NCBI GenBank assembly: GCA_015492515.1
Contig: WGEZ01000074.1
Location: 1 to 44,796, forward strand
Source of the DNA: Nitrospirota bacterium
GTDB taxonomy: Bacteria > Nitrospirota > Thermodesulfovibrionia > Thermodesulfovibrionales > JdFR-85
Direction of reading: 5' to 3'
DNA length: 44,796 bases
The notes below the pieces were generated by a model. The model was not told the origin of the DNA. It searched no databases and was given only the letters and a program-made list of their open reading frames with translations. Of this stretch, positions 1 to 44,796 are shown in pieces. The position numbers and the translations under genes are program-made. Numbering within the stretch: the first letter of the stretch is position 1; each line of letters opens with the position of its first letter.

Positions 1-50
1 GATATGCAGAAAGGGTTGCCCGCCCCCCCGGGCAACCCTTTCTGCATATC
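1..50. repeat. Perfect 22-bp inverted repeat with 6-nt C loop (hairpin)
   Basis: 1-22 gatatgcagaaagggttgcccg is the exact reverse complement of 29-50 cgggcaaccctttctgcatatc; loop cccccc. It starts at base 1 of the window. Confidence 0.9.
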
Positions 51-192
51 CCCGAAGAAGCAGCGGATGTCTCGGCTTACACGATGACCCGTCCGCCCGC
101 AGTTCATAACGATCCAGGGTCGAGGCTGTCTAAGAGGAGGGATACCGTTTCGTCATGGTGCCTGAATCGGTCCTCGAACATCTCGGGTCCGG

Positions 193-1044
193 ATGCCGCC
201 GATGAGACTGCCTGACTGGGTGAGGACGGGCAGCACCGCAGGAGGACGCGAAACAAGACGGACCCTCCGCTCCCTCGGGCTCTCCACCGTCTGTGAAGAG
301 GCGAGGTGTCCGAACAAGGGGAGGTGCTTCGAGAAACCGACGGCCACCTTCTTGATCCTCGGCGATTCCTGCACCAGGAGCTGCGGGTTCTGCTCCGTCG
401 ACTCCTCCCGACCTTCCCCACCCGATCCCTCCGAGCCCGCGAGGGTGGCCCTCGCATCGAAGGCGCTGAGGCTCAGGTACGTGGTGATCACATCCGTCAC
501 AAGGGACGACCTGCCCGACGGCGGCGCAGCCCACTTTGCCGAGACCATCACCATGGTGAGGAGCTCCCTCCCCGGGGCAAAGATCGAGGTGCTCACCCCG
601 GATTTCCAGGGTGACGAGGGGGCGCTGAGGAAGGTCCTCGATGCCTCCCCGGACGTATTCAACCACAACATCGAGACCGTTCCGCGTCTTTACCCGGTGG
701 TGAGGCCCCAGGCCGACTACAGCAGATCCCTCAGGGTGCTCAGGGCCGCCGGGGAGATCGCACCCTCCATACCGGTGAAGTCAGGGCTGATGGTCGGTCT
801 CGGAGAGACCTTCGATGAGGTGCTCTCGGTGATGAGGGAGCTGAGGTCCGCCGGCTGCGAGGTCCTGACCGTAGGACAGTACCTCCGACCGGGCAGGAGA
901 AACCTCCCCGTTGTGGAATACATCCATCCCGATCTCTTCGAGCGGTACCGTGAGGCGGCCCTCAGGATCGGCTTCACCCGCGTCGCCTCAGGCCCGCTCG
1001 TCAGGAGCTCGATGGACGCCGAGGAGATGTACACCGGAGGATAG
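193..1044 (+). CDS. lipA: Lipoyl synthase (radical SAM)
   Basis: CEEARCPNKGRC (CX4CX5C auxiliary cluster), CTRSCGFC (CX3CX2C), TSVTRDDLPDGGA, FNHNIETVPRLY, GQYLRP and C-terminal PLVRSS. Start may be the ATG at 202. Confidence 0.96.
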   Translation: MPPMRLPDWVRTGSTAGGRETRRTLRSLGLSTVCEEARCPNKGRCFEKPTATFLILGDSCTRSCGFCSVDSSRPSPPDPSEPARVALASKALRLRYVVITSVTRDDLPDGGAAHFAETITMVRSSLPGAKIEVLTPDFQGDEGALRKVLDASPDVFNHNIETVPRLYPVVRPQADYSRSLRVLRAAGEIAPSIPVKSGLMVGLGETFDEVLSVMRELRSAGCEVLTVGQYLRPGRRNLPVVEYIHPDLFERYREAALRIGFTRVASGPLVRSSMDAEEMYTGG

Positions 1045-1055
1045 AGGCTCAACAC

Positions 1056-2432
1056 CTATCCCGCGGCTATGATCTCCAGGGCCCTGTCGATCGATTCCCC
1101 GTCCTTTTCGACGATCATCCCTTCGACCGTCCTCTCCACGATCCCTGCCGAGCCCGCCACCTTCAGCCTGTCGAAGAGGACCTCGAACTTTGAGGCGAGT
1201 TCATCCATTATGGCGCCTTTGACATCCCGGGGCAGGTCCCACCATCTCTTCTTCAACGGACCGAACCCCTTCTTCCTCGTCTTGTAGATGAACTGCTCCA
1301 GGGTCTGTCCCTCCTTCCTCTCCTCACCGTAGTGCTCGATCAGGAAGTCGTAAACCTCCTGCCTGAACTCCTCCGGCAGGTGCCTGCTGTCGTAGATGAT
1401 GTTCTGAAACCCCGTGGCCAGATGTACCTCCGAGGTCCCCGTCTCGGGGAACATGTGGAAGGCCTCCTCCGGGAGCGTGGAGGCACCGTGCTGCACACAG
1501 CCCGAGAGGCCGTACTCCCTGCGGGCGATCTCCGAGAGGGTCTTCAGTGTCTGGAAGTCTATGCTCACCTCGGCGAGGCTCCCGTCGGGCAGGACGACCC
1601 CGCCGTGGCTCGTCCCTGTCTGGACGCTCAACTTGCTCAGCCCCTTGCCGCCCCGGAAGACCTCCCTGAACCCGTCCAGGTATGCCCTGAGCTCCTCGGG
1701 GGTGCTGTTCTTTCCACCGATCTCTCCGATCTCTCCACCTATCGACACCTCTATCCCCCGGGGCTGGAGCTCCCTGATGTAGGCGGCAAGTTCGGCGGTC
1801 TTGGAGAAGTTCGGCCTCTGCTGTTCCTTCACCGTCGGCCTCTCCAGGTCGACGAGGGTGGAGGAATCGATGTCTATGTTGTAGAACTCGGCGTCGACGG
1901 CCTCTGCTATGAGGCCCTTCAGATAGTTCGTCTCCGCATCGGGATCGGAGAGGAAGTGCCTCCTGACGAGCTGGAAGTGGTCTCCCTGGATGAAGACAGG
2001 ACCCTCGAAGCCCTCCGTCACCGCCGCCGAGAGTATCACCGCCGAGTACTCGAGGGGCCTCTGCGCCGTGTATCCTATCTCGGACCGGGCGATCTCGAAT
2101 ATGAAGGCCCCCACATCCATCTCGATGGCCTTTCTGAAGACCGTCCTCGCGACATCATAGGTGAGCCCCCTGATATTTATGGCAGGGACGGTGAACCCGG
2201 GATAGCTCCTGCCCATCTCCTCGTAAAGGCCCTGTATGGAGGCGGGCACCGCACCGGAGGCCTTTGCGATCTCCTTTATGAGGATGAAGAGGTCCCTCCT
2301 CCTTTCCTCGGAAGGGTCGAAGACGGCCGAATATACGAGGCCGCCCATGATCGACTTCAGGCCCTCACGGTCCTTCACGGTGACTCTGCCGTCACTTACA
2401 TCGACGTAATCCCTCAACCTGCCGAGTGACAT
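1056..2432 (-). CDS. Class II fructose-bisphosphate aldolase family protein
   Basis: VPAINIR, QGDHFQ, IDIDSS, GEIGEIGG, GTSHGG and QHGAS metal-ligand motifs; aggagg RBS upstream. Exact substrate uncertain. Confidence 0.85.
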   Translation of the reverse strand: MSLGRLRDYVDVSDGRVTVKDREGLKSIMGGLVYSAVFDPSEERRRDLFILIKEIAKASGAVPASIQGLYEEMGRSYPGFTVPAINIRGLTYDVARTVFRKAIEMDVGAFIFEIARSEIGYTAQRPLEYSAVILSAAVTEGFEGPVFIQGDHFQLVRRHFLSDPDAETNYLKGLIAEAVDAEFYNIDIDSSTLVDLERPTVKEQQRPNFSKTAELAAYIRELQPRGIEVSIGGEIGEIGGKNSTPEELRAYLDGFREVFRGGKGLSKLSVQTGTSHGGVVLPDGSLAEVSIDFQTLKTLSEIARREYGLSGCVQHGASTLPEEAFHMFPETGTSEVHLATGFQNIIYDSRHLPEEFRQEVYDFLIEHYGEERKEGQTLEQFIYKTRKKGFGPLKKRWWDLPRDVKGAIMDELASKFEVLFDRLKVAGSAGIVERTVEGMIVEKDGESIDRALEIIAAG

Positions 2433-2511
2433 AGAACCTCCTCCTGGTGGTCGTTGTCTGCTGCCGTCCCTCTATTTTAAGGTTTATCAGCAGGATAATC
2501 AAGGACCGGCA

Positions 2512-2540
2512 TTGACTGTTGTCTCACCATCTGGTAAACT
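2512..2540 (+). promoter_or_regulatory. Putative sigma70 promoter of the amidase/actin/SPOR operon
   Basis: TTGACT (2512-2517), 17-nt spacer ending in TGG, TAAACT (2535-2540), in the divergent intergenic region. Confidence 0.6.
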
Positions 2541-2566
2541 AATGACTGTCCAGAGGCAGGTGATAT

Positions 2567-3634
2567 GTGACTTTTGCAAGACCGTGCAGAAGGGAAGCGA
2601 GGCTGCGGAAGGCGATCCTGAGGGGCATCTACGAGGAAAACCTGAGGATGGCCGGAGGTCGCCGCAGCGAGAAGGGGATCGGAAAGGCCCTCCTGCTCAG
2701 GAAGATCGCGCTCGCCCTCTTCGTCGCCCTTGCCGCCGTATTCGGCAGTTCCAGCCTCCTCGACCTCTCCGTGGTCCAGGAAGACCACATAAACCTCGCC
2801 GGCTCCTTGGTCAACACCCTGACGGACGGCGCAGAGACCACGGATGCTGACGGTGGCATCAACCCCTCCTACTACTCCGCCTTCCTCAGGGACGACGGTA
2901 CGCCCCTGTCCGAGCTCTTCGGTCTCAAGGTGAGGACGATCATCATCGACCCCGGCCACGGGGGCGAGGACCCGGGAGCGGTCGGAAGGCTGGGGACGAA
3001 GGAGAAGGACATAACCCTGGCGATCGCACGGATGCTCAAGGAGAGGCTCTCCAGGTACGACAACTACCAGATCCTCCTGACCAGGGACGACGACAGGACC
3101 CTCTCCCTGAACAGGAGGACCGAGATCGCCAACTCCCTCAAGGCAGACCTCTTCATCTCGATCCATGTGAACTACCTGCCCAACAAGCCGATAAACATCA
3201 TCGAGACCTACTACTTCGGGGCCCATTCCGACGACGCGACACTCAGGCTCGCTGAACAGGAGAACAAGGGCTCCCAGTTCAGCCTCGGCGACTTCAAGGA
3301 GATGATCCGGAAGATCGGCAACACGATGAAGCTGCAGGAGTCGAAGATGCTCGCCCTCTCGATCCAGGAGAGCCTCTTCAGGAACATGGAGGAGCTCCAC
3401 GGCAATGTATTCGACTACGGAATAAAGACCGCTCCCTTCGTGGTCCTCCTCGGGGTGGATGTGCCGAGCGTGTTGACGGAGGTATCGTGCCTGAGCAACC
3501 CGGAGGAGGAGAAGAAGCTGGCCACCGTTGAGTACAGGAGGGAGATCGCCCGCTTCCTCGAGGAGGGGATAGTGGCCTACCTGAATAAACAAAAAGGAGT
3601 AACGGGATATGAAACAGCAAGGCTTCAGCACTGA
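2567..3634 (+). CDS. N-acetylmuramoyl-L-alanine amidase (Amidase_3) with N-terminal membrane anchor
   Basis: IIIDPGHGGEDPGA, TKEKD, LTRDDD, R..IAN..ADLFISIH, APFVVL and PSVLTE Zn/catalytic motifs; hydrophobic IALALFVALAAVFG segment. Start is either GTG 2567 or ATG 2648. Confidence 0.92.
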   Translation: MTFARPCRREARLRKAILRGIYEENLRMAGGRRSEKGIGKALLLRKIALALFVALAAVFGSSSLLDLSVVQEDHINLAGSLVNTLTDGAETTDADGGINPSYYSAFLRDDGTPLSELFGLKVRTIIIDPGHGGEDPGAVGRLGTKEKDITLAIARMLKERLSRYDNYQILLTRDDDRTLSLNRRTEIANSLKADLFISIHVNYLPNKPINIIETYYFGAHSDDATLRLAEQENKGSQFSLGDFKEMIRKIGNTMKLQESKMLALSIQESLFRNMEELHGNVFDYGIKTAPFVVLLGVDVPSVLTEVSCLSNPEEEKKLATVEYRREIARFLEEGIVAYLNKQKGVTGYETARLQH

Positions 3635-4646
3635 CGCCGACGTCCTCTTCGTCGGCATCGACCTCGGGACATCGAGAAGCGCCATCTCGACGAGCAGGGG
3701 GCGGAAGGAGTGGATCGAGAGCTATGTGGGCTGGCCGAAGGACTTCATCGCCCGCAAGGTGCTCGGCAGGCCCGTCCTGTTCGGTGAGGAGGCGCTGAAC
3801 AACAGGCTCTCCCTCGACATCTACAGGCCCCTGGAGAAGGGTGTGATAAAGGAGGGGACCGCGAGGGATGAAGAATCGGTCAGGGAGCTCATCCGTCACC
3901 TCATCGAACTCGCTGCACCTGGTGAGGCACAGAAGATCTACGCCGTGGTAGGCGTGCCGGCGGAGTCGATGAAGATAAACAAGCTCGCCATAAAGAGGGC
4001 GGTATCGGACTACGTGCATTCCCTCATGGTCGTCTCCGAGCCTTTCGCCGTCGCCTACGGGATGGACCTGCTCAACAACGCGCTCGTCATCGATATAGGT
4101 GCAGGCACGGTGGACTTCTGCATAATGCACGGCACCATCCCCACCGAGGACGACCAGAAGACCATCTTCACCGCCGGAGACTACATCGACCAGCAGCTGT
4201 ACGGGTTCCTGGTCGAGAAGCACCCCGAATCGAACCTCAACCTGAACATGGTCAGGAGGTTCAAGGAGAAGTACAGCTTTGTCGGTGACGGGGGCGGCCC
4301 GGTAAGGGTGGAGATACCCGTGGGTGCCAGGCCGGTGGAGCATGACATAACGGAGGATATGAGGCGCGCCTGTGAGGGGATAGTACCGGCCATAGTGGAG
4401 ACCTCCACGGAGATGGTGGCCAAGGTGGACCCTGAATTCCAGGCAGGGATAAGGGAGAACGTGGTCCTCGCCGGAGGGGGCAGCCAGATAAGGGGGATCT
4501 GCGGATACCTCGAGAAGGCATTGAGTGAGTACGGACCTTACAGGGTGCGGGCAGTCGATGATCCGCTCTTCGCCGGGGCGGACGGGGCCCTTGCACTTGC
4601 AAAGGATATGCCGAGGGAATACTGGGAGGAGATGGAAGGGAAATAG
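3609..4646 (+). CDS. mamK: MamK-like bacterial actin
   Basis: Actin-fold motifs GIDLGTS, VVSEPFAVAYG, DIGAGTVD and VLAGGGSQIRG. Segments I recall as MamK-type rather than MreB-type: SRGRK..S.VG.PKD....K.LGRP...G.EA, AV.GVPA, G..P..DDQ.T...AG.YID, F.EKYSFVG, and C-terminal LA.D.P..YW. The symbol denotes the family, not proven magnetosome function. Confidence 0.85.
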   Translation: MKQQGFSTDADVLFVGIDLGTSRSAISTSRGRKEWIESYVGWPKDFIARKVLGRPVLFGEEALNNRLSLDIYRPLEKGVIKEGTARDEESVRELIRHLIELAAPGEAQKIYAVVGVPAESMKINKLAIKRAVSDYVHSLMVVSEPFAVAYGMDLLNNALVIDIGAGTVDFCIMHGTIPTEDDQKTIFTAGDYIDQQLYGFLVEKHPESNLNLNMVRRFKEKYSFVGDGGGPVRVEIPVGARPVEHDITEDMRRACEGIVPAIVETSTEMVAKVDPEFQAGIRENVVLAGGGSQIRGICGYLEKALSEYGPYRVRAVDDPLFAGADGALALAKDMPREYWEEMEGK

Positions 4647-4651
4647 CCCCC

Positions 4652-5818
4652 ATGCGGAACAAGAACATCCTCGTCATCGACGAAGATACGGAGACCCTGA
4701 GGCTCGTAAGCGAGGTCCTCGAGCACGAGGGTCTCGCCGTATTCGTGGTCACCGATTCCGAGAACACCTTACCGATGATCGAGAAGATAGAGCCCGCGCT
4801 GATACTCGTTGAGACGAACCTCTCCGGCATGAGCGGCCTCCGCCTCTGCCAGGATATACACCGTGTGGAGGGGTTCCGAAACATCCCGATCATCCTCCTC
4901 ACCCGGGAGGAGAGGAGATACGACCCGGGATACGCCGCTGACTACGGGGTAGTGGGCTTTATCAGGAAACCAATCGTCGCCGAAGAGCTCCTCTCGAAGG
5001 TGAGGGACGTCCTCACCACCGAGGAGTCGGTGATGGTCGACTTCTCGAGGTTCGAGGATGTCCTCCTCTCAAAGGTGAACGAGATCTTCAGGGAGAGACC
5101 GCCTGAGAGGCCCGGAGGCACCGCTGAAGAGCCGCACGAGGCCGCCGTCACGGAGGATGCACCCGCCGACGACAGCGGGGGAGACGTCGTCGCTGAGGGT
5201 GCACCGGTGGACGCCGCGGTCTCAGGCGCTGAAAGCGCGGAGACGGGGGGCGAAGGGGAGAGGCCCCGTCCGCCGAGGAGGAGGTACAGAAAGAGGAGGA
5301 AGACGAGCCCCCTCCTTGCAGCCCTCGGAGGCGGGGTCCTGCTGCTGCTCATCGTCTCTGCAATCTATCTGAAGACCGGTAAGGAAGGCCCCACCGCTCC
5401 TGATGAGACCGCGGTAATGAAGACGGAGCAGAGCGTTCAGGCCGGGGAGACCCTGGAGCGGGGCGATACAGAGGTGTCGACCATCCAGCCCCAGGAGGAG
5501 GAGACCCTGGAGGAGACGGAGTCTTCCGTCGAAGAGGTCGCGGAGGATGCTCCGCCGCCGGAGGAGCCGGTCACGCCTGAACCGCCTCTCCTCTCCATTC
5601 AGGTGGGGGCGTTCAGGAACCCGGCGAATGCAGAGACCATGAAGCAGAGGCTCGAGTCGAAGGGGTACAGGGCCGGCGTCTATCCCTCCGGGGGGGCAGA
5701 GGAAGGGGTGATCTACAGGGTCCTGATCGGGAGGTTCGACACCAGGGAAGAGGCCCTCAGGAGGCTCAGGGAGATCAAGGAGGCCGAGGGGATCGAGGCG
5801 GTCCTCTTCAGGAGATAG
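4652..5818 (+). CDS. Atypical receiver domain, acidic linker, TM helix and SPOR domain protein
   Basis: N-terminal REC fold (ILVIDED, ILVETNLSGMSG, PIILLT, FIRKP); basic RRRYRKRRK before TM LLAALGGGVLLLLIVSAIYL; C-terminal SPOR motifs IQVGAFRN..NA and YRVLIGRFDTREEA. Confidence 0.88.
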   Translation: MRNKNILVIDEDTETLRLVSEVLEHEGLAVFVVTDSENTLPMIEKIEPALILVETNLSGMSGLRLCQDIHRVEGFRNIPIILLTREERRYDPGYAADYGVVGFIRKPIVAEELLSKVRDVLTTEESVMVDFSRFEDVLLSKVNEIFRERPPERPGGTAEEPHEAAVTEDAPADDSGGDVVAEGAPVDAAVSGAESAETGGEGERPRPPRRRYRKRRKTSPLLAALGGGVLLLLIVSAIYLKTGKEGPTAPDETAVMKTEQSVQAGETLERGDTEVSTIQPQEEETLEETESSVEEVAEDAPPPEEPVTPEPPLLSIQVGAFRNPANAETMKQRLESKGYRAGVYPSGGAEEGVIYRVLIGRFDTREEALRRLREIKEAEGIEAVLFRR

Positions 5819-6005
5819 AGTGGCCGCTTCAGCACACGCCGGTGCCAGGGAATGGCAAAAAAAACCCCCGCTGTTATAAAATAAGTTATCACCGGGAGGC
5901 AAGACTGCCTGTTGTACGCAATACCGCTGTAGTATGCTATCACGAAAGGCCCCTTGACTCAGAGGGAATCGTTTCAGTTTTAATCAGTGTGAGAACGGAG
6001 GTGGT

Positions 6006-6884
6006 ATGAGTTCGGTGACAAAGGCGTTACTTCCCGCTGCAGGGCTTGGAACGAGGTTCCTGCCGGCTACGAAGGCGTCCCCGAAGGAGATGCTGCCCAT
6101 CGTGGACAAGCCGATGATACAGTACGCCGTCGAAGAGGCCGAGTCGTGCGGGATAAACGAGTTCATCGTCATCACGGGAAGGCACAAGAGGACCCTGGAG
6201 GACCACTTCGACACGGTGTACGAGCTTGAGGAGGACCTGAAACAGAAGGGCAAGGAGAAGCTGCTGGAGGAGATCAACAGGCTCAGCCATCTCAACTTCG
6301 CCTACATCCGGCAGGGCAGGCCCCTCGGTCTGGGCCACGCCATACTGAGGGCGAGGCCCTTCGTCAAGGACGAGCCCTTTGCAGTGCTGCTGAGCGACGA
6401 CATAATAGATCCGGACGAGAACCTCCTTGAGCGGATGATCGGTCTGTACGAGGAGTTCCGCTCGCCCATCGTGGCCCTCGAGGAGGTGCCCGCTGAGGAG
6501 ATACACCGCTACGGTGTGATAGCCGGCGCAGAGGAGAGGCCCGATCTGTACAGGTTCACCGACCTCGTGGAGAAGCCGGACCCCGAGGAGGCGCCGAGCA
6601 ACCTTGCGATCATAGGGAGATACATCCTCACTCCGGAACTGTTCGACATCCTGGAGGAGATGGAGCCCGGCAAGGGCGGGGAGTACCAGCTCACCGACGC
6701 CCTGAGGGAGCTGCTCAAGGTGAGGCCCGTCTACGGCGTCGTATTCCGGGGAAAGAGGTACGACGCCGGTGACAAGTTCGGGTTCCTGAAGGCGACGGTG
6801 GACCTGGCACTGAGGAGTTCCACGGTCTCGGAGAAGTTCAGGGAATACCTGGTCAATGTCGCGGCCCGACTGAACAGGAACTGA
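6006..6884 (+). CDS. galU: UTP--glucose-1-phosphate uridylyltransferase
   Basis: PAAGLGTRFLPATKASPKEMLPIVDKP, LGLGHA, VEKP, GEYQLTDA; ggagg RBS. Confidence 0.97.
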   Translation: MSSVTKALLPAAGLGTRFLPATKASPKEMLPIVDKPMIQYAVEEAESCGINEFIVITGRHKRTLEDHFDTVYELEEDLKQKGKEKLLEEINRLSHLNFAYIRQGRPLGLGHAILRARPFVKDEPFAVLLSDDIIDPDENLLERMIGLYEEFRSPIVALEEVPAEEIHRYGVIAGAEERPDLYRFTDLVEKPDPEEAPSNLAIIGRYILTPELFDILEEMEPGKGGEYQLTDALRELLKVRPVYGVVFRGKRYDAGDKFGFLKATVDLALRSSTVSEKFREYLVNVAARLNRN

Positions 6885-6950
6885 ACCCCTTCCCCGAGAG
6901 ACCGGACGGACGACGATGAAAGAGGAAAGGACGGCGTAGAGGAACAGAAA

Positions 6951-9329
6951 ATGGCAGACCTCGTAAAGGACGAGAAGGAGATAGAGATACCCGATACCCT
7001 GCCGGTATTGCCGGTGAGGGATATCGTCGTATTCCCCTACATGATCATCCCCCTCTTCGTGGGAAGGGAGATGTCCATAAAGTCCATCGACCACTCCCTC
7101 AACACGAACAGGCTGGTGCTGCTGCTGACGCAGAAGGACCTGAGCATCGAGAACCCCACACCCGAGGACCTGCACAGGGTCGGAACGGTGGGTCTGATTA
7201 TGAGGATACTCAAGCTCCCCGACGGCAGGGTGAAGATCCTCGTGCAGGGTGTCGCAAAGGCGAGGGCTGAGGAGATCAAGGTGAAGGACTACTTCGAGGC
7301 CTCCGTCAGGAAGATCGAGGACAAGAAACCATCGGAGATGACCATCGAGGTGGAGGCGTTGATGCGGACGGTGAAGGAGCACCTCGACAAGGCGGTCTCC
7401 CTTGGCAAGACCATACTACCAGACATCATGGTGGTCATCGAGAACCTGGACGACCCCGGAAGGCTGGCAGACCTCGTGGCCTCGAACCTCGGTCTGAAGA
7501 CCGAGCAGGCACAGGAGATACTCGAGATCGAAGACCCTGTGCAGAGGCTCGCCAGGATCAGCGAGATCCTGAGCAGGGAGATCGAGCTCCTCCTGGTGCA
7601 GCAGAAGATCCAGACCGAGGCGAAGGGAGAGATAGACAAGACCCAGAGGGAGTACTTCCTCAGGGAGCAGCTCAAGGCTATACAGCGGGAGCTCGGCGAG
7701 ATCGACGAGCGGGCGGAGGAGATCAACGAGTTCAGGAAGAAGATAGAGGCCGCCAGGATGCCGGAGAAGGTGAAGAAGGAGGCGGAGAAGCAGCTGAGGA
7801 GGCTGGAGAAGATGCATCCCGACAGCGCCGAGGCAGCGACTGTGAGGACCTACCTGGACTGGCTCGTGGAACTGCCCTGGAGCAGAGCGACGAGGGACCG
7901 CGTTGACATCAAGGCCGCAAAGAAGGTGCTCGACGAAGACCACTACGACCTCGAGAAGGTGAAGGAGAGGATACTGGAGTACCTGAGTGTGAGGAAGCTC
8001 AAGGCCAGGATGAAGGGGCCGATCCTCTGCTTCATCGGACCGCCGGGGGTGGGGAAGACCTCCCTCGGGCGCTCCATTGCAAGGAGCCTCGGCAGGGAGT
8101 TCGTGAGGATGTCCCTCGGCGGCGTGAGGGACGAGGCGGAGATCAGGGGACACAGGCGCACCTACGTGGGCGCGCTGCCGGGACGGATAATACAGGGGAT
8201 CAAGCAGGCCGGCACGAACAACCCCGTCTTCATGCTCGACGAGATCGACAAGATAGGGATGGACTTCAGGGGCGATCCTTCTTCGGCGCTCCTGGAGGTC
8301 CTTGACCCTGAGCAGAACAACGCCTTCGTCGACCACTACCTCGGCGTACCCTTCGACCTCTCGAACGTGATGTTCATAACCACGGGAAACATGGTGGACA
8401 CCATCCCGGGACCCCTCAAGGACAGGATGGAGATCATCTACCTGAGCGGCTACACCGAGGAGGAAAAGCTGGGCATCGCCCGCAACTACCTCCTGCCGAA
8501 GCAGCTCAAGGAGCACGGGATCACGGAAAAGATACTCACCGTAACCGACTCGGGCCTGAAGCTCCTCATCTCCCACTACACGCGCGAGGCGGGGGTGAGA
8601 AACCTCGAGAGGGAGATAGCCAACCTCTGCAGGAAGGTGGCCAAGCAGATCGCCGAGGGTAAGAAGAAGCGGTTCGTCATAACGGCAAGGAACCTCCACC
8701 GATACCTCGGTGCACCGAAGTACCTGCCCGAGGAGGAGATGGAGAAGGACGAGACGGGCGTCTCCACAGGACTCGCCTGGACCGAGTCAGGCGGTGACAT
8801 CATCTACGTCGAGGCGACGACGATGAAGGGAAGGGGCAACCTCACCCTCACCGGCCAGCTCGGAGAGGTGATGAAGGAGTCGGCCCAGGCAGCCCTCAGC
8901 TACATACGCTCGAGGGCCAGACAGCTCGGGATCAAGGTGGACACCTTCTCAAAGACCGACATCCATATCCATGTCCCCGCCGGTGCTATCCCGAAGGACG
9001 GTCCCTCCGCGGGCATCACCATGGCCGTGTCCATCGCCTCCGCCCTTACGGGCAGGCCTGTGGACAAGAGGGTGGCCATGACCGGAGAGGTGACCCTCAG
9101 GGGGAGGGTCCTGCCCGTCGGCGGGTTGAAGGAGAAGATACTCGCCGCCAAAAGGATGGGCATACACAGGATCATCCTGCCGAAGAGGAACGAGAAGGAC
9201 CTCGAGGATATCCCGAAGTACGTCAAGAAGAACGTGGAGTTCATCTTCGTGGACAGGATGGACGAGGTGCTGAAGGTCGCCTTGAAGCCCAAGAGGAAGA
9301 CGGGCCACAGAAAAAACAAGAAAAAATAG
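6951..9329 (+). CDS. lon: ATP-dependent protease La
   Basis: LON N-domain, Walker [23 protein letters not shown], catalytic PKDGPSAG and GGLKEK. Confidence 0.98.
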
Positions 9330-10319
9330 ATGAGACTCGCAGATGTAGGTGAACTCAGGCTCATAGAGGAGCTGAGCGCTCGATTCCCCCCCTTCTCCAA
9401 CGACATAACAGCGGCCATCGGTGACGACGCCGCAGCCCTCGAACTGGACGGACGGACCCTCCTGCTCAGCACCGATATGATGATCGAGGGCGTCCACTTC
9501 GATCCCGCACTCTTCACCCCCTACCAGATCGGCTTCAAGCTCGTCTCCTCCGGCGTGAGCGACATCTTCGCCATGGGTGGAAGGCCTCGGTGGTGCCTCC
9601 TGAACCTGGCGCTCCCTGCAGAGACGGAGGAGTCCTTCCTCGGCCTCTTCCTCGACGGCCTCTCGGAGGCGATGAGGCGATACAGGCTCCAGCTCGTCGG
9701 TGGAGATACGGCGGGCAGCAGGTTGATCAGCACCGCCCTCACCGTGGCCGGCACCGCGGGGGAGAGGCTGATCAGGCGGTCCGGTGCATCCGTCGGCGAC
9801 GGGATCTACGTCTCGGGTCCTCTCGGTGAGGCCTCCTGCGGGTACGAGCTCCTCAAGGTGATCGGCTCTCCCGTGAGGCTCGAGAGGGGTGAGCGGTGCA
9901 GGCTGCCGATCTCCTGGAGGAGCGCCGAGGCGCTGCTGAGGCGGTTCCTCCTGCCCGAGGCGGTGGAGCCTCCGGTACGGGGTGAGCGGATCACCTCGAT
10001 GATAGACGTAAGCGACGGGCTCTTCCTCGACCTGACGCGGCTGTGCAGGGAGAGCTCTGTAGGGGCAAGGCTCTATGAGGAGCGGATCCCCGTGACAGAG
10101 GCGCTCAGGGAGTGCTCGGCCTTCCTCGGCCGCGACCCCTACGGGTTCATAACCGCCGGCGGCGAGGACTACCAGCAGCTCTTCACAGCGGGAGGAGATC
10201 TGGACGGTCCTGCCCGGATCGGCGAGGTCACCGAGGAGGGCCTCTACATCGTCAGGAAGGACGGCTCGGAGCAGGAGATCAGACCCGAGGGGTACCAGCA
10301 CTTTGCCGATCAGCGATAG
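9330..10319 (+). CDS. thiL: Thiamine-monophosphate kinase
   Basis: GE..LI, IGDDAA, D...EGVHF, SDIFAMGG.P, LVGGDT, MIDVSDGL, GGEDY, G(Y)QHF. Confidence 0.93.
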   Translation: MRLADVGELRLIEELSARFPPFSNDITAAIGDDAAALELDGRTLLLSTDMMIEGVHFDPALFTPYQIGFKLVSSGVSDIFAMGGRPRWCLLNLALPAETEESFLGLFLDGLSEAMRRYRLQLVGGDTAGSRLISTALTVAGTAGERLIRRSGASVGDGIYVSGPLGEASCGYELLKVIGSPVRLERGERCRLPISWRSAEALLRRFLLPEAVEPPVRGERITSMIDVSDGLFLDLTRLCRESSVGARLYEERIPVTEALRECSAFLGRDPYGFITAGGEDYQQLFTAGGDLDGPARIGEVTEEGLYIVRKDGSEQEIRPEGYQHFADQR

Positions 10320-10734
10320 ATTAAGGTTCATCCTGACCGTCAGAGGGACACCCAGGGGGACCGCCTTCGCCTTCGCCATGGGTGTCTTCATAGGCATCTC
10401 CCCCTTCCTCGGTCTCCACACGGTGATGGCGATCCTCTTTGCCTCCCTCTTCAGGTTGAACAGGCTGGTGACCCTCGCCGGTGCCTACGTGACGAACCCC
10501 TGGACGATCATCCCCATCTACACCTTCGCCACCTGGCTGGGCGCGAAGATGACAGGCTACAGGGGGGCGTTCTCGCAGGTAGAGTTCAGGGACCTGAACG
10601 TCGTCAACCTCTTCAAGCTGCTGAAGGGGCTCGTCGTCCCCTTCTTCGTGGGTACGCTCTTCCTCGGGCTTGTGGCGGGCCTCGCCTCCTACTTCATCGT
10701 CTACCACATGCTGAAACGGATGAGGAGACCCTGA
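10303..10734 (+). CDS. DUF2062-like membrane protein
   Basis: TP...A.AFAMGVFIGISPFLGLHT and NPWTIIPIY pattern; several hydrophobic helices; TTG start overlapping the thiL end. Confidence 0.8.
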   Translation: MPISDRLRFILTVRGTPRGTAFAFAMGVFIGISPFLGLHTVMAILFASLFRLNRLVTLAGAYVTNPWTIIPIYTFATWLGAKMTGYRGAFSQVEFRDLNVVNLFKLLKGLVVPFFVGTLFLGLVAGLASYFIVYHMLKRMRRP

Positions 10735-10778
10735 ACATCAAGGGGCCTTTCTGGATATAAAGTCTGGAGGAGACCTTT

Positions 10779-10855
<77 letters not shown>

Positions 10856-10861
10856 GATTCT

Positions 10862-10891
10862 ATATTAGCCGAACGGGGTTTCCCTTGTCAA
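10862..10891 (-). promoter_or_regulatory. Putative sigma70 promoter of the initiator tRNA
   Basis: Minus-strand TTGACA (10891-10886), 18-nt spacer, TAATAT (10867-10862), 6 nt before the tRNA 5' end. Confidence 0.6.
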
Positions 10892-10922
10892 ACGTACCGA
10901 TCCCAGGCCGAGGATCATAATA

Positions 10923-10951
10923 TTGACAAAGCAATCCACTTATGGTAATTT
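10923..10951 (+). promoter_or_regulatory. Putative sigma70 promoter of htpX
   Basis: TTGACA (10923-10928), 17-nt spacer ending in TGG, TAATTT (10946-10951); back-to-back with the tRNA promoter. Confidence 0.65.
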
Positions 10952-11009
10952 AGATTTCAGGGCATCCGTTCCGGGTGCGAATACAAAGGAACAATCGGAG
11001 GGAAAGGTC

Positions 11010-11858
11010 ATGAATACGTTCAAGACGTTCATACTGCTGCTGTTCATGACCCTCTTCTTCGTCTGGGTCGGCGGTCTGATCGGCGGCAGGGCTGGGATGG
11101 TCACCGCCTTCGTCTTCGCCGTGCTGATGAACTTCTTCGCCTACTGGTTCAGCGACAGGGTGGTTCTCGCCATGCAGAGGGCACGGGAGGTCACAGAGGC
11201 AGAGGCGCCCGAGCTGTACTCGATCGTCAGGAGGCTCGCGCAGAAGGCAGGCATGCCCATGCCCAAGGTCTACATCGTGGACGCCGAGCAGCCGAACGCC
11301 TTCGCCACGGGCAGGAGCCCGAGCCACTCCGCCGTAGCGGTCACCAGGGGGATAATGAGGCTCCTCAGCCCCGAGGAACTCGAGGGCGTGATAGGCCATG
11401 AGCTGGCCCACATCAAGAACAGGGACATCCTGATAAGCACCGTGGCGGCGACCATTGCGGGAGCGATAAGCCTCCTCGCCCAGATGGCCCAGTGGGCGTT
11501 CCTCTTCGGCGGCTACAGGGGTGATGACGACGAAGGCGGACATCCCCTCGTCGCCCTGATAATGATGCTGATCGCACCCATCATAGCGATCATCGTCCAG
11601 ATGGCCGTCTCCAGGGCGAGGGAGTATGCCGCCGACGAGAGGGGCGCACGGATAGCGGGCACGCCGGTACACCTGGCAAACGCCCTGCGGAAGCTCCATT
11701 ACGCCTCGGAGAGGATACCGATGCACGCCAGCCCCGCCACATCCCATCTCTTCATAGTTAACCCCCTCACGGGAAAGAACGTCATGAAGCTCTTCAGCAC
11801 CCACCCTCCCGTGGAAGAGCGGATCAGACGTCTGCAGGCCATGAGTCTTCAGGCTTGA
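11010..11858 (+). CDS. htpX: Zinc metalloprotease HtpX
   Basis: [13 protein letters not shown] (HExxH), [28 protein letters not shown] 11010 follows a ggagg RBS; the ORF-track start at 10923 falls in the promoter. Confidence 0.96.
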
Positions 11859-11939
11859 CTCCTGGCCTGCCTATCAATCAAAATATCACGTCGCTGTTAG
11901 CCGTACAACCCGGGGCATGACCGCCTTGGCCCAACGGAG

Positions 11940-12944
11940 ATGAAGGCACTTGTCACAGGAGCTACAGGCTTCATCGGAAGTCACCTTGTCGAGGCCCTGC
12001 TGTCCAGGGGCTACAGTGTCAGGTGTCTCGTAAGGGCGTCATCAAACCTCAGGTGGTTGGAGTCCCTGCCCGGATCCGGATCAGCCGACGCTCCTTCCCT
12101 CGGCAGCCCCTCGGTAGAGCTCTTCCGCGGAGACTGCGAGGAGATCGAGAGCCTGAAAGAGGCGGTCAAGGGCTGTGAGTATGTGTTCCACGTGGCGGGT
12201 GTTACGAAGGCGCGGCAGAACGACGAGTTCTTCTCTGTGAACGCCGGGGGCACGGAGAACCTGATCCATACCATACTGAACAACGGGGTCGAGCTGAAGA
12301 GGTTCGTCCTCCTGAGCAGCCTCGCCGCCGTGGGGCCGAGCCTCAACGGCACGCCCGTCAACGAGGAGACGGAACCCCGCCCTGTCTCCTTCTATGGAAA
12401 GAGCAAGCTCGAGGCGGAGATGATCGTTGCAAAGGTCAAGGACAGGATACCGACAACGATCATCAGACCCCCGGCGGTCTACGGTCCGAGGGACAGGGAC
12501 CTCTATCTGTTCTTCAAGCTGATAAAATCAGGGTTCTACCCCTACTGGGGCAGGGCGTACTACTCCCTCATCTATATCGATGACCTGATAAATGGTATAA
12601 TACTCTCTGCAGAGAGTGAAGGCGCCGTAGGGAAGGTCTTCTTCATCTCCGACATGGAGGTACATACCAACGAGGAGATCGCCGCCGAGATAGCGCGGAT
12701 ATTCGAGAAGCAACCGGCAAGGGTGAGGGTGCCGAAGGGGATGATGACCCTCTTCGGTCTGGTCGGTGAGAGGCTCTTCCCGGGCGGCATAATAAACAGG
12801 GACAAGGTGCGGGAGCTCCGTCACGCCTGCTGGGTGTGCGACTCCACGCTGGTGAACAGGGAACTCGGATACAATCCTTCCGTGAGGTTGAGAGAGGGTG
12901 TGAGATGGACGGCGGACTGGTACAGGATAAACAGGTGGCTATGA
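11940..12944 (+). CDS. Extended SDR (NAD-dependent epimerase/dehydratase family), candidate 3-keto-ceramide reductase
   Basis: TGATGFIG Rossmann motif, catalytic [15 protein letters not shown]; stop overlaps the next ATG (ATGA). The specific function is inferred from context. Confidence 0.8.
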
Positions 12945-14128
12945 CCAAGGACGACCTCTTCGCAAAGTGTTTCAGGTTCAGGAAGGCGCGGGAGATAATG
13001 GAGCTCGGCCTCTACCCGTACTTCCGCGTAATCGAGAGCGCCCAGGACCCGGTGGTCTACCTCAGGGGCAGACGGATGATCATGGTGGGCTCGAACAACT
13101 ATCTGGGGCTCACCAACGACCCGCGGGTGAAGGAGGCGGCCGTCAGGGCGATCCAGCGGTACGGCACCGGCTGTGCCGGCTCGCGGTTCCTGAACGGGAC
13201 CCTCGACATACACATCCAGCTCGAAGAGAAGCTGGCCCGTTTCATGAAGAGGGAGGCCGCCCTCGTCTTCTCCACGGGGTTTCAGGTGAACCTCGGGGTG
13301 ATCTCCGCACTCGTGGGCAAGGACGACGCGGTCCTGATCGACAAGATGGACCATGCGAGCATCATCGACGGCTGCAGACTCTCCTACGGTGAGATAAAGA
13401 AGTTCCGTCACAACGACATGAACGACCTCGAGAGGGTGCTGATCAACAGCCGGGGCAAGGGGAAGCTGATCGTCGTCGACGGCGTCTTCAGCATGGAGGG
13501 CGATATCATCGACCTGCCCGAGGTGGTGAGGCTCGCCGAACAGTACGGTGCACGGGTGATGGTCGACGACGCCCACGGCATAGGCGTGCTGGGCAGCACC
13601 GGCCGGGGAACGTGCGAGCACTTCGGCCTGGAGAAGAAGGTGGATCTGATCATGGGCACCTACAGCAAGTCCCTCGCCTCGATAGGCGGCTTCGTGGCCG
13701 GTGACGAGGAGATCATCCACTACATCAAGCACTTCGCCCGTTCCCTGATATTCAGTGCGAGCCCTCCGCCGGCGTCGGTGGCCGCCGTCAGTGCGGCCCT
13801 GGACATCATCGAACAGGAACCGGAACGGATCCAGAGGCTGTGGCAGAACACCAACAGGATGTTCAACACCTTCAAGGAGCTCGGCTTCGAGGTCGGCCCC
13901 AGCCAGACCCCGATCATACCCGTGATCGTGAGGGAGGACAGCACGGCCTTCAGGATGGCCATGATGCTCCAGGAGGAGGGCGTCTTCGCCAACGTGGCGG
14001 TGAGTCCAGCGGTGCCGAACGGAAAGGCCCTCATAAGGACAAGCTACATGGCCACCCACACGGACGAGCACCTCGACATAGTGACCGAGGCGTTCAAGAA
14101 GGTGGGCAAGAGCCTCGGCCTCATCTGA
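12941..14128 (+). CDS. PLP-dependent alpha-oxoamine synthase, probable serine palmitoyltransferase
   Basis: [48 protein letters not shown] and PLP-lysine motif [12 protein letters not shown]; N-terminal G.YPYFR.IES resembles bacterial Spt more than BioF or Kbl. Confidence 0.82.
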
Positions 14129-14148
14129 CCCGCCCCTTCGGACCCCCT

Positions 14149-15252
14149 GTGTTGAAGATAATCGAGGTGAGAAGAGACGAGGAGATGGAGGAGTTCATCA
14201 AGCTCCCCTTCGCCCTCTACAGGGATGACCCCTTCTTCAGCCCCGAGCTCCTGAGGGACCAGAGGGAGTACTTCTCCGCATCCAACCCCTTCTTCGACCA
14301 CGCCGACGTGAGGTTCTTCATAGCCAGGAGGGATGGAGAGACAGCCGGCAGGATCGCCTCCATCGTAAACCACGACCACCTGAGGTACTGGGGTGAGAGG
14401 GCGGGCTTCTTCGGCTTCTTCGAGTCGGTGAACGATCCTGCCGCCGCAGAGGCCCTCCTGGAGAGGGTGAGGACGGAGCTCCTGCAGGCCGGGATGGCCC
14501 TCATGAGGGGGCCGATGAACTTCTCCACGAACGAGCAGTGCGGCTTCCTGATCGAGGGCTTCCAGTACCCGCCGATGCTCATGACCCCCTACAACCCGCC
14601 CTACTATCCGGAGCTGATGCAGCGGTACGGGATGGTGAAGGCGAAGGACCTCCTGGCATTCATAGCCGGGGTGCCGGAGGCCCTCCCCGGGAAGATAGAA
14701 CGCGCGGCGCTGATGGCTGAACAGAGGGGGATAAGGGTCCGCCGGCTGGAGAAGAGGAGGCTCGTTGAGGAGCTCCGGGCCTTCAAGGAGGTCTACAACG
14801 AGGCATGGGGGAGAAACTGGGGCTTCCTGCCCCTGACGGATGACGAACTCGAATACATGGGCAGGAGGCTGAAGCCCGTCATCTCACCGGAGATGACGCT
14901 CATCGCCGAGAAGGACGGCGAGCCCGTCGGCTTCCTCGGCCTCGTCCCCGACTTCAATCTCGTCCTCCGGAGGATGAAGGGGCGCCTTTCCCCAGTATCG
15001 ATCATCAAGGCCCTGTACTACAGGAGCAGGATAAGGGACCTCAGGCTCCTGCTGCTGGGCGTGAAGGCCTCCTTCAGGCGGAGGGGCGTGGATGCCCTGC
15101 TCTTCAGGGAGGGGTTCAAGGCCGTACGGGGAAGGTACGAACGGGTGGAGTTCTCCTGGATACTGGAGGACAACACACCGGTGCTGAGGCTGGTCGATAT
15201 CATCGGGGCGAGGCGGTACAAGAGGTACAGGGTGTACGAAAGACCTCTATGA
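14149..15252 (+). CDS. GNAT-fold acyltransferase, probable bacterial ceramide synthase (bCerS/YghO-like)
   Basis: FIKLPFALYRDDP, NPFFDHA, GRIA, GFFGFFES.ND, RGPMNFSTNE.CG.LIEGF, PYNPPYY, NEAW..NWGF.P, E.SWILEDN, K.YRVYE. Start is GTG 14149 or TTG 14152; the ORF-track extension to 13840 overlaps the upstream gene. Confidence 0.78.
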   Translation: MLKIIEVRRDEEMEEFIKLPFALYRDDPFFSPELLRDQREYFSASNPFFDHADVRFFIARRDGETAGRIASIVNHDHLRYWGERAGFFGFFESVNDPAAAEALLERVRTELLQAGMALMRGPMNFSTNEQCGFLIEGFQYPPMLMTPYNPPYYPELMQRYGMVKAKDLLAFIAGVPEALPGKIERAALMAEQRGIRVRRLEKRRLVEELRAFKEVYNEAWGRNWGFLPLTDDELEYMGRRLKPVISPEMTLIAEKDGEPVGFLGLVPDFNLVLRRMKGRLSPVSIIKALYYRSRIRDLRLLLLGVKASFRRRGVDALLFREGFKAVRGRYERVEFSWILEDNTPVLRLVDIIGARRYKRYRVYERPL

Positions 15253-16437
15253 GCCCGCCCTCTTCAGGACGACGGCAGCGTGTATCCCGCCGAAGCCGAA
15301 GGAGCAGCTCAACGCTGCATCCACCTTGACCCTCAGAAGGGTTCCGCTCAGGTTCAGGTCGCACTCCGGGTCCGAGACGTTCACCGTCGGCGGCACCACA
15401 CCCTCATGGAGGCCCACAGCAGTGGCCGCCACCTCGAGCGCACCGGAGGCTGCGAGCATATGGCCCGTCATGGACTTGTTCGCCGTCACCATCACTGCCC
15501 TCCCTCCGAAGACCTCCCTCAACGCCCGGGCCTCGGTCCTGTCTCCCTGGACGGTGGAGGTCCCGTGGGCGTTGACCATCCCTATATCCTCGGGGCTCAG
15601 CCCGGCGTCCCGGATCGCCAGCCTGATCGTCTCGACCTCACCGGTCTCGGAGGGTGCCGTCTGGTGGGTCCCCTCGTTTATGCTTGCATAGCCGGCGATC
15701 TCGGCATAGACGGTGGCTCCCCTGCCGAGGGCTGCCTCCATCTCCTCCAGCATCAGGATGCAGGCGCCCTCTGAGAGGACGAACCCGTCCCTCGCCCTGT
15801 CGAAGGGCCTGCTCGCCGTGGCGTCCGTGCCCCTGGAGAGGGCCCCGGTCCTCCCGTAGCCCTCGAGGCAGAGCCTGCAGAGGGGTGCCTCCGCACCGCC
15901 GGCGAGGGCTGCATCTGCATAGCCGTCCCTTATCAGCCTGTAGGCCTCACCGACGGCCACGGTACCCGAGGCGCAGGCGTTCGAGACACCGAGGCAGTAT
16001 CCCCTGAGGCGGAGCCTCTGGGCGATGTAGGAGGGGGCCATGCCGATGGTCGTCGAGGGCATCAGGTAGGCTGAGAGGGGCCTCCCCTCCCCCAGGCTCG
16101 CCTTGAGGGAGTCCTCGATCCTGGTTATCCCGCCCCTGCTCGAACCGATTATCACCATCGTATCGGCCCCGGGGCTTACGGAGGCGTCCTCAACGGCGCT
16201 GACGGCGCTTGAGAGGGCGTACTGGATGAAGGGGTCGAGGCGGTTCATCTCCCTCTGACTGACGAAGGGGGGGCTGCCCTTGATCTCGCCGGCCACCTTC
16301 CACGGTATGTCATCCACCCTCACCCTGCTGCACCTGGAGATCCCCGAGACCCCCTCCTTCATCGCCTCCCAGGTCCGGCGGAAGGAGAGCCCCAGGGGTG
16401 TAACCGCCCCGACCCCTGTCACGACCACCCGCCTCAC
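15247..16437 (-). CDS. Beta-ketoacyl-ACP synthase II family protein (FabF-like)
   Basis: RRVVVTG.G.VTPLG, catalytic Cys in NACASG, SRPFD..RDGFV..EG, His in NAHGTST, His in KSMTGH.L.A.G, SFGFGG. Confidence 0.9.
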   Translation of the reverse strand: MRRVVVTGVGAVTPLGLSFRRTWEAMKEGVSGISRCSRVRVDDIPWKVAGEIKGSPPFVSQREMNRLDPFIQYALSSAVSAVEDASVSPGADTMVIIGSSRGGITRIEDSLKASLGEGRPLSAYLMPSTTIGMAPSYIAQRLRLRGYCLGVSNACASGTVAVGEAYRLIRDGYADAALAGGAEAPLCRLCLEGYGRTGALSRGTDATASRPFDRARDGFVLSEGACILMLEEMEAALGRGATVYAEIAGYASINEGTHQTAPSETGEVETIRLAIRDAGLSPEDIGMVNAHGTSTVQGDRTEARALREVFGGRAVMVTANKSMTGHMLAASGALEVAATAVGLHEGVVPPTVNVSDPECDLNLSGTLLRVKVDAALSCSFGFGGIHAAVVLKRAGS

Positions 16438-16928
16438 CGGCCCTCCACGGGCCCTCCGGAGAGCCTCCGTCTCAGCTCCATGGCCTCCCTCAACAGCCCG
16501 ACCACCCGGCGGTAGGGCCTGCCCGCGTCCTCGGTCATCCGTTCCAGGAGCTGCTCACAGAAGTACCAGGTACACCTGAAGGGCCTCAGCCACCTCGGCC
16601 TCCTGCAGCCCCTGTCGGAGAGGTGTTCGCAGGGTTCGTCGGGGTCCCTCCCGGCAGCGCCCTGGAGAGGGAGCCCGAGGGCGGAGATGTAGCGGAGGTC
16701 GTCTTCCTCGTAGGAGGCGTGCCTCTGCCTGCAGCAGACATCCCTGCATCGGGGGCATACCTCCGAGGTGTAGCCCTCTATGAGGGGGCTGACCTCCTCG
16801 AGGAGCTCCTTCAGCCTGAGGGCGAGGGCCTCCCTCTGGAGGGGCACCGAAGGGGCCGACTCCTCCGTGCCCGATGAAGCCGCATCAGGGGCAGATCCTC
16901 CGGAGGTGATGGGACGGAAAGGCTTCAC
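16434..16928 (-). CDS. Cys-rich protein, YkgJ-like (CxxCxxxCC) putative Fe-S/Zn-binding
   Basis: CPRCRDVCC...PC.HL...GC......RP.RC.WYFC, 8 Cys; stop overlaps the GTG start of the FabF-like gene. Confidence 0.65.
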   Translation of the reverse strand: MKPFRPITSGGSAPDAASSGTEESAPSVPLQREALALRLKELLEEVSPLIEGYTSEVCPRCRDVCCRQRHASYEEDDLRYISALGLPLQGAAGRDPDEPCEHLSDRGCRRPRWLRPFRCTWYFCEQLLERMTEDAGRPYRRVVGLLREAMELRRRLSGGPVEGR

Positions 16929-16968
16929 GGAATATTATATCAATTCCGGGCCTGCGACGGGGAATGCC

Positions 16969-17712
16969 TCACTTCTTCAGCTTCCTCGGTGTGATCCCGT
17001 AGGTCTTCTTGAAGAGGGTGGAGAAGTACTTGGGGCTGTAACCGAGCCTCACCGATACATCGGATATGCTCTGCTCACCCTCCTTGATCAACTGGAGGGC
17101 GTGGGCCATCCTCAACCGCCTGATGTAGCCGTTGCAGGTGTGCCCCGTCAGGGTCTTGAAGTACTTGCAGAGGTAGACCCTGTTCAGGCCCGATACGGAG
17201 CAGATGTCGGATATGGTGATGGGGAGCATATAGTTGTTGTCGATGTAGGTCTTGGCCTTCAACAGCTTCGGGAGCACCTGAGGGGGGATCTTGAGGGTCT
17301 CGAAGATCTCCGTATCCATGCCGATCCTCGAGTACCGCTTCTCGTGTATCGCCTTGATCTTCTCCACCAGTTCGGTGAAGCTGAAGGGCTTCTTTATGTA
17401 ATCCCTCGCCCCGAGCCTGAACGCCCTCAGGCACATGTCCTCCGTACCGTAGGCGGTGATGATGATCACCGGTACGGAAGGAGCCCTCTCCTTGATGTGT
17501 TTCAGCACCTCGAGGCCGCTCATGTCCGGCAGTATGATGTCGAGGACGACCACCTCCGTATCCTGGGAGATGTGCTCCAGCGCCTCGGCGCCGCTGGTGA
17601 CATGGATCACCTCGGGCGCGCCCTTGCCGAGTTTGAGGCAGAGAAGCTCCTTGAGGCACTCCCCCTGCTCCTTCTCGTCTTCAACTATCAGGATCTTCTT
17701 CCTTTTTTTCAC
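16969..17712 (-). CDS. Response regulator with AraC-type HTH
   Basis: REC motifs ILIVEDE, VLDIILP, IITAY, YIKKP; C-terminal YLCKYFK..TG......I...R...A..L.....S...V...LGY...YFS.LFKK.YG.TP. Confidence 0.92.
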   Translation of the reverse strand: MKKRKKILIVEDEKEQGECLKELLCLKLGKGAPEVIHVTSGAEALEHISQDTEVVVLDIILPDMSGLEVLKHIKERAPSVPVIIITAYGTEDMCLRAFRLGARDYIKKPFSFTELVEKIKAIHEKRYSRIGMDTEIFETLKIPPQVLPKLLKAKTYIDNNYMLPITISDICSVSGLNRVYLCKYFKTLTGHTCNGYIRRLRMAHALQLIKEGEQSISDVSVRLGYSPKYFSTLFKKTYGITPRKLKK

Positions 17713-17920
17713 CCTTTGGCCCTGAAAAGCTTTCTGGTGTCTTATCAGTTTATCATTACGGGGGGGAAAAATCTACCAACAAACGTTAACAATCCGGTAC
17801 GATATCGTTTAATTTTGTAGGCACTTCAAGTACAAGATGGACCCCGAGGACCCACGTTATTGCAACGACCGCTCCCTTTCGGTTATATTAATTGATTACA
17901 TGGCCTTCGTCTTCACGGGC

Positions 17921-20449
17921 ATGCAGGAATTCATTGTAATAAAGGGTGCCAGAGAACACAACCTGAAGAACCTGAACCTCAAGATCCCGCGGGAGCGGAT
18001 AATCGTCGTCACCGGCCCCTCGGGCTCCGGCAAATCATCGCTCGCCATAGACACCATATATGCGGAAGGGCAGCGCCGCTACGTCCAGAGCCTCTCCTCC
18101 TATGCACGGCAGTTCATCGGAGAGCTGCAGAAGCCCGATGTGGACTACATCGAGGGGCTGTCCCCCTCTGTAGCGATCGAGCAGAAGACGGTCTCCAGGT
18201 CACCGAGGTCCACCCTGGGGACGATAACCGAGGTCTACGACTATATGAGGGTGCTCTACACCAGGGTGGGCAGGGCCTTCTGTTACCGCTGCGGCAGGCC
18301 GATCACCACACAGGAGACGGAGAATATACTGCAGTCCGTTCTCCAGATGCCCGCGGGCACCAGGCTCCAGATCCTCTCACCGGTGGTCCAGGAGCGGAAG
18401 GGCGAGTACAGGAAGGAGCTCCAGCAGATGAGGCGGGAGGGGTTCGTGCGCGCCAGGATCGACGGCAGGATGGTGGACCTCACCAAGGACATCACGCTGA
18501 AGAAACAGAAGCGGCATACCATAGAGATCGTGATCGACAGGTTGATAGCGAAACCCGGCATGGAGAGACAGCTGAGGGCCGCGATAGAGAACGCCCTCAT
18601 CCACTCCGACACGGTGGTGATCAACCTCGTGGACCAGGGCAGGGACATCCTCTTCAGCAAGACCCTCTCCTGCACGAGCTGCAGGATAAGCTACCCGGAG
18701 ATCACCCCCATGTTCTTCTCCTTCAACAGCAGGATCGGTGCCTGCCCCTCCTGTCAGGGACTGGGCTACATCAACCTCACGGAAGAGACGACCGAGTTCG
18801 ACGAGCTGGTGCCCTGCAGGCGGTGCGGGGGACTGAGGCTGAGGGCCGAGGCCCTGGGCATCAGGCTCCAGGGCCTCAACATCGGCGAGTTCTCGAGGCT
18901 CTCCGTACGGAGGTCCCTCGAGTTCATAGACTCCCTCACCTTCACCGAGAGGGAAGAGCTGATCTCCAGACGGATCATCAAGGAGGTGAGGGACAGGCTC
19001 CGGTTCCTCCAGAGGGTGGGGCTCGACTACCTCTCCCTGGACAGGCCTGCTGCAACGCTCTCCGGCGGTGAGGCGCAGAGGGTGAGGCTGGCGACCCAGC
19101 TCGGTTCCTCCCTCACGGGCGTGCTCTATGTGCTGGACGAGCCGAGCATCGGGCTCCATCCGAGAGACTGCAGGCGACTCCTCGAGACCCTCTCGGAGAT
19201 CAGGGACTCTGCAAACACGGTGATAGTGGTGGAACACGACGAGGAGACCATCAGGTGGGCCGATCACGTGATCGATCTCGGTCCAGGAGGCGGCACCTCC
19301 GGCGGATGGGTTGTGGCAGAGGGTAGACCCGAGGAGGTGGAGAAGGTCGAATCATCACCGACGGGACGGTTCCTCTCGGGAAGGAGGAGTATCCCCCTGC
19401 CGGCCTTCAGGCGGAGACCGAAGGGATGGATCGAGATAACCGGTGCATCGGAGCATAACCTGAAGGATCTGGACGTGATGATCCCCCTCGGCCTATTCGT
19501 CTGCATCACGGGGGTGTCGGGCTCCGGAAAGAGCACCCTTGTGCTGGACATACTCTACAGGGCGCTCCTCAGGGCGATCCACGGCAAGAGGGTGAGGCCT
19601 GGAAGGTTCAGGACGATAAAGGGTACGGAGCAGCTGTCACGGGTCATCTCCATAGAGCAGAGGCCCCTCGGACGGACGCCGAGGTCGAACCCGGCAACCT
19701 ACACGGGCATATTCACCCATGTGAGAAACCTCTTCTCCAGGGTCCCGGACGCCAGGGTGAGGGGGTACACGGCCTCAAGGTTCAGCTTCAACGTCCCCGG
19801 CGGCAGGTGTGAGAGCTGCAAGGGAGCGGGCTTCAAGAAGGTGGAGATGCATTTCCTCCCCGACGTCTACGTCCCCTGCGACGAGTGCAAGGGGATGAGA
19901 TACAACAGAGAGACCCTCGAGATCAGGTTCAAGGGGAAGAACATCTCGGAGGTCCTGGAGATGACCATAACAGAGGCCCGTCAGTTCTTCTCCCACATCC
20001 CCGCCCTGAAAGAGAGGCTACAGGTGCTCTCCGACGTGGGGCTCGGCTACATCAAGCTCGGACAGTCCGCAACCACCCTCTCCGGCGGTGAGGCGCAGAG
20101 GGTGAGGCTTGCCAGGGAGCTCGGCAAGAGGGCCAGAGGCTCAAGCCTTTACATCCTCGACGAGCCGACAACAGGCCTGCATTTCGTGGACATCGAGCGC
20201 CTCCTCGGGGTGATACAGGGGCTGGTTGAACGTGAAAACACCGTGGTGGTGATCGAGCACAACCTCGACATCGTGAAGTGCGCCGACTATGTGATAGACC
20301 TCGGACCCGAGGGCGGAGAGGAGGGCGGCTACATCGTGGCGGCTGGTACGCCTGAAGAGGTATCGCTCAACGAGGGGTCTTACACAGGCAGGTTCCTGAG
20401 GAACAAACTACAGGAGCACCGGGCGAGAGGGACCCGGGTGACGGCGTGA
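17921..20449 (+). CDS. uvrA: Excinuclease ABC subunit A (short form, about 842 aa)
   Basis: GAREHNLKN, two Walker A motifs (GPSGSGKSS, GVSGSGKST), two TLSGGEAQR signatures, C-terminal Zn finger GRCESCKG...CDECKG. Confidence 0.96.
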   Translation: MQEFIVIKGAREHNLKNLNLKIPRERIIVVTGPSGSGKSSLAIDTIYAEGQRRYVQSLSSYARQFIGELQKPDVDYIEGLSPSVAIEQKTVSRSPRSTLGTITEVYDYMRVLYTRVGRAFCYRCGRPITTQETENILQSVLQMPAGTRLQILSPVVQERKGEYRKELQQMRREGFVRARIDGRMVDLTKDITLKKQKRHTIEIVIDRLIAKPGMERQLRAAIENALIHSDTVVINLVDQGRDILFSKTLSCTSCRISYPEITPMFFSFNSRIGACPSCQGLGYINLTEETTEFDELVPCRRCGGLRLRAEALGIRLQGLNIGEFSRLSVRRSLEFIDSLTFTEREELISRRIIKEVRDRLRFLQRVGLDYLSLDRPAATLSGGEAQRVRLATQLGSSLTGVLYVLDEPSIGLHPRDCRRLLETLSEIRDSANTVIVVEHDEETIRWADHVIDLGPGGGTSGGWVVAEGRPEEVEKVESSPTGRFLSGRRSIPLPAFRRRPKGWIEITGASEHNLKDLDVMIPLGLFVCITGVSGSGKSTLVLDILYRALLRAIHGKRVRPGRFRTIKGTEQLSRVISIEQRPLGRTPRSNPATYTGIFTHVRNLFSRVPDARVRGYTASRFSFNVPGGRCESCKGAGFKKVEMHFLPDVYVPCDECKGMRYNRETLEIRFKGKNISEVLEMTITEARQFFSHIPALKERLQVLSDVGLGYIKLGQSATTLSGGEAQRVRLARELGKRARGSSLYILDEPTTGLHFVDIERLLGVIQGLVERENTVVVIEHNLDIVKCADYVIDLGPEGGEEGGYIVAAGTPEEVSLNEGSYTGRFLRNKLQEHRARGTRVTA

Positions 20450-20509
20450 GGCGATAGCACGATGCAGTCCAGATCCCGGAATCCCCGTCCCGACCCAGGC
20501 AGCCTCCCG

Positions 20510-21517
20510 ATGCGTCTGACGTCCGCCCTGCTGGGGCTCCTCGTCATCCTCGTCTCATCCTGTGAGCTGAGGAAGGAGAGGATGTTCAGGAGATCGGAGT
20601 TCCTGATGGACACCATCGTCACCATAACGGTGGTCTCCGGTTCAAAGGGGAAGGCCGATGAGGCCATTGGCAAGGCCTTCGGTGAGCTTGAGAGGCTCGA
20701 GGGTCTTCTGGACTTCTTCTCTCCGGCAAGCGAGATATCGGAGATCAACCGGGAGGCATCGGCTGCACCTGTGAGGGTCTCTCAAGAGACCTTCGATCTC
20801 CTGGAACGGGCCCTCGAGGTATCGGAGAAGACGGACGGGGCCTTCGACATCACCGTCGGCGCCGTCGTAAGCCTCTATGACTTCCAGGGGAAGAAGAGCC
20901 CGCCGGCCGGGCTCATCAGGGAGAGGCTCCCCCTCGTCGATTACCGAAACGTCATCCTCGACAGGGAGACCATGACGGTGAAGCTCGCCAGAGAGGGGAT
21001 GCTCATCGACCCCGGAGGCATAACGAAGGGCTATGCTGCGGACAGGGCGGTGGAGGTCCTGAGGTCCGAGGGGATCAGGGCGGCCCTGGTGGCGGTTGCA
21101 GGCGACATCAGGGGCTATGGGTCGAAACCCGACGGGAGCCCCTGGAGGATCGGCATCCGTGACCCGAGGGGCAAGGGCAGGGAGGACGTGATCGCCACCG
21201 TCGAGCTGAAGGACATGGCGATATCCACATCGGGTGATTACGAACGGTTCTTCATACAGGACGGAAAGAGGATCCATCACCTCATCGATCCGAGGACCGG
21301 CTATCCGGCCAGGGGTGTGATCAGCGCGACCGTCCTTGCTCCCCTCGCCGTGTATACCGACTCCCTCGCCACGGCCCTCTTCATATCAGGCGTTGAGAGA
21401 GGGCTTGAGATCGCCGAGACCCTCGGCTTCGATGCGTTGATCATCGATGACGAGGGCGGATATCATATGACCGAGTCCTTGAGAGGCAGGGTTGAGTTTA
21501 CCAAGGGAGCTGTTTGA
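20510..21517 (+). CDS. apbE: FAD:protein FMN transferase (ApbE family) lipoprotein
   Basis: Lipobox-like LVSSC; MDT, GAFDITVG, D.GGI.KGYA.D, STSGDYERFF, HHLIDPRTGYP, D.LATA. Confidence 0.92.
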   Translation: MRLTSALLGLLVILVSSCELRKERMFRRSEFLMDTIVTITVVSGSKGKADEAIGKAFGELERLEGLLDFFSPASEISEINREASAAPVRVSQETFDLLERALEVSEKTDGAFDITVGAVVSLYDFQGKKSPPAGLIRERLPLVDYRNVILDRETMTVKLAREGMLIDPGGITKGYAADRAVEVLRSEGIRAALVAVAGDIRGYGSKPDGSPWRIGIRDPRGKGREDVIATVELKDMAISTSGDYERFFIQDGKRIHHLIDPRTGYPARGVISATVLAPLAVYTDSLATALFISGVERGLEIAETLGFDALIIDDEGGYHMTESLRGRVEFTKGAV

Positions 21518-21878
21518 AGAGACGACCCTCTACGACCGGATCCTGTTCGTCGCCCTCCTGCTGCTGTCGGTCTCGTCCTTCTTCCTCGTGGGGGAGATCA
21601 TCCCCTCGGGCGGCACGGTGACCATAGAGGTCGACGGCAGGACCGCCTACAGGCTCTCCCTCCATGACGACAGGGTGGTGGAGGTGAGAGGACCTATCGG
21701 CGTAACAAGGGTGGAGATCAGCAACAGCAGGGTGAGGGTCACGGAGTCACCGGGGCCGAGGAAGCTCTGCATCCGCCAGGGATGGACCGAGAGGGGGGTC
21801 ATCATATGCCTTCCGAACAGGGTGGTGATCAGGGTGGGTGGAGAGGGTTGGGGAGGGCTCGATGCAATCTCAGGATAG
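21492..21878 (+). CDS. NusG domain II-like (DUF1312) membrane-anchored protein
   Basis: N-terminal TM, then V.GPIG.T.VEI....RV.ES.....LC...GW......IICLPNRV; sits between apbE and the Gx transporter gene. Confidence 0.8.
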   Translation: MSLPRELFEETTLYDRILFVALLLLSVSSFFLVGEIIPSGGTVTIEVDGRTAYRLSLHDDRVVEVRGPIGVTRVEISNSRVRVTESPGPRKLCIRQGWTERGVIICLPNRVVIRVGGEGWGGLDAISG

Positions 21879-22407
21879 GCTGAGGGTGGCCCTCCTCGCC
21901 GCCTACGCCATAGGGCTTCACGGCCTCGAGAGGTTGATACCGACCCCGATCCCCTGGCTCAGGTTCGGTTTTGCCAACATAATAACCCTCACGGTCCTCG
22001 TCCTCTACGGCTTCAGGGTCTCCATGACCATAACACTCATACGCGTGCTGATGGGGTCGCTCTTCTCAGGTACGTTCCTCGGTCCCGGCTTCGTGCTGAG
22101 CCTTGGCGGCGGCATAGCGAGCACCTCGATCATGGCCGCCGTGCATTCCGCATCCAGGGCCTTCAGCCCTGTGGGGCTGAGCCTCCTGGGCGCCCTCTTC
22201 CACAACATCGCCCAGCTCGGCCTCGCCTATCTCCTCTTCGTCAGGAGGATCGAGGCCATACTGCTCATAACACCCCTGATACTCCTTATTGGTATAATAA
22301 CTGGAGGGATCAACGGCACCGCCTGCAGCCTCCTGCTGAAGCGGTTGAGGGGTTCGGCGGTGCCGGGGATCGACGGAGGAGAGGCGGAAGGAGGCCGACG
22401 CCGATAG
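21862..22407 (+). CDS. Gx transporter family membrane protein ('heptaprenyl diphosphate synthase component I')
   Basis: E..IP.P.P..R.G.ANI.TL, R......SG......F.LSL.GG, S.VG.S..GA..HN..QL. Confidence 0.82.
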   Translation: MQSQDRLRVALLAAYAIGLHGLERLIPTPIPWLRFGFANIITLTVLVLYGFRVSMTITLIRVLMGSLFSGTFLGPGFVLSLGGGIASTSIMAAVHSASRAFSPVGLSLLGALFHNIAQLGLAYLLFVRRIEAILLITPLILLIGIITGGINGTACSLLLKRLRGSAVPGIDGGEAEGGRRR

Positions 22408-22413
22408 CGGTGG

Positions 22414-22647
22414 ATGGACATGCCCTCACCGGAGATGAAGAGGGAGAAGGGGAAGAGGCTCAGGTGCCCGGTCTGCAAGGCCCCGGTCATCTACGAGGGG
22501 AACCCCTGGAGGCCCTTCTGCTCGGAGAGGTGCAAGCTCCGGGACCTCGGTGCCTGGGCCGAGGAAGAGTACAGGATACCGGGAGGGCCTGTCGCCGGCG
22601 AGGAGGAAGGGGGTGAGGGTGATGGATGTATTCAGGAGGATAGCTGA
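22414..22647 (+). CDS. yacG: DNA gyrase inhibitor YacG
   Basis: CPVC...[25 protein letters not shown]. Confidence 0.9.
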
Positions 22648-22987
22648 GGAGAGGATCAGGGAGGCCATGGAGCGGGGAGAGTTCGATCACCTCCCCAACA
22701 GGGGCAGGCCCCTCAATATGGACGACGACCACGGGGTGCCTGAAGACCTGAGGATCGCCTACAGGGTGCTGAAGAACGCGGGATGCCTCCCACCAGAGCT
22801 GGAGCTCAGGAGAGAGATCCTATCCCTCAGGGAACTGATCGACTCCATAGACGACGATAAGGAGCGGCTCAGGAGGATCAGGCAGCTCAACTTCAACCTC
22901 CTGAAGCTGAATACGATGAGGAAGAGGCCCTTCTACCTGGAGGACCTCCCCGAGTACGAGGGGAAGCTCCTTGACCGCCTTCTCTAA
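22622..22987 (+). CDS. DUF1992 (DnaJ-related) domain protein
   Basis: [21 protein letters not shown] and [18 protein letters not shown]. Confidence 0.85.
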
Positions 22988-23910
22988 CCCCCGGCGTTCA
23001 CCTGCTTGTACAGCACCATATACTCCTTCTCGAGGCTCTCCAGCTCCCTCCTCAGCCCCTGGAGCTCCCGGTCCTTCTCCCGGAGCGCCTCCTCGAGCTC
23101 CCTCACCCTCTCCTGGAGCCCGGCGGCGTCGGGAGGCACCGTGCCGACACCGACAAGGAGGTCCCGCTCCATCTCGCCCATCCCCTCCTCGTACTCACCC
23201 AGCCTGGCCAGGAGCCGTGCGTTCTCCTTCTCGAGGGTCTCTACACAGAGGGCCATCTCCCTGTTGACGTTCTCCATCTCCTCGAGACACCTCTGCAGCT
23301 CCTCCACGTCTCCGGGGTCCTTCAGCCCCTTCAACCGGTCCCTCAGCTCCCTGTTCCTCTCCCTCAGTCGATCGAACCTCTTCCGGACCTGCTCGAGCAT
23401 CTCCTGGGCGCCGAGCAGCTCTGCCATCTTCCTCCTCTGCCTCTTGAATGCCTCCTGGAACCTCCTGAGGGCCTTCCCCTTCTCCTCCGCCTCTTCCACG
23501 GCCTCCGAGACCACCCTCTCCTTCATCCCGATCACGTCCTTGACCCAGACGAGCCCCTTCCCTGCCGATTCCCTGAACCCGGCCCTGATCGATCGTGTGA
23601 GGGCCTCCGCCCCTTCACCGCCCTTCCTGAGCGCATCATAGAGGGCGGTCATGAACCCGTAGTCCAGCTCGTATATACGCCTCTGGAGCAGGGCCTCGAG
23701 GTCGTCCGGGTCCTCTGCCGAGCGGCCCTCCACCTCGCCCTTAAGGGCCAGGAGCTCGGTCTCCATCGCCCTGATCAGGTCCTCCATCTCCACGGCCCGA
23801 GGACCTCCAGCGGCCCTTCGTCCCCTGTACACCATGTAGGCCACGGCGACGGCCAGCAGGACGACCGCCTCAAGGAGAAGCAGTATATACAGGGGGTCAA
23901 CCTCTATCAA
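22984..23910 (-). CDS. Single-TM, long coiled-coil protein
   Basis: TTG start after ggagg, overlapping the upstream stop; TM LYILLLLEAVVLLAVAVAYMVY followed by RGRR, then E/R/L-rich heptads to the C-terminus (ELESLEKEYMVLY). Confidence 0.75.
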   Translation of the reverse strand: MIEVDPLYILLLLEAVVLLAVAVAYMVYRGRRAAGGPRAVEMEDLIRAMETELLALKGEVEGRSAEDPDDLEALLQRRIYELDYGFMTALYDALRKGGEGAEALTRSIRAGFRESAGKGLVWVKDVIGMKERVVSEAVEEAEEKGKALRRFQEAFKRQRRKMAELLGAQEMLEQVRKRFDRLRERNRELRDRLKGLKDPGDVEELQRCLEEMENVNREMALCVETLEKENARLLARLGEYEEGMGEMERDLLVGVGTVPPDAAGLQERVRELEEALREKDRELQGLRRELESLEKEYMVLYKQVNAGG

Positions 23911-25312
23911 CCTTCCACCTCCGGTAGAGGAGGACCATCGAGACGAGGAGGGCGAAGCCGGCATTGACGGCGGCAAACCTGAGGATCACCCTCCTCCAGG
24001 AGACCCCCTCCTGCCCGTCGGCCGCGGAGACGACGACCTCCTCCCCTACACCGGCAGGCCCTCCGCGCACCGGGGCGTCGACGACCGCAAAGGTATAGCT
24101 CTTCTCCCTCTCGAAGGTCTTCCCCTTTGCCGTGAACCTGACGATGTACTCACCGGGCGGCCCTCCCCCCAGCAGGCCGGTGTAGACACCGTCACCGGCG
24201 ATCCTGTCGGCACCGAAGCCGTCGTCTCTGAGCTCCACGGCCATGCCCTCACCGGCAGGGCCGTCCACCTCTGCAGAGAAGACCACACCCTCCAGCAGGA
24301 GGGAGGTCTCCGCCAGGGCCTCTCCCTGCTGCTGGAGCCAGACCTCGACCCTCTCTTCCCTTCCCTCAGGGATCAGGTAGCGGTCGAAGGTGGTCATCAG
24401 GTTCAGACCGGTGATGATGAACGCCCTGCTGCCCCTCCCGGCGCTGTATCTTATGAACCACGTCCCCCTCGGGGGTCTCTTGATGGTGACCACCTCATGC
24501 GTCCTCGCCCGGTACCATCTTACACCCCCGGGGTGCCTGCTGTACGTGTAGGTCACGCCCTCCGGGCTCTCCAGCGATACCTCCGTCAGGGAGGTCCCCT
24601 TCGTCATCACGAGGGTGAGCTCCTCCACTGCACCGTCCACATAGAACCTCTCATCCCTCACGGGGAGCGAATCCGGGGCCATCACCTTCGAGTATATGTC
24701 GGTGAAGGGGATATGGAGGTCGTCGTCACTGTCAATGAAGTAGAAGAACCCACCCGTCTTCAAGGCGATCTCCTTCAGGAGCTCCGAGTCCGCCCCCCTG
24801 CCGAAGGCTATCGTGTATATCCTTATCCCTGCCTCGGTGAGCTCTGGAAGGACCTCGTTGAACATCCTCCTGAGGAGGGTCTTCTCGGTCCCGGGGTCAC
24901 CGAGGTCCATCCTGCCGTCGGTCATCAGGACGATTATCCTGCTCTCCTTCCTCGAACCCCTCAGGATCCTGTAGGAGGCGACTATAGCTCCGTAGATGTC
25001 GGTATGGGCACCGGTGGAGCTGATCCCCTTCAAGCTCCTCAGCAGGCGGTTCCTCTCCTTGCTGACGTCGCTCAGGCCTGCAAGCACCCTCACCTCTGAA
25101 TCAAAGGCGACGATGGCCACGCTGTTTCCACCTTCAAGGAGGGAGATGAAGATCCTCGGCGCCTGGACCTTCAGATTGCGGGGATCGGTCCTCTTCATGC
25201 TCCCCGATGTATCCACGGCGATCACGGCGTCCAGCCCGGCCTGAGCGCCTGAGCCCCTGCCTGCCGGCACAGCGATGAGCAGGACCAGACAGAGGAGACT
25301 AACCCTCCACAT
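23897..25312 (-). CDS. Secreted vWA-domain protein with C-terminal membrane anchor (TIGR03503-like)
   Basis: Signal peptide; MIDAS motif DTSGS...T...TDG; beta-rich middle region; LRDDG..AD..AGDGVYTG motif; C-terminal TM plus RRWK. Confidence 0.82.
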   Translation of the reverse strand: MWRVSLLCLVLLIAVPAGRGSGAQAGLDAVIAVDTSGSMKRTDPRNLKVQAPRIFISLLEGGNSVAIVAFDSEVRVLAGLSDVSKERNRLLRSLKGISSTGAHTDIYGAIVASYRILRGSRKESRIIVLMTDGRMDLGDPGTEKTLLRRMFNEVLPELTEAGIRIYTIAFGRGADSELLKEIALKTGGFFYFIDSDDDLHIPFTDIYSKVMAPDSLPVRDERFYVDGAVEELTLVMTKGTSLTEVSLESPEGVTYTYSRHPGGVRWYRARTHEVVTIKRPPRGTWFIRYSAGRGSRAFIITGLNLMTTFDRYLIPEGREERVEVWLQQQGEALAETSLLLEGVVFSAEVDGPAGEGMAVELRDDGFGADRIAGDGVYTGLLGGGPPGEYIVRFTAKGKTFEREKSYTFAVVDAPVRGGPAGVGEEVVVSAADGQEGVSWRRVILRFAAVNAGFALLVSMVLLYRRWKVDRG

Positions 25313-25667
25313 CTTCCTTGAACCCCCTCAATGCCTCCTCGAGCGCCTCCGCGCCGATCAGCCCCCGTCGGACGATGATCTCGCCTATCCTGACCCTGCA
25401 GGCTCTGACGAGCCTCTCCAGCTCCTCCAGCCTCCCCTCCTCCAGGAGACCCGTCTCCCTGAAGGCCTCGAAGGAGCCCAGTCCCTTCTGCCTCTGGACC
25501 TCCCTCAACCGCCTGAATCCCTCCACAGAGATGAGGCCGTGCTCGAGTGCTATCACCGACGGAGTCGGGTTGAGTTCCCGCTGGACGGAGATCACCGTCT
25601 CAAGGTCGTCCTCCCTCAGCAGCCCCTTCTTTACAAGGTACCTCCCGAACAGCAGGGGTATATCCAT
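25299..25667 (-). CDS. Small protein made of MshEN-like repeats
   Basis: aaggagg RBS and ATG at 25667; 122 aa; LFGRYLVKKGLL..DDL..VI.VQ and RIGEIIVRRGLI..EALEEAL plus two degenerate internal copies. Confidence 0.72.
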   Translation of the reverse strand: MDIPLLFGRYLVKKGLLREDDLETVISVQRELNPTPSVIALEHGLISVEGFRRLREVQRQKGLGSFEAFRETGLLEEGRLEELERLVRACRVRIGEIIVRRGLIGAEALEEALRGFKEDVEG

Positions 25668-25886
25668 CAGGCCCTCCTTTCCGAAGGCAAATACAGCCCT
25701 ATCTATATATCGGCTATCACCGCGGGAAACATGAGCCGCCCCGGGCGTTGTTTCAACCTGTTCTGAACCCTCCGGCAGAAGGCGGCCAGGAGCGGTGTTG
25801 CGGAGATTCTGGCCGGGATCAACGGGTTGAACGTCGGAGGGTGTGTGGGGTTGCACGATGGTGAAGATCGATTCGAGGGGTATCCT

Positions 25887-25976
25887 TGGCGGAGAGGGAG
25901 GGATTCGAACCCCCGTCCCGATTACTCGGGAAGCGGTTTTCGAGACCGCCGCCTTAAACCACTCGGCCACCTCTCC
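25887..25976 (-). tRNA. tRNA-Ser(CGA)
   Basis: Reverse complement ggagaggtggccgagtggtttaaggcggcggtctCGAaaaccgcttcccgagtaatcgggacgggggttcgaatccctccctctccgcca: 90 nt, long variable arm, encoded CCA. Confidence 0.96.
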
Positions 25977-26035
25977 GAAAGGTCTTACAAACCCGGATCG
26001 TCTCCGTCAGCAGACCTGCTCCGGCCACACTGTAC

Positions 26036-26515
26036 CTAGCCGGAGACAGGGGGTATGGCCCGTTTTCTCCTGAAGAACTCCCTCAGGAGCTCGGCCGACT
26101 CCTCGGCCAGGACGCCCGTGACCACCTCCACCCGGTGGTTGAGCCTCTCGTCGGAGAGCACACGGTAGAGGCTCTCCACGGCTCCCCCCTTCTCATCCCT
26201 GCAGCCGTAGACGGCCCTCTCCACCCTTGCGTTCAGTATCGCGCCTGCGCACATGATGCAGGGCTCCTTCGTCACATAGATGGTGGCCCCCTCGAGCCTC
26301 CAGCTGCCGAGCCTCGCAGCCGCCTCCCTGATGGCGAGGATCTCGGCATGGGCGGTGGGGTCCTGCAGGGCCTCTCTCAGGTTGTGCGCCCTCGCCAGGA
26401 CCGTATCGTCCTTGACGACCAGGGCGCCCACGGGCACCTCGTCCATCCCGGAGGCCTTCCTCGCCTCCTCGAGGGCCATCCTCATGTAGCTCTCTCTCCA
26501 TCCTGACCCAGCCAT
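26036..26515 (-). CDS. tadA: tRNA adenosine(34) deaminase
   Basis: EVPVGA, HN.RE..QDPTAHAE, EPCIMCAGA, LNH, FFRRKR. Confidence 0.94.
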   Translation of the reverse strand: MAGSGWRESYMRMALEEARKASGMDEVPVGALVVKDDTVLARAHNLREALQDPTAHAEILAIREAAARLGSWRLEGATIYVTKEPCIMCAGAILNARVERAVYGCRDEKGGAVESLYRVLSDERLNHRVEVVTGVLAEESAELLREFFRRKRAIPPVSG

Positions 26516-26518
26516 GAT

Positions 26519-29053
26519 CTATCCGAGCACTATATTAACCAGTCTGCCCTTCACAACGATCACCTTCCTCACCTCCCCGCCGCTTATGAACCCGGTCACC
26601 TTCGGCTCACGGAGGGCGATCTCCTCTATCTCCCTGTCATCGAGACCCGCCGGCACCGTCGTCTTCGCCCTCACCTTCCCGTTGACCTGGATCACCAGCT
26701 CCACCTCATCCTCCCTTGCGGCCTCCTCGTCCCATTCAGGCCATGGATGCTCCAGCACACTCGGCCTCTCTCCCATCGTCTCCCAGAGCTCCTCCGCTAT
26801 GTGGGGTGAGAAGGGGCTCAGCATCAGCAGCAGGTTCCTCAGGCTGAACTTGTAGACCGCCGGGGCTTCCCCGGGGTCGAAGGCCGAGATCTCGTTGAAG
26901 AGCTCCATCATCGATGCAATGGCGGTATTGAACTGGAACCTCCTTTCGATATCCGTGGTGACCTTCTTGACGGTCTGGTGGGTCTTCCTGAAGAGCCTCA
27001 TCCCCTTGCCGCCTTCGGGCAGGCCCTTCTCCGCCTCCACCGACCTCAGCATCCCTGCATCCCTCGTCACCACCGTCCAGAGCCTGTTGAGGAACCGGTG
27101 TGCACCCTCTATGCCCTGCTCCGACCACTCGAGGTCCTTCTCCGGAGGGGCTGCGAAGAGGGTGAAGAGCCTCGATGTGTCGGCCCCGTACTTCCTGATC
27201 AGGAACTCGGGATCGACGATGTTCTTCTTCGACTTCGACATCTTCTCCACCCTGCCGCTCTCCACCTCCTTGCCGCACCTCGAACACCTGCCGTCCACGG
27301 CCTCATCCGGGAAGAGCCATCCGTGCTCAGGACACCGGAGTGTCTCCTTGCATACCATACCCTGGGTGAGGAGGTTCCTGAAGGGCTCGCTGGTCTCGAC
27401 GAGCCCGATGTCCCTCAACACCCTTGTGAAGAACCTCGAGTACAGGAGGTGCAGCACGGCGTGTTCCACGCCTCCGATGTACTGGTCTACAGGCATCCAG
27501 TGCCTCAGCTCCGAGGCTGGGTTCCGGACCGCTGACCCGATCTCTATATCGCCTCTGAAACAGTAGGCCAGGAAGTACCACGACGAATCAACGAAGGTAT
27601 CCATCGTATCCGTCTCCCTCCTGGCACCGCCTCCACACTCCGGACACCTCGTCTCCACGAAGGACCTTGACGCCAGGAGCGGGGAGCTGCCCTTCCCTTC
27701 CAGGCTCACGTCCTCCGGGAGCAGGACCGGCAGGTCCTCCTCGGGCACGGGCACTACACCGCATCTCTCGCAATAGATGATCGGGATCGGTGTACCCCAG
27801 TACCTCTGCCTCGAGATGCCCCAGTCACGCAGCCGGTAATTCACGACCCTCCTGCCCAACCCCTCCTCCTCAAGATACCGCCCTATCTCCTCTATGGCCT
27901 CCCTGCTCCTCATCCCCGAGAAGCGCCCGGAGCTGACGAGGACACCTTCGTCCTCGTATGCACGCTGAAGGGGCCCTTCACCCCCTCCCTCCCCGGGTAC
28001 GATCACCACCCTGACGGGAAGGCCGTATTTCTGAGCGAATTCAAAGTCCCTCTGGTCATGGGCGGGCACCGACATTATGGCGCCTGTGCCGTACTCCATC
28101 AGGACGAAGTTCGCTATGTAGATCGGTATCCTCTCGCCGTTCACCGGGTTGACGGCGTAGCGGCCCGTGAAGAGGCCGTGTTTCTCCTCCATCACCCCGT
28201 ATCTGGACTTCAGGAACTCGAGCCCCTCCCGGTCTCCGGTGAGAGAGTCGGCGAGGGGATGCATCGGCGCCAGGCAGAGGAAGGTCGCTCCCCAGAGGGT
28301 GTCGGGCCTCGTGGTGAAGATGGTTATCCTCTCGTCGCCGTCGGCGACGGGGAAGTCCATCTCCACCCCCTCGCTCCTGCCGATCCAGTTGCGCTGCATC
28401 GCTATGACGTGCTCCGGCCATCCCTCTGAGAGCTCGTCGCATCCCCGGAGCAGCTCCTCGGCATAATCGGTGATCTTCAGGAACCACTGTTTCAGCTCCT
28501 TCCGGGTGACGGGGCTGTCGCAGCGCCAGCACCTGCCCTCTATCACCTGTTCGTTCGCAAGCACCGTCGCACAGGAGGGACACCAGTTGACGAGGGAGTC
28601 CTTCCTGTAGGCGAGTCCCCTCTCGTACATCTTGAGAAAGAACCACTGGTTCCACCTGTAGTACCGGGGTTCACAGGTGGCCACCTCCCGGGTCCAGTCG
28701 TAGCTGAACCCCATCCTCTTGAGCTGCCCCCTCATGTACCCGATGTTGTCCTCCGTCCACCTTGCAGGGTGCACCCCGTGCTCGATGGCGGCGTTCTCAG
28801 CGGGCAGACCGAAGGCGTCCCAACCCATGGGATGGAGCACGTTGAAGCCCTTCATCCTCTTGTACCGTGCGATGACGTCACCGATGGCGTAGTTCCTCAC
28901 GTGCCCCATGTGGATCCTTCCCGATGGATAGGGGAACATCTCGAGACAGTAGAACTTCCTCCTCCCGGGGTCGGCATCTGTACGGAAGAGGCCCCTCTCC
29001 TCCCAGTACGCCTGCCATCTGGTCTCTACCTTCTCGGGGTCATACCTCTGCAC
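26519..29053 (-). CDS. leuS: Leucine--tRNA ligase
   Basis: MFPYPSG.IHMGH (HIGH), FTTRPDT editing domain, [23 protein letters not shown] 29053 has an aggagg RBS; alternative GTG at 29095. Confidence 0.97.
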
Positions 29054-29171
29054 TCTGTCCTCCTGTTCCGGATCGGCGCGGTTGCGGAACGCCACAGAGA
29101 GATTATAATAAACCGCGGCTGAATATCGCCATCGGGCCCGGAGCAGGCCCGGTCCAGCGCAGGGCTCTTCG

Positions 29172-29201
29172 TTGACAGCTCACCGAAAATTCTGTTATTT
29201 T
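29172..29201 (+). promoter_or_regulatory. Putative sigma70 promoter of the barrel/protease/tat gene run
   Basis: TTGACA (29172-29177), 18-nt spacer ending in TGT, TATTTT; ATG follows 5 nt later. Confidence 0.55.
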
Positions 29202-29206
29202 TAAGG

Positions 29207-29998
29207 ATGAAGAAGATAGCCCTCGCCCTCTCCATCGTTCTCTTTACAGCAGCAACGAATATGGATACCGTGGCGGCCTTTGAGACACAGGGCTTTATGC
29301 CTGTGCAGCCCTACGGCGCCTTCTCCACCCTCAGCGCCTACACGGTCGGAAGGGAGAGACTGGGCGTCATGCTCTCCCTGGAGCGATCCGTGGACCCCAA
29401 CTTCTACAGGCTCCACCTGAACGCCGCCTACGGGCTGATGGACGACATCGATCTGCTGGCCAGCCTCCCCTTCGTATTCGACTATCACAATTCGGAAGGG
29501 TTCGAGGACATAAGCTTCGGGTTCAAACATACTATTTTATCAGAGAGGAGGCTGGGTCCGTCAATCTCCTATCTCATCGGGTTCTCCATACCGGGGAAGG
29601 ACGAGCTCTCCTCGAAGGGTCATTTCGGCGGCGGCATCCTGGTGAGCAAGCGGGTCGGCCCCTTCAAGGGGCACGGCAACGTCTTCTACTACAGGTCTGC
29701 AGGCGCCTCCCTCGAGGACGAGGTGGAACTCAGGCTCGGGCTCGACCTCGCCGCGGCCCACGGCTTCAACGTGCTGAGTGAGCTGATCGTGAAGAAGAGC
29801 CACTTCTCCGAGAGCATAGACTTCATCGAGGGGAGGATCGGCTACAGGGTAAAGATATCCTCGGCCTCCTTCGCCACCCTCGGCATGGGCTACGACTTCA
29901 AGAACAGGAACCCGGAGCTCCGGGTCTTCCTCTCCGTGAGCCTCTTCCCCTTCCAGCAGAGGGAGGTCAAGAGGCTCTATCAGGAGGAAGGCAGATGA
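29207..29998 (+). CDS. Putative outer-membrane beta-barrel protein
   Basis: Signal peptide MKKIALALSIVLF...; alternating hydrophobic/polar beta-strand segments; G..DI..G.K pattern recalled from MetA-pathway-like channel proteins. Family uncertain. Confidence 0.6.
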   Translation: MKKIALALSIVLFTAATNMDTVAAFETQGFMPVQPYGAFSTLSAYTVGRERLGVMLSLERSVDPNFYRLHLNAAYGLMDDIDLLASLPFVFDYHNSEGFEDISFGFKHTILSERRLGPSISYLIGFSIPGKDELSSKGHFGGGILVSKRVGPFKGHGNVFYYRSAGASLEDEVELRLGLDLAAAHGFNVLSELIVKKSHFSESIDFIEGRIGYRVKISSASFATLGMGYDFKNRNPELRVFLSVSLFPFQQREVKRLYQEEGR

Positions 29999-31344
29999 AG
30001 GGGAGTGCTGCATCCCTTCTGCTGGCCCTGATACTCCTGTCTCTGGCGGTCTCACCCTCGGCCTCGACGGTACCGGAGTCCTTCTCGGGAATCGTCAAGC
30101 TGAGGGCGAAGAGCGTGGTCAACATCAGCACCACGGAGATAATCAAGGAGAAGGCGGTGCCCTTCCCCTTCTTTCCCCGGGCACCCTTCGGAGAAGAGAA
30201 GAGGTACAGGAGGCAGTCCCTCGGCTCGGGCTTCATCATCGATGAAGAGGGCTACATCCTGACCAACGACCATGTCGTGGGTAAGGCCGAGGACATCAGG
30301 GTGAGGCTCTGGGACGAGACCGAGTACAGGGCGACCGTTGTGGGCAGAGACCAGAAGACCGACATAGCACTCATCAAGGTGCTGGCCGACAGGCCCCTCC
30401 CCGTCGCACCCCTGGGGGACTCCGACGCCCTTGAAGTGGGTGACTGGGTCATCGCCATCGGGAACCCCTTCGGCCTCGGACACACGGTGACGGCGGGTAT
30501 CGTGAGCGCCAAGGGGAGGATAATAGGATCAGGCCCATATGACGACTTCATACAGACCGATGCAGCCATAAACCCGGGCAACTCCGGGGGCCCGCTCTTC
30601 AACCTCGACGGCGAGGTCGTGGGCATAAACACCGCCATCTTCTCACCCTCGGGCGGGAATATAGGGATCGGCTTCGCCATCCCGATCAATCTCGCCAGGG
30701 AGGTGATCCCCTCCCTCAAGGAGAAGGGCTTCGTACAGAGGGGATGGCTCGGCGTAAAGGTCCAGAAGGTCACGAAGGAGATAGCCGAGAGCTTCGGACT
30801 GAAGGATCGGCACGGCGCCCTGGTGACTGAGGTGATCAAGGGCTCACCGGCGGAGAAGGCGGGCTTGAGGCGCGGTGATATAATCATATGGTACAATGGC
30901 AGGAAGATAGAGGAGATGCACGAGCTGCCCAGGCTCGTGGCCTCCACACCCGTGGGGTCCACCGTGGATATGAAGGTCTTCAGGGACGGCGAGGAGGTGG
31001 CGCTCGAGGTCACGATCGAGAAGCTCCGGGAGGATGTGGGCACACCCGAGCTCCTGATCCAGCAGAAGCTGGGCATAAGTACCAGGACCCTCCATCCCGC
31101 CATCGCTGAGCAGTTCGGCATCAGAGACGGAGGGGCGGTCCTCGTGCTCGACGTCGATCTCGAGGGTCCCGCCGCAAGGGAAGGCCTGCAGAGGGGCGAC
31201 GTTATCCTCGAGGTGAACCGGAAGAGGATAACCTCCGTCGAGGAGATGGCATCCGTCTTGAAAGGGATCGATGGGGACGACTCCGTCCTGCTCCTCGTCA
31301 AGAGGGACAGGGGATATAAATACCTCAGCATAAAACCGGAGTGA
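29995..31344 (+). CDS. DegP/DegQ (Do) family periplasmic serine protease with two PDZ domains
   Basis: SLGSGFII, TNDHVV, TDIALIK, IQTDAAINPGNSGGPL, two PDZ regions; signal peptide. Confidence 0.95.
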   Translation: MKGSAASLLLALILLSLAVSPSASTVPESFSGIVKLRAKSVVNISTTEIIKEKAVPFPFFPRAPFGEEKRYRRQSLGSGFIIDEEGYILTNDHVVGKAEDIRVRLWDETEYRATVVGRDQKTDIALIKVLADRPLPVAPLGDSDALEVGDWVIAIGNPFGLGHTVTAGIVSAKGRIIGSGPYDDFIQTDAAINPGNSGGPLFNLDGEVVGINTAIFSPSGGNIGIGFAIPINLAREVIPSLKEKGFVQRGWLGVKVQKVTKEIAESFGLKDRHGALVTEVIKGSPAEKAGLRRGDIIIWYNGRKIEEMHELPRLVASTPVGSTVDMKVFRDGEEVALEVTIEKLREDVGTPELLIQQKLGISTRTLHPAIAEQFGIRDGGAVLVLDVDLEGPAAREGLQRGDVILEVNRKRITSVEEMASVLKGIDGDDSVLLLVKRDRGYKYLSIKPE

Positions 31345-31347
31345 GAG

Positions 31348-31689
31348 ATGTTCGACCTCGGAATGCAGGAATTGATAGTCATCTTCGTCGTCGCCCTCCT
31401 CGTCTTCGGACCCCAGAAGCTGCCCGAGCTGGCACGCTCCCTGGGCAGGGGCATGGCCGAGCTTAAGAGGACGCTCCAGGGCGTGAAGGAACAGATTGAC
31501 TCAGAGGTCGAAGAGGTACAGAAGCCCCTGCAGGATACCCTGACGGAGATCACGGACAGGCCTGACCTCTCCGTCGGCAAAGAGAGGAGAACCGATCTCG
31601 AGGATATCGAGAGGCTGACGAAGATCCAGAAAGGGCCTGAGGAGGAGAAGGAAGAGAGCGGATCCAGCGGGGGAGAAGCGGATAGATGA
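31348..31689 (+). CDS. tatB: Twin-arginine translocase subunit TatB (TatA/B family)
   Basis: MFDLGMQELIVIFVVALLVFGPQKLPELARSLG; directly upstream of tatC. Confidence 0.85.
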   Translation: MFDLGMQELIVIFVVALLVFGPQKLPELARSLGRGMAELKRTLQGVKEQIDSEVEEVQKPLQDTLTEITDRPDLSVGKERRTDLEDIERLTKIQKGPEEEKEESGSSGGEADR

Positions 31690-32483
31690 CGGAGACGGAA
31701 GAGAAGCTCCCTTTCACCACCCACCTCGCCGAGCTGAGACAGAGGATCCTGAAGACCCTCGTCGCTGTGATCGCCGGGTTCGGCCTCTCCTTCGCCTTCT
31801 CCGAGAGGATATTCCAGCTCCTCACCCTCCCCCTGAAGGCGGACCTCCACCTGAAGACCACCTCGCCCTACATCGAGTTCATCCCCAAGGACTCCCCCGT
31901 CGAGAAGCTCGTCTTCCTCGCACCGGCCGAGGCCTTCTGGATGCACATAAAGGTCTCTCTGGTGGCAGGGCTCATCCTGGCCCTTCCGGTCGGCCTCTAC
32001 CAGCTCTGGCGGTTCATCGCACCGGGTCTCTTCCCCTCGGAGAAGAAGTACATCGGCCCCTTCATCCTCTCCGGCACCCTCCTCTTCCTCATAGGAGACC
32101 TCTTCTGCTTCACCGTGATCCTCCCCTTCGCGATGGGATTCCTCCTCACATACAAGACCGGCTCCCTCACCCCCATGATCTCAGTGGGCAGCTACATCGA
32201 CTTCACACTGAAGTTCCTCCTCTCCTTCGGGGCCGTCTTCGAGCTCCCCATCGTGATACTCTTCCTGACGAAGATGGGGATCGTCACGCCGAAGACGCTG
32301 GCCAGGAACAGAAAGTACGCGGTCCTGATCGCCTTTGTCCTTGCGGCGTTCCTGACCCCTACGCCGGATGCCTTCAACCAGACCCTCATGGCCGGTCCTA
32401 TCCTTATACTCTACGAAACTGGTATAATAGTTTCGAAGATCTTCTCCAGGAAACGGGGCTCGGATGAAGGGGATAAGGGGTAA
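31686..32483 (+). CDS. tatC: Twin-arginine translocase subunit TatC
   Basis: HLAELRQR, YQLWRFIAPGL..EK, FG.VFELP, AAFLTP.PD, P..ILYE. Confidence 0.96.
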   Translation: MTETEEKLPFTTHLAELRQRILKTLVAVIAGFGLSFAFSERIFQLLTLPLKADLHLKTTSPYIEFIPKDSPVEKLVFLAPAEAFWMHIKVSLVAGLILALPVGLYQLWRFIAPGLFPSEKKYIGPFILSGTLLFLIGDLFCFTVILPFAMGFLLTYKTGSLTPMISVGSYIDFTLKFLLSFGAVFELPIVILFLTKMGIVTPKTLARNRKYAVLIAFVLAAFLTPTPDAFNQTLMAGPILILYETGIIVSKIFSRKRGSDEGDKG

Positions 32484-32742
32484 GAGTGTCAAGTCCATAA
32501 CGTGGGACATCGCGGAGGGTTACATCACCGTGAACCCCCTCTTCCTCAAACCCCTGGAGATGGACTCCGTCAGGGAGCTCTATCACGAGATCCAGCTCAC
32601 CCAGAACGAGATCCGGGGTGAGAAGTTCCCCTTCAACGATGTGCAGGCCATCAGGCGGAGGAATATGAAGCTACAGAGACTCAACTCGGCACAGATGATC
32701 ATCAGGAACTACCTGCGGGAACGCAAACAGCTGTTCACTTAA
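32464..32742 (+). CDS. Small hypothetical protein (92 aa)
   Basis: Fills the gap between tatC and the HEAT gene with overlapping or near-abutting ends; codon style matches neighbours; no family recognised. Confidence 0.7.
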   Translation: MKGIRGKSVKSITWDIAEGYITVNPLFLKPLEMDSVRELYHEIQLTQNEIRGEKFPFNDVQAIRRRNMKLQRLNSAQMIIRNYLRERKQLFT

Positions 32743-32747
32743 AGGCT

Positions 32748-34391
32748 ATGGTCGTCTCGAGTGATGCAAAGGAACTCATCCAGGCCTTGATAAAGGCGAA
32801 GAAAAACCTCAGGATCTATCCGGAGAACAACCCCGTCTATGTCAAGACCGTGGATGACATCTACGCGAGGATAACCGGGTTCCTCGACTACACCGACCCC
32901 CTCACACTGAAGTTCAAACAGTACGAGATACTCTTCGACGGCGACGTCGTGTACCACAACGAGGAGAAGGAGGAGAGCCTCGCCCTCTTCTTCTTCAAGG
33001 ACGGCGTGAGGGAGCTGACCTTCAAGAAGGGGATACCCCGCGACGAGGTCGAGGAGTTCCTGAGGGTCCTCTCCGTGGACTTCGAGAGGGAGGCCCTCGA
33101 CGACGACATAGTGACCTTGATGTGGGAGAAGGACTTCCACTACATCCAGTACGTGGTTGACGACGCCTTCCTGATCGATGACGAGACCTACGAGGAGACC
33201 GCCGTATCACAGATAAAAGGCTCCTCCGCAGACACCGAGGGCATCCTGAAGGCCTACGAGGATGCCATCGGTACCGAGAGGGCCGCCAAGATCAACGTCG
33301 TCCCCCTGACGAACGACGACCTCAGGAGCATCATCCAGGAGATAGAGAACGACCCGCCGGACAAGACGCTCAACCTCATCCAGGTCCTCTTCGAGATGTT
33401 CTTCTACGCCGAGGGGAAGGCCGAGTACGACGAGCTTTCGCAGTTCATGAAATCCACCCTCGAGTATGCGATAGGCCGCGGCAACCTTGAGACCGCGGTC
33501 TATACGATCAGGAAGATAAGGAGCAGCATAAAGGAGGGCCTCTACGACAGCAACATAAACATATACCTCAGGGGTGTGGAGCAGTTCGTGAACTCGGCGA
33601 GGTTCATCAACCTCCTCGGCGAGGTCCTGGACAACGGCGTCGAGTTCACCAACGATCTCCTCTACGAGTTCGCCGTCCTCCTGGACAAGAACGCCATACC
33701 CCACCTTATATACATCCTCGGCGAGCTGAAGAACATCTCGGCCCGGAGGGCCACCATCAACATACTCTCCGTGGTGGGCAAGAAGGATATCTCCCTCCTG
33801 GCCAGGGGGCTGAACGACGGCAGGTGGTATGTGGTGAGGAACGTCATCTACATCCTGAGGCAGATCGGCGAAAGGAACGCGATAGAGCACCTCACCACAG
33901 CCGTAAGGCATCCTGACAAGAGGGTGAGGAAGGAGGCGATCCGCGCCCTCGGCGAGATGGGCTCAGGCGATGTCCTGCACATACTGAAGGGCTGCCTCTC
34001 CGACCCGGACGAATCGGTGAGGATCACCACCGTGAGGGCGGTGGGACTGATAAGGACCCCGCTGTCGAAGAAGATACTGGTCGACGAGATCGCGGAGAAG
34101 TCCTTCAGGGAGAAGTCCTTCAACGAGAAGAAGGAGTTCTTCGAGGTCCTCTCCAGGTGGAAGGACGGCGACGTCATCGATCTGCTGGTGAAGATCCTGA
34201 GGAGGAGGGCCTTCTTCAAGAGGATGAAGAACGACGAAACGAGGGCTGCCGCCGCATACTGTCTCGGCCTCATGGGTGTGGTGAACGCGATGGATCACCT
34301 CATCAGGCTGCAGGGCTCCAACAACAGGCTCCTCAGGGAGAACGTCAGGGCAGCTATAAAGAGGATCAAGGATGGAAAAAGCCGGGGTTAA
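32748..34391 (+). CDS. HEAT-repeat protein
   Basis: C-terminal repeats L.D.RWYVVRN...IL, HPD.RVR.EAIRALG, DPDESVR.....A.G, R.AAAYCLG. Confidence 0.85.
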   Translation: MVVSSDAKELIQALIKAKKNLRIYPENNPVYVKTVDDIYARITGFLDYTDPLTLKFKQYEILFDGDVVYHNEEKEESLALFFFKDGVRELTFKKGIPRDEVEEFLRVLSVDFEREALDDDIVTLMWEKDFHYIQYVVDDAFLIDDETYEETAVSQIKGSSADTEGILKAYEDAIGTERAAKINVVPLTNDDLRSIIQEIENDPPDKTLNLIQVLFEMFFYAEGKAEYDELSQFMKSTLEYAIGRGNLETAVYTIRKIRSSIKEGLYDSNINIYLRGVEQFVNSARFINLLGEVLDNGVEFTNDLLYEFAVLLDKNAIPHLIYILGELKNISARRATINILSVVGKKDISLLARGLNDGRWYVVRNVIYILRQIGERNAIEHLTTAVRHPDKRVRKEAIRALGEMGSGDVLHILKGCLSDPDESVRITTVRAVGLIRTPLSKKILVDEIAEKSFREKSFNEKKEFFEVLSRWKDGDVIDLLVKILRRRAFFKRMKNDETRAAAAYCLGLMGVVNAMDHLIRLQGSNNRLLRENVRAAIKRIKDGKSRG

Positions 34392-35772
34392 TACGGAAGT
34401 AGACGGGAAGACCATCCTGAACCAGTTCGCCGTGGTCCTGAGGACGGGCAACTTCTATGACGCCGACAACGTGGCCGTCAAGAGCGCCGTGGAGAAGTTC
34501 CTGAACATCGCAAACCCGGCCATTGAGGCGGAGGGCGTCTTCAGGATAGACCTGATAGGCGAGTACTTCTATATAAACGATACGAGGGTCAGGTACCCCC
34601 TCGAGTACATACTGAACTTCGATTACCTCGTGCGGGAGTTCAGGCGGAGGGACCTCGGCTCGGTCATCTTCGACGCCCCGCTGGGCGTCGACGACGTCAA
34701 GGCCTTCCTCAAGACATTCATAAACTCCATCTACTCCAACACCCCCTTCGAGGCCATGGAGGCCTCCCTCGAGGAGACACCGGGCATCAGGGTGGAGAAG
34801 CTGAAGCGGGTGCGCGAGGAGGGGAGCCTTGACAGGCGGAAGATCGTCAAGAAGTCATACTTCAACGCCGTATCCTTCACCAAGGGGATCATGAACAAGC
34901 TGAGGGCAGGCGAGAAGGTGAGCCTGAAGAAGGCGAAGAGGGTCGTCGAGTCCATGGTCGACACGCTCCTGGCGGAGGAGCAGCTCCTGATAGGGATGAC
35001 CGCCATAAAGGACTACGATGAATACACCTATCATCACTGCGTCAACGTCAGCGTCCTATCCATAGCGATCGGGCAGAAGATCGGCCTCAACAGGAGGGCG
35101 CTCACCGAACTGGGACTGATCGCCCTCTTTCACGATATCGGAAAGATGGAGATACCGAAGGAGATCCTGAACAAGCCCACGGCCTTCACAGAGGAGGAGT
35201 GGCGGGTGATAATGAGGCATCCCTACTGGGGTGCGCGGACCATACTGAAGCTGAAGGGGCCTGACAAGATCTCCATACGCAGCGCCCTCGTGGCCTTCCA
35301 GCACCACATAAACCGCGACAACACGGGCTATCCGAAGCTGCACGAGCCCATGGCCCTGGACTTCTACTCCAAGATCGTCTCCGTGGCGGACCAGTACGAC
35401 GCCATGACCTCCTCGAGGGTCTACTCCCGCGTCCCACTGCCTCCCGACAGGGCGTTGAGCGTGATGATGGAGCGGACCGAGAGTCAGATAGACCCGATAC
35501 TGTTCAAGTTCTTCGTCAACATGGTCGGCGTCTATCCCATAGGCACCCTCGTGCTGCTGGACACCCGGGAGATGGGCCTCGTCTATGAATGCAACCCCCT
35601 CTTCGCCGACAGGCCGAGGGTGATGATCATTGTGGATAAAGGAGGAAAGAAGATCAAGGGTTCCGTTGTTGACCTGACCGAGAAGGACTCCACGAACAGA
35701 TACACCAGGAGCATCGTGAAGACCCTCGATCCCAACAAGTACAGGATCAACCTCGCGGAGTACCTGCTTTAG
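34372..35772 (+). CDS. HD-GYP domain protein (putative c-di-GMP phosphodiesterase)
   Basis: DEYTYHH.VNV, HDIGK, HP..G, HH...D.TGYP, AD.YDAMTS.R.Y, and C-terminal G.YP.GTLV.L extension. Confidence 0.9.
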   Translation: MEKAGVNTEVDGKTILNQFAVVLRTGNFYDADNVAVKSAVEKFLNIANPAIEAEGVFRIDLIGEYFYINDTRVRYPLEYILNFDYLVREFRRRDLGSVIFDAPLGVDDVKAFLKTFINSIYSNTPFEAMEASLEETPGIRVEKLKRVREEGSLDRRKIVKKSYFNAVSFTKGIMNKLRAGEKVSLKKAKRVVESMVDTLLAEEQLLIGMTAIKDYDEYTYHHCVNVSVLSIAIGQKIGLNRRALTELGLIALFHDIGKMEIPKEILNKPTAFTEEEWRVIMRHPYWGARTILKLKGPDKISIRSALVAFQHHINRDNTGYPKLHEPMALDFYSKIVSVADQYDAMTSSRVYSRVPLPPDRALSVMMERTESQIDPILFKFFVNMVGVYPIGTLVLLDTREMGLVYECNPLFADRPRVMIIVDKGGKKIKGSVVDLTEKDSTNRYTRSIVKTLDPNKYRINLAEYLL

Positions 35773-35816
35773 GTTGCCGTCTGTCCGGGTCTCCCCCCGG
35801 CAGCTGTCCTGTACGA

Positions 35817-35843
35817 GCCCTCTCCGGACCTTCAGGAGAGGGC
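35817..35843. terminator. Possible hairpin downstream of the HD-GYP gene
   Basis: gccctctcc / ggagagggc 9-bp stem with 9-nt loop; no clear U-tract. Confidence 0.3.
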
Positions 35844-35867
35844 GGAAACCGGCTACGCGGCGTCAGG

Positions 35868-36467
35868 GTGCTGATCCACTTCCACGGGATCAGTGAGGCC
35901 GGCGCTGCAGCTGAACCCCTGTCGATGACTGAAAGGATGAACTCGACGAGATCTGCGGAGAGAGGCCGTGCCGTTGAGGCCTTGATCATCGCCGTGGCGG
36001 TGCTGATCCTCTCCGTCACCGGCTGCAAGGGACCGGAAGGGGAGCAGGCCTTCAGGCATCCCCTCAAGGACCCTCCCCGGTTCACCGAGCATGTGAGGTG
36101 CGACAACTGCGGCATGGACAGAAACAGGTTCGCCAGAACGAGGTACGAGTTCGAGACGTCGAAGGGGAGGTTCCATACATGCTCCCTCTCCTGTGTGGTG
36201 ATACTGAGCATGAAGCTGGGCGAGAGCCCGCAGAAGGTGAAGGTGGCGGAGTACCTGAGGCCGGAGAGGATGCTCGATGCCGAAAGGGCCTTCTACGTGA
36301 TCGGTTCCCGTGCACCCGGTACCATGACGAGGGTGAGCAAGCTGGCCTTCTCCGACAGGGCCGGGGCGGAGGATTTCATAAAGAGGTACGGCGGAAGGCT
36401 CTCCGACTTCGACGAGGCCTTCAGGGAGGCCGAGAGCGAGGTCCTCCGCCTGAGGAAGGGGTCCTGA
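35868..36467 (+). CDS. NosL-family metal-binding lipoprotein
   Basis: Lipobox-like SVTGC; CDNCGM, TCSLSC, DA..AFYV.GS...G.M, LAF.....A..F...YGG. True start probably later (ATG near 35925 or 35938). Confidence 0.82.
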   Translation: MLIHFHGISEAGAAAEPLSMTERMNSTRSAERGRAVEALIIAVAVLILSVTGCKGPEGEQAFRHPLKDPPRFTEHVRCDNCGMDRNRFARTRYEFETSKGRFHTCSLSCVVILSMKLGESPQKVKVAEYLRPERMLDAERAFYVIGSRAPGTMTRVSKLAFSDRAGAEDFIKRYGGRLSDFDEAFREAESEVLRLRKGS

Positions 36468-36468
36468 G

Positions 36469-37635
36469 TTGAAGACGCTGAACCTGCTCCTTACAGCTGC
36501 GGCCAATGTGATGAGACAGAGGCTCAGGACCTTTGTGGTCATAATCTGCCTCATCGTGATCCTCCTGCCCTTCCTGACGGCGACGGCCATTCAGGAGGGG
36601 GTGAAGGAGCAGGCCCTCCTCTCGGTGAGCGAGGGTGCGGACGTCTACGTGACCATGGACATGTACGGCCGGAACGGCATGATCCCTGTGGAGATGGCCG
36701 GCGAGATAGAGAAGATAGAGGGTGTCACAAAGGCCGTCCCGAGGGTGATCAGCCGGATCTACATAGAAGGGAGGCTCGCCGTGCTGCTCGGCCTGCCCCT
36801 GGCGGAGCTCGAAGAGAAGGTGGGCTTCATCAAGGGCTCCGCGCCCGGAGAGGGTGAGACGGTGATCGGCAGAGGGCTCGCCGACGCCCTCGGCCTGGAT
36901 GTGGGCGGCAGTATCGGCCTGGGCGTCAGGGTGACGGCCATCGTCGACCACAGGCCTTACATCGAGAGGAGGATCTACAGGATATCGGGCATATTCGACT
37001 CCGCAGGGATATGGACCTCTGACCTCGTGCTGGTCGATATCGAGGATGCGATCTCGATCTATGAGATGGAGGGCTTCGTCTCCGACATCGCCGTCTATGT
37101 GAGGCCCGGTTACGAGAGGTCGGTGACGGAGGAGATCCAGAAGATCAACTCCTACTTCAGGATACAGACGAAGGCCCTTGCAGAGAGGTACATGGAGCAG
37201 GGATTCAACAGGAAGGGCGGCGTCTTCGTCTCCCTCTACGTCATGGCCCTGGGCCTCGCCATCCCGACGATCCTGGTGCTCTCTGGGTTCGGGCTCTCCG
37301 AGAGGAGACGCGAGGTGGGCATCCTGAAGGCGACGGGATGGCAGACGCAGGAGGTCCTGGAGATGGTCTTCTTCGAGAACATCATCATCGCCGTGATCGG
37401 CGCCTCCCTGGCCCTCCTGCTCTCGTACATATGGGTGAGGGTGCTGAACGGCCTCCTTATAGCGCAGATCTTCATCGCCGAGGTGGGCAACGTAGCCCCC
37501 TTCAAGGTGCCTGCGCTCTTTACGCCCATGCCCTTCGTCCTCTCTTTCATCCTGGCCCTGGTGTTGACGATGACGGGAAGCATTTACTCCACCTGGAGGA
37601 CTTCGATAGTCCCTCCGGCGGAGGCCATGAGATGA
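36469..37635 (+). CDS. ABC transporter permease (FtsX/MacB/LolCE-like)
   Basis: One N-terminal TM, a large extracytoplasmic loop, ERRREVGILKATGW, three further TMs, and terminal P.EAMR. Confidence 0.88.
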   Translation: MKTLNLLLTAAANVMRQRLRTFVVIICLIVILLPFLTATAIQEGVKEQALLSVSEGADVYVTMDMYGRNGMIPVEMAGEIEKIEGVTKAVPRVISRIYIEGRLAVLLGLPLAELEEKVGFIKGSAPGEGETVIGRGLADALGLDVGGSIGLGVRVTAIVDHRPYIERRIYRISGIFDSAGIWTSDLVLVDIEDAISIYEMEGFVSDIAVYVRPGYERSVTEEIQKINSYFRIQTKALAERYMEQGFNRKGGVFVSLYVMALGLAIPTILVLSGFGLSERRREVGILKATGWQTQEVLEMVFFENIIIAVIGASLALLLSYIWVRVLNGLLIAQIFIAEVGNVAPFKVPALFTPMPFVLSFILALVLTMTGSIYSTWRTSIVPPAEAMR

Positions 37636-38321
37636 CCGGGGTTCCGTACATGATGGAGTGCAGGGGCGTGTGGAAGATCTACAACGAGGGCCGCCCGCAC
37701 GAGGTCCGCGCCCTTGTGGACATAAACATAGCCGTAAGGAAGGGATCACTGACCGTCCTGACAGGCCCTTCCGGCTCGGGCAAGACCACCCTGGTGGGCA
37801 TCATGGGGACGATAGAGAGGCCGAGCAGGGGACGGGTGTACCTGGAGGGCAGGGAGATAACCGGTTTCTCCGACGTGGCCCTCTCGATGATCAGGCGCGA
37901 GAGGACGGGTCTGGTCTTCCAGAACTTCAACCTCCTGCCGGGGGTCCCCGCCTGGGAGAACGTGGCCTACCCGCTCATACCACAGGGAGTGCGAGAGGGC
38001 GAGCGGAGGAGGAGGGCCGTGGAGCTCCTCTCCGCTCTGGGGCTCGCCGCGAGGGTGGACCACCCGCCCGAGGAGCTGAGCGGTGGAGAACAGCAGAGGG
38101 TCGCCATAGCCAGGGCCCTCGTCAACGACCCGGATATGATCATCCTCGATGAACCCACATCGAACATCGATGCCGGTACAGCGCTCCAGGTGCTGGAGAT
38201 CCTGAAGGGACTGAAGAGAGAGGGGAAGACCCTCATCCTCTCCACCCATGACTCTGATCTGTTCGGGGAGGCCGACGAGATCTACAGGCTGAAGGGAGGT
38301 GTGCTCGAGGGCGGCGGTTGA
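37632..38321 (+). CDS. ABC transporter ATP-binding protein (LolD/MacB-like)
   Basis: [38 protein letters not shown]; ATGA overlap with the permease stop. Confidence 0.93.
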
Positions 38322-38351
38322 TCCGTCACCGCCCCGGGCAGGGCTTCCGGC

Positions 38352-39362
38352 GTGATAATCACCCCCTACACGGTCATCACCCTCTTCATCGCCGTCCTGA
38401 CGGGGATCATCGCCGTCATCCTCTTCGTATCATCATCAAGGGTGTACCTGGGGCTGGACGGAGGGGCCTCCGATACAGGCCGCACAGAGGCCGAGAACCG
38501 GTCCTACCTCCTCCTGCTCCTTGCAAAGGTGGTCCTCTATGCGAAGCTCCTCTCCTGGCCACTCCTGTACGTCACGCTCCAGAGCTACGTGCCCTACCTC
38601 CCGGGGTCGATGTGCATCTTCGGGGTGACCCAGGCCCAGCCCGCACTCAGCGGCGTCATCCAGATACTGAAGCCCCTCTCGTTCCTCCTCATCGGCGGGT
38701 GGCTCCTCCTGAACAGGCTCGACAGGACCACGGAGACAGCACCGCTGTTCAGGAGGAAGATCCTCTTCCTGTCCCTGGTGAGCATCCTCGTTGCCGCGGA
38801 GAGCGGCGCTGAGGTGGCCTACCTCGTCGGCTTCGAGAGTCAGGCGGACGTCGGCTGCTGCACCACGGTCTTCGACCTCCCTGACAGGAAGACGGCCCTC
38901 CTCTCCTCGTCGATCCTGGGCGAGGGATACGGCCCTTATCTGCTGCCCCTCTACTATCTGTCAAACCTCACACTCGTCGGCCTCCTCGGCCTGGCATACC
39001 GGAGGCTCTCCGGCCCCGGCGGAAGGGCCGCCGGAGTCCTCGGCGCAGCCGCCGTCTTCAGCCTCCTGAACTCGGCGGTGACCGCTGTTGCAGCCTTCGA
39101 GAAGATCGCCCCCGAGGTGATGGACCTCCCCTATCACCACTGCATCTACTGCATGTGGCAGTACGCGCCTGACAGCGCCCTGGCCACGGCCTTTGCGATC
39201 ATCGGCAACTTCTCACCCCTCTGGGCGGTCCTCATCATGCTGACCGGCAGGCATCCCGAGACGAGCGGACACCTCCAGAGGTATGCGGCCAACCTCTGCT
39301 TTCTTGGTATAATAACCATCGGCGCCTCCCTGGCGATGGTGACCGTACATCTGCTGTTTTAG
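38352..39362 (+). CDS. Polytopic membrane protein with Cys/His motifs
   Basis: About 8 hydrophobic segments; loop motifs PGSMCIFG, VGCCTTVF and PYHHCIYC. Confidence 0.78.
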   Translation: MIITPYTVITLFIAVLTGIIAVILFVSSSRVYLGLDGGASDTGRTEAENRSYLLLLLAKVVLYAKLLSWPLLYVTLQSYVPYLPGSMCIFGVTQAQPALSGVIQILKPLSFLLIGGWLLLNRLDRTTETAPLFRRKILFLSLVSILVAAESGAEVAYLVGFESQADVGCCTTVFDLPDRKTALLSSSILGEGYGPYLLPLYYLSNLTLVGLLGLAYRRLSGPGGRAAGVLGAAAVFSLLNSAVTAVAAFEKIAPEVMDLPYHHCIYCMWQYAPDSALATAFAIIGNFSPLWAVLIMLTGRHPETSGHLQRYAANLCFLGIITIGASLAMVTVHLLF

Positions 39363-39373
39363 AGGAAGGTAAG

Positions 39374-39790
39374 GTGAAAAGGAGATATACAGCCGCGGCG
39401 GTTCTGGTTCTCTCCGTCGCCGTCGCCCTCGCCTCCGTGATCTTCAAGGATCGGAGCGCCTACAGGTGCAGCTACGACGGCAACCCGATCACACCGGTGT
39501 ACGAGGTGGATATAAGGCTCAGGGACGGAGGGCTCCTGAGGTTCTGCTCCGTCTCCTGTGCAATTGCCTGGCTCCGGGAGGGCGGTGAGGGGGTGGAGGC
39601 TGTGGTTGTCACTGACGAGGTCTCGGGAGAGAGGCTCGATCCAGCCATCGCCTACTTCGTCGAAAGCGACGTGGTTACGGATCGGGCGACGGGCAACAGG
39701 ATCCACGTCTTCAGAGAGAGGTCGACGGCGGTGGCCCACGCACGGAGACACAGCGGGAGGCTCCTGGACAACCCCTTCACGATACCCTGA
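39374..39790 (+). CDS. Second NosL-like membrane-anchored protein
   Basis: N-terminal TM; CSYDG..I, FCSVSCA..W, V.DE..G..LD...AYFVES.V, F.....A......H.G..L. Confidence 0.7.
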   Translation: MKRRYTAAAVLVLSVAVALASVIFKDRSAYRCSYDGNPITPVYEVDIRLRDGGLLRFCSVSCAIAWLREGGEGVEAVVVTDEVSGERLDPAIAYFVESDVVTDRATGNRIHVFRERSTAVAHARRHSGRLLDNPFTIP

Positions 39791-40144
39791 GTGCGTCCAC
39801 CGGAGAGCCCATCGCATGCAGGATCGGAGCGACAGGCCCTGCTCCCGCACGGATATCGAGGCCTGCACTTGCCTTTAATCCATGAAATGTTGTAGATTAG
39901 AAGTGGGCGAACTCCCGTGGTTTCTCCGCGGGGCAGCGAGTGGAGTACGATGTCGATATACATGGTGCACATCTAAGACCCTGCGGCTCAACCGCAGGGT
40001 TCTTTGTTTGTATCATGTACGGCTGATCAGCCGTCGCGGTTTCAGGAGGGAAAGAGAGACACTCCCCGGCCCTGACGAAATGAAGTCGGTCCTGCGCCGT
40101 CCCGCTTTATCCGCATGCACATCAAGGCGTCCGGTCCTTTGAAG

Positions 40145-42277
40145 ATGACGAGGGTAGAGAAGAGAAGAGAGGGTCTCCTTCAGGAGCTGGAGCAATTGCG
40201 CCGGAGGGTTGCCGAGCTCGAGGCCTCTGATCGGGAGCGGCGACGGTTGCAGGAAGAGCTCCTCCTGCTTCAGACCCTTATACAATCCGTCAGCACCTCC
40301 GCGGACATGCATACCGCCCTTGACCTCGCCATACAGAAGGTCTGCAGGGCCACCGGCTGGGTCTATGGCGAGGCATGGGTGCCCAACCCGAAGGGTGAGT
40401 ACCTCGAGCTCAGCCCTGCCTGGTACGGGAGCACCCCGGCGCTGAACCGGTTCAGACGCCTCAGCGAGGGGTTCATCTTCCCTCCCCGCATCGGTCTGCC
40501 CGGGAGGACCTGGTCGCTGAAGCGGGCGGTCTGGATACCCGATGTGACCGTCGAGAGGTGGTTCCTCCGTTATGAGTCGGCCCGGAAGGCCGGGCTGAGG
40601 GCCGGTGTGGGGGTGCCCATCCTGGCCGGCGAGGAGGTGATCTCCGTACTGGTCTTCTTCCTCTTCAAGGCCTGTGAGAAGGACGAGGACTTCGTCAAGC
40701 TCGTATCGGCCGTCGCATCACAGCTCGGTGCCGTCTTCCACCGCAAGAGGGCCGAGGAGGCGCTCCGGGAGAGCGAGGAACGCTTCCGGGCGCTCTTTGA
40801 ATCAGCCCTGGACCCCATATTCATCAAGGACGCCTCTCTCAGATACACGGCCGTCAACCCGGCGATGGAACGACTCCTCGGGCTTCCCTGCAGTGCCCTC
40901 TCAGGCATGACCGACGGAGAGGTCTTCGGAGAGGAGGCGGGCAGGGAGACAAGGAAGGAGGACCTCCGCGTCCTCGCCGGCGAGATCATCGAGGGGGAGC
41001 ACTCAAGGACCGTAAAGGGAAGGAAGGCCACCTTCCATGTGGTGAAGGTACCCATATACAACAACAACGGTGAGGTGATGGGGCTCTGCGGGGTCATACA
41101 CGATATAACCGAGAGGAAGCGGACCGAGGAGACCCTCCGCAACATCGCCGAGGGGGTCTCGGCCGAGACCGGCGAGGCCTTCTTCCGATCCCTGGTCCTC
41201 TACCTTGCCGGGACACTGGAGATGGACTACGCCTTCGTCGCCGAGCTTGAAGAGGATGGCGGCGAAATCGCCCGTACCATCGCCCTCTGTGCCCGGGGCA
41301 GGATCGTGGAGAACATTAAGTACAGGCTGGCCGGCACACCCTGTGACAACGTCAGGAAGAAACAGCTCTGCTGCTACCCCTCGGGCATACGGAGGCTCTT
41401 CCCCGAGGACCGGATGCTTTCGGATATGGAGATCGAGAGCTACATAGGAACCCCCCTCTTCGGCTCCACCGGGAGGGTGCTCGGACTGATAGTCGTAATG
41501 GGGACCAACCCCCTCGGCAATCCCAGGCTGGCGGCCTCGATGCTGCAGATCTTCGCCGTCCGTGCCTCGGCGGAGCTGGAGCGGAAGCGCTTCGAGGAGG
41601 AGCTGATGGCCTCCAGGGAGCAGCTCCGAAACCTCTCGCTCCATCTACAGTCAGTGAGGGAAGAAGAAAGGGCGCACCTCTCGCGGGAGATCCACGACGA
41701 GCTGGGCCAGGCCCTCACGGCACTGAAGATGGATCTGGCCTGGCTGAAGAAGAGGCTCCCCGGGGACCAGCAGGCACTGTTCGAGAAGCTGGTCTCTGCA
41801 GAGGAGCTCACCCGTTCCACCCTCCAGGCGGTGAAGAGGATCTCCGCCGAGCTGAGGCCCGGTCTGCTGGACGACGTGGGCCTGACGGCGGCGATCGAGT
41901 GGCAGGCTGAGGAGTTCAGGAAGAGGACGGGCATAGAATGCAGGACCAGGGTGGAGCAGGACCTCGGCCTGGAGAAGGACCTCAGCACCACTATCTTCCG
42001 CATCGTCCAGGAGGCGCTCACGAATGTGGCCCGCCATGCAAGGGCCGGCAGGGTGGAGATATCCCTCAGGGAGAGGGACGGTGTGGTGAGGCTGCTGATC
42101 ATCGACGACGGCGTGGGCATAACAGCGGAGCAGGCCTCTGACCCGAGGTCCTTCGGGCTCCTGGGTATAAGGGAACGTGTACGCTTCTGGAACGGCCGGG
42201 TGAAGGTGAAAGGCTCCCCCGGGAAGGGCACCACGCTGGATGTGGTCATTCCACTCCGAAGGGAGGGCCGGGGATGA
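40145..42277 (+). CDS. Cytoplasmic GAF-PAS-GAF histidine kinase (HisKA_3/NarX-like)
   Basis: No TM; GAF (GLPGR.W), PAS (FIKD....Y..VN...DITERK), second GAF, EER..LSREIHDELGQ, QEALTNVARHA, DDGVG, GLLG.RER. Alternative start at 40115. Confidence 0.92.
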   Translation: MTRVEKRREGLLQELEQLRRRVAELEASDRERRRLQEELLLLQTLIQSVSTSADMHTALDLAIQKVCRATGWVYGEAWVPNPKGEYLELSPAWYGSTPALNRFRRLSEGFIFPPRIGLPGRTWSLKRAVWIPDVTVERWFLRYESARKAGLRAGVGVPILAGEEVISVLVFFLFKACEKDEDFVKLVSAVASQLGAVFHRKRAEEALRESEERFRALFESALDPIFIKDASLRYTAVNPAMERLLGLPCSALSGMTDGEVFGEEAGRETRKEDLRVLAGEIIEGEHSRTVKGRKATFHVVKVPIYNNNGEVMGLCGVIHDITERKRTEETLRNIAEGVSAETGEAFFRSLVLYLAGTLEMDYAFVAELEEDGGEIARTIALCARGRIVENIKYRLAGTPCDNVRKKQLCCYPSGIRRLFPEDRMLSDMEIESYIGTPLFGSTGRVLGLIVVMGTNPLGNPRLAASMLQIFAVRASAELERKRFEEELMASREQLRNLSLHLQSVREEERAHLSREIHDELGQALTALKMDLAWLKKRLPGDQQALFEKLVSAEELTRSTLQAVKRISAELRPGLLDDVGLTAAIEWQAEEFRKRTGIECRTRVEQDLGLEKDLSTTIFRIVQEALTNVARHARAGRVEISLRERDGVVRLLIIDDGVGITAEQASDPRSFGLLGIRERVRFWNGRVKVKGSPGKGTTLDVVIPLRREGRG

Positions 42278-42924
42278 GGGCCGGTGCGGTGACAAGGGTC
42301 CTGATCGCCGACGACCATGCCGTGGTCCGGAGGGGGCTGAAGGAGATCATTGCAGAGACGCCGGACATGGTCGTCGCCGGTGAGGCAGCCAGCGGTGAGG
42401 AGGTGCTGGAGAGGCTTAAGGAGGGTGAGTATGACCTGCTTGTACTGGACATCACCATGCCCGGAAGGAACGGGCTCGACATACTGAAGGAGTTGAAGAC
42501 GGAGTGGCCCGACCTCCCCGTTCTGATACTGAGCATCCATCCCGAGGAGCAGTACGCGGTACGGGCGCTGAAGAGCGGGGCCTCGGGTTACCTCACGAAG
42601 GAGAGCGCTCCTGAAGAGCTGATAACGGCACTGCGGAAGGTCTCGGAGGGGAGGAAGTACATCTCTGCATCCCTCGCCGAGAGGCTCCTGCGCACATCAG
42701 CCGCCGACCAGAAAAAACCCCTCCACGAGAGACTCTCCAACCGTGAATACCAGGTGATGTGTCTGATAGCGTCGGGGAAGACCGTGAAGGAGATCGCCGA
42801 GGAACTCTCTCTCAGCGTCAAGACCATAAGCACCTACCGCAACCGCATCCTGGAGAAGATGAATATGAAGAACAACGCCGAGATAATCCACTACGCCCTC
42901 AAGTACAGGCTCGTGCACTTCTGA
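42274..42924 (+). CDS. NarL/LuxR-family response regulator
   Basis: ADDH.VVR.G, VLDITMP, GYLTK, LS.RE.QV..LIA.GK....IA..L.LS.KT.STY; ATGA coupling to the kinase. Confidence 0.95.
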   Translation: MRAGAVTRVLIADDHAVVRRGLKEIIAETPDMVVAGEAASGEEVLERLKEGEYDLLVLDITMPGRNGLDILKELKTEWPDLPVLILSIHPEEQYAVRALKSGASGYLTKESAPEELITALRKVSEGRKYISASLAERLLRTSAADQKKPLHERLSNREYQVMCLIASGKTVKEIAEELSLSVKTISTYRNRILEKMNMKNNAEIIHYALKYRLVHF

Positions 42925-43007
42925 GCCCTCTGGTTCTCCATTGACTGCTCCTGGCCGGAAGTTCTAAAATCTCCCCAGTCGGTCCCCCTGTCGGAACGGA
43001 CGAAACG

Positions 43008-44018
43008 ATGAAGACACTCCCCGTGGGAAAACTGAAGATGGAGCAGCTCTCCAGCCTCCTGAAACGCTACGGAGGCGCCCCTGATCCATCGGTGATCATC
43101 GGCCCCGAGGTCGGGGAGGACGCCGCGGTGATAGAGACGACGGGAGAGCTCCTGGTGGTGAAGACGGACCCCATCACCTTCGCCACGGACCGTATCGGCG
43201 AGTACACCATCAACATAAACGCCAACGACATCGCCTGCATGGGGGGCAGACCGAGGTGGTTCCTCGCCACAGTGCTTCTCCCGGAGGGAAAGACGGACGA
43301 GGCCCTGGTAGAGGAGATCTTCTCCCAGCTCTCCGGGGCGTGCAGACGGCTTGGTATGGCGATCTGCGGCGGCCACACAGAGGTCACCTACGGCCTCGAC
43401 AGGCCTGTGGTCGTGGGCCAGATGATCGGGACCGTCTCCAGCGACAGGCTCGTACGTTCGTCGGGGGCCAGGGTGGGCGACCATCTCCTCCTTACGAAGG
43501 GGATCGCCGTGGAGGCCACGAGCCTCCTCGCCAGGGAGAAGGAGGCTCAACTCTTGGAGGCCTTCGACAGGGGGTTCATCGAGAGGTGCAAGGCCTTCCT
43601 CGATGATCCGGGGATAAGCATCCTGAGGGACGCCGAGATCGCCCTCGATGCGGGCACCGTCCATGCCATGCACGATCCGACCGAGGGAGGGCTCGGCACG
43701 GGTCTCCACGAGCTCGCCAGGGCCTCGGGGAAGGGCATCGAGGTCTGGGCGGAGGCGATACCCGTCTTTCCCGAGACGGAGGCGCTCTGCAGCTTCTTCG
43801 GCCTCGACCCCCTCGGGGTGATCGCCTCGGGAGCGCTGCTGATCGCAGCGGAGCCGTCCTCTTCCGGGAGGGTGATCGACTCCCTCCGTTCCGGAGGCAT
43901 CGCCTGTACCCGCATAGGGGTCGTGAAGGAGGAGGCCGAGGGGCTGACGATCCTCAGGGACTCCGAGAGGCTGCCCCTGCCCTGCTTCGAGCAGGACGAG
44001 ATCTCCAGGCTCTTCTGA
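43008..44018 (+). CDS. AIR synthase (PurM/HypE/ThiL) superfamily protein
   Basis: GKL, GP.VGEDAA, KTDPIT, NANDIA..G..P, GGHTEVT, MHDPTEGG, DPL..IASG.LLI. Confidence 0.85.
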   Translation: MKTLPVGKLKMEQLSSLLKRYGGAPDPSVIIGPEVGEDAAVIETTGELLVVKTDPITFATDRIGEYTININANDIACMGGRPRWFLATVLLPEGKTDEALVEEIFSQLSGACRRLGMAICGGHTEVTYGLDRPVVVGQMIGTVSSDRLVRSSGARVGDHLLLTKGIAVEATSLLAREKEAQLLEAFDRGFIERCKAFLDDPGISILRDAEIALDAGTVHAMHDPTEGGLGTGLHELARASGKGIEVWAEAIPVFPETEALCSFFGLDPLGVIASGALLIAAEPSSSGRVIDSLRSGGIACTRIGVVKEEAEGLTILRDSERLPLPCFEQDEISRLF

Positions 44019-44093
44019 TCCCGTCCCCCCACCGGCTCCAAACGCCTCTTCCCCGGCGGAAACCCGGAACCCCTCTTATGATAGAATAGGGGT

Positions 44094-44796
44094 ATGGCGA
44101 CAATCCTACTCACAAACGACGACGGTATCCAGTCCGAGGGGCTCCAGGCCCTCTACAGGGTGATGAGCGAGGAGTTCGATACCTACATCGTCGCCCCGGA
44201 CCAGGAGAGGAGCGCCGTCAGCCACGCCCTCACCATGCACCGCCCCCTGAAGGTCGAGGTGATGAGCGAGAGGGTCTTCACAGTGAACGGAACACCCACG
44301 GACTCCGTCGTCGTGGCCGTGGAGAAGATCCTGCCCGAGAAACCGGCCCTCCTGATATCAGGGATAAACCGCGGGGCGAACCTGGGCGACGACATCACCT
44401 ACTCAGGGACCGTCTCCGCCGCCATCGAGGGGACCCTCTTCGGGATCCCCTCGGCTGCGGTCTCCATGGTGATCACCGGTGAGAGGGGCGTCCACTTCGG
44501 GACCGCCGCCGACTTCTCCAGGAGGCTCGCCAGGTTCATCCTAAGGTACGGGCTGCCGTCAGACACACTGCTGAACGTGAACGTACCGGATCTGGCCGGG
44601 GAGATGATCAGGGGCGTAAAGTTCACAAGACAGGGCAAGAGGGTCTATGACAACGCCATCCACGAGACCCTCGATCCCTGGGGGAGGAAACACTACTGGA
44701 TAGGTGGAGGCACGCCCTCATGGGAGGAAGGCAACGACACGGACTTCAACGCCGTCACCAACGGATTCATATCCATCACCCCCATCCACCTCGACC
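44094..44796 (+). CDS. surE: 5'/3'-nucleotidase SurE (3' truncated by the window end; absent from the ORF track)
   Basis: Manual translation from ATG 44094: MATILLTNDDGIQSEGL...VAPDQERSAVSHALT...GTPTD...SGINRGANLGDDITYSGTVSAAIEG...LNVNVP...ISITPIHLD. Confidence 0.95.
   Translation, partial: MATILLTNDDGIQSEGLQALYRVMSEEFDTYIVAPDQERSAVSHALTMHRPLKVEVMSERVFTVNGTPTDSVVVAVEKILPEKPALLISGINRGANLGDDITYSGTVSAAIEGTLFGIPSAAVSMVITGERGVHFGTAADFSRRLARFILRYGLPSDTLLNVNVPDLAGEMIRGVKFTRQGKRVYDNAIHETLDPWGRKHYWIGGGTPSWEEGNDTDFNAVTNGFISITPIHLD

Follow-up and report, generated by a model that had tools for sequence, protein, structure and literature searches.

A conserved gene pair encoding a membrane-anchored amidase and a MamK-family actin in non-magnetic bacteria

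The window, a 44,796-nucleotide stretch of DNA from a Nitrospirota bacterium, contains three consecutive genes on the same strand. The genes, their junctions and their flanks are as follows.

193–1044: lipoyl synthase gene (flank)
1056–2432, − strand: class-II-aldolase-like gene (flank)
2512–2540, + strand: candidate sigma-70-like promoter, TTGACT-17 nt-TAAACT with TG before the second hexamer (9/12 matches)
2567 (GTG)–3634, + strand: Amidase_3 gene, 355 aa (Pfam Amidase_3 match)
3609–3634, + strand: 26-nt overlap of amidase stop and actin start (exact from the ORF ends)
3609–4646, + strand: gene for a MamK-family actin-like ATPase of the amidase-linked clade, 345 aa (NCBIfam, 5jyg alignment, tree)
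4647–4651: 5-nt gap between the actin and SPOR genes (exact from the ORF ends)
4652–5818, + strand: gene for a pseudo-receiver-TM-SPOR protein, 388 aa (Response_reg and SPOR matches)
6006–6884: GalU-like nucleotidyl transferase gene (flank)
6951–9329: 792-aa ORF (flank), Lon-like from reading its translation, without a domain scan

The earlier note had described a trio of genes with a 26-nt overlap and a 5-nt gap, flanked by housekeeping genes and preceded by a single sigma-70-like promoter. The gene order, the coordinates, both junctions and the housekeeping character of the flanks are as it described. The promoter is less secure; a candidate does lie at 2512–2540, but it is weak, as positions 2300–6100 hold two promoter-like sites versus 0.8 ± 0.8 in shuffled sequences. 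No terminator-like site was found on the + strand over the same interval. Judged from the ORF layout, the core of the locus is probably a two-gene amidase-actin operon with translational coupling.

The first gene encodes an amidase with an N-terminal membrane anchor, in which three elements can be delimited.

2606–2659, + strand: cytoplasmic tail motif RKAILRGIYEENLRMAGG, residues 14–31, a predicted actin-binding helix (conservation, complex prediction)
2699–2755, + strand: transmembrane anchor, about residues 45–63 (hydrophobicity, predicted helix 38–63)
2939–3571, + strand: Amidase_3 catalytic domain with an AmiA/B/C-type insertion (LAEQEN, residues 228–233) (Pfam, structure alignments)

The protein matches Pfam Amidase_3 (PF01520) with 154.5 bits against a cut-off of 27. 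Residues H131, E146, H200 and E305, which we take to be the metal-binding and catalytic positions of Amidase_3, show no variation among 47 amidases, which argues for a working enzyme. The alignment to AmiA (8c2o), AmiB (3ne8) and AmiC (4bin) spans the whole domain, including residues 219–290, while five of the seven shorter structure matches (CwlV 1jwq, 5emi, 4rn7, 5j72 and 7rag) stop at about residues 216–227; these five are mostly CwlV-type and CwlD-type chains. LAEQEN in the insertion is conserved in the 47-amidase alignment. As read from these alignments, the enzyme carries the regulatory (auto-inhibitory) helix insertion of AmiA/B/C-type cell-separation amidases, so its activity may still depend on a periplasmic activator from outside the locus; six M23 genes lie elsewhere in the genome. 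The amidase thus shares with AmiA, AmiB and AmiC the Amidase_3 domain and the regulatory-helix insertion, but differs from them in having no AMIN domain detectable by Pfam and in carrying an N-terminal transmembrane anchor with a conserved cytoplasmic tail. Its scores against the NCBIfam models stay below the cut-offs for AmiA (121.1 versus 400 bits), AmiB (95 versus 532) and AmiC (115.9 versus 700). Elsewhere the genome encodes an AmiC-type amidase (AMIN+Amidase_3), and it has a third Amidase_3 gene as well, so the enzyme at the locus is an extra, specialised one.

The best hydrophobic 19-mer of the amidase begins at residue 41 (KD 2.3) with basic residues ahead of it, and the anchor looks uncleaved. 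Between the anchor and the catalytic domain lies a long, poorly conserved periplasmic linker that is predicted to be disordered (pLDDT below 50 over most of residues 64–117), so that any positioning of the enzyme would be loose and allosteric control through the linker is unlikely. We chose the GTG at 2567 as the start codon, since the next ATG (2648) lies downstream of the sequence for the conserved N-terminal motif; most relatives have a Met 16 residues ahead of the motif.

The second gene encodes an actin that scores 430.3 bits against the NCBIfam MamK model NF040964 (cut-off 400; model positions 1–330 of 335; 430.2 bits in the genome-wide search). Residues 11–342 align without gaps with MamK (5jyg) at 319.9 bits, and the nucleotide-binding motifs G16–S22, D162–T167 and G289–S292, presumably those for phosphate-1, phosphate-2 and adenosine, are intact and do not vary among 14 sequences. 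The BeeR model (NF053558) was rejected for this protein, at 207 bits against a cut-off of 530. By gene context, the actin is not a magnetosome MamK. In the tree, the amidase-linked actins group as a single clade (SH-aLRT 95) that is distinct from the MamKs of magnetosome clusters in the same order, to which the actin is 45–48% identical. A magnetotactic family of this order has real clusters, with a MamM match of 388.7 bits (cut-off 350) and MamB-, MamP- and MamQ-like matches under their cut-offs. Searching the genome of the window, rated 100% complete, with the proteins of four such clusters returned no cluster-specific homologue: one generic CDF locus, a weak MamQ-like match, a few non-cluster flank genes and the actin itself were found. 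The claim that the module is unrelated to magnetosomes is thus borne out.

Conservation was assessed in the 80 most similar of 311 loci for the main clade and in 80 of 205 loci for a sister clade, whose actins are about 51% identical to those of the main clade (medians). Immediately upstream of the actin, 78/80 genome_contigs loci from several phyla (best 80 of 311) carry an amidase gene, and the two misses are contig ends with only 91 and 35 nt before the actin. The same holds for 13/13 order relatives and, in the sister clade, for 54/54 metagenome loci that extend 900 nt or more upstream (among 80 of 205). The two genes overlap in 75/77 loci (among the best 80 of 311), by 4–53 nt with a mode of 32. 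This adjacency is far beyond chance. Loss of adjacency in relatives had been named beforehand as a refutation of the module, and the module survives this test; a cytoskeleton and cell-wall module is indeed kept across several phyla, and the amidase-actin module is real, conserved and widespread in non-magnetic bacteria. What is conserved is the amidase-actin pair, not the trio, and no further conserved neighbour of the pair was found in the loci examined. The pair is absent from the 22 other genomes of the family to which the window belongs, indicating that it is dispensable. It is also present in Delta proteobacterium NaphS2 (L087), a record without a metagenome-assembled label.

The cytoplasmic tail of the amidase carries a motif, in its general form ILRGVYEENLRI, N-terminal of the transmembrane anchor. 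Specifically, among 47 aligned amidases N25 is invariant, and conservation reaches 90% or more at I17, L18, G20, Y22 and L26. The motif is found in 69/72 readable N-termini of the main clade and 45/52 of the sister clade, versus 15/8420 control ORFs, and it precedes a hydrophobic segment in 66 main-clade and 37 sister-clade cases. A tail-profile search of the genome retrieves only the amidase (E 3.4e-12; next best E 4). Residues 7–28 are predicted to be helical. As the earlier note had suggested, we predicted the complex of the actin with the cytoplasmic part of the amidase (residues 1–46), and the tail docks, with ipSAE of 0.80, 0.79 and 0.80 against 0.00 for the best of three controls. The score mark of this model is reached by 58/80 solved complexes and 2/110 mismatched pairs. 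The runs share at least 76% of contacts; pLDDT of the tail is only about 60. On the amidase side, the predicted interface comprises residues 10–30 and coincides with the conserved motif, while on the actin side it is a hydrophobic groove formed by residues 125–156, 175–177 and the C-terminal helix (330–345). In addition, the two sides change together between the clades (tail Y22 to I/V; actin M334/Y338 to A/D), which amounts to a single evolutionary contrast. The groove is also conserved in magnetosome MamKs (66% identity at interface positions, 47.5% overall), hinting that it may be a general filament or partner site. In terms of the model, tail binding could cap the actin or compete with its polymerisation instead of decorating filaments.

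The third gene encodes a membrane protein with the following elements.

4667–5005, + strand: receiver-fold domain with Glu54 (4811–4813) at the phospho-acceptor position (Response_reg match)
5312–5380, + strand: transmembrane segment, after the basic patch RPRPPRRRYRKRRK (hydrophobicity)
5594–5806, + strand: SPOR domain, residues 315–385 (Pfam)

Residues 6–118 match Response_reg (PF00072) with 69.8 bits against 30.2, and the domain has a receiver fold. At the end of strand 3, however, 31 of 32 homologous sequences lack the phospho-acceptor Asp (D 1, E 2, N 15, K 5, R 4, S 4, Q 1), whereas a canonical receiver encoded in the same genome keeps D at the corresponding position. The domain is thus a pseudo-receiver, where the earlier note had read a receiver, and in the cytoplasm it is probably a protein-binding module rather than a phosphorylation switch. 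The hydrophobic 19-mer spans residues 221–239 (KD 2.4), and the SPOR domain (PF05036) scores 61.1 bits against a cut-off of 21 (64.5 bits in the genome search). An assignment to FtsN (TIGR02223) was rejected, at 38.5 bits against 107.65 with only the SPOR part (315–379) matching.

This gene adjoins the pair, within about 125 nt of the actin, in 34/80 loci (best 80 of 311), and so the three-gene module of the earlier note stands as a pair but not as a trio. It lies behind the actin in 32/47 Nitrospirota loci versus 1/18 Thermodesulfobacteriota loci (best 80 of 311), beside the pair in 9/13 order relatives and in 0/48 sister-clade loci (among 80 of 205). A full-length homologue was not found in 5/5 pair-holding genomes of other phyla and is present in at least six order relatives without the pair (G056, G039, G024, G049, G026 and G037); within the order sample, each of the 14 genomes with the pair has a REC...SPOR gene somewhere. 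The REC-TM-SPOR gene is an optional third gene, mostly in Nitrospirota loci.

We consider it fairly probable that an actin filament positions the membrane amidase through the conserved cytoplasmic tail of the enzyme. The amidase would be a type-II (N-in) protein with a cytoplasmic helix of about 30 residues, one transmembrane helix, the linker and the Amidase_3 domain. Its tail helix would bind the hydrophobic groove of the actin, and the cytoplasmic filament would set the envelope site at which this extra amidase resides and removes stem peptides, so that the periplasmic AMIN targeting of AmiC would in effect be swapped for a cytoskeletal tether. We infer binding and positioning of this kind, with a cellular role in remodelling at the division site, at the pole or in relation to shape. 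SPOR domains bind denuded glycan produced by amidases. On this basis, the pseudo-receiver-TM-SPOR protein, whose gene in Nitrospirota often lies directly behind the pair, would bind the glycan denuded by the amidase and could mark or reinforce the site.

The original proposal was that the amidase writes denuded glycan and the bitopic SPOR protein reads it, tethering or positioning a MamK-type filament through its receiver. The frequent place of the SPOR gene behind the actin (34/80 of the best 80 of 311 loci, 32/47 in Nitrospirota, 9/13 in order relatives), a REC...SPOR gene in all 14 pair-holding genomes and the loss of the phospho-Asp, which fits a binding module, speak for it. The rarity of this adjacency in the sister clade and Thermodesulfobacteriota (0/48 and 1/18), the 5/5 pair-holding genomes of other phyla in which no full-length homologue was found and the at least six relatives that have one without the pair make it unlikely, and the conserved cytoplasmic motif and the predicted docking belong to the amidase, not to the SPOR protein once cast as the actin tether. 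A reversed logic, in which the amidase is mainly a wall-attached anchor or nucleator fixing the filament to the sacculus, the filament positions a cytoplasmic cargo such as an inclusion or organelle, and cleavage is secondary, seems similarly doubtful. MamK-family actins organise cargo in magnetotactic bacteria (PMC11929497), and the predicted docking site is a groove near the C-terminal helix of the actin. ParR holds the ends of ParM filaments through a site similar to the predicted one. The pair has no conserved cargo-adaptor gene next to it, though, the tail motif occurs on no other protein of the genome, and the expected metal and catalytic positions are invariant in 47 amidases.

It is still less likely that the two proteins are co-transcribed neighbours that make no contact, the tail binding another partner (the divisome, MreB or FtsA, or the membrane) and the actin having an unrelated role. 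The complex score is a prediction only, and the groove is conserved across MamKs with or without an amidase partner; such a reading would have to accommodate strict co-occurrence and overlap in two clades (about 51% actin identity) and several phyla, and controls that score 0.00. Descent from a degraded magnetosome gene cluster is very improbable. It would account for an actin above the NCBIfam MamK cut-off in an order where one magnetotactic family does have clusters (MamM at 388.7 bits), yet a genome rated 100% complete yielded no cluster-specific neighbour homologues beyond one generic CDF locus and a weak match to the MamQ-like protein, the amidase-linked actins are a separate clade, and the pair is conserved in lineages without mam genes nearby. 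Returning to the filament-positioned amidase, we regard as improbable a joint reading that goes well beyond it. There, polymerisation or treadmilling of a cytomotive MamK-type filament would pull an end-tracking or filament-riding amidase along through the membrane, and the enzyme would draw defined lines or patches of denuded glycan in the sacculus. In Nitrospirota the SPOR protein would read this pattern and act back on the filament, so that a positional memory spanning the envelope would organise itself without MreB or FtsZ. Magnetosome MamK would then be either a sister of an older actin system for wall remodelling or a later branch of it.

Compared with MamK (5jyg, 5ljv), the actin at the locus belongs to the same family (430.3 versus a cut-off of 400), but it lies outside any magnetosome cluster, in a separate clade, and its conserved partner is an amidase rather than a magnetosome protein. 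E. coli FtsN is bitopic; its cytoplasmic end contacts the actin homologue FtsA and its SPOR domain recognises glycan that amidases have denuded. This topology is shared by the third protein of the locus, but the cytoplasmic part of FtsN is a short peptide whereas the third protein has a 120-residue pseudo-receiver. In the pairs ParR-ParM and RodZ-MreB, a short helix or small domain of the partner docks on the actin, which is thereby linked with a cargo or envelope machine. These are adaptor-to-actin tethers like the predicted contact of the amidase tail; here, in contrast, the partner itself is a periplasmic hydrolase, the genes overlap, and the site is predicted rather than solved. Like the locus actin, BeeR and Bbp are MamK relatives serving a non-magnetosome use. 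BeeR is a MamK-related actin of non-magnetotactic Verrucomicrobiota with a role other than magnetosomes (PMC11929497), and Bbp ("big bacteria protein") is a MamK relative used outside magnetosomes in non-magnetotactic bacteria, whose gene clusters with genes for a hypothetical protein and a Kelch-domain protein (PMC10580974); the word "amidase" is found in neither paper.

Literature searches, among them some on MamK with amidase or peptidoglycan, gave no description of the amidase-MamK-type actin pair, in agreement with the earlier view that the gene set is undescribed. Known tasks of bacterial actins are the guidance of wall synthesis (MreB), of division (FtsA), of plasmids (ParM) and of magnetosomes (MamK). 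We are aware of no peptidoglycan hydrolase that is tethered directly to an actin filament by a hard-wired genetic link, and the literature searches found none. The amidase-actin pair is apparently an undescribed use of a bacterial actin. Since the module comprises just two genes and a roughly 25-residue peptide, and since it also occurs in NaphS2, it should be directly testable. A survey counted 2798 MamK-like sequences, 227 of them on scaffolds with other Mam genes (PMC7449369). The module cautions against taking mamK alone as a marker for magnetotactic bacteria. If the predicted contact is real, it would represent a new way to decide the site of wall cutting, and would give a function to the many non-magnetosome "MamK" genes that metagenome surveys have set aside.

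The window carries three ORFs on one strand, enclosed by housekeeping genes and preceded by a sigma-70-like site:

2512-2540 (+), sigma-70-like site upstream of the Amidase_3 gene
2567-3634 (+), Amidase_3 gene (Pfam Amidase_3, 154.5 bits)
3609-4646 (+), MamK-family actin gene (NCBIfam MamK, 430.3 bits against a cut-off of 400)
4652-5818 (+), REC-TM-SPOR gene (Response_reg at residues 6-118, SPOR at residues 315-385)

The amidase stop and the actin start overlap by 26 nt, and the REC-TM-SPOR gene starts 5 nt past the actin stop. ORF calls together with Pfam and NCBIfam searches confirm this layout and the MamK-like actin, both described in the earlier note. The promoter claimed there is present as a site, but its evidence is weak, as the 3.8 kb contain two sigma-70-like sites against 0.8 ± 0.8 in shuffled sequences. 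No terminator-like site was found on the + strand after any of the three genes, including after 5818, and 5800-6010 folds no better than shuffled sequences do (z 0.19). Base composition does not point to recent transfer, the GC content being 0.57-0.66 for the cassette and 0.58-0.65 for its flanks.

Elsewhere in the window, a 458-aa protein (1056-2432, −) has only a weak match to class-II fructose-bisphosphate aldolase (45.9 bits); 20 of the 22 family relatives have it too (52-78% identity), and in the six examined it has no common neighbours and none of the window's other genes alongside. A 346-aa ORF (16780-17820, +) without a Pfam family at E ≤ 1e-4 lies directly upstream of a gene for an 870-aa UvrA-like ABC ATPase (17837-20449).

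The conserved unit is the amidase-actin pair. An actin above the MamK cut-off is found in 18 of the 61 genomes of the window's order, with none among the 22 other members of its own family. Four of these actins, all from one family, reside inside real magnetosome clusters, with MamM above its cut-off (388.7 bits), MamB-, MamP- and MamQ-like neighbours below theirs, and no amidase there. The 13 other order actins are 62-71% identical to that of the window, and every one lies immediately downstream of an amidase gene. Scanning a single genome per species yielded 311 actin relatives; of the best 80, 78 show this same arrangement, and the contigs of the two exceptions reach only 91 and 35 nt upstream. 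The titles of these 80 records name Nitrospirota/Thermodesulfovibrionales, Desulfobulbaceae and other Thermodesulfobacteriota, Aminicenantes, Rhodocyclaceae and Gammaproteobacteria. Among the carriers of the pair, Delta proteobacterium NaphS2 (L087) is apparently an isolate, and Thermodesulfobacteriota bacterium B35 (L115) may be another. The two genes overlap by 4-53 nt (mode 32), amidase stop to actin start, in 75 of 77 loci, and the remaining two have a 19-nt gap. In addition, in a sister group sampled from metagenome contigs (median 51% identity to the window's actin; 80 of 205 relatives examined), the amidase is upstream in 54/54 loci having at least 900 nt upstream, and ORF clustering revealed no further conserved neighbour in these loci.

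To define the amidase, we aligned the window's protein with 46 of the 78 locus amidases and also inspected their N-termini. They have in common a short N-terminal segment upstream of the sole hydrophobic stretch, with the consensus R..ILRGVYEENLRI.GK. Across the 47 sequences N25 of this tail is invariant, and conservation is 90% or more at I17, L18, G20, Y22 and L26. Because the segment is conserved, we place the amidase start at GTG 2567 and not at ATG 2648. A looser motif matches 69 of 72 readable N-termini in the main clade and 45 of 52 in the sister clade, where its form is LLR.A[IV]..NV, against 15 of 8420 control ORFs. The tail profile matched no second protein in the window's source genome or in four magnetosome loci.

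The AlphaFold2 model of the amidase, built from the 47-row alignment (mean pLDDT 76.4), comprises helices at residues 7-28 and 38-63 and a catalytic domain modelled with confidence, joined by a linker whose confidence is low through most of 64-117. The catalytic domain aligns over its whole length with the structures of AmiA, AmiB and AmiC, including the insertion that holds the auto-inhibitory helix in those enzymes, whereas most CwlV/CwlD-type chains match its first half only. Pfam finds no AMIN domain in the window's amidase, and the genome encodes elsewhere one AMIN+Amidase_3 protein, a third Amidase_3 gene and six M23 genes, with five more SPOR matches spread over four other contigs. The missing AMIN domain, together with the other two Amidase_3 genes, argues that the window's amidase is an accessory enzyme whose targeting module has probably moved to the cytoplasmic side.

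The earlier note had suggested structure prediction of the actin with the cytoplasmic parts of its neighbours, and for the amidase this predicts docking. Specifically, the actin (14-row alignment) and amidase residues 1-46 (47-row alignment) gave ipSAE values of 0.80, 0.79 and 0.80, against 0.00 in three controls, two with unrelated partners and one with an unrelated protein replacing the actin. In the tool's benchmark, 58 of 80 solved complexes reach that mark, as do 2 of 110 mismatched pairs, a guide that is only rough with user-built alignments. The contacts agree between runs by at least 76%, with a partner pLDDT of about 60. On the amidase side the confident ones involve tail residues 10-30, which form the conserved motif, and on the actin side residues 125-129, 139-142, 150-156, 175-177 and the C-terminal helix 330-345. 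This actin surface is conserved above average even relative to magnetosome MamKs (66% identity vs 47.5% overall), which makes it a possible partner or filament site of MamKs in general. ParR occupies a comparable groove at the ends of ParM filaments; by analogy, the amidase could be seated at filament ends rather than along the filament. Furthermore, at the tightest predicted contact the main and sister clades differ on both sides (tail Y22 to I/V, actin M334/Y338 to A/D), a joint change that fits co-evolution, as a single contrast.

The third gene is less tightly linked. REC-TM-SPOR follows the actin in 34 of the best 80 of 311 relatives (Nitrospirota 32/47, Thermodesulfobacteriota 1/18, unplaced 1/7, other labels 0/8), in 9 of the 13 order relatives and in none of 48 sister-clade loci, and loci without it have no conserved third gene in its stead. 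The adjacency on which the earlier note rested its three-gene module is thus kept for the amidase and only partly for REC-TM-SPOR. The four order relatives without an adjacent copy have a full-length homologue elsewhere in the genome, beside the following genes in three of them:

L162:5423-6763 and L166:2634-3983, Mur-ligase-family gene after the unlinked REC-TM-SPOR gene, in two relatives
L163:3244-4035 (−) beside L163:4038-5693 (−), SPOR+NlpC/P60 hydrolase gene directly after the unlinked REC-TM-SPOR gene, in one relative

Among the 61 order genomes, the gene is present in 14 of 14 holders of the pair and in at least six genomes without it; no homologue was found in the 22 family relatives at E ≤ 1e-25, nor a full-length match in five pair-holding genomes of other phyla. 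These counts point to a lineage-wide envelope protein whose recruitment to the operon is frequent but not obligatory. Two tandem REC-TM-SPOR paralogues (L165:4060-5391 and 5400-6578, +) occur in one order relative that lacks the pair, and at another locus (L072:7067-8125) the REC-TM protein stops short of the SPOR domain, perhaps through a frameshift or a genuine truncation.

The domain order proposed for the third protein was right, but its receiver label needs amending. In 32 aligned sequences the phospho-acceptor column holds D 1, N 15, K 5, R 4, S 4, E 2 (including the window) and Q 1, and a canonical receiver from the same genome has D at the aligned position. With the Asp missing in all but one, the domain is, as judged from its sequence, a pseudo-receiver. 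The likeness to FtsN holds for topology, with a cytoplasmic domain, acidic linker, basic patch, TM (221-239), Pro/Glu-rich linker and SPOR, but the protein fails the FtsN model (38.5 bits vs 107.65). A further REC match, on contig C20 of the same genome, is an ordinary receiver with Asp present and no TM or SPOR, and was set aside as unrelated.

The actin scores 207 bits with the BeeR model (cut-off 530) and at most 70 bits with MreB models. We searched the window's source genome (100% complete, 148 contigs) with the proteins of four magnetosome loci and found no cluster-specific homologues; the matches were this actin, a few non-cluster flank genes, one generic CDF locus (24-30% identity) and a weak match to a MamQ-like protein. 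A tree of 170 rows (quick method, LG+G4) contained 81 amidase-linked actins, four from magnetosome clusters and an MreB outgroup, along with 84 representatives, each 320 aa or longer, drawn from a search of 1.84 billion proteins. All 81 amidase-linked rows form one clade together with three context-less representatives (SH-aLRT 95), sister to the P0002 group (100) and apart from the clade of magnetosome-cluster actins (99). Long branches are frequent in this tree and its deep forks are not resolved, so no order of age between the uses is drawn from it. By this phylogeny the window's actin is not a magnetosome actin. That the module is a magnetosome remnant, despite the actin's family, is ruled out for practical purposes by its separate clade and the lack of cluster-specific homologues.

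Five loci titled Thermodesulfobacteriota, Syntrophaceae or delta proteobacterium (L065, L068, L073, L079, L085) lie deep among the Nitrospirota actins in the tree, and L068 and L079 also have a REC-SPOR gene; this placement could reflect gene transfer or mis-binned contigs. Fourteen MamK-family representatives (P0005, P0007, P0012-P0015, P0019, P0021, P0023, P0025, P0028, P0030, P0031, P0035; 523-1232 aa) form one clade (SH-aLRT 99) and carry the actin domain C-terminally behind a long N-terminal extension, without a Pfam domain there in the three scanned. Magnetosome clusters of the order's magnetotactic family also contain a second, divergent actin-like gene of 406-415 aa (L034:8688-9935 and L036:7942-9162, both −), about 0.9-1.6 kb from mamK; the L034 copy, the sole one scanned, scores 48.4 bits with the MamK model.

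The best-supported explanation, and in our judgement a probable one, is a cytoskeleton-tethered amidase, for which we infer binding, positioning and cellular role as follows. The actin filament, via the N-terminal helix of the amidase, would set the place where this accessory enzyme acts, and a SPOR protein, in loci that encode one, would bind the product of the amidase. It is unlikely that the SPOR protein, with its patchy linkage, is itself the tether, and we give just as little weight to the amidase being a mere anchor for a cargo-moving filament, a reading that would accommodate the same predicted docking. That amidase and actin make no contact at all, their genes being neighbours only, appears still more doubtful beside that docking.

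The earlier note knew of no description of this gene set, and we likewise found none linking MamK with an amidase or peptidoglycan in the literature searched, which included few subscription journals and no supplements. BeeR (PMC11929497) and Bbp (PMC10580974) are other MamK-related actins of non-magnetotactic bacteria, and the word amidase is absent from both papers. A metagenome survey treated non-cluster MamK homologues as sequences to avoid (PMC7449369). Members of the amidase-linked clade may be listed in the supplements (trees and tables) of PMC7449369 and PMC10580974. What would be new here is the hard-wired client of a MamK-family actin, together with the predicted contact between the two.

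Follow-up and report, generated by a model that had tools for sequence, protein, structure and literature searches.

Among the bacterial actins, MreB is known to guide wall synthesis, FtsA division, ParM plasmids and MamK magnetosomes, and the locus described here raises the question of what an actin of the MamK type is for when it lies outside a magnetosome gene cluster. The window, that is, the whole stretch of DNA analysed, comprises 44,796 nucleotides of contig WGEZ01000074.1 from a Nitrospirota bacterium (assembly GCA_015492515.1), and the gene in question is the following.

3609..4646, + strand: gene for a MamK-family actin-like ATPase of the amidase-linked subfamily, ATG start, 345 amino acids (assigned by NF040964, PDB relatives and clade)

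This open reading frame is a real gene. An AAGGAG is located 9 nt 5' of its ATG, and its product passed the NCBIfam subfamily model for MamK, NF040964, with 430.3 bits against a cut-off of 400 (430.2 when the whole genome was searched), while it failed both the BeeR model (207, cut-off 530) and the MreB model PRK13927 (69.9, cut-off 293). Its top relative of solved structure is MamK 5jyg_A (E 1.5e-94, residues 11-342). Residues D18, G20, D162, G164 and G166 are invariant in an alignment of 70 close relatives and E144 is retained in at least 90% of them; these six belong to the nucleotide-binding and catalytic residues of the actin fold. The first-pass annotation, made from the DNA letters alone, had claimed a MamK-like actin, intact actin ATPase motifs including the Glu in VSEPF, and several MamK-style segments. 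Family score, translation and alignment bear out the first two claims, and all of the segments were located in the translation, with VSEPF at 142-146, VGWPKDFIARKVLGRP at 40-55, KEKYSFVG at 219-226 and PREYW at 335-339. Public records name the amidase-linked actin either "MreB" or "MamK family".

The assembly is 100% complete and holds a true MreB besides the MamK-type actin. Profile searches of the whole genome for core mam genes, which the first-pass annotation had proposed, returned MamA, MamB, MamM, MamP and MamQ at generic level only, with best scores of 84.3, 150.8, 129.9, 32.9 and 45.6 bits, respectively. These equal the level of control genomes, as against 158.8 for MamA, 388.7 for MamM and 229.5 for MamP in a magnetotactic genome of the same order. 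MamI gave zero matches in the genome and likewise zero in the controls, and is uninformative. The ORFs of a same-order magnetosome cluster found generic matches in the genome (26-33% identity), the exception being MamK at 45%. Within the window, Pfam scans of 42 chosen ORFs detected no MreC, MreD, RodA/FtsW, FtsZ or specific Mam families, and the content is that of housekeeping DNA (Lon, LeuRS, UvrA-like, TatAC). The earlier list of absent genes and the placement outside any magnetosome gene cluster therefore stand, and the suggestion of a dispersed paralog in a magnetotactic organism finds no support in the generic mam scores; a magnetosome cluster lacking only mamK, the contrary case that the annotation had named, was not found in the assembly.

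What had been labelled an orphan is, however, flanked on the same strand by an Amidase_3 gene and by a gene with Response_reg and SPOR domains. The label is wrong, because the actin gene stands second in a conserved pair with the amidase. The amidase and actin genes overlap by 26 nt and the SPOR gene starts 5 nt after the actin, and the features surrounding it can be given as follows.

2512..2540, + strand: sigma-70-like promoter match (TTGACT, 17 nt spacer, TAAACT, with TG before the second hexamer), weak and by consensus only
2567..3634, + strand: gene for a bitopic N-acetylmuramoyl-L-alanine amidase, 355 amino acids, GTG start (Pfam Amidase_3, 154.5 bits)
2615..2650, + strand: cytoplasmic tail motif ILRGIYEENLRM, amidase residues 17-28 (family consensus ILRGVYExNLRI)
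2675..2755, + strand: amidase transmembrane (TM) helix, residues 37-63 (AF2 helix, pLDDT 87-89; hydrophobic stretch)
2933..3583, + strand: amidase catalytic domain, residues 123-339, including an insertion that aligns with the AmiA/B/C regulatory region
4652..5818, + strand: gene for a bitopic pseudo-receiver/TM/SPOR protein, 388 amino acids (Response_reg 69.8 bits, SPOR 61.1 bits)

Promoter-type matches in the region number 2, with 0.8 expected. An antisense ORF at 2477..3685 (- strand, 402 amino acids) has no family match and was rejected as a shadow of the amidase; its apparent conservation in 75 of 90 loci vanished when the + strand amidase was used as query.

The linkage of amidase and actin was followed across genomes. 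Of 110 related loci, 94 have the amidase immediately upstream in the same orientation; among the remaining 16, two have less than 100 nt of upstream DNA and 14 are of a no-amidase type, whose actin is 44-48% identical and of the Nitrospirota type known from a magnetosome cluster. Neighbour clustering recovered the amidase upstream in 78/78 loci and every other gene family in at most 34, and in the sister group it was upstream in all 53 loci whose upstream DNA extends for 800 nt or more. The pair spans many phyla in otherwise unrelated surroundings, its genes overlapping or abutting, and the distance matrices of amidase and actin are correlated (Mantel r 0.825, 0/999 permutations as high), a result that, like the locus counts, overstates independence because kin share history; at least L021 and L106 among the loci are one sequence reached by two tools. 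A relative of the actin occurs in at least 209 species-level genomes, and 4741 protein clusters matched at E 1e-60 or better, a total that also counts other MamKs. Downstream of the actin, the receiver/SPOR gene is found in 34 of the 78 loci and is missing from most non-Nitrospirota loci, the downstream genes of loci without it being heterogeneous. Amidase and actin thus make up the invariable core, to which the SPOR gene is a lineage-specific addition. Closer to home, the gene is present in 0/22 genomes of the same family; the NTP-transferase-Lon synteny is retained in 10/10 same-family relatives examined, and these offer no clean empty site, because none of the ten has lipA, the aldolase or the cassette upstream.

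A phage or plasmid module, either in the form of an endolysin accompanied by a phage cytoskeleton or as a segregation system of the Alp kind, would accord with the N-terminal membrane anchor of the amidase, with the PF04020 holin-like genes among the downstream genes (2 of 25 scanned) and with a transposase found downstream once. Set against this are the housekeeping character of the window and the searches of a phage collection (4 matches to the actin, all at 26% identity or less) and of a plasmid collection (10 matches, all at 27% or less), neither of which held a close relative; nor is any adaptor or centromere-like partner conserved nearby, and we regard such an origin as very improbable.

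Phylogenetic placement was approached with MamK and BeeR sequences, the root being the genome's own MreB. In a quick tree on this root, the actin fell among the 81 rows of a MamK group distinct from BeeR (SH-aLRT 94). Both BeeR and the cluster-type Nitrospirota MamK form separate clades, each with support 100/100, and the window actin lies outside the latter. Every amidase-linked actin falls in one clade (98/100, 1 change of state), within a family tree whose backbone is poorly supported and whose root is a single long MreB branch; on such a tree, the annotation's idea that this branch could reflect the ancestral role of MamK is conjectural. Scores and trees alike keep the actin apart from MreB and BeeR; branching with MreB, which the first-pass annotation had named as telling against its proposal, was not seen, and the non-magnetosome branch that it had envisaged takes shape as the clade defined by the upstream amidase. 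That the gene is a relocated or relic mamK from a magnetotactic bacterium might be entertained since true magnetotactic genomes with full clusters exist in the same order and binning can miss magnetosome islands. Yet this would have to contend with the generic mam scores of a complete assembly, with the position outside the cluster-type clade, with the listing of both MamK types together in 0/37 MamK-positive genomes of the phylum sample, and with the presence of the pair in lineages not known as magnetotactic, such as strain NaphS2; its probability is in our estimate close to nil.

The amidase is laid out as a cytoplasmic tail, a TM helix, a disordered linker and an AmiA/B/C-like catalytic domain. 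Its AF2 model has a pLDDT of 77.7, with AmiA 8c2o as best Foldseek match (TM 0.79), and 71 sequences share H131, E146, H200 and E305 without exception, presumably as metal-binding and catalytic residues. AmiA 8c2o, AmiB 3ne8 and AmiC 4bin align with it without a break across residues 220-265, whereas CwlV-type enzymes align only up to ~219; the insertion is modelled as helices 223-232 and 240-250 (pLDDT 62-77), and the linker 64-99 as 36 disordered residues with pLDDT under 50. The protein scored below every NCBIfam cut-off tried (AmiA/AmiC/CwlD equivalogs), and Pfam gave no AMIN match. AmiA, AmiB and AmiC are by definition exported soluble enzymes with a signal peptide, AmiB and AmiC carrying in addition an AMIN targeting domain; the window amidase instead combines a cytoplasmic tail with a TM anchor and is without AMIN. 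Of 71 amidases, all have N25 in the tail and at least 90% have L18, residues 1-118 being otherwise variable. The tail motif lies within a predicted helix (7-28, AF2) and was recognised in 60/77 amidases by strict pattern and 73/77 by eye; a six-frame translation of the genome (1.84 million residues) contains it once, and no ORF of the magnetosome cluster from the same order was found to carry it.

Structure prediction docks this tail onto the actin. Modelling of the two as a complex gave ipSAE values of 0.78, 0.80 and 0.80, the best of 3 controls reaching 0.00; of 80 solved complexes 58 attain the ipSAE mark, as do 2 of 110 mismatched pairs, a rough calibration, as own alignments were used. 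The runs share at least 88% of contacts, with partner pLDDT of at least 62. Predicted contacts in the tail comprise residues 10, 13-14, 16-22, 24-26 and 28-30, and both conserved positions, L18 and N25, are among those of lowest error. In the model the helix rests on actin segments 139-156 and 330-345, which by alignment with eukaryotic actin would be the inter-subdomain cleft used by actin-binding helices. Helices bind this cleft in actins generally, and in filaments the neighbouring subunit may fill it, as in actin and ParM; therefore tail binding could be restricted to monomers or filament ends. The actin contact residues are not extra conserved (10/22 retained in at least 90%, versus 152/345 overall), and there is no obvious docking patch on the actin, because only G83 and V91 emerged as group-specific when the pooled amidase-linked groups were set against other MamKs.

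The two genes may, of course, be mere neighbours, co-regulated, for instance in division, with products that do not touch and an actin whose cargo is something different; adjacency by itself is no proof of binding, and the interface residues of the actin lack special conservation. We nevertheless consider this decidedly unlikely, given a pair retained over many phyla in unrelated surroundings with genes that overlap or abut, a conserved cytoplasmic tail motif of no other evident purpose and a predicted complex that beats its controls.

The product of the third gene consists of a receiver fold (6-118), a TM segment near residue 218, called by a simple hydrophobicity rule, and a SPOR domain at 315-385 (5594-5806). 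The phospho-acceptor position of the receiver is occupied by Glu 54, and in 27 homologues by N (13), K (5), E (3), S (2), R (2), Q (1) and Asp (1). To judge by its sequence, the domain is phosphorylation-dead, its Asp acceptor being replaced by Glu. A TM was detected in 26/27 homologues. The protein failed the FtsN equivalog (38.5 bits, cut-off 107.65), and it fits an FtsN-like plan in having one TM, a C-terminal SPOR domain and an N-terminus predicted to be cytoplasmic. SPOR domains bind glycan strands stripped by amidases.

With some reserve, we hold it probable that the genes at 2567-5818 form a three-gene operon unrelated to magnetosomes, in which an actin filament positions or gates peptidoglycan cleavage. 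The MamK-type actin would polymerise beneath the membrane and would bind, at its 139-156/330-345 segments, the helix motif in the cytoplasmic tail of the amidase (its first ~36 residues). The filament would thereby fix, move or gate the cutting site of the periplasmic enzyme, while the SPOR protein would sense the cut wall and feed back on the filament through its pseudo-receiver. The cellular role of the module is likely septum splitting or local wall remodelling. It is not the sole wall-splitting system of the organism, because 2 more Amidase_3 genes and 5 more SPOR matches lie elsewhere in the genome.

How the filament would act on the enzyme can be conceived in further ways. In one, the actin would be a switch and not a scaffold, its ATP-driven assembly state being passed through tail and TM to release an autoinhibited amidase with no positioning involved, in the manner of FtsEX-EnvC. 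The uninterrupted alignment of the catalytic domain with AmiA, AmiB and AmiC, their regulatory-helix region included, is consistent with this, as are the predicted tail-actin contact and the clustering of neighbours in 78 loci, which revealed no LytM activator gene conserved beside the pair. Mechanical coupling is nonetheless hard to picture across the disordered linker between TM and enzyme, and autoinhibition by the insertion is putative here, so that we think a switch rather unlikely. In another, to which we give an equally tentative place, the tail would bind only the free cleft of the terminal actin subunit in the fashion of ParR on ParM, and insertional growth or treadmilling would haul the wall cutter through the membrane.

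Among known systems, the MamK of Magnetospirillum (5jyg, 5ljv, 5ljw; NF040964) is matched by the window actin in family score, nearly full-length alignment and ATPase residues. The latter differs in belonging to a genome without magnetosome genes and to a separate clade with an upstream amidase, and its predicted partner is the tail of that amidase, not a magnetosome adaptor. In the divisome of E. coli an axis runs from FtsA (actin fold) through FtsN (bitopic SPOR) to AmiA/B/C, and the locus resembles it in joining an inner actin-fold protein, a bitopic SPOR protein and an outer amidase of the AmiA/B/C type. Here, however, the actin is MamK-type and not FtsA, the amidase is membrane-anchored without an AMIN match, and the SPOR protein bears a pseudo-receiver. 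ParM is bound by the C-terminal helix of ParR, and in a similar way the predicted complex has a helix of the partner lying against the cleft that 139-156 and the C-terminal segments of the actin make up; the locus differs in having no ParR, centromere or plasmid, and in its partner being a wall enzyme.

A further parallel is the bactofilin BacA, which, according to PMC10945521, binds the cytoplasmic tail of the adjacently encoded bitopic M23 peptidase LmdC in Hyphomonas neptunium and Rhodospirillum rubrum, the short conserved N-terminal tail of LmdC being the binding determinant and the adjacency to bacA being kept across phyla. In both cases the gene of a polymer stands beside that of a bitopic wall hydrolase and is retained across phyla; there, a bactofilin, an M23 enzyme and a beta-hairpin tail are involved, and here a nucleotide-dependent actin, an Amidase_3 enzyme and a predicted helix. 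The comparison is one of analogy, not of membership. BeeR (PMC11929497) and saltatorellin (bioRxiv 10.1101/817700) are described, in the portions available of these two sources, as MamK-related filament-forming actins of non-magnetotactic bacteria, and the same portions make no mention of an amidase partner for either. No amidase-actin pair, and no actin dedicated to a wall hydrolase, was found in the open literature searched; the amidase-linked clade may appear in the supplementary trees of PMC7449369.

That survey reported 2798 MamK-like metagenome matches, with other mam genes on the scaffold in 227 only, and the label "MamK family" can mislead surveys that take MamK as a marker of magnetotaxis. 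If the terminal-subunit reading were true, this would be a cytomotive actin with a peptidoglycan hydrolase as its cargo; from within the cell it would draw a line or ring of cleavage, and in Nitrospirota the SPOR protein would mediate feedback. Overall, the amidase-actin pair is common, its carriers belonging to many phyla and being mostly uncultured anaerobes, and its linkage together with the predicted docking points to a filament inside the cell, so far undescribed, by which the site of wall cutting would be controlled.

The ORF at 3609-4646 (+) encodes 345 residues behind a good ribosome-binding site, and all the sequence segments cited for it by the first-pass annotation were found in its translation. 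Pfam recognised only the generic MreB/actin fold, and it is the NCBIfam models that place the protein in the MamK family, with 430.3 bits on the MamK model (cut-off 400), 207 on the BeeR model (cut-off 530) and 69.9 on the MreB model (cut-off 293). The closest solved structure is Magnetospirillum MamK 5jyg (E 1.5e-94), with BeeR 8r2n at 8e-45 and MreB at 1e-10. A separate, genuine MreB is encoded on contig C1 of the same genome (TIGR00904, 514 bits; cut-off 365.75), and on that model the actin reaches 56. The actin lies on contig C74, which the window covers entirely, in an assembly of 2.19 Mb and 148 contigs (completeness 100%, contamination 0.32%).

The actin had been described as an orphan, a description that does not stand, as it is flanked by two genes on the same strand:

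2567-3634 (+), Amidase_3 enzyme (154.5 bits), its 3' end overlapping the actin start by 26 nt
3609-4646 (+), MamK-family actin
4652-5818 (+), receiver-domain protein (69.8 bits) ending in a SPOR domain (61.1 bits), 5 bases past the actin stop

The amidase-actin pair of this operon is conserved. A one-genome-per-species scan yielded 209 stretches encoding an actin relative, and the best 80 of the 209, which were kept, are 60-73% identical to the actin and carry record titles from Nitrospirota, Thermodesulfobacteriota, Aminicenantes, Gammaproteobacteria and others. Combined with loci from relatives and from a phylum sample, 110 loci were compared; these are loci and not independent events, because some genomes entered the set a second time, L021 and L106 being identical. 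An amidase catalytic domain lies directly upstream on the same strand in 94 of them, the amidases being 51-69% identical and their match ending somewhere between 161 nt ahead of the point where the actin alignment begins and 22 nt past it, mostly within about 70 nt. The 14 loci with no amidase upstream coincide with the set of 44-48% identical sequences scoring 447-507 bits, which includes L005, the MamK inside the magnetosome cluster of G037, a magnetotactic genome of the same order; the remaining two loci have less than 100 nt of upstream DNA. Clustering of ORFs within 6.5 kb (78 loci) recovered the amidase in 78/78, the receiver gene in 34/78 and every other real family in nine loci at most. 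For the nearest 50%-identity cluster, represented by P0006 (52% identical to the window actin) and traced in metagenome contigs, the amidase is upstream in all 53 loci counted, those with 800 nt or more of sequence ahead of the actin. The distance matrices of amidase and actin are correlated (Mantel r 0.825, a value reached in none of 999 permutations), as expected if both genes travel jointly. Mere co-regulation of the genes is a rival reading of this pairing, and the notion of a mobile-element module is poorly supported.

A 402-aa antisense ORF at 2477-3685 (-) was considered as the upstream neighbour and rejected as a shadow of the amidase gene, its tblastn matches in 75 of 90 loci arising purely from the conserved plus-strand gene; the DNA here is 60% G+C, and long wrong-strand ORFs are common. 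To the right of the operon, an NTP-transferase-Lon pair (about 5900-9329) keeps its synteny in 10/10 same-family relatives (loci L139-L148), in which nothing left of the pair is syntenic, the operon being placed where synteny breaks off. Further along are an 870-aa UvrA-like ABC ATPase (17837-20449, +) with a UvrA interaction domain and two ABC halves, preceded by ORFs without family match, and a VWA-domain protein (23897-25312, -) with a weak hemicentin-type galactose-binding-like domain and an ORF without family match on each side.

A quick tree of 102 rows and a careful one of 90 (IQ-TREE, LG+C20), from the latter of which five long-branch representatives and alternate rows of the two large groups were omitted, gave agreeing results. 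Both trees are without ParM, FtsA or Alp references, and they are rooted on a single long MreB branch, the order of the MamK-family clades along the backbone not being settled by them. The amidase-linked actins (17 + 15 rows, P0005 and P0006) share a single clade (98/100) with P0069, a lone long-branch representative that is not among the rows of known context; the close group and P0005 form a clade supported at 100/97. Nitrospirota MamKs without an amidase and BeeR-like proteins each form their own clade (100/100 in both cases), and the careful tree shows a single change of amidase state over the rows whose context is known. The window actin does not fall within the main Nitrospirota subgroup. 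Of the 401 genomes in the phylum sample, 37 exceeded the MamK cut-off, none listing both MamK types, and since 0/22 other genomes of the window's own family have the actin gene, its history is one of either acquisition or many losses.

Among the representative relatives, P0041 is an FtsZ-MamK fusion of 768 aa, while P0009, P0011, P0016-P0019, P0023, P0025, P0027, P0029, P0032, P0034, P0035 and P0039 (523-1232 aa) carry the MamK domain C-terminal to long regions without Pfam match, three of them forming a clade of their own.

The first-pass annotation had also placed the actin outside any magnetosome cluster, and here the core mam search of the assembly bears it out. The profiles gave MamP 32.9 bits (PDZ only), MamM 129.9, MamB 150.8, MamA 84.3 and MamQ 45.6, all below cut-offs and in a range also reached by ordinary control genomes; the MamI profile, without a match here or in any genome searched, is uninformative. 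In the positive control G037, the real magnetosome cluster scored 388.7 bits for MamM, 229.5 for MamP, 158.8 for MamA, 256.2 for MamE and 469 for MamK, and further holds two MamQ-like genes and a MamB fragment. Its ORFs found generic relatives in the window's genome (CDF transporter, HtrA, LemA, TPR; 26-33% identity), the sole exception being its MamK, which matches the C74 actin at 45% identity. The mam genes are absent from the assembled contigs, though a cluster on an unbinned contig would escape these searches, and a relic mamK is poorly supported, as apart from that MamK match both searches returned only generic ones. At L092:7291-9415 (-) in G037, the cluster-type MamK has as neighbours a response-regulator gene and another actin-like gene, which is very divergent (415 aa) and scores 48 bits on the MamK model.

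Alignment of 71 homologues sets the amidase start at the GTG at 2567. The AF2 model (pLDDT 77.7) comprises a helix at 7-28 and a transmembrane helix at 37-63, followed by a disordered linker (64-99) and by the catalytic domain, which is modelled with confidence. The top fold match of the model is E. coli AmiA; a domain search found no AMIN domain. AmiA, AmiB and AmiC align as one piece over residues 123-339 and CwlV-type enzymes end near 219, the one-piece alignment suggesting that the insertion with a regulatory role in AmiA/B/C is present here too. The cytoplasmic tail carries, within its first ~30 residues, a motif of consensus ILRGVYExNLRI (window residues 17-28), in which N25 never varies and at least 90% of the 71 homologues retain L18, no other position before residue 119 being conserved. 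The motif was found in 60/77 amidases by a strict pattern and in 73/77 by eye, the other four being ORF calls that miss the N-terminus, and occurs a single time when the entire genome is translated in six frames. In sister-group amidases a related motif is visible by eye, LLRxAVxxN and then L, V or I.

Complex prediction with the actin (70-sequence alignment) and amidase residues 1-42 (71-sequence alignment) gave ipSAE values of 0.78, 0.80 and 0.80, the best of three controls giving 0.00. The same mark was reached by 58/80 solved complexes and 2/110 mismatched pairs, only a rough guide here as own alignments were used. Contacts agree by at least 88% between runs, with partner pLDDT of at least 62. 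On the tail they comprise residues 10, 13-14, 16-22, 24-26 and 28-30, corresponding to the conserved motif, and the lowest-error pairs include L18, I21, Y22 and N25; on the actin they comprise 125-126, 129, 139-142, 150, 153, 155-156, 175-177, 330, 333-335, 338, 341-342 and 345. By alignment to eukaryotic actin, the latter presumably border the segment with the catalytic Glu and the C-terminal helix, and we take the predicted docking site to be the cleft that many actin-binding helices occupy, as does ParR on ParM. General likeness to such helix-binding clefts could account for part of the passing score, and the actin-side contact residues are not specially conserved (10/22 vs 152/345 overall).

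The receiver encoded by the third gene is dead, with Glu at the phospho-acceptor position (residue 54); among 27 homologues this position is Asp in one, N in 13, K in five, E in three, S in two, R in two and Q in one. A transmembrane segment is present in 26/27, and together these features point to a bitopic protein whose cytoplasmic domain is phosphorylation-independent and whose SPOR domain is periplasmic, an architecture of which no description was found in the parts of the literature consulted. The gene is largely confined to Nitrospirota (24/35 Nitrospirota-titled loci, 1/15 Thermodesulfobacteriota, 0/9 Pseudomonadota); elsewhere the downstream gene varies among receiver-PilZ, SPOR-TPR, holin-like PF04020, kinases, transposase and unrelated enzymes. 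Two Nitrospirota loci have a PF04020 (4-TMS holin-like) gene immediately after the actin (L031:11192-11581, L044:11047-11445).

In the portions of the sources consulted, many MamK-like matches without mam neighbours were treated as homologues to avoid (PMC7449369), the MamKs tested were those of magnetotactic bacteria only, plus ParM (PMC10653835), and BeeR (PMC11929497) and saltatorellin (bioRxiv 10.1101/817700) are further non-magnetosome MamK relatives. No paper connecting MamK-type actins with an amidase was found in the literature searched; the closest worked example is the bactofilin BacA with LmdC, a bitopic M23 peptidase bound through its cytoplasmic tail (PMC10945521).

Overall, we infer a reading in which the actin filament would bind the amidase tail, as the modelled complex suggests, and so position, move or gate cell-wall cleavage, and the SPOR protein would add feedback in Nitrospirota; a transmembrane switch is its less likely rival.
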